26,926 bases of DNA, from the NCBI GenBank assembly GCA_051439605.1, contig JBFRWN010000026.1, positions 1-26,926 of the forward strand, given 5' to 3'. Source of the stretch: Synechococcus sp. Lineage in GTDB: Bacteria > Cyanobacteriota > Cyanobacteriia > Thermostichales > PCC-7336. Below the pieces are notes generated by a model that saw only the letters and a list, made by a program, of their open reading frames with translations, ran no database searches and had not been told where the DNA came from. Made by a program: the position numbers and the translations under genes. Shown here one piece after another: positions 1 through 26,926 of the stretch (its first letter is position 1; each line of letters begins with the position of its first letter).

Positions 1-107
1 TGCGCCAGCGAGTTTCACGCTTGGTACGCAAAACCCTCTCCTTTTCCAAAAAGCTCGAGAATCATATCGGAGCTATCTGGATGTTTGTCCACAACTACAA
101 CGCATCC

Positions 108-473
108 TTACTTGTCTAGGACTACCGGTTCGGTGGGGGAAAATAGCGCCAGGCACTCGCGAATCAACTCTTCTAGCCCCGCCATCTCTTGCAGGGCCAG
201 TTCTAACATTGACTGCCGAGCCCCCGGCTCGCCATCTTCGGGCAGCTCTAATAGCTCTAAGCAAACTTGAATAGCAGACAGAGGGGTCCACAGCTGATAG
301 CCAATTATTGCAATGGCTTCGCTCTCTAAATGCCCCAGTACCTCAAAGGGGGTGCGATTGCTCGGTTGAATTAAGCTCAAGCTACTACCAAAATCTATGT
401 TTGGAAGTTGCTCTGGAGATGGAAACTCATCATCTTGAAAGCTTTCTCGGCCCAATCGCTTCGCTCTGGCCAT
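108..473 (-). CDS. Stand-alone degenerate HisKA/DHp-like protein (phosphoacceptor His replaced by Tyr, no ATPase domain)
   Basis: IAIIGYQLWTPLSAIQVCLELL...RQSMLELALQEMAGLEELIRECLAL aligns by eye with the cyanobacterial kinase H-box IAITGHELRTPLSTIQVCLESL...RQVML..AL.DAERM..L..DFL.L. Stop comes right after the second helix. ATG at 473 chosen; the ORF is open to 524. Confidence 0.6.
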   Translation of the reverse strand: MARAKRLGRESFQDDEFPSPEQLPNIDFGSSLSLIQPSNRTPFEVLGHLESEAIAIIGYQLWTPLSAIQVCLELLELPEDGEPGARQSMLELALQEMAGLEELIRECLALFSPTEPVVLDK

Positions 474-647
474 GCTATGGATCTGGAGAATTCTTGAATA
501 TTCACAAATTCTTCTCAGGACCAAGCCCGATAAGCCGAGCGTGCAACCATGTTGCCCAATGTAACAGAAAAGTTTAACTTATGTTAAGAAGACTGATGTC
601 AGCCTAACTTTTTGCAGCTTCTTTTCAGCACGTCCCAGCACTAATTC

Positions 648-1361
648 ATGCATTCAATCCTTGTGGTTGACGACGATCCGACAATCCTAAGCTTGTTGCA
701 GTTAAATCTCGAGCAGGCGGGTTATGCCATTCATATGGCGACAGAAGGTACGCAGGCTCAAGCCTTAGCCCTTCAAGTACAGCCAGACCTAATTGTGCTG
801 GATGTCATGCTGCCGAACGTCGATGGTCTCACCCTCTGCCAGCGACTGCGGCGGGACAACCGCACTAGCCACCTTCCCATTTTGATGTTGACGGCTTTGG
901 GAAAGTCTGATGATATTGTCGCTGGCTTTCAAGCCGGAGCGGATGATTATCTAAAGAAACCATTTGAGCTAGAGGAGCTACTAGTGCGGGTCCGAGCGCT
1001 GTTGCGACGGGCTCGAAAACTTCCCAAGTCGGTCCAGCATATTGAAATTCTCACCTATGGCCCCCTCACCCTTGTACCCGAACGCCGGGAGGTGATTTGG
1101 TTTGGCGAAACCGTGAAGCTGACCCGCTCTGAATTTGAGATTTTGTTTTGCTTGATGCAGAAGCACGGTCAGAATGTGCTTTTGGGAGATATTGTTCGGG
1201 ATGTTTGGGGATACGAACCGCATGATGGTATAGACTTGGTCCGCGTTCACATCCGACACTTGCGTAAAAAGCTAGAACCGGACCCCAAACATCCCCAGTA
1301 CCTAACAACTGCCTATGGGATAGGCTACTGTCTTGAGCTTCCCCAGACGAGCCAATCTTAA
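648..1361 (+). CDS. OmpR-family response regulator, RpaA-like (probably a diverged paralogue)
   Basis: REC domain ([30 protein letters not shown]) plus winged helix. RpaA-typical strings [53 protein letters not shown]. Confidence 0.9.
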
Positions 1362-1392
1362 ACAGTTGTGACTCAGGCTGATAGAGATGAGT

Positions 1393-1758
1393 TTAAACAA
1401 GTTGACTGGTAATAACCCAATAAAACATGCTTAATGTCCCTATGAACAAAATGGAAGTCACAATCCATATCCCTATAGGTTTGGAGGGATGAAACTTTGG
1501 ATACAACTTTTTAGTAACAACTTTTCCTTGTCTAAGATGTTTCTCAGCAATGACAGGAACATCACGAGAGTGAAGGTGACAGTACCACGTTTCTTCAGGC
1601 AAAATCAGCACCATCGGACCACTGCCGCATTGTCCAAGACAACCTGAGGACTCCACGTCTACCTCGGGCAGGGTGCATGCTTGAAAAGCAACCAGAACTT
1701 TCTCAGAACCTTGTTGGTGACAGGTTACGTTCTGACAGACTCGAACGGTTTTTCGCAT
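1393..1758 (-). CDS. Thioredoxin-like (2Fe-2S) ferredoxin with C-terminal membrane anchor
   Basis: VRVCQNVTC...GS...SSGCLGQCGSGPMVLILPEETWY Cys pattern and hydrophobic tail IGIWIVTSILFIGTLSMFYWVI. ATG at 1758 preferred over TTG at 1821. Confidence 0.85.
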   Translation of the reverse strand: MRKTVRVCQNVTCHQQGSEKVLVAFQACTLPEVDVESSGCLGQCGSGPMVLILPEETWYCHLHSRDVPVIAEKHLRQGKVVTKKLYPKFHPSKPIGIWIVTSILFIGTLSMFYWVITSQLV

Positions 1759-1822
1759 TTGTTGAGTATCGGGACTTCGACGATCGCAGGTTGACACCCA
1801 TGCAATGGAAGCAGCGGCCAAA

Positions 1823-2263
1823 TCAATACTGTTTCAGTAGATATCGAATCAGATCTGTACTAGTGACCAGCCCCCTCAAATTTCCATCCTCATCAATAAT
1901 CGGGAGCGAGTGAAAATTCCCTTGCGCCAGAAGCTCCGCCGCTTCGCGAATCGAAGCAGTGGTCTGAAGAGTAACCAGGTTCTTCGACATGATGTCTTCT
2001 AAAGACAACTGATTGTCGAACACAGCATCATTGGAAGGGTCCTCTGAACCAAACTTGTCCAGACTCAAGTTCGCCAAGTCAAATGCACTCACTAAACCCA
2101 CCAACTGAGTACCATCGACTACGGGAACGTGGTGAATCTGATTCTCCTGCATGAGCTTTCTCACCTCGCTGGGTTTCTGCTCGCTCTGGGCGGTGAGAAT
2201 AGCGGTACTGGCAATGCGGATAACAGACTGATTCTTTTTCATACAACTCTTCATTATTTCCAA
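1823..2263 (-). CDS. CBS-pair protein
   Basis: LMQENQIHHVPVVDGTQLVGLVSAFDL and IMSKNLVTL...AAELLAQGNFHSLPIIDEDGNLRGLVTSTDLI. The true start may be ATG 2242 (MKKNQSV). Confidence 0.9.
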   Translation of the reverse strand: MEIMKSCMKKNQSVIRIASTAILTAQSEQKPSEVRKLMQENQIHHVPVVDGTQLVGLVSAFDLANLSLDKFGSEDPSNDAVFDNQLSLEDIMSKNLVTLQTTASIREAAELLAQGNFHSLPIIDEDGNLRGLVTSTDLIRYLLKQY

Positions 2264-2343
2264 TCTTGCAAGCTCAGAGATTTTGTGATGATAACAAGAG
2301 CTCTATTCAAAACTGCCAGACAGGGATTTTGATGCCTAATCAG

Positions 2344-2844
2344 TCATTGCAATACTTGGATGCACTCCTGACGAACAGTCTTGGAGGGGTTGCCTCTGTC
2401 TTCCGAGATAGCGCTGCCCTGTTCGCGAGTCGTTCCCAACTCTACTAAGGACATGCGCTTGGACTGTTCTACGCATAAAGTTGCCTTGATATCGCGGAGC
2501 GAAATGATGCCCAAGGGTTCGTTGCCAATGACGGGAGCGTACAGAAGAGGGGTGCTAGCAAACAGTCGGGCGACATAGTCTATGCTCATCTCCGGTTGCA
2601 CCGTCATGCAGGGTTTGGTCATGATTTCAGATACACGCACGGCTTCGGGGTTGTGGCCGAGGGTTGCAACTTTATAAATAATGTCATCTTTGGTAACAAT
2701 TCCGACAGAAAGGTCAGCGGCGCAAGGAGAGACCATCAATGCCCACAATCCTCTGTCTTTCATCAATTGAACGGCTTCCGCGACAGTGGCGGAGCCCCGA
2801 ATGGAAGCCACGTTGCTGCTCATGATGTCTTTAGCTCTCAGCAT
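2344..2844 (-). CDS. CBS-pair protein of the cyanobacterial CBS-CP12 family, CP12 part eroded or truncated
   Basis: MLRAKDIM...IRGSATVAEAVQLMK...GIVT..DIIYKV...P..VRV.EIMTKPC..V.P...YVARLFA matches the CBS-CP12 N-terminus. No AWD.VEEL motif before the stop. Confidence 0.8.
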   Translation of the reverse strand: MLRAKDIMSSNVASIRGSATVAEAVQLMKDRGLWALMVSPCAADLSVGIVTKDDIIYKVATLGHNPEAVRVSEIMTKPCMTVQPEMSIDYVARLFASTPLLYAPVIGNEPLGIISLRDIKATLCVEQSKRMSLVELGTTREQGSAISEDRGNPSKTVRQECIQVLQ

Positions 2845-2946
2845 AGGGTTCGCTCAGTTCAAATGAAGGTGTTGTTAAAGCAACTGGATGGTGAGGCGAT
2901 AAAGTTTTCAGACTGTTGTGCAGAGACATTCAAGCGGAGGTTGTTG

Positions 2947-3243
2947 CTAAGGGCTAGGTGGGTCTGGTGCGTACTCCTCGACAACATTTCCAGTTAGCGA
3001 GCAAGCAATAGGTAGGGCCCTTTGCCAGTTTGCTGTCATTCCCCCCGATCCAGAAAGGATTGTAGACCTTCGAACTGACCGTTGGGTTGTAGACCATCGA
3101 CCTAAACATCGTTCTAAGTATCCGCAAACTGGACATTCGATGCGCGTTACCCAGTTGCGTAGATAGGTGGCGTGGTTGCTCCTACCGCTGAGAATGGCAC
3201 GGCTGCCGCAATTGGGGCAATGAGTCGATTGAATTTGTTGCAT
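2947..3243 (-). CDS. Small cyanobacterial Zn-ribbon protein (family often mislabelled 'PriA') with an in-frame insertion
   Basis: HCPNCGS...TRIECPVCGYL...IACSLTGNVVEEYAP matches the family pattern CPNCGS...R..CP.CDYL.I.C..TG.V.EAYAP. Confidence 0.7.
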   Translation of the reverse strand: MQQIQSTHCPNCGSRAILSGRSNHATYLRNWVTRIECPVCGYLERCLGRWSTTQRSVRRSTILSGSGGMTANWQRALPIACSLTGNVVEEYAPDPPSP

Positions 3244-3719
3244 TGTCTGTACCCTCTTAACGATCGCAGCCTGTGGTTAAGCAGCAAAAGGTAGATGCAT
3301 GGGTCAAAAATGAAGTTAACGATGGCTACGTTGCCAGAGATAGGGTTTAAGTGCCTATAAACCGCATTATTTCCTCATAACCATTTAGGCATAAAGACTT
3401 TTACTGACAAGTGTTTATGCTACTCTGAGCGTTACATCCGTAAGTATAGACCGATTTTGCTGCCAGCAACACCTTGAGAAAAGAAATGCCGAGCAGCTCA
3501 GTTGGTGCAAATCATCGCGACGGATTCGTTGGCAATTAGGGTAACGAGCAAGTCTGTCAAGCTACTCTGTGAAAGAGCTTTTTCACCTCTGCGGTTTCGA
3601 TATCAGTTTTTAACCCTTTATGAGGCAGCGAGCCAAGATTTTTAGGGCTGAGCCAGGCATATCGCGAACGTATGCTAATGATTGCGTAAAATGCTGTTTG
3701 CTGTTGCGATGGATCTCCC

Positions 3720-5129
3720 ATGAGTACGCCTAAATCTGGACGAATCGAACGGGACTCGATGGGCGAGCGCCATTTGCCCGATGATGCATACTACGGCATC
3801 CAGACATTGCGAGCGATTGAAAACTTCCCCATTAGCGGCATTAAACCCTTACCGATTTATGTCGACGCATGTCTGTCAATCAAAAAAGCAGCTGCTACCG
3901 TTAACGCCCAACTGGGATGTATTCCTGCTGAGATTGGGGATGTTGTGGTGCAAGCTGCAGATGAGATTCTGGGAGGCCAGCTGCGAGAACAGTTTGTGGT
4001 GGATATTTACCAGGCAGGTGCAGGCACCTCTCACCACATGAACGTCAATGAAGTTCTGGCCAACCGGGCTTTGGAATTATTGGGTGACCGAAAAGGCAAC
4101 TACCAGCGGGTAAGCCCTAACGACCACGTCAACTACGGCCAGTCCACAAACGACGTCATCCCCACAGCCATTCGCATTGGAGCGCTACTATCCCTGCGCG
4201 ATCGCCTCTTCCCCGTATTGACCCAATTTCAAGAGGCTTTAGCGGCCAAAGCGGTCGAATTTGAAGAGATTATCAAGTCGGGACGGACCCACCTACAGGA
4301 TGCCGTGCCAGTGCGATTGGGGGAGGAATTTCGCGCCTATGCCCAGATTGTGGGCGATCGTCAGCGTGGATTGGAACAAGCAGCCCAGGAACTTAAACGT
4401 CTAGGCTTAGGAGGAAGTGCCTCCGGCACTGGTTTAAATACCCACCCGCAATACTGCCATGGCGTGACCCAAGCCTTGACTGAATTCACGGGGCTAAAGC
4501 TAGAGCCTGCCCCCCATCTGATGGCAGCGATGCAAAGTATGGGACCGTTTGTCGGGGTTTCGAACGCCCTGCGCAATCTGGCCCAAGACTGTACCAAAAT
4601 TGCCAATGACCTCAGGCTGATGGACTCAGGTCCCAAAACGGGTCTGAAGGAGATTCAATTGCCCCCCGTTCAACCGGGGTCTTCCATCATGCCTGGGAAA
4701 TACAACCCGGTGATGGCCGAAATGCTGAACATGGTTTGCTATCAGGTGATGGGGCTGGATACGGCGATCGCCTTCTCCGCTCAAGCCGGTCAGTTTGAAC
4801 TCAACGTCATGATGCCGCTGATTGCCTACGATCTCCTGCATTCCATCCAAATTCTAAGCAATGCTTTAGAAGCATTTACCAACCGATGCGTTCGAGGGAT
4901 TACCGCCGATCGCGATCGATGCCAAAGCTACGCAGAGGGTACGCTGGCTCTGGTGACAGCCCTCAACACCCACATTGGCTATTTGGCCGCTGCCGATGTG
5001 GCCAAAGAATCGCTTCGCACCGGCAAGCCCATCCGCGAGATCGTGTTGGATAAGCAGTTGATGCCAGAGGAAACCCTCAAGGAAGTTTTGAATTTGCAGG
5101 CAATGAGCCAGATTGTCCACCGGCTGTAG
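3720..5129 (+). CDS. aspA: Aspartate ammonia-lyase (aspartase/class II fumarase superfamily)
   Basis: RIERDSMGE, YYGIQTLRAIENF, QAGAGTSHHMNVNEV, GQSTNDVIPT, KSGRTHLQDAVP, GSSIMPGKYNPV signature loop. Aspartase versus fumarase activity cannot be proved from sequence. Confidence 0.85.
   Translation: MSTPKSGRIERDSMGERHLPDDAYYGIQTLRAIENFPISGIKPLPIYVDACLSIKKAAATVNAQLGCIPAEIGDVVVQAADEILGGQLREQFVVDIYQAGAGTSHHMNVNEVLANRALELLGDRKGNYQRVSPNDHVNYGQSTNDVIPTAIRIGALLSLRDRLFPVLTQFQEALAAKAVEFEEIIKSGRTHLQDAVPVRLGEEFRAYAQIVGDRQRGLEQAAQELKRLGLGGSASGTGLNTHPQYCHGVTQALTEFTGLKLEPAPHLMAAMQSMGPFVGVSNALRNLAQDCTKIANDLRLMDSGPKTGLKEIQLPPVQPGSSIMPGKYNPVMAEMLNMVCYQVMGLDTAIAFSAQAGQFELNVMMPLIAYDLLHSIQILSNALEAFTNRCVRGITADRDRCQSYAEGTLALVTALNTHIGYLAAADVAKESLRTGKPIREIVLDKQLMPEETLKEVLNLQAMSQIVHRL
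4198..4205. repeat. HIP1 octamer GCGATCGC (example; dispersed through the window)
   Basis: Also at 4764-4771, 5881-5888, 12964-12971 and many more. Cyanobacterial hallmark. Confidence 0.9.
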
Positions 5130-5226
5130 GCCAAGCCTGTTGGATCGGATATGGGGTCCCACTCAACGGGAATGCAATAGATGCAGCAGGGCTTTGCGGA
5201 ATACTCTCTTCCATATGCAGTTTGAA

Positions 5227-5269
5227 TGTGATGGAAGCTACAATCTCATCACCTTCGCTTGCCTACTGT
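5227..5269 (+). promoter_or_regulatory. NtcA-activated (class II) promoter upstream of ntcB
   Basis: tGTG-ATGGAAGC-TACa (GTG-N8-TAC variant, 5228-5241), then exactly 22 nt, then the TAN3T box TACTGT (5264-5269). ntcB is a known NtcA target. Confidence 0.7.
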
Positions 5270-5498
5270 AAACGGATAGCAATACCCAGTCCGCTCGGTC
5301 ATCCAATCCCTGGGTTGGATATAGCTATAGCGCCTCACTTTTCATTCCAGACCATCGGGATTCTGGCAGTAGAGCTCGCAGGTATTCGCATTGTTTAAAT
5401 ACAAGCGATTGTCTGTTTAGGCACATTTGCGTTGTCGGCAAATCTGTATCGATGGCAAGTTCCCCGAGTAGAACCTCATGCAATGGCAGGGCTAATTT

Positions 5499-6437
5499 AT
5501 GAGGCTCGAACAGCTTCAAGCATTCTTGGCGGTGGCTGAATCAGGTAGCTTTCAACAGGCTGCCCGCCAATGCAACATTACTCAATCAACAGTGAGCCGG
5601 CAGATTCAGTCGTTGGAGACCCAGTTGGGTTTGTCGCTCTTTCATCGATCGACCCCAGCCAAGTTAACTGTTGCTGGGGACTACCTGCTGGCCCGCGCTC
5701 GTCGGATTTGTCAGGAGTGGGAGAGTGCCACCCAAGAGCTGACAGAATTGGCAGCCGGGAAACAAACGGAACTCTGCATTGCCGCCATACAGTCCGCCTG
5801 CTCAACCTTCCTGCCCCCCATCCTGCAGCAATTTTGCCAAGACTATCCCGACGTACAGTTGCGGGTCACATCGTTGGGCAGCGATCGCGCGCTGAAAGTA
5901 TTGCGCGATGGTCTGGTGGATGTGGCAATTGTCATGCACAACCGTTGGATGACTGAAAAAGCTGAAACCAAAATTCAACGGCTATTTGATGAGCCGATTG
6001 ACGTGTTGCTAGCGGCAGACCACCCCTTAGCCGTTTATAGCCAAATCCCTTGGCGGGAACTGGCTCGTTATCCACAGGTGGTGTTCAAAGATGGCTACGG
6101 CATGCAGCGGATTGTACAGGAGCAATTTCAGCGTCAGGGACTAGAGTTGAGGGCGGCCCTAGAGCTGAATACCCTCGATGCCTTTCGGGGGATCGTCAAG
6201 CAGGGGAACATGGTTGCCTTACTTCCCCAGTCAGCAATCGCAACGGCAGCGGACGACCCTGCTTTGAGCTCTCGCCCTACCGAAGAACCGCGCCTCCTGC
6301 GCCAGGTGTCCCTCGTGACCACTCAAGATCGGTTGGAATTCCCCCCCATTCGACACTTTTGCCAACTGGTGCAGCAAAATCCTTACGCAATCTCAATGTC
6401 TTTGACTCCTCTAGTGGGGGTTGATGCAATAGTCTAG
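5499..6437 (+). CDS. ntcB: LysR-type nitrate-assimilation activator NtcB
   Basis: MRLEQLQAFLAVAE.GSFQQAA...TQSTVSRQIQSLE; RARRICQEW; VQLRVTSLGSDRALKVL.DGLVD; VFKDGYGMQR; ALELNTLDAFRG. Followed by cnaT. Confidence 0.9.
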   Translation: MRLEQLQAFLAVAESGSFQQAARQCNITQSTVSRQIQSLETQLGLSLFHRSTPAKLTVAGDYLLARARRICQEWESATQELTELAAGKQTELCIAAIQSACSTFLPPILQQFCQDYPDVQLRVTSLGSDRALKVLRDGLVDVAIVMHNRWMTEKAETKIQRLFDEPIDVLLAADHPLAVYSQIPWRELARYPQVVFKDGYGMQRIVQEQFQRQGLELRAALELNTLDAFRGIVKQGNMVALLPQSAIATAADDPALSSRPTEEPRLLRQVSLVTTQDRLEFPPIRHFCQLVQQNPYAISMSLTPLVGVDAIV

Positions 6438-6477
6438 TGTTCTGCGAGGGGACATTCAGATCTGTATCTGTACGTTT

Positions 6478-7548
6478 ATGAGCGATACGTTTCGTGAGCT
6501 ATTGAAGCTGGTGGGGAGCGGCACCCATACTGGCAAGAACCTCTCTCGGGAGCAAGCGGCAGCAGCTACTCTCTCGATGTTGAGGCAAGCGGCAACTCCG
6601 GCACAAATCGGAGCCTTTATGATTGCCCATCGCATCAAGCGACCCACCTATCTAGAAATTGCCGGCATGCTGGATGCCTATCGGGAACTCGGAGGACAGC
6701 TGCAACCCCTCTCGGGACAGCACTCACCCCTAGTGTTTGGCATTCCCTACGACGGTCGCAATCGAACAGCTTGCATTGCCCCAATCACCGCCCTGATATT
6801 GGCTGCAGCTGGCTATCCCGTGATTCAACACGGGGGCGATCGCATGCCCACCAAACACGGAGTCTGTCTTGTGGAACTCTGGCAGGCTTTAGGAGTGGAC
6901 TGGACTCACTTGTCGCTGTCTCAGGTCCAAGCGGTGTTTGAGCGCAGCTTGATGGGATTTGTCTATCAACCCCGCCATTTTCCCGCTGCTGAAACCTTGG
7001 TGCCCTACCGCGACCAAATTGGGAAGCGTCCCCCCTTTGCCACCCTAGAACTGGTGTGGAGTCCCTATGCTGGGGCAGCCACAACGGTGTCAGGATACGT
7101 TCATCCCCCCACAGAACAATTGCTGCAGAAGACCTGTGCAGAGGTGGGGGGCTATCAGCGGTTTGTAGCAGTGAAGGGCTTGGAAGGGAGTTGCGATCTC
7201 CCCCGTAACCGTACCGGCATTGTCAGCATCGATCTCCTTGATGGCTCGGAGCCAGAGCGACATTTTCTCCATCCCCGCGATTTTGGATTGGGGGGGGAGG
7301 AACTGCCTTGCCCCGAGGTTGAAGTTTGGCGAGAAAAGATGCAGGCGGTACTGCAGGGGGACCCCGGTGAATGGTTGGATACGGTGGTTTGGAACGGAGG
7401 CTTTTACTTATGGTTAGCGGGGGCAGTGCCGACGATTGAGGATGGACTGAGGGTAGCGAAGGATGCACTACTGAGTGGCAAGGTGTTGGCTTGCTTGCAA
7501 GCATTGCAAACAGCAGTCGCTGAAGTGCAAGCCCGAGCGGCGAATTAA
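6478..7548 (+). CDS. cnaT: TrpD/YbiB-like protein CnaT (nir operon regulator)
   Basis: FRELLKLVGSGTHT, ATPAQIGAFMIAHRIKRPT, GIPYDGR.RT, HGGDRMPTK.G, YRDQIGKRPP.ATLEL, GYVHPPTE, VKGLEGS.DL. Same ntcB-cnaT order as in Anabaena. Confidence 0.85.
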   Translation: MSDTFRELLKLVGSGTHTGKNLSREQAAAATLSMLRQAATPAQIGAFMIAHRIKRPTYLEIAGMLDAYRELGGQLQPLSGQHSPLVFGIPYDGRNRTACIAPITALILAAAGYPVIQHGGDRMPTKHGVCLVELWQALGVDWTHLSLSQVQAVFERSLMGFVYQPRHFPAAETLVPYRDQIGKRPPFATLELVWSPYAGAATTVSGYVHPPTEQLLQKTCAEVGGYQRFVAVKGLEGSCDLPRNRTGIVSIDLLDGSEPERHFLHPRDFGLGGEELPCPEVEVWREKMQAVLQGDPGEWLDTVVWNGGFYLWLAGAVPTIEDGLRVAKDALLSGKVLACLQALQTAVAEVQARAAN

Positions 7549-7588
7549 GGGTGTGGACGCTGCAGAACCGAATCCTCTGAAAAGCAAT

Positions 7589-8242
7589 ATGAAAAGCCAG
7601 GACGATCGGAGAAAGTTCTTGGATGCGATTGTCCTGGCGGGGGGGCGCAGTCGCCGCATGGGGCAGGACAAAGCACTACTGACCTACAAGGGGCAGCCTT
7701 TGTTGAAGACTGTGTGCGAGGTGGCGGCAAACTGTGCGCACAAAACCTACTTGGTAACCCCTTGGGAAGAGCGCTACGCTCAGCTTGATTTGCCTGTCCA
7801 GTTGGTCCCCGAACCCAAACCCGAAGCCGGAGAATCCCCACCGGGGCCGCTGGCAGGGTTTGCTCTGGGATTGCAACAGGTGCAGGCAGAATGGGTACTG
7901 CTTCTCGCTTGCGATTTACCGCATCTAGATACGGCAAGTCTATTAGAGGGTAAGCGTTTGCTGGTTGGGCGATCGCCCGAAACGCAGGCGTTTCTGCACC
8001 GCCATCCCAAGGGGTGGGACCCCCTATGTGGGTTCTATCGCTCTAGCTGTTTGGACAGTCTGCAAGCAGCCCTATCCGCCGGTACGCGATCGTTTCAGCA
8101 GTGGTTGTGCCACCAAGCGGTGAAGGAATGGCAGGGGGCCAACCCAAATATGTTTGTGAATTGCAATACCCCCCAGGATTGGAAACAGGCGATTGCTCCT
8201 CAAGGAACCGCACGAGACCGAGATAAAGACGGGGATTCTTGA
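7589..8242 (+). CDS. mobA: Molybdenum cofactor guanylyltransferase
   Basis: AIVLAGGRSRRMGQDKALL, GPLAG, LLLACDLP, PLCGFY, FVNCNTPQDW. ATG 7589 chosen to avoid overlap with cnaT. Confidence 0.9.
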   Translation: MKSQDDRRKFLDAIVLAGGRSRRMGQDKALLTYKGQPLLKTVCEVAANCAHKTYLVTPWEERYAQLDLPVQLVPEPKPEAGESPPGPLAGFALGLQQVQAEWVLLLACDLPHLDTASLLEGKRLLVGRSPETQAFLHRHPKGWDPLCGFYRSSCLDSLQAALSAGTRSFQQWLCHQAVKEWQGANPNMFVNCNTPQDWKQAIAPQGTARDRDKDGDS

Positions 8243-8332
8243 CAATTGTGCGATCGCGGGCCAATTTCCTAACTAAAAGAGACATCTAAGGCGATTCCCC
8301 CTTACAGTGAAAGAAGACATATCTGCTCACCC

Positions 8333-10030
8333 ATGAAACGGATTGCTGCCGAAGAGTTGCTTGCTTATCGTCGCTGTAGGCGGCAACCCTATCTCCAGCA
8401 TTTTGGTCCCCAAGATCGGCAAAGCCCCCCCAGCGATTTTTTAAACCAATTGAGACAGGGGCGACAGCAACATCGGAACACCGTCAAACACTATGCCCCC
8501 GGAATTGATTTGGGTGGATTCAATCGCAACAGTTGGCCCGAGCTTTGTGCTCGGGTTTTGCGTACTTTGGAGCTAATGGAGGCGGGAGAAGAGCGGATTT
8601 ATCGTGGTGTGCTCATGCACCCGTTGAACTTGCCAGGGAATCCCGTTTTGGTGAGTCGGCCAGATATTTTGGTGCGAACTCCACTCCCCGAACCCATGGC
8701 CGATAGCGATTCTGCCAACTATCAGGGCAAGCGCGCTCGTTTCAAGACACGCATAGATCTAGAGACTCGCATTCATTCCCAAGATAGGGGGGTGGAAGAG
8801 TCCGATCGGTTGCATCAGCTCCCAAGACCTGACATCTCCGTGGTGCACCCCCGACAGCGTCGTTGGTATTACTTGCCTGCTGATGTCCGGGCCAGCAAGC
8901 GGGTCAAGTCTGACTACACTCTAGTCTTGGCCCTACATTCCGAACTGTTACAACTGCTGTGGGGGGTGGAGGGGGAAAGGGCAATCGCTATCCTGCTGGA
9001 TGGAAAATGGCGTCGGGTGGGATTGCGAACAGCGAAGCAAAATGCTCGTCGCCTCTTGATGGAGTACGTGGGGGCTATGGCCCAAAAACAAGCCCCCGAG
9101 GCCCACGTCACTCGTAGTCGCTGCAGCTTGTGCGTCTGGCAGGAGCATTGCCGCGATCTTGCCCGCGTCGAACACCCTTTAACTCTGTTGCCAGGGATCA
9201 CAGCTACTATTTACGCCACGCTGCGAAAAATTGGCATCGTCACGGTGGAAGCTCTTGCGACTACCGCCAGCGATCGCATTCAACATTTGCCAGGAATTGG
9301 ACGACCCACAGCTGAGCGCATTATTTGCCAAGCAATGGCCCAGAGGGACGGGCGGGCATTACCGATGAAAGCCTTTGTATTACCGCGTTCGCCAGTCGAA
9401 CTGTATTTCGATATAGAGGCAGAACCCCAGCAAAACGTCGCCTATTTACTAGGAGTCTTAGCCGTTCACCATCAGCCCGCTACCGTTCAGTCACGGACTC
9501 GTCCAGACCCTATCCTGCCGGAGCAGGAAGCGACCTTTCACCCATTTTTGGCGGAACGCCCCATCGACGAACGGGACTGTTGGGAACAGTTTGTCCAGCT
9601 CACTCAACGCTATCCAACTGCCCCCATTTATCATTTCCATGCCTTTGAAATCCATACGTGCCGCCAGTTGTCGGAGCGCTATGGCACCCCCCGGACGGTG
9701 CTTCGACAGATTCTGAACCGGATGGTGGATTTGCACGAAATTGCCAGCCAATGCGTGGTCATGCCGGTGGAAAGCTATTCCCTCAAACATATGGCCAAAT
9801 GGCAGGGATTTCGCTGGCGTCAGGAGGATGCGGGGGGGGCGCAGGCGGTCTACTGGTATGCCCAGTGGCTCGAAACAGGCGATCGCAGCTTCCTTGATGC
9901 GACAATCACCTACAACGAGGATGACTGTAAAGCGACTTACCACCTCAAACAATGGTTAGAGGACTGGCAAGCAAAGCACTATCCCCAATCCCTGACTGCC
10001 CTGTCCCCCTGCGAACTACCAGCATCCTAG
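8333..10030 (+). CDS. TM0106-family RecB-like putative nuclease (PD-(D/E)xK + HhH + RNase_H_2/DEDDy)
   Basis: LLAYRRCRR, SRPDILV, CSLCVWQEHC, LPGI HhH repeats, LYFDIEAEP, IYHF, VDLHE, PVESYSLK, GFRWR, YNEDDCKAT. Confidence 0.85.
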   Translation: MKRIAAEELLAYRRCRRQPYLQHFGPQDRQSPPSDFLNQLRQGRQQHRNTVKHYAPGIDLGGFNRNSWPELCARVLRTLELMEAGEERIYRGVLMHPLNLPGNPVLVSRPDILVRTPLPEPMADSDSANYQGKRARFKTRIDLETRIHSQDRGVEESDRLHQLPRPDISVVHPRQRRWYYLPADVRASKRVKSDYTLVLALHSELLQLLWGVEGERAIAILLDGKWRRVGLRTAKQNARRLLMEYVGAMAQKQAPEAHVTRSRCSLCVWQEHCRDLARVEHPLTLLPGITATIYATLRKIGIVTVEALATTASDRIQHLPGIGRPTAERIICQAMAQRDGRALPMKAFVLPRSPVELYFDIEAEPQQNVAYLLGVLAVHHQPATVQSRTRPDPILPEQEATFHPFLAERPIDERDCWEQFVQLTQRYPTAPIYHFHAFEIHTCRQLSERYGTPRTVLRQILNRMVDLHEIASQCVVMPVESYSLKHMAKWQGFRWRQEDAGGAQAVYWYAQWLETGDRSFLDATITYNEDDCKATYHLKQWLEDWQAKHYPQSLTALSPCELPAS

Positions 10031-10307
10031 ATGGGGTCCGACACTCTTCGATTGCCTACTGGTCAGGCTCGACGGGCCACCATTCGCGGATGGGATTGCT
10101 GCCCTTTACTCTCACCGGCCTTTCATCGCACTTGCTGGTCGGAGATCGTCTTGACTTGCTCCTCCCACTCCCAATATGAACCCTATAGCGACCGTCAACT
10201 CGCTTAGGATATTTCAGCTATCCCAATCACTGACTGGACATAGATTCCTCTGTCCTAACTGAAATGTCACAAGCTATATTGTTGAACTCACAGGAACAGA
10301 GATTTAG

Positions 10308-10907
10308 ATGGCAGACTGTGGTTGCGAGCTGGAGGAAGCCGCCCAACTTGAGCGCATAACGCTTTCGACGCTTTTGGCGATAAACGGCATAATGTTTGCC
10401 GCTGAGGCTATCGTGGGTTGGTGGGCTGAATCAATTGCACTCCTTGCCGACTCTTTAGATATGCTGGCTGACGCATCCGTCTACGGGCTGGCTCTGTATG
10501 CTGTTGGTCGGTCTCGTCGCTTGCAAGCCAGTGCTGCCAAAGCAAGCGGTGTACTGCAGGTTGCCCTCGGTCTCGGGGTCCTGATTGAAGTTGTGCGTCG
10601 ATTGCTCTTCGGCAGCGATCCCGTCAGTCTATTAATGATAGGAATGGGGGCGATCGCCCTCTGTGCAAACCTGATCTGCCTAATCCTGATTGCCAAGCAC
10701 CGAGAAGGGGGCATTCACATGCGGGCATCCTGGATTTTTTCAGCGAACGATGTCATTGCCAATGTCGGTGTCGTAACTTCCGGGGGCCTGGTGATGGCTC
10801 TCGGGAATCGGTATCCGGATTTGGTCATTGGGACGGTCGTTTCCTGCATCGTGGTTCGCGGAGGCTTGCAGATTTTGCGCGAGGCAAAGCAAGTTCGAGG
10901 GAGATGA
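10308..10907 (+). CDS. Short cation diffusion facilitator (Co/Zn/Cd efflux) without C-terminal domain
   Basis: MADCGC, SIALLADSLDMLADA.VYGLAL, HMRASWIFSANDVIAN.GV, about 6 hydrophobic helices. Confidence 0.85.
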   Translation: MADCGCELEEAAQLERITLSTLLAINGIMFAAEAIVGWWAESIALLADSLDMLADASVYGLALYAVGRSRRLQASAAKASGVLQVALGLGVLIEVVRRLLFGSDPVSLLMIGMGAIALCANLICLILIAKHREGGIHMRASWIFSANDVIANVGVVTSGGLVMALGNRYPDLVIGTVVSCIVVRGGLQILREAKQVRGR

Positions 10908-11025
10908 TGACAGGTGCAACCTCCTCAGATCGGTCGAAGCATGTATTGAATTTCCGAGGGATCGAACTGCTAACCGGGCAAGGCCCCCATGCAGCAGGGT
11001 TGGAGGGATCGCAGTAGGAATCACC

Positions 11026-11652
11026 CTATTTTTGGTAGGTTCCCATCAGCTCGCACTGCTCCAAAATATGTCCGGACATGGCAGCTTCAACGTCTACCTT
11101 GGTGGGAGAACCTCTAAGATTGAGAACGGTATCTAAGGCATAGAGCTTGTGAAAATAGCGATGGCGACCAATCGGGGGGCAAGGTCCGCCGTAGTCTTTC
11201 CGTTGCCAATTATTCAGCCCGATTCCTGTCCCGCTAGGTAAGTCTCGTGTGGCGATCCCTTTTGCAAGAGCAGTAGTGTTGGGTGGAAGGTTATAAAGGA
11301 TCCAATGCACCCACGTCATTTTGGGGGCAGCAGGATCGGGGGCATCGGGATCGTCAACAATCAAGACGAGGCTGCGAGCCCCTTCAGGAATACCTGTCCA
11401 TTGCAAAGGTGGAGAGATGTCGAGACCTTCACAGGTATAGGTTTTGGGTATCTCGCCATTGTGCGTGAAAGCGGGCGAGCTCAGTGAAAGTGTCATAGTG
11501 GTTTGACCGTAAACGAGTTGGTTTTGTCCCCAACCGCCACTCAAGAAAAACAGAAGTAAAGCGATCAAAACTGCGATTGTGCGAACACCCCTTCTACTAT
11601 TTTGACAGGAATGAATGACCATGGATCGAGCACCGACTTTCTCTGTTTTCAT
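11026..11652 (-). CDS. YbhB/YbcL (PEBP, Raf-kinase-inhibitor-like) protein, probably exported
   Basis: LSSPAF..NGEIP..YTCEG.DISPPL.W, LIVDDPDAP, WVHWILYN, YGGPCPP.GRHRYFHKLYALD. N-terminal hydrophobic signal; start uncertain. Confidence 0.92.
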   Translation of the reverse strand: MKTEKVGARSMVIHSCQNSRRGVRTIAVLIALLLFFLSGGWGQNQLVYGQTTMTLSLSSPAFTHNGEIPKTYTCEGLDISPPLQWTGIPEGARSLVLIVDDPDAPDPAAPKMTWVHWILYNLPPNTTALAKGIATRDLPSGTGIGLNNWQRKDYGGPCPPIGRHRYFHKLYALDTVLNLRGSPTKVDVEAAMSGHILEQCELMGTYQK

Positions 11653-11718
11653 AGCATTTCAACACAAATCCCGATGTAAACCCGAGCCACTGAACTGTCG
11701 AGTGGTATGGAGGATGGA

Positions 11719-11883
11719 ATGGTAGAAGATTATGCACTCGTACTCATCGCTATCTTTGCAGTCTGGATCGCCCTTCGCTTTCTCTTGCCACAAAGGGCTG
11801 CAGAGGGTCACTCCAAAACCTCGCCGGAGGACTCAAAATCCACAGAGGAATTCCGTCAAAATGAAACGGACGAAAGTCCCTAG
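11719..11883 (+). CDS. Small single-pass membrane protein (54 aa; not in ORF track)
   Basis: GGAGG (11709-11713) lies 5 nt before the ATG. Translation MVEDYALVLIAIFAVWIALRFLLPQRAAEGHSKTSPEDSKSTEEFRQNETDESP* gives one TM helix and an acidic tail. Confidence 0.6.
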   Translation: MVEDYALVLIAIFAVWIALRFLLPQRAAEGHSKTSPEDSKSTEEFRQNETDESP

Positions 11884-12028
11884 AGAATTTTAAAGCCAGA
11901 TTTTTTCCAGCTTGAGCTCGAACGAGGCCGGAAACAACTGTTGTTCGCCTTACAATCAAAGCTCAATTGGGCTCTCGGTCTAGGTGCATTCCCAGAAAAG
12001 CTGATTCAAAACACCATGCAATTGCGTA

Positions 12029-12670
12029 ATGCTCGCAGCTCAACTTACAGCTGAAGTGAAATGGTTTTTCAAAGGGAGACTGACTGACAATGTGGCGCAC
12101 TGGTTTGAGACAGTTATGCATAACCCTCAAGTGCAGCCAAAAAGAGTTGATTTCTATATATTCAATCGAGAAACAGTATCCCTTGGGATGAAGATTCGAG
12201 AAAATCGAATCGAAATTAAACAGTGCTTCTGTCGTGACAGAGACATCACCTTTAACAAGCAGGTTATCGGCAATATCGAGCACTGGAAAAAGTGGAGTTT
12301 CCCGTTAGCAAAAATGCCCGATACAGATACAGTATTGGTGCCAGACTGGATCCCAGTCGAGAAACAGCGAAAGCAGTGCTGCTTTACTCTCGATCGCAAC
12401 ACTCAAGCTGTCACTGCCGTCGTTCCCACATTCGACCTGCTCCAATGTTGTACTGTCGAGCTCACCGAACTGCTTCTATTCCAAGATAAATGGTGGAGTT
12501 TGGGATTGGAAGCTCGGGGAGAGGAGCATGACATTCGAGACTTATTGGTCCTCGTAGCCAGCCATATTTTTAAGAGCAACAAACCTCCCTCTCTCAACAG
12601 CCAAAATTCCTACGGCTATCCTCAATGGCTCCAGATAGCTAGTGCCAGAAACTATTCCTCTGAGTTTTGA
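12029..12670 (+). CDS. CYTH-like (triphosphate tunnel fold) hypothetical protein
   Basis: EVKWFF, R.DFY, MKIRENRIEIK, WKKWS, VEKQR, CTVELTEL, WWSLGLEA pattern of CYTH-like proteins. Confidence 0.6.
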   Translation: MLAAQLTAEVKWFFKGRLTDNVAHWFETVMHNPQVQPKRVDFYIFNRETVSLGMKIRENRIEIKQCFCRDRDITFNKQVIGNIEHWKKWSFPLAKMPDTDTVLVPDWIPVEKQRKQCCFTLDRNTQAVTAVVPTFDLLQCCTVELTELLLFQDKWWSLGLEARGEEHDIRDLLVLVASHIFKSNKPPSLNSQNSYGYPQWLQIASARNYSSEF

Positions 12671-12842
12671 GACTCAAGATTCAGCAAAATATAGGACATA
12701 ACCGGCAATCGATAACCAATAAATACTGCTATGGGCGATCGATATTTCCCTCACTGGCATGCAAAAACAAACCGTGTCAGACTAGATTAAAGAGAAGGCC
12801 GTTAACCGGCCAAATTACTTTCTTAACCTACGGAAACCGATC

Positions 12843-13013
12843 GTGAAAGTTCCTAACTGGAAGGCTAGCGGTCGCCTGCAAGAGAAAGGCCGCAAGCGAC
12901 ATCGTCGCCGCCAACAAAAAGCTAAAGCCTTCAAAGCTCTAGCCAATAGACTGAAAGACTTCGGCGATCGCCGGGGTCTTTCAGTATTAAAGGGACAATG
13001 CCATTTAGGCTGA
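12843..13013 (+). CDS. Small Arg/Lys-rich protein (56 aa; not in ORF track), candidate nonstop-regulated ribosome-rescue-type factor
   Basis: GTG start. MKVPNWKASGRLQEKGRKRHRRRQQKAKAFKALANRLKDFGDRRGLSVLKGQCHLG* has 18 K/R and 3 D/E. It fills the gap between two plus-strand genes and carries an internal hairpin. Confidence 0.6.
   Translation: MKVPNWKASGRLQEKGRKRHRRRQQKAKAFKALANRLKDFGDRRGLSVLKGQCHLG
12951..12990 (+). terminator. Long hairpin (intrinsic terminator or RNase III-type site) inside the 56-aa ORF
   Basis: CTGAAAGACTTCGGC-GATC-GCCGGGGTCTTTCAG forms a 15-bp stem with two G-U pairs, and the 3' arm runs into TCTTTCAGTATT. It ends 26 nt before the stop codon. Confidence 0.65.
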
Positions 13014-13103
13014 CACTCTACTCAGTCCGATGCAGCTTAGCCCACCATTCCCACAGTTCATTTGCAGCAGGCGATAATGGGAATAGGAGTTTGGAGTACT
13101 CCG

Positions 13104-14036
13104 ATGGTTGTCACAAAATTGCAGTCCAGTAACAACGAAACTAAGCCTGATACTGCCCATCCCTACAACTTCTCGAACGCAGAAATAGCGGATGTCCTCG
13201 AACAGGTTGCGGACTTACTTGAAGCCCAGGAGGCAAACCCCTTTCGGGTACGGGCCTATTGGGAAGGGGCACAAACCATTCGCCAGCAGAAAACACCTGT
13301 CGTAGATCTGCTGTTAGCCGATGGAGTCGCAGGATTAGAACAACTCCCTGGTATTGGCAAGAGCTTAGCCGGATCGATTGAAGAATTGGCATACACCGGC
13401 AGATTGCGATCGCTCGAACGCCTCCAGGGGGAAGTCACCCCCGAAGATTTATTTGCCACAATTCCCGGTATTGGCGAAGAGCTCGCTTGTCATATCCATC
13501 GGGAACTGGGTATCGAAACCTTAGAGGAACTAGAGTTAACCGCACACGACGGTCGCCTCGAAACAGTCAAGGGATTTGGCCACCGCCGCGTTCGCCTCGT
13601 TCGCGATGCATTAGCAAGCATGTTGAGTCGCTCTTCTCGCCGACATGCCCGCCTAATCGAGCATCAGGATGCCGTTCGACACAAGCCAATCCCCTTACAT
13701 CCCCCTGTTTCCCTGCTGTTAGCCGTAGATACTCGCTATCGCCGTCTAGCCTCCGCAGGACAGCTGAGAACGATCGCCCCGCGACGCTTTAACCCGGAGG
13801 GCAAAAGCTGGCTACCCATCATGCATTGGGAGCAAGACAGCTGGACGTTCACAGCGCTATTTTCCAATACAGCTCGAGCGCACCAGTTGAACAAAACCCG
13901 AGATTGGGTGGTGATTTTCTACGAGCGGGCCGGTCGAGAAGGGCAATGCACGGTTGTGACGGAAACGCGCGGTTCGCTCGTAGGCCAGCGGGTGGTGCGC
14001 GGACGGGAAATAGAATGCAAACCGATATCGAGGTGA
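13104..14036 (+). CDS. Helix-hairpin-helix protein related to the PolX N-terminus, lacking polymerase and PHP domains
   Basis: NAEIADVLEQVADLLE...NPFRVRAY, LPGIGKSLA, IPGIGEELA..I...LGIETLEEL, VKGFG. C-terminal IAPRRFNPEG..WLP..H...FTALFSNTARAH.L.KTRDWVVI domain. GGAG precedes ATG 13104. Confidence 0.8.
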   Translation: MVVTKLQSSNNETKPDTAHPYNFSNAEIADVLEQVADLLEAQEANPFRVRAYWEGAQTIRQQKTPVVDLLLADGVAGLEQLPGIGKSLAGSIEELAYTGRLRSLERLQGEVTPEDLFATIPGIGEELACHIHRELGIETLEELELTAHDGRLETVKGFGHRRVRLVRDALASMLSRSSRRHARLIEHQDAVRHKPIPLHPPVSLLLAVDTRYRRLASAGQLRTIAPRRFNPEGKSWLPIMHWEQDSWTFTALFSNTARAHQLNKTRDWVVIFYERAGREGQCTVVTETRGSLVGQRVVRGREIECKPISR

Positions 14037-14134
14037 ACTTATGGGCGATCTCACTGCTCCAAGCTGCGATCGAGGAACAAGCGAACAAGTGGGTTTCAAC
14101 TTTTGTCGAGAGTTCGCCGAACAAAGCCAGGCAA

Positions 14135-14392
14135 TTACTTCTTGTTTAACCGCACCGCATACCATTCCACCGTCTGCCCAGGAGCGATCGGCAATTCGCA
14201 GGTGGTTTCAATCAGCCGCTGTGCTTGCTCCTGCACCGTACCAAATTGCTTTACATCTGCATCCACTGCATCGGGATATTCCAGCAACAGCTGCTGCAAA
14301 AACTCCGCTAGCTCTACAGAGGTGACAAACTCTTCCGCCGCCCCCGGCATCAGCAGGACGTAATGATTTTCTTCAAACAGTTGTTCGGGCAT
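14135..14392 (-). CDS. crr7: CRR7-family NDH-1 assembly factor
   Basis: HYVLL.PG..EEFVT..EL...L...Q..LIET.CEL...PG..VEWYAVRL motif. Confidence 0.85.
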   Translation of the reverse strand: MPEQLFEENHYVLLMPGAAEEFVTSVELAEFLQQLLLEYPDAVDADVKQFGTVQEQAQRLIETTCELPIAPGQTVEWYAVRLNKK

Positions 14393-14421
14393 AACCCACT
14401 TCCCTCTAGCTGCTAGGCTGT

Positions 14422-15723
14422 CTAGCTATTCGACCTTACGCTCTCGGGAGCGGGCACCGCTTCAAGTTCGGACTGCGGCTCGGCAGGCTTGCTAAACCAG
14501 CGGAAATACAAAGACTGGGTCATTTCCTTAAGCGGAAATAACACGTAGGTCAGCGGATTGATCGTGACAATAATATTGCGGCTATCCCGTTTTGCAGCCT
14601 TCACAATCCGTCGGGCCACCCCTTCCCCCGACATCACCCCGATGGGGTTGAGGTTGCTCTTGAACGGACCCAAAATTAGTTTGCGGACGGTGCAGCGGGC
14701 ATCCAAACGGCGCAGCGTTACCAGATCCCCTAAGGCGCGCTTCGAGAGTTCGTACAGAGGACTGACGGCAGGCAGAATCTCCGCCTCAGAGGTGTTCACC
14801 CAAACTTCCTTGGTAGCGATATCTGCATTGGTGGTCACCTGCCCTAAAAACAAGTCCAGCAAGCGCAAACTAGAAAATGTATTAATTTCATACGATCGCG
14901 CGATCGCCTCTGGCGTCCTATCCCCATGACCGTTAATACCGTGGTTGAGCACTAAAATATCCACCTTGGCTTGACACAACCGAGCCGCCAACGCCTGTTC
15001 TTGTCCCACAGACCACGTCAGAGTGCGCAGAGCGATCGCCTCGCCATCCACCTCCACCGACAGTTCCCTATTGCTGGAGGTGAGGGCAATCGGTTTAGCT
15101 CCGGCGCGATGCAACTCAGCCAGCAGGGCTCGCCCCAGCGTTCCGCTCGCCCCTGTTACCGCAATTCTTTTGCCTTTCAACGACAGAGCTGTACCCATCA
15201 GCTTGTCCACCAGCGTCAACGTACTGCAATAGTAAGCGCGATCGTCATCAAAGTGGTGCCGCCAATGATAAGGCCGGTTCACCCAAAAAGGGGTTGGAGC
15301 TGCTTGAAAGGGGCCAGGCATATGAGTCAAATCCGTCAACTCCCTAGCCCATTCGCTACCGCTGCCGCGAGCGATACAGCTAGCCAAGAAACTGAGGACG
15401 TAAAGAATGCCCAGAGTGGTCCAATTGGCATGAGCTGGATCGAGCAGGAAAGCAACCCACCCAAACGCGATCGCGAACGCCAGCATCACCAAACATTCCG
15501 GAAAATCGTTATGCCATTGTGCCTGCCGATAAATCTCGGGGCTGGCAAACGTTAAATCTCGGCGGAATACGCGGTGGTGCCAAGCGTGATGGCGGTACAG
15601 CCAAGGCCATTGGTGGGACAACGCGTGGTAGCAGTCCCGCACAATCTCCGCCCACAGCACAGACCCCAAACCCCAGCCCACAACCGAGAGTACATGAGAC
15701 CAATCGAGCCAACTGAACAGCAT
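14422..15723 (-). CDS. mgdE: Monoglucosyldiacylglycerol epimerase (sterol-desaturase-like domain + SDR)
   Basis: EIVRDCYH..H, HAWHHRVF, NRPYHWRHHFD His boxes, then TGASGTLG, ILVLNHG, WVNTSEAE..PA.SPLYELSKR, RKLILGPFKSNLNPIGVMS. Confidence 0.88.
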   Translation of the reverse strand: MLFSWLDWSHVLSVVGWGLGSVLWAEIVRDCYHALSHQWPWLYRHHAWHHRVFRRDLTFASPEIYRQAQWHNDFPECLVMLAFAIAFGWVAFLLDPAHANWTTLGILYVLSFLASCIARGSGSEWARELTDLTHMPGPFQAAPTPFWVNRPYHWRHHFDDDRAYYCSTLTLVDKLMGTALSLKGKRIAVTGASGTLGRALLAELHRAGAKPIALTSSNRELSVEVDGEAIALRTLTWSVGQEQALAARLCQAKVDILVLNHGINGHGDRTPEAIARSYEINTFSSLRLLDLFLGQVTTNADIATKEVWVNTSEAEILPAVSPLYELSKRALGDLVTLRRLDARCTVRKLILGPFKSNLNPIGVMSGEGVARRIVKAAKRDSRNIIVTINPLTYVLFPLKEMTQSLYFRWFSKPAEPQSELEAVPAPESVRSNS

Positions 15724-15963
15724 TCCGCACCACTTGCCACACTCAAAGCCAGTAGTTAGCTATTCGCCGATCGCGACAGTCGCTCGCCGCAAGATAGCTA
15801 ACAATACTTAGCCCAACTTCGCATAAAAACCGAGACTTCGGATCGTTTTGGCGCGATCGCCAGCTCAATCCGCTTCCTGAACTTGATGACCCAAGCCACT
15901 GTACAAGATATCGAATTTCCTTGATTTATACTCATACAGTAATGAAACACGAGCTACTCTCAG

Positions 15964-16320
15964 ATGTCTGCTGCTGACTCAGATGTTCTTTCTCAAGTTG
16001 CGAATTACTTCAAGCTGCTTTCAGAAGTCAGTCGGTTGCAGGTCTTAAATTGCTTGCGGGACGGTCCCATGAATGTCAACGAGTTGGTGGAAGCGACCGG
16101 ACTTGGACAAGCAAATATCTCCAAACATCTGAAGCTGTTGACTGAAGCCGGCATTCTGGAACGACAGCCCAAGGGAGTGAGTGCCTACTATTCCATTGCC
16201 GATCCGACTATTTTCAACTTGTGCGAACTGGTTTGCGATCGCATTAGCGAACGATTGCTTCAACAAGCCGAATCCTTCAAACAGTTCAAAGCGTTGAGTA
16301 CTCCCAAACGGTCCTCTTGA
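15964..16320 (+). CDS. ArsR/SmtB-family transcriptional regulator
   Basis: VANYFKLLSEVSRLQVL..L..GPMNVNELVEATGLGQANISKHLK.L..AGIL; YYSIADP.IF.LCELVC. Confidence 0.92.
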   Translation: MSAADSDVLSQVANYFKLLSEVSRLQVLNCLRDGPMNVNELVEATGLGQANISKHLKLLTEAGILERQPKGVSAYYSIADPTIFNLCELVCDRISERLLQQAESFKQFKALSTPKRSS

Positions 16321-16437
16321 GAGAACTCTTTAATATTTACAGCCCTCAGAGCATGATATCTTCTCCAGATCTCAGCGATCGCTCTTTGGCTCCGGGCATT
16401 TTTTGGACTCCCCTTCCTTCCATATCTGTCTTGGGTT

Positions 16438-16464
16438 AATCTTTGCGCAAAATCTTTGCGCAAA
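16438..16464. repeat. Exact tandem 13-bp duplication, each copy carrying palindrome TTTGCGCAAA
   Basis: AATCTTTGCGCAA at 16438-16450 and 16451-16463. Confidence 0.8.
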
Positions 16465-16925
16465 TAGAAGGCGGTCTATCTGATGCAATCTCAAACCTGA
16501 CTGATGCCCCGCATACTATTACGTATGCAGGAGGTATGTATAAGTAGAGGTCTCAGACAGGGTCGTTTCATTCTAGATTTGAGCAATGAGTTCTGAGAAC
16601 TTGTTGTGTCAACAGATAGCTGAGTTGAGAGCTGAAGCAGCGTGTTCTTATGAGCACATAAAATATCGCCAATCAGAATGAAAGGGCCCTGGACAATACA
16701 GCTGAGTAAAGGGCGTTAAGCCACCATGAATTAAACTGATAGCGTAGTTGCGCCAGAATCATTCATACTTTAGCTAAATTTCCTCAATTGAACTGAATTA
16801 GCTCGGCATAGGAAGTCCTGACTATTTCATACCTTCTGAACTTAGCAATCAAATATAATGAGATTAGGCAAAAGAGGTTCTCGAAAACTTATCTTTCAGA
16901 TTTCTCTAATATTCTAGCATTTCTA

Positions 16926-17225
16926 GTGGAGAACGTCATGAAATCAATAGTCAATAACTCTGCGGAAATACTCCAACAAAATCGCAACCCCGTAGCAGAG
17001 ATGCTCAATCGATTGAATCAGCTGATTGCAGAGATTGAGATTCACAATACCAGAACAGCCAAACTGTTGACGAACTTGATTCCAGCCTCTTGTCCGTTTG
17101 AAAGAGATGTCCAACTGTTTGGACACAAGCTCTTTCACATCCCACCTCTATGCAAGCTGAATCCATTTTTTGAATCTTTGATGATTCTACGCTTTCATGC
17201 GCTGACATACTTGAGCGAACAGTGA
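16926..17225 (+). CDS. Mo-dependent nitrogenase C-terminal-domain family protein (function unknown)
   Basis: LIPASCPFERDVQLFG.KLFHIPPLCKLNPF..L..LRF.AL.YL signature. Start may be ATG 16938. Confidence 0.88.
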   Translation: MENVMKSIVNNSAEILQQNRNPVAEMLNRLNQLIAEIEIHNTRTAKLLTNLIPASCPFERDVQLFGHKLFHIPPLCKLNPFFESLMILRFHALTYLSEQ

Positions 17226-17753
17226 CCCCAAAACAACCGGGGGACGGTCGCTCAGAAACGCAAGCATATGTATAGTTGTTGAAAGGATTTTCGCTAAGTC
17301 TGACATACTTACTAATCAGTGATTGTTGGCTTTGGAATATATTGTCTTTCCACTCTAGGCAAATTCTAATATTGCAATATGAAGCATAAATTCTCTCTTT
17401 GAATCTGAGTCAGAGAATTCTCATACAGCTATTTCTCTCTATTTAGCAGTTTTAAACTTGAAAATCAAGGTTTTGATAATCGACTTCAGCTAATTACAAA
17501 ACCTGGGGTATGGCGTTCAGCAATGCTTCCTCACAACTCCAGGCTCAACCTGAATAAGTTTTAACAAGGTTTGTACTACTTTCCATCGCTTCGGAAGTGA
17601 CCGCGATCGCAGGTTCCCTATTATCTTTGTCACGTTCCAATCAGCAGATTCGAGCCAGGCTATCAATACAGACTCGATTGCCTGACAAATCCAGCCTTGA
17701 ACCCCTTTGCTCACTCTTCTTTTTCTGCGCTAACTACACAGGAGTAAAAAACG

Positions 17754-17957
17754 ATGGATTTTTCCAACAAACTCACCATCGAACAGCAATTCCGCTTACA
17801 AGTGTATTCTCAAGAGGTTCAGAACTTGAGCCACGAGCTACTTGAACAGTACTTAATTGAACTCCTTCGCCACATGATGTTGAAAGATAACGCAATAAAG
17901 CAGATCTTAAAAGGGCAGTTTGTCGGGAACAGTCGCAAGCAAGGTTTTGATGCATAG
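17754..17957 (+). CDS. nblA: Phycobilisome degradation protein NblA
   Basis: LTIEQQFRL..Y...VQNLS.E....YLIEL...MM.KDN..K..LK; AGGAG upstream. Confidence 0.9.
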   Translation: MDFSNKLTIEQQFRLQVYSQEVQNLSHELLEQYLIELLRHMMLKDNAIKQILKGQFVGNSRKQGFDA

Positions 17958-18150
17958 CCTAGCTTGGATTCCTAAACTTAGACGACCCAAAGTATCCATC
18001 CTTCCATCGTGCACTATTTATCTGCGTGACTCGCTTGATTCTCTGCGCGCAAGCATCCTTCAGGGTCAGCGTTCTTGAAGCTCTACCCACAAACTGAGCC
18101 ACTACCTGAGACCGTTCGATACAGTTTGATAGGGATATTTGGGGACAGCA

Positions 18151-18858
18151 ATGAACGCAGAAGAGGTGTTGCGTCGGTATGGAGATGGCGATCGCAACTT
18201 TGCCAAGGCGCTATTGCGAGCATCAGAGTTCTTGCATGTCAGTCTGAAGCAGGCCAACTTTGAGCAGGCGGATTTTCGGGAAGCGCGGATGGGTCAAAGT
18301 AATTTCAGTCAGTCCAATTTGCATCAAGCGGACCTGAGTGAGGCGCTGTTGTGGGGGACGGATCTCAGTCAGGCTAATTTGTCGGCGGCTCGATTGCGGG
18401 AAGCCGATCTGAGTGGGGCTAAGCTGATTGGCTGCAATTTGACAGGGGCCTACTTGCCCAAAGCAATTCTCAGCGGGGCCAATGGCAATGGCGCGAATTT
18501 TTCCAGAGCCCTGTTAATCGATGCAGACCTGCAATCTTCTTCCGATCGCCGCACCGATTTGGGTCAAGCCAATTTTAGTCATGCGGACTTGAGCTACGCC
18601 CAGTTGGGGGGAGCCCTGCTGTTCCGCGCCAATTTGACAGAAGCCCGATTGTGTCACGCAAATTTTTCTGGCACTTTGCAATCGGGACTCGCAGCCGCAG
18701 ACCTAACCCAAGCCAATTTGCAGGGGGCCGATCTCAGCTATGCCAATTTAAAAGGGGCAACCTTATGCGAGGCCAACCTTGAAGGGGCTGACCTCACGGG
18801 CACGAACTTAACGGATGCTGATTTGACAGGGGCGTGGATGCCCGATGGTTCGATATAA
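18151..18858 (+). CDS. Pentapeptide-repeat protein
   Basis: MNAEEVLRRY..GDRNF leader, many A(D/N)Lxx repeats, ending GA.MPDGS. Confidence 0.92.
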   Translation: MNAEEVLRRYGDGDRNFAKALLRASEFLHVSLKQANFEQADFREARMGQSNFSQSNLHQADLSEALLWGTDLSQANLSAARLREADLSGAKLIGCNLTGAYLPKAILSGANGNGANFSRALLIDADLQSSSDRRTDLGQANFSHADLSYAQLGGALLFRANLTEARLCHANFSGTLQSGLAAADLTQANLQGADLSYANLKGATLCEANLEGADLTGTNLTDADLTGAWMPDGSI

Positions 18859-19189
18859 CCGTGATGCCTCGACGATTATGGTCTAAGAAACTTTGGCATG
18901 GTGCAGCCAAGCATACGTCACGGGCAAGTAGAACAAGACATCCGACTCTTAGCTGGGGAATGCCAAGGCTTGTTCGAGCGCCTCTATGGCTTTCTCTTTT
19001 TGTCGATACAGGAATTTACGACCGAACTCGTGCTTGCCAGCAAGATGACTGACGGGTTCGGTCTTGGATAGCAGTCGCAAATCTCAAGGAAAGATTGCCG
19101 ATTTTCCCGAAAAGTGCCCCTCGGACTGTAACCTCCAGTTAAACCAGGCCCAGGAAACGACCGCTCTGACGTCAGGAGGCGCAACTCAT

Positions 19190-19441
19190 TTAGAGGCAAG
19201 CCAGCTCGCTGCAGGTAAAGCTCTGGTGGCAGTCTCCCTCACAGCTGTCCGAATACACTTCGAACACAGCATCGGGGCGAGCTTCAAACATCAGGCGCTG
19301 TCCTGGAAACAGTACCCGCTCGAACTCAATTTTCGCAAATTCGGTCAAGCGCACCATTTGAAGGCGATCGCTAGCGTTGATATAGAAACAGGTAGGAACA
19401 TCGACCACTTCCACAGTGGGAGATAGAACAGTGGCAGACAT
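19190..19441 (-). CDS. DUF1830-family protein
   Basis: CFYINASDRLQMVRL......FERVLFPGQRLMFEA.PDA.FEVYS; AGGAG upstream. Confidence 0.85.
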   Translation of the reverse strand: MSATVLSPTVEVVDVPTCFYINASDRLQMVRLTEFAKIEFERVLFPGQRLMFEARPDAVFEVYSDSCEGDCHQSFTCSELACL

Positions 19442-19840
19442 AACTCAATTCTCCTGTTGGCGCACAGATGACCTGTAAAAGCACCTGTAACCTGCCCCGT
19501 TCGTAGAGAAAAAATACGATTTGGCTCTAAAAGCTGTTACAGATTCTATTTTGAATCTAACCAAGCGGGTAGAAGAATGTCTGTGCTTTTGCTCACCTAA
19601 TGGTATTGCAACCTGCGCCACGAATGGCTCACTTGTTGAATCCAGCCATGCTTCTTATTATTCTTTCGACATTTCGGGGATTGCGAGGTTGTCAGCTGAC
19701 GGTGACACTGAGCCGGTGCACTTATTAACGATCTGTAACCCGCTGCTCGCTGGGTATCTGAGATGGCTCGAGCAGCTTGAAGGCCGCCATAGGTTCGATT
19801 GGCACTAGAGTAGATGCTGTAGTATTTGCTTGCATTAAAC

Positions 19841-20659
19841 ATGTCCACCTCTCCAATCCCCGTTGTGGTTAACGGTGCCATCGGTAAGATGGGCCGCGCA
19901 GTCATTAAGGCGGTGTCTGACTCGGAGGACATGGAGCTAGTTGGAGCGATCGATCGCGGCCATTTTGGCGAAGATGTGGGGGAGGTGGCCGGGATTGGAC
20001 CTGTCGAAATCCCCGTGACCAACAACCTCGAAGTGTTGATGGCGGAATTGGCCCAGGGGCAAAACCCAGGTGTCATGGTGGACTTTACCCACCCCGACTC
20101 CGTTTACGAAAACATCCGCACCGCGATCGCCTATGGAGTCCGTCCCGTTGTCGGCACCACGGGCTTAACCACAGAGCAAATTAGTTCTCTGGCAGAGTTC
20201 GCCGATAAAGCTAGCACCGGTTGCTTAATTGCCCCTAATTTCTCAATCGGTACGATCTTGCAGCAGCAAATGGCGGTGCAAGCGTCCAAATACTTCGACC
20301 ATGTGGAAGTGATCGAGCTGCACCACAACCAGAAGGCAGATGCCCCCAGCGGTACTGCCATCAAGACGGTGGAAATGCTGAGCGAATTGGGGAAAACCTT
20401 CAACCCCTCTGAGGTGGACGAAACAGAAACTATTCCGGGTGCCAGGGGAGGGATGTGTGGCGAGAACGTGCGCATCCACAGCATTCGCTTACCGGGGTTA
20501 ATTGCCCATCAAGAGGTAATCTTCGGGGGCTTGGGGCAAATTTTGACCATTCGCCACGACACCAGCGATCGCTTGGCATACATGCCCGGCGTCCTCTTGG
20601 GGATCCGCAAAGTCACTCAACTGAAGTCGCTCGTTTACGGACTCGAAAAACTGCTTTAG
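19841..20659 (+). CDS. dapB: 4-hydroxy-tetrahydrodipicolinate reductase
   Basis: [63 protein letters not shown]. Confidence 0.97.
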
Positions 20660-20733
20660 AACAAATAGCTGTCATGCTGATTGCTCAAAAGCTGAAATGG
20701 AGAATTTACCCTGACCACCCGAGATTGACTTGC

Positions 20734-21549
20734 ATGAAGAAATTCCTGTTTGCAACCGACCTGGACGCCACGCTGATCGACCATCAGTCCTATAGCTTTG
20801 ATGCAGCGCTACCGGCAATCGAGCGTCTCAAACAACTGGACTTCCCAATTATTTTCAACTCCAGCAAGACCATTGCAGAGCAGGTGCAGTTGCGACAGGC
20901 GATCGCTATTCAGGCTCCGTTCATCGTGGAAAATGGCGCTGCAGTAGTGATTCCCCCCGGCACCCTTGACCATCCTGCTCATGCATCGGAGGCCAAGGTC
21001 AAAATTTTCGGGAGTTCCTATGGAGAGATTGTCAATCATCTGAATCACCTGCGCAGCAGTCACGGCTATCGATTCAGGGGGTTTTCCGACATGAGCTCGG
21101 AAGAGGTGGCTGATATTACCGGCTTGTCTGGGGAGGGGGCTATTGCCGCCAAGCAGAGAATGGGAACCGAGCCTCTGTTGTGGGAAGACGACGAATCGAG
21201 ATATGCGGACTTTATCCGAGCTTTGCAAGAAAAGGGGCTCAGCACCACCCGAGGGGGACGATTTCACCATGTTATGGCGGCAACTGACAAGGGGCGAGCT
21301 TTGACCTGGCTGGTGGACCGCTATCGCGTAGTTTTCCCCGACGTTGACTGGACGGTGGTGGCATTGGGGGATAGCCCCAATGACTTAGCCATGCTGAGGG
21401 TGGCCGATATTGGTGTGTTAATTCCCAATCCCCATCGTCCGCCGTTTGAGGTGATGGGGGTTGCTACCTTAATTGAGCCCGAACGACCCGGTCCGGAAGG
21501 CTGGTGCGAGGCGGTCGACAGCATATTGGGGGAGCGAGCTTCAAACTAA
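20734..21549 (+). CDS. gpgP: Glucosyl-/mannosyl-3-phosphoglycerate phosphatase (HAD IIB)
   Basis: FATDLDATL, NSSKT, PFIVENG, RGGRF.H, DKG.A, ALGDSPND..ML. Immediately upstream of gpgS. Confidence 0.85.
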   Translation: MKKFLFATDLDATLIDHQSYSFDAALPAIERLKQLDFPIIFNSSKTIAEQVQLRQAIAIQAPFIVENGAAVVIPPGTLDHPAHASEAKVKIFGSSYGEIVNHLNHLRSSHGYRFRGFSDMSSEEVADITGLSGEGAIAAKQRMGTEPLLWEDDESRYADFIRALQEKGLSTTRGGRFHHVMAATDKGRALTWLVDRYRVVFPDVDWTVVALGDSPNDLAMLRVADIGVLIPNPHRPPFEVMGVATLIEPERPGPEGWCEAVDSILGERASN

Positions 21550-21639
21550 TCGGTCTTGTGACACCTCTGTCTGTATAGCGAACACTATATGTGGAACCCA
21601 TTCCGAGATAAGGTAGGGTGTTCTTGCATTTGTAGGGAT

Positions 21640-22860
21640 ATGGCCGACTTCTATCAACACGGTGCGATCGCCACGCTACATCGACTATCCGACCGCTCAG
21701 TTGAGGATCTAGAAGCAGACATTCTCAAGTTTTCAGAAAAGCGCAAGTTAGGGCTGATTCTGCCAGCCCTTTACTCCGAATTAGAGTCTGACGCCCTCAC
21801 CAACATCGTTTACGAACTTAAGAACGTTCCATACTTATCCGAAATCGTCATTGGCTTAGACTGTGCCAATCGCGATCAATGGCTGCATGCCAAAGAGTAT
21901 TTTTCTAAATTGCCCCAACATCACCGCATTTTGTGGAACGACGGCCCTCGCCTGCAGGCCCTCGACCGCGAGTTGGCGGAGTTGAACCTGGCCCCCCAGG
22001 AACGCGGTAAAGGTCGCAATGTCTGGTATTGCCTAGGTTACATGATGGCCTCCCAAAAAAGCGACGCTTTGGCTCTGCACGATTGCGACATCACCACCTA
22101 CGATCGCAACCTCTTAGCCCGCTTAATCTATCCGGTGGCAAACCCCAACTTTGACTACCGCTTTTGCAAGGGGTATTACGCCAGAGTCAGCGAAGGCAGA
22201 ATAAAAGGGCGGGTAACACGACTGCTGATTACTCCTCTGCTGCGGGCCATGAAGATGACTCTGGGCAGCACAGACTACCTGGAATATCTCGATAGTTTCC
22301 GCTATCCCCTCTCGGGGGAGTTTGCCCTCATGTCCCACATCATTCCTGGGTTGCGCATTCCCAGCGACTGGGGACTGGAAGTTGGGGTACTCTCCGAGGT
22401 TCAGCGCAACCATGCCCCCCATCGCATTTGCCAAACTGAAATCCTGGATATCTACGACCACAAACATAAGTCCCTTTCCGAGCAGGATCGCACGGCAGGT
22501 CTAGCCCGCATGAGCATTGATATCACCAAAGCTCTGTATCGAAAGTTGGCCATTCAAGGGCATATCCTGACACGGGAAACGTTCCGCACCATCAAAGCCA
22601 CCTACTACCGGGTGGCTCTGGACATGATTGCGATGTTCCAAAACGATGCGATCTTCAACGACCTCGACTTCGATCGCCATGCAGAAGAACTGGCTGTAGA
22701 GCTATTTGCGGAAAATGTCGTTGTGGCTGGGGAAGCGTTTTTAGCCAACCCGATGGAAACCCCCTTTATTCCTTGCTGGGAACGAATTCAAAGCGCGTTT
22801 CCCAACTTCCTCGATCGCTTCTTAGAAGCAGTCGAGCTAGACACGGAGGAAGCTGCCTAG
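21640..22860 (+). CDS. gpgS: Glucosyl-3-phosphoglycerate synthase
   Basis: MADFYQHG.IATLH, LILPALYSEL, GKGRNVW, LHDCDI.TY, FCKGYYARV, GRVTRL, FRYPLSGEF, IPSDWGLEVG.L.EV, YDHKH. Confidence 0.88.
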   Translation: MADFYQHGAIATLHRLSDRSVEDLEADILKFSEKRKLGLILPALYSELESDALTNIVYELKNVPYLSEIVIGLDCANRDQWLHAKEYFSKLPQHHRILWNDGPRLQALDRELAELNLAPQERGKGRNVWYCLGYMMASQKSDALALHDCDITTYDRNLLARLIYPVANPNFDYRFCKGYYARVSEGRIKGRVTRLLITPLLRAMKMTLGSTDYLEYLDSFRYPLSGEFALMSHIIPGLRIPSDWGLEVGVLSEVQRNHAPHRICQTEILDIYDHKHKSLSEQDRTAGLARMSIDITKALYRKLAIQGHILTRETFRTIKATYYRVALDMIAMFQNDAIFNDLDFDRHAEELAVELFAENVVVAGEAFLANPMETPFIPCWERIQSAFPNFLDRFLEAVELDTEEAA

Positions 22861-22904
22861 CTGTTCCCAAACGATGGGTGTAGGCGGGCAATGCAATCCG
22901 TCGC

Positions 22905-24680
22905 TTATGAAGTAGGGGGATTGACCTTGTTGGTAATCCAGGCCGATTGATAGGGTTTTAGGCTGAAGTCAGTTTGTCCCTCTTCGATCTCCTGACCGCT
23001 AATCAGATCGAACCAAGGATCGGTGCCGATCAGATTCAATTCCCGCAGCGCCACTTTCTGGGTGCGGGGGGTGAGGTTGTGGATGGAGAAAATACTTTGA
23101 TCGCGGGACATGCTCTGGCGCCAGAAGGCAAACAGCGATCGCTTGAGGTGCAGGGTGTATTGAGTGGCATTGGGGTGAAAGGCAGGCTGGTGGCGGCGAA
23201 TTTTTATCAGGCGGGAGAGTTCTGTGAAGACAATTGACTGGGGGGACTTGGGATCGTTTAAGAGACCCTGTAACTGTTCGTAATCCCACTTGTGCCGGTT
23301 GATCGAGCGATTGTGATGAGTTCTCTCGACGGCTTCGCGATCGTTGGGGGTAGCCAGCAGGCTGTGGATATAAAACGCTGGAATGCCCTCCAGAGACATC
23401 ATGATGATTTGCGAGCACAGGAACCGCTGAATTTGCCATTTGTCTGACCCTTTGGCCGTGCCCTTCATAGCATCAAATAGGGAGATATTCACCTCGTAGG
23501 GGCTTTCAGAGCCATCGGAATGGGCTCGCATGCTGATTTCCCCACCAAATTCCTTCATACATTGGATAAAGGTGTGGTACTCGCCTTCGTCAAGCAAGCC
23601 CTCTGTAGGTCGCATCCCGATGCCATCGTGGGAGGCAGTGAAATTGAGATAGGCACACCCTTGTGGGGCAGGGGGCATACTCATCATCCAGGTTTTGAGA
23701 TGGTCGGATCTTCCCTGCAGTAGGGCATTGACGACGAGTGGAGGCAAGCTGAAATTGTAGATGGCATGGGCTTCGTTGCAGTTGCCAAAATAGGTCAGGT
23801 TTTCGCGGTTGGGAACGTTGGTTTCGGTAATCAGAATGGCTTTGGGGCAAACCAAATAGAGGATTTCCCGCAAGAGTTTCACCAGGGTGTGGGTTTTAGT
23901 TTGGTGAATGCAGGAGGTCCCCACAGATTTCCATAAATAGCCAACGGCATCTAGCCGGAAATAGCGGGTGCCTTTCTCCACGTACAGCAAAATAATCTTG
24001 AGAAACTCCAACAGCACATCTGGATTCGCGAAATTGAGGTCGATTTGGTCGTGACTAAAGGTGGCCCAGACATGCTGCTGCCCTTGGGGGGTTGTAACGG
24101 GACAGAGGAGAGGACTGCTGCGCGGTCGCGTGACTGAAGACAGGTCCGTCTCGGGATCTTCTGTAATGAAATAGTCACAGCCTGGCTGTTCCCCTTGTAA
24201 AAACTGTTGAAACCACTCGCTTTTGCTGGAGACATGATTGACCACCAAGTCGGACATCAGATCGAATTTGCTGGAAATGAGTTCGATGTCTGACCAATCT
24301 CCTAAGCTGGGATTGACTTGGGTATAGTCAATGACGGCAAAACCATCGTCAGAGCTATAGGGGAAGAAGGGCAGGATGTGAACGGCGGAGACTATCTCGG
24401 ACAAATAAGTATCGAGAAAAGAATGCATCACCTGCAGCGGGGTGCGGCTGCCGTTGTCCAAGCTGTCTCCGTAGGCGATCAGGAGGATATCGGATTCACT
24501 CCAGCGTTGGTTAGGGTGGGTTTCGCGAGCATCTGCCTGCACGTAGGGTTCGATTAGAGTAAAGATGCGATCGCATAGATCGGAAATATCTACCCCGAGA
24601 TCTGCATAAACTCCTGCGACCAATGGTTTAACCCAATTGACAAAGTATTGGGTTGGATGGTGGTCGAGACTATTGGTCAT
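22905..24680 (-). CDS. GH13_18 sucrose-phosphorylase-family enzyme, probably glucosylglycerate phosphorylase
   Basis: VHILPFFPYSSDDGFAV.DY, DLVVNHVS, WATFS.DQIDLN, RLDAVGY (nucleophile), ITETNV (acid/base), SHDGIG.RP, PYEVN. ETNV/YExN pattern and gpgPS neighbours point to glucosylglycerate. Confidence 0.85.
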   Translation of the reverse strand: MTNSLDHHPTQYFVNWVKPLVAGVYADLGVDISDLCDRIFTLIEPYVQADARETHPNQRWSESDILLIAYGDSLDNGSRTPLQVMHSFLDTYLSEIVSAVHILPFFPYSSDDGFAVIDYTQVNPSLGDWSDIELISSKFDLMSDLVVNHVSSKSEWFQQFLQGEQPGCDYFITEDPETDLSSVTRPRSSPLLCPVTTPQGQQHVWATFSHDQIDLNFANPDVLLEFLKIILLYVEKGTRYFRLDAVGYLWKSVGTSCIHQTKTHTLVKLLREILYLVCPKAILITETNVPNRENLTYFGNCNEAHAIYNFSLPPLVVNALLQGRSDHLKTWMMSMPPAPQGCAYLNFTASHDGIGMRPTEGLLDEGEYHTFIQCMKEFGGEISMRAHSDGSESPYEVNISLFDAMKGTAKGSDKWQIQRFLCSQIIMMSLEGIPAFYIHSLLATPNDREAVERTHHNRSINRHKWDYEQLQGLLNDPKSPQSIVFTELSRLIKIRRHQPAFHPNATQYTLHLKRSLFAFWRQSMSRDQSIFSIHNLTPRTQKVALRELNLIGTDPWFDLISGQEIEEGQTDFSLKPYQSAWITNKVNPPTS

Positions 24681-24942
24681 GGCTAAAGCTGGAAACGCAC
24701 AAATTTATTAGAAGTGAAGTCTAAGCAACAAAAGAGCGAACGGGCAAGTATACGTGCATGAAACCCCGTTAGATCCGACAAGGCTATTAAGGTGATGCGA
24801 TCGCTGAGGGACTTCAGAGGTATACCGGTAGGATAAGACACCCCACCAATGTTCTGCTGGACTGATGATGCACGGTCTGCCGTGTTCTGACGAGATTCAA
24901 CGTAGGGTGCCCGCTGTCTATCCTGCATAGTCCCCAGTTGCC

Positions 24943-25221
24943 ATGAACAGCACCCAAATCAATCGGAGAATTAATATCATATTGCGAACTTACGGAACAG
25001 AGCAGCCAACCGCGTTCGCATTTGATAGAGAACGACTTGAGACCTATTGGGAGGGTCGCTTTAAGATATCCAAGCTAACGGCGGAATGGGGAGGGACCCT
25101 ATTTTGCATTAGTCAGGACGGTCGAGTGGTTTACTTTAGCGGCGATCGTCGTCAAGACAAATGCCTTTCGGGGGACTGGCAGCAGTGGCTATCTAACAAG
25201 ATCGCGGAAGTAGATCTTTAG
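24943..25221 (+). CDS. Hypothetical protein (92 aa)
   Basis: Clean ATG-started ORF with globular-looking composition, divergent from the phosphorylase. No family recognised. Confidence 0.55.
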   Translation: MNSTQINRRINIILRTYGTEQPTAFAFDRERLETYWEGRFKISKLTAEWGGTLFCISQDGRVVYFSGDRRQDKCLSGDWQQWLSNKIAEVDL

Positions 25222-25594
25222 AGAACTGCCAAAAAATACAAAGAGGCTAATGAAAAAGGAGCGACCACGGTGGTTGGAAGGTCCCTTTGCATTGATTGCG
25301 AAAAGAAGGACAGGGGGGTCTTCCCAAGACTATGGCAGCTCCGGAGACACCTTAGATTGAAGTAGGCTAAGTTCATCCTCAACATCAAATCCATGGCACA
25401 TTTTGATTCAGACAGCCGTTACGACGGGCAGATCCTTGTAATATAAGCAACAGGTCTGGGTGCCAGATTGTGAAAGATGTTAATTCATTCCGTCAATTGC
25501 ATTTTTTTCCGATTGTTCCGGGAAATCTCCGCAAGAGTGACGGTGAGTCACGTTCAGAAGTTCGAACCTTGTTCTATTACAGTGAAGGCCAACG

Positions 25595-26317
25595 ATGCTA
25601 TTAAGCATAGAGCACGACTTTGTTTTTCTGTGTACTCCCAAATGTGCCTCAACTGCCATTCATGTTGCCTTAACCCCGTATAGCGATATTTCTCTACCCG
25701 ATCCCCCTCGTTTGAAACACACCACTTTCCATGATTACGACAAATACTTCAAGCCCTATCTGAAAGCAAGACTCGGCCGAGATGATTTTGAAACCGTTTG
25801 TTTGATTCGAAACCCTTTATCTTGGCTGTACAGCTGGTACCGTTTCGGGTCGAGACTCAAGTCTAGAAAAGCTAAAGGCTTCACTGCTCAACTGACATTC
25901 CCAGAATTTATCGAAGGCTACATGCAGCCCCAGCAACCTGACTATGCGAAAGTCGGTTCCCAGTTTACATTTGTGAAAAACGAAGTGGGTGAGGTGGGGG
26001 TCGACAAAATTTTTGCCTATGACAATCTCGACCAGTTCCTAGATTATATGGGCCAGAAAATCGGTCAGCCTGTCACTATCGATCGCTTAAATATTTCCCC
26101 CAGCAAGCGGCACGAGTCTTCTGCAGCTGAATTTGCCGACTTTATACGACGGAAGATCTCAAGAGTATTCAATGTCTCTCCTCCTGCAGTTGTACACGAG
26201 GAAAACTACGGCCTATCCGATAGCCTGCTAAGCGAGCTCGAAGACTTTCTGGCTGATGATTTCAGGGTATACAACCAAGCAAAAGCGAATGCCAGGGTTC
26301 CCATTGGAGCTATTTAA
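25595..26317 (+). CDS. Sulfotransferase family 2-like protein
   Basis: FVFLCTPKCASTAI (5'-PSB-like loop), KH, IRNPLSWLYSWY (3'-PB-like motif), DF.VY tail. Confidence 0.75.
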   Translation: MLLSIEHDFVFLCTPKCASTAIHVALTPYSDISLPDPPRLKHTTFHDYDKYFKPYLKARLGRDDFETVCLIRNPLSWLYSWYRFGSRLKSRKAKGFTAQLTFPEFIEGYMQPQQPDYAKVGSQFTFVKNEVGEVGVDKIFAYDNLDQFLDYMGQKIGQPVTIDRLNISPSKRHESSAAEFADFIRRKISRVFNVSPPAVVHEENYGLSDSLLSELEDFLADDFRVYNQAKANARVPIGAI

Positions 26318-26569
26318 GACATCCGTCGAGGCGAAGAGATCCTTCCCTCCCACCTCCACTCCCAGCCTGCTGTGGTTCCTGAAACAGGTCTCTGAACGGA
26401 CGACGTCCGCACCTGCCCTCTGCAAGGCTGCTCGAGAGTCTTGGGATCGAAAATTGACTATTCCTAGGCCTCTAGCGACTGTCAAGTCGCTTAGGACATT
26501 TCAGCGGCCCAGAAACCCGACCAAGCATAGATCTTCCTGTCCTAACTGAAATGACTAAAGCAATAACAG

Positions 26570-26737
26570 TTAGAAAGGATGGCCGCGATACTGACCGTGG
26601 CGAATCGCTTCCGCTGTGTCGATCTTGGACCGACCTTGCTCAAACCGATGTCCTCTGAAGTTTCCGGCAACTTTCCCCGGCACGACCCTGCCTCTATGTG
26701 GGCGTTTGTAGGTAACGCCTCGAAATTGCGTTGTCAT
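26570..26737 (-). CDS. DUF4278-family small protein (55 aa)
   Basis: GGAGG precedes the ATG. MTTQFRGVTY...GNFRG...GQYRGHPF has three (Y/F)RG motifs typical of DUF4278. Confidence 0.7.
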   Translation of the reverse strand: MTTQFRGVTYKRPHRGRVVPGKVAGNFRGHRFEQGRSKIDTAEAIRHGQYRGHPF

Positions 26738-26828
26738 TATTGCATCCTCCAACTGCCTAGGATCCAAACCATGACTCCGGCCCTGATTCATTTTTTTGCA
26801 TCAAGTAAATCGCTTAAGTAAAGACTTC

Positions 26829-26926
26829 CTAGCTCATTGCAGCAGAACTGAGATCGTAGTCGGTCATGAATGTCGATGGCAGTTCTCCTTGAATTCGATT
26901 GTGATAATTCATACGATCCTGCTCTG
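26829..26926 (-). CDS. gifA: 3' end of glutamine synthetase inactivating factor (IF7/IF17 family), truncated by window edge
   Basis: The frame from 26924 reads EQDRMNYHNRIQGELPSTFMTDYDLSSAAMS*, matching the IF7 C-terminus (W..VQGK....FR..YDRS.A.(L/M)S). gifA versus gifB cannot be resolved without the 5' part. Confidence 0.7.
   Translation of the reverse strand, partial: EQDRMNYHNRIQGELPSTFMTDYDLSSAAMS

What the first reader, a model, noticed from the sequence alone, without database searches (positions are those of the whole stretch)
12783..13013. Hidden 56-aa basic ORF with a hairpin before its stop: candidate cyanobacterial ArfA/BrfA-like ribosome-rescue factor
Seen: a TAGATT -10-like box (12783-12788), a small 5' hairpin GGCCG-TTAAC-CGGCC (12797-12811), then a GTG ORF with 14 K/R in its first 36 residues (EKGRKRHRRRQQKAKAFK). 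A 15-bp stem at 12951-12984 covers codons 37-48 and runs into a T-rich stretch before the stop at 13011. Established: E. coli arfA (RNase III hairpin) and B. subtilis brfA (internal terminator) are small basic proteins made from nonstop mRNA, destroyed through tmRNA tagging, and accumulating only when trans-translation fails. Inference: this ORF uses the same logic. It has no ArfA KGKGSY motif, so it would be a separate family; I know of no such factor described in cyanobacteria. From memory, the MKxPNW start also resembles tiny basic hypothetical proteins of picocyanobacteria and cyanophages (unverified).
Basis: partly seen in the sequence, partly recalled or inferred. Interest (0 to 1): 0.85.

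Follow-up and report, generated by a model that had tools for sequence, protein, structure and literature searches.

The report
Cyanobacterial micro-gene ending inside its terminator
A tiny, very basic protein gene, found here and in most cyanobacteria examined, carries its transcription terminator inside the reading frame, so its messages probably lack a stop codon, as in the two known bacterial back-up ribosome-rescue genes.

Summary
The 56-codon GTG ORF (12843-13013) and its internal hairpin are real. The ORF is a conserved gene. All three other species of the genus have it. Codons 1-39 are 80-91% identical in DNA against 52-62% in the flanks, and changes fall mainly on third codon positions (5/5/18). 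After codon 39 the frames diverge, but each copy keeps a G+C-rich stem-loop and T-rich tract before its first stop.

A profile of the 40-residue core found the family in 246 of 401 sampled cyanobacterial genomes, 120 of 169 genera. It has no Pfam, NCBIfam, PHROG, PDB or Rfam match. In 92 of 103 distinct loci a terminator lies inside the ORF. The next in-frame stop is 11 or more nt beyond the stem in 87 of these 92. Eleven loci have an ordinary or ambiguous stop.

The gene has the brfA/arfA architecture but is unrelated in sequence. A ribosome-rescue function is inferred only. I found no RNA data, the RF2 complex job gave no verdict, and ArfB often co-occurs. Interest is high and the function is untested.

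The parts
12783..12788 (+).
   Evidence: Present in the sequence. The consensus scan found 0 promoter-like sites in 12300-13500. The upstream region is not conserved in 3 relatives. Function unsupported.
12797..12811 (+). 5-bp G+C hairpin (GGCCG / loop TTAAC / CGGCC) upstream of the ORF
   Evidence: Not present in the aligned upstream regions of G001-G003. It could be a 5'-terminal stem of the mRNA or a leftover terminator of the upstream gene. Not resolved.
12843..13013 (+). 56-codon GTG ORF, stop included
   Evidence: Homologues start at the same position with ATG (G001, G003) or GTG (G002).
12843..12959 (+). Conserved core, codons 1-39: basic, predicted as one long helix
   Evidence: 82-87% amino-acid identity in the genus. 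DNA identity is 80-91% against 52-62% in the flanks. Variable sites by codon position are 5/5/18. The profile matched 246 of 401 genomes. AlphaFold2 on alignment A3 gives helices 5-9 and 15-41, mean pLDDT 83.
12950..12985 (+). 16-bp stem-loop inside the ORF (A-rich arm, G+C core, U-rich arm; loop GATC)
   Evidence: RNAfold. All four genus copies have a stem-loop at this position, with different sequences.
12957..12978 (+). G+C-rich core stem of the terminator; holds HIP1 GCGATCGC at 12964-12971
   Evidence: 9 pairs, -13.7 kcal/mol.
12979..12988 (+). U-rich tract TTTCAGTATT; inferred 3' end of most transcripts, giving a product of about 48 aa
   Evidence: Inference from the general rule that intrinsic termination occurs about 7-9 nt after the stem. 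No RNA data.
12989..13010 (+). Unconserved tail codons between the terminator and the stop
   Evidence: Tails differ completely in sequence and length among 7 genus-level proteins of 52-85 aa and among 103 loci.
13011..13013 (+). First in-frame stop (TGA), 32 nt after the core stem

Best explanation
The ORF is a real micro-protein gene and belongs to a large, unnamed cyanobacterial family. The conserved product is a basic helix of about 40 residues. An intrinsic terminator sits inside the reading frame, directly after the conserved codons and before any stop codon. Most transcripts should therefore end near 12985-12988 and carry no stop.

The following chain is inferred by analogy with brfA and arfA. 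Ribosomes run to the 3' end and stall. While tmRNA-SmpB works, the nascent peptide of about 48 aa is tagged and degraded. When trans-translation is saturated or lost, the peptide accumulates.

Most likely function (inferred, untested): a back-up rescue factor. Its basic helix would bind the empty mRNA channel of stalled ribosomes and help a release factor free the peptide.

My confidence by layer: real conserved coding gene about 0.95; transcripts mostly end inside the ORF about 0.7; protein level coupled to tmRNA about 0.6; release-factor-dependent rescue about 0.3-0.35. The figure below is for the whole chain.
For: Coding: homologues in 3 of 3 other species of the genus. In codons 2-38, 12 variable codons are all-synonymous and 8 change the residue, and variable sites by codon position are 5/5/18. 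In 77 loci of the main subfamily, diversity by codon position is 8.9/5.7/22.0. The core is 80-91% identical in DNA against 52-62% in the flanks.

Architecture: all 4 genus copies have a stem-loop plus T-rich tract before the first stop, which lies 12 to 95 nt past the stem. Across the phylum, 92 of 103 distinct loci have a terminator inside the ORF, with median hairpin energy -18.6 kcal/mol. The in-frame stop is >=11 nt past the G+C core stem in 87 of the 92, 7-10 nt in 2, and 0-6 nt in 3.

Caller control at dG<=-12: 94 of 103 real windows, 22 of 515 dinucleotide shuffles, 14 of 102 upstream windows.

Open frame: the linker from core to stem end is 16-154 nt and unconserved. Within the 92, a stop occurs before the stem end in 8 in frame +1 and in 67 in frame +2; frame 0 has none, by the definition of the group. 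Beyond the terminator, the distance to the next stop is of the same order in all three frames: medians 55.5, 39 and 35 nt.

Stand-alone unit: the downstream neighbour is convergent in 29 of 43 loci, and neighbours are diverse.

Partners present: tmRNA, SmpB, RF1, RF2 and ArfB.

Precedent: brfA has a rho-independent terminator within its coding region, is made from non-stop mRNA, and accumulates only without trans-translation (PMC6881298, passages read). ArfA, ArfB and SmpB sense the empty mRNA tunnel with basic C-terminal parts, helical in ArfB and SmpB (PMC5378476, passages read). The core here is predicted as one long basic helix.

Gap to fill: a survey lists arfA in 0 of 162 cyanobacterial genomes (PMC11633108, Table 1).
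Against: There is no experimental or RNA evidence. No RNA run could be listed for the window, so 3' ends are inferred.

The window's own U-tract is weak (4 T of 8) and could allow much read-through to the stop at 13011.

Eleven of 103 loci do not fit. Nine have a stop 1-5 codons after the core and no terminator call (L037, L040, L041, L042, L061, L108, L110, L121, L125). L038 has its stop in the 3' arm of the hairpin. L137 has a hairpin without a T tract.

There is no detectable sequence relation to ArfA, to BrfA or to anything solved.

Distribution is not complementary to ArfB: both 126, micro-protein only 120, ArfB only 94, neither 61 of 401. The own genome has ArfB. The survey in PMC11633108 lists rqcH in 161 of 162 cyanobacteria, so a further back-up is not obviously needed.

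If ribosomes follow RNA polymerase closely, an intragenic terminator hairpin may not form. I do not know how tightly transcription and translation are coupled in cyanobacteria.

Among known rescue factors the basic part is C-terminal and a separate part contacts the release factor. No such second part is evident here beyond residues 1-14.
Confidence: 0.35

Rival explanations
1. The message is non-stop and the protein level is coupled to tmRNA, but the protein does something other than release-factor-dependent rescue. It might damp translation, act as a hibernation or RNA-binding factor, or signal that trans-translation is saturated.
For: The same architecture evidence applies. Nothing in the sequence points specifically to a release factor. 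ArfB and, according to PMC11633108 Table 1, rqcH and mutS2 already cover rescue in many of the same genomes. A 40-residue basic helix could bind any RNA.
Against: The only genes known to be built this way (arfA, brfA) are rescue factors. A product that appears only when non-stop ribosomes pile up is most simply a remedy for them.
Confidence: 0.25
2. It is an ordinary small basic protein, for example ribosome- or nucleic-acid-binding, made from full-length message. The terminator inside the frame is leaky or is suppressed by the translating ribosome. The tail is dispensable junk and the stop position simply drifts.
For: Tails are unconstrained. The window's U-tract is weak. Nine of 103 members work with a stop directly after the core. 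Some Pseudanabaena copies have a second hairpin further downstream that could end read-through transcripts (L044, L051, L055, L056).
Against: If the tail were dispensable, stops should often arise in the 16-154 nt between core and terminator. Only the 11 of 103 loci that lack an in-ORF terminator stop earlier, 9 of them directly after the core. Frame +2 has stops before the stem end in 67 of 92. Most hairpins are strong canonical terminators with 5-7 T in 8. Any terminated transcript is non-stop whatever the intent.
Confidence: 0.25
3. It is a leader peptide or attenuator: translation through the hairpin controls read-through into the downstream gene (here the helix-hairpin-helix protein at 13062-14036).
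For: In the window and in G002 a same-strand gene follows within about 50-100 nt. A small ORF overlapping a terminator is the classic attenuator layout.
Against: The downstream gene is convergent in 29 of 43 loci, and neighbours are unrelated between lineages. The 40-residue core is under strong purifying selection across the phylum, unlike leader peptides, whose sequence matters only at a few codons.
Confidence: 0.05
4. It is a non-coding small RNA with a terminator, and the ORF is accidental.
For: A short stand-alone transcription unit that ends in a terminator.
Against: Third-position bias of substitutions. A conserved start codon position. Conservation at protein level down to 25-38% identity across subfamilies. 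No Rfam match.
Confidence: 0.02

Closest known systems
brfA (yqkK) of Bacillus subtilis
   Same: A small stand-alone gene with a typical rho-independent terminator inside the coding region, so that the message has no stop. The product is shortened by the untranscribed tail. tmRNA is present. (PMC6881298, passages read.)
   Different: No sequence similarity: no PDB match at E<=10 for the protein or the family profile (that BrfA chains are in the PDB copy is my recollection, not checked). This family is phylum-wide in cyanobacteria, whereas BrfA has a narrow range (recalled). RF2 dependence and tmRNA control are shown for BrfA and untested here.
arfA of Escherichia coli and other proteobacteria (Pfam PF03889)
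   Same: A small basic protein made from a non-stop message because of a hairpin inside the ORF. Basic residues sense the empty mRNA tunnel (PMC5378476).
   Different: The Pfam ArfA model finds nothing in the own genome at E<=1 and nothing in 11 family members. ArfA has a hydrophobic N-terminal part that contacts RF2 and a basic C-terminal part. Here the basic helix fills most of the core.
ArfT of Francisella and the basic C-terminal tails of ArfB and SmpB
   Same: A short charged helix as the element that recognises stalled ribosomes (PMC6514570; PMC5378476). The core here is predicted as one basic helix.
   Different: No family match. I do not know whether ArfT is made from a non-stop message. 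ArfB carries its own GGQ domain, and the micro-protein has none.
Cyanophage 37-residue basic micro-gene ending inside its terminator (earlier AI note e1-5986224)
   Same: Same logic, reported in T4-like cyanophages (an unchecked AI note).
   Different: No sequence relation found: tblastn of the core against 50,697 phage records gave no match at E<=10, and there was no PHROG at E<=1 for the window protein.

Membership tests
ArfA (Pfam PF03889) | Match to the family profile | tested here: not met
   No match for the window protein (E<=0.01) or for 10 relatives (E<=1). A six-frame search of G000-G003 gave 0 of 4 over the cut-off and none in G000 at E<=1; the control rang over the cut-off in E. 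coli.
ArfA (Pfam PF03889) | Translated from a message that lacks the stop codon because of a hairpin inside the ORF | tested here: inconclusive
   The hairpin and T tract precede the stop in the window and in 92 of 103 loci, but no RNA 3' ends could be examined.
ArfA (Pfam PF03889) | Recruits RF2 to non-stop ribosomes | not testable with these tools
   The complex job with the genome's own RF2 returned no verdict. That is not evidence either way.
BrfA (B. subtilis YqkK) | Rho-independent terminator within the coding region, upstream of the stop | tested here: met
   Sequence level only: the core stem 12957-12978 plus U-rich tract, with the stop 32 nt later. G001 and G003 have canonical T tracts.
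BrfA (B. subtilis YqkK) | Sequence similarity to BrfA | tested here: not met
   No chain of the PDB copy matched the protein or the profile at E<=10, apart from chance hits to a sigma factor and a designed coil. No Pfam or NCBIfam family matched.
BrfA (B. subtilis YqkK) | [quoted passage not shown] | not testable with these tools
   Needs a tagged reporter in wild type and in ssrA or smpB mutants.
ArfB (NCBIfam NF006718) | GGQ-bearing RF-1 domain | tested here: not met
   The micro-protein has no RF-1 domain. A separate true ArfB lies at G000 C53:5567-5974 (183 bits against a cut-off of 100).
New cyanobacterial micro-protein family (alignment A3) | 40-position basic core with invariant W and L, roughly W-x-(A/S)-(S/P)... 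R-x-R-Q-x-K-x-K-x-F-x-x-L-x-x-x-L-K | tested here: met
   The window ORF scores E = 1.5e-16 against the profile.

The most novel reading that the evidence does not exclude
This is the missing release-factor-dependent back-up ribosome-rescue factor of cyanobacteria. It would be a phylum-wide family (61% of sampled genomes), unrelated in sequence to ArfA, BrfA and ArfT, and self-limited through tmRNA because its terminator sits inside its own reading frame. That would make it a third, independent invention of the same regulatory design.
Probability: 0.33. Interest if true: 0.9.

Novelty: new variant of a known kind. Interest (0 to 1): 0.85.

Why it matters
Genes deliberately transcribed without a stop codon are known from only two cases that I can cite, arfA and brfA. 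Both are back-up ribosome-rescue factors switched on when tmRNA fails.

This report shows the same layout in an unannotated micro-protein family. It was found in 246 of 401 sampled cyanobacterial genomes, and databases hold it only as 'hypothetical protein' entries with erratic lengths of 40-159 aa.

If the inference holds, it names a new rescue or translation-stress factor for a whole phylum in which a survey found no arfA. It would also explain why gene callers give these ORFs inconsistent ends. It also offers a simple genomic signature, a conserved core followed by a terminator that precedes the stop, for finding further such genes.

The idea is directly testable in any genetically tractable cyanobacterium that carries the gene. 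Nostocaceae and Pseudanabaena carry it.

Tried and rejected
RNA evidence: the look-up of sequencing runs on window 12600-13200, kind rna, listed no RNA holder.

Complex prediction of the core (alignment A3) with the genome's own RF2 fragment (L030:925-1941) gave no verdict: score 0.01 against a mark of 0.32, controls not run.

Searches that found nothing:
- Metagenome contig scan with A1: 557 pattern matches, none confirmed.
- Genome-contig scan with A1: only the two genus loci already known.
- tblastn of the core against phages: no match.
- PHROGs: nothing for the window protein.
- PDB sequence and profile searches: nothing meaningful.
- Rfam: 0 at gathering score over the whole window, and two chance-level hits in 12650-13100.
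- ESM Atlas with a subfamily-B member: only unnamed cyanobacterial clusters.

Complementarity with ArfB was tested and rejected. The 2x2 counts were 126/120/94/61, against about 135 expected for 'both' under independence. The genomes are related, so no test statistic is given.

Conserved operon or attenuator: rejected on neighbour orientation and diversity.

Promoter conservation: rejected.

Norf1/AtpTheta and the other small proteins named in PMC5126843 (passages read) start differently and are not this family.

Paper searches:
- (listings and abstracts) gave nothing about such a gene in cyanobacteria.
- looked for three peptide motifs of the family in full texts and found 0 papers.
- ('PCC 7336' with 'RNA-seq') found 0 papers.
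- Supplements were not examined.

My first strict terminator caller (no mismatches allowed) missed bulged hairpins. It was replaced by an RNAfold-based caller after inspecting the 16 misses.

Full report
OBSERVATION.
- TAGATT lies at 12783-12788.
- A 5-bp G+C hairpin lies at 12797-12811.
- A GTG ORF of 56 codons runs from 12843 to 13013, with 14 K/R in its first 36 residues.
- A strong stem-loop lies inside the ORF. The region folds better than 199 of 200 dinucleotide shuffles.
- The stem has a G+C core (12957-12978, containing the HIP1 palindrome) flanked by an A-rich 5' arm and a U-rich 3' arm. Read from the core, the following tract is TTTCAGTATT.
- This is the build of an intrinsic terminator, with a weak U-tract in this genome. 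The first in-frame stop comes 32 nt later.

IS IT A GENE? Yes.
- A six-frame search of 61 related genomes found clear matches only in the three other species of the genus (E = 1e-15 to 2e-16). The matches covered residues 1-38/39 only.
- The big protein index held seven genus-level sequences of 52-85 aa. One is named as a hypothetical protein of Synechococcus sp. PCC 7336.
- These are nearly identical to residue 38 and unrelated afterwards.
- At DNA level the core is 80-91% identical to the window. The 100 nt upstream (53-62%) and the 80 nt beyond the hairpin (52-61%) are at background (for the upstream alignment).
- Within codons 2-38 the variable sites fall 5/5/18 on codon positions 1/2/3. 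Twelve variable codons are purely synonymous and 8 change the residue.
- The start position is shared: ATG in two species, GTG in two.
- This excludes a chance ORF and a non-coding RNA.

THE HAIRPIN IN RELATIVES. All four genus copies carry a G+C-rich stem-loop directly after the conserved codons, followed by a T-rich tract. Two of them (G001, G003) are textbook terminators with runs of five or six T. The in-frame stop lies 32, 95, 12 and 90 nt beyond the stem in the own genome, G001, G002 and G003.

A MUCH LARGER FAMILY.
- A profile of the seven sequences, run against 1.84 billion representatives, found nine more distant small proteins of 40-83 aa with the same core.
- A profile search of 401 genomes sampled across the class first gave 28 genomes. 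It also revealed a second, larger subfamily (core around RWESPR ... KG(K/R)GGSARQRQ ...).
- With a 40-position core profile from 26 loci (A3), 246 of 401 genomes matched at E<=0.001. That is 225 of 361 high-quality genomes and 120 of 169 genera, nearly always in one copy.
- None matched in family f3 (0 of 40; genomes of 1.6-3.7 Mb, by size probably the picocyanobacteria, which is my inference), nor in f6 (0 of 4) or f23 (0 of 8).
- Two further protein searches returned 1175 and 1139 clusters. Nearly all carry no name or 'hypothetical protein' or 'uncharacterized protein'. They come from Pseudanabaena, Nostoc, Anabaena, Calothrix, Nodularia, Stenomitos and others.
- No member matched Pfam, NCBIfam or PHROGs. 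The profile matched nothing meaningful in the PDB. The Atlas showed only unnamed cyanobacterial clusters.
- Three peptide motifs of the family occur in no paper of the library.

TERMINATOR BEFORE STOP ACROSS THE FAMILY.
- I collected 115 loci. Of these, 112 had a profile hit, giving 103 distinct gene sequences.
- An RNAfold-based caller looked for a single hairpin of -8 kcal/mol or better abutting a T-rich 8-mer. It made a call in 96.
- I set aside four calls as weak or lying behind an earlier stop: L038, L040, L125 and L137.
- That leaves 92 of 103 loci with a terminator inside the ORF.
- Their median hairpin energy is -18.6 kcal/mol. The core-to-stem-end distance is 16-154 nt (median 49). 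ORF lengths are 52-159 codons.
- The first in-frame stop begins >=11 nt past the G+C core stem in 87, 7-10 nt in 2, and 0-6 nt in 3. In L050, L051 and L106 the distance is small only because A-U pairs were counted into the stem.
- Within the same stretch, frame +1 has a stop before the stem end in 8 of 92 and frame +2 in 67 of 92. Frame 0 has none by construction of the group.
- Among all 103 loci, only 11 have a stop that is not behind a terminator.
- Beyond the terminator, the distance to the next stop is of the same order in all three frames: medians 55.5, 39 and 35 nt.
- Tails differ even between close relatives.
- Caller control at -12 kcal/mol: 94 of 103 real windows, 22 of 515 dinucleotide shuffles, 14 of 102 natural windows upstream of the gene.

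THE ELEVEN EXCEPTIONS.
- Nine stop 1-5 codons after the core and have no terminator call: L037, L040, L041, L042, L061, L108, L110, L121 and L125. In L108 and L110 the stop sits in the 3' arm of a small hairpin formed with the last core codons.
- L038 has its stop in the 3' arm of an otherwise typical terminator.
- L137 has a hairpin without a T tract.

WHAT THE ARRANGEMENT IMPLIES. The steps from here on are inferred.
- Terminated transcripts would end a few bases after the stem, at about 12985-12988 in the window. They would encode about 48 residues and no stop. The family median would be 62.
- Ribosomes reaching such ends are substrates of tmRNA-SmpB. The genome has both, together with RF1, RF2 and a true ArfB.
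- This is the design shown experimentally for brfA: a rho-independent terminator inside the coding region, product tagged and degraded, accumulation only without trans-translation (PMC6881298, passages read). That paper likens it to arfA.
- Known sensors of stalled ribosomes use basic, often helical tails in the empty mRNA tunnel (PMC5378476, passages read). The core here is predicted as a short helix (5-9) and one long basic helix (15-41) with mean pLDDT 83.
- A survey of 15,259 genomes lists, for 162 cyanobacteria: smpB 161, ssrA 155, arfB 90, arfA 0, rqcH 161, mutS2 150 (PMC11633108, Table 1, read).

WHAT ARGUES FOR CAUTION.
- No RNA data could be obtained.
- The RF2 complex job gave no verdict.
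- The family often co-occurs with ArfB: 126 genomes have both, 120 only the micro-protein, 94 only ArfB, 61 neither. There is no complementary pattern beyond single families such as f3 (ArfB 40 of 40, micro-protein 0 of 40) and f2 (3 of 23 against 16 of 23).
- Within the genus, ArfB was found in the own genome and G001. It was not found in the complete genome G002 or in G003, which is 85% complete.
- The window's own U-tract is the weakest in its genus.
- A ribosome following the polymerase closely could suppress an intragenic hairpin.
- A minority of lineages do well with an ordinary stop.

RIVALS.
- An attenuator of the downstream gene is unlikely. The downstream neighbour is convergent in 29 of 43 loci and neighbours are diverse.
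- A non-coding RNA is excluded by the codon pattern.
- An ordinary protein with a drifting stop cannot explain why stops avoid the variable linker but not the region after the terminator.
- A tmRNA-coupled protein with another function remains fully open.

COMPARISON AND NOVELTY. It works like brfA (terminator in the frame) and arfA (hairpin in the frame). It is not a member of either family, because the profile tests failed. An earlier AI note describes a cyanophage micro-gene with the same logic. I found no sequence link to it. I rate this a new variant of a known kind: a known regulatory design on a new, phylum-wide protein family of unknown but plausibly rescue-related function.

Noticed in passing
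L037 (G277), L038 (G389), L040 and L061 (G236), compared with L098 and L127: Three genomes carry two family members. G277 and G389 each have one main-subfamily copy with an in-ORF terminator plus one divergent copy with an ordinary or hairpin-embedded stop. G236 has two early-stop copies.
   Followed up: partly
L108, L110, L121, L125: A 47-aa variant ends three or four codons after the core. In L108 and L110 the stop lies in the 3' arm of a small hairpin formed with the last core codons, with no T tract. This may be a different way of ending or processing the message.
   Followed up: partly
L044, L045, L051, L055, L056 (Pseudanabaena-like genus g14): A second hairpin follows the in-ORF terminator and overlaps or just precedes the eventual stop codon, giving tandem terminator-like elements.
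   Followed up: no
window 12964-12971; also the hairpin loops of L089, L093, L111, L113, L115: The HIP1 palindrome GCGATCGC sits at the tip of the terminator hairpin in several unrelated lineages.
   Followed up: no
G000 C53:5567-5974; G001 C32:36581-36955; G002 and G003: ArfB is present in the own genome and G001. It was not found in the complete genome G002 or in G003, which is 85% complete. Its presence therefore varies within one genus.
   Followed up: partly
window 13062-14036 (+): A 324-aa protein with HHH_8 and HHH_5 domains that resembles only the N-terminal part of PolX (67 bits against a cut-off of 426). No polymerase or PHP domain was detected. G002 has the same gene downstream of its micro-gene.
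   Followed up: no
window 12029-12670 (+): A 213-aa ORF directly upstream with no Pfam or NCBIfam match.
   Followed up: no
window 14422-15723 (-) and 14135-14392 (-): A 433-aa protein with a weak fatty-acid-hydroxylase match (24 bits, below the 31-bit cut-off) followed by a short-chain dehydrogenase domain. Next to it is a CRR7 (chlororespiratory reduction 7) homologue.
   Followed up: no
window 12920-12944 (-): The consensus scan calls a terminator-like site on the minus strand inside the conserved core. It mirrors the A-rich coding sequence and is probably a by-product of it.
   Followed up: no
L049, L062, L063, L087, L091, L057: Several neighbours are RNA or translation enzymes: an RlmL-like methyltransferase, a TRAM/U5 methyltransferase in G001 and G003, a CCA-adding/poly(A) polymerase family protein, an RsmD-like methyltransferase and a class II tRNA synthetase. 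There is no consistent pattern, and I did not test for enrichment.
   Followed up: no
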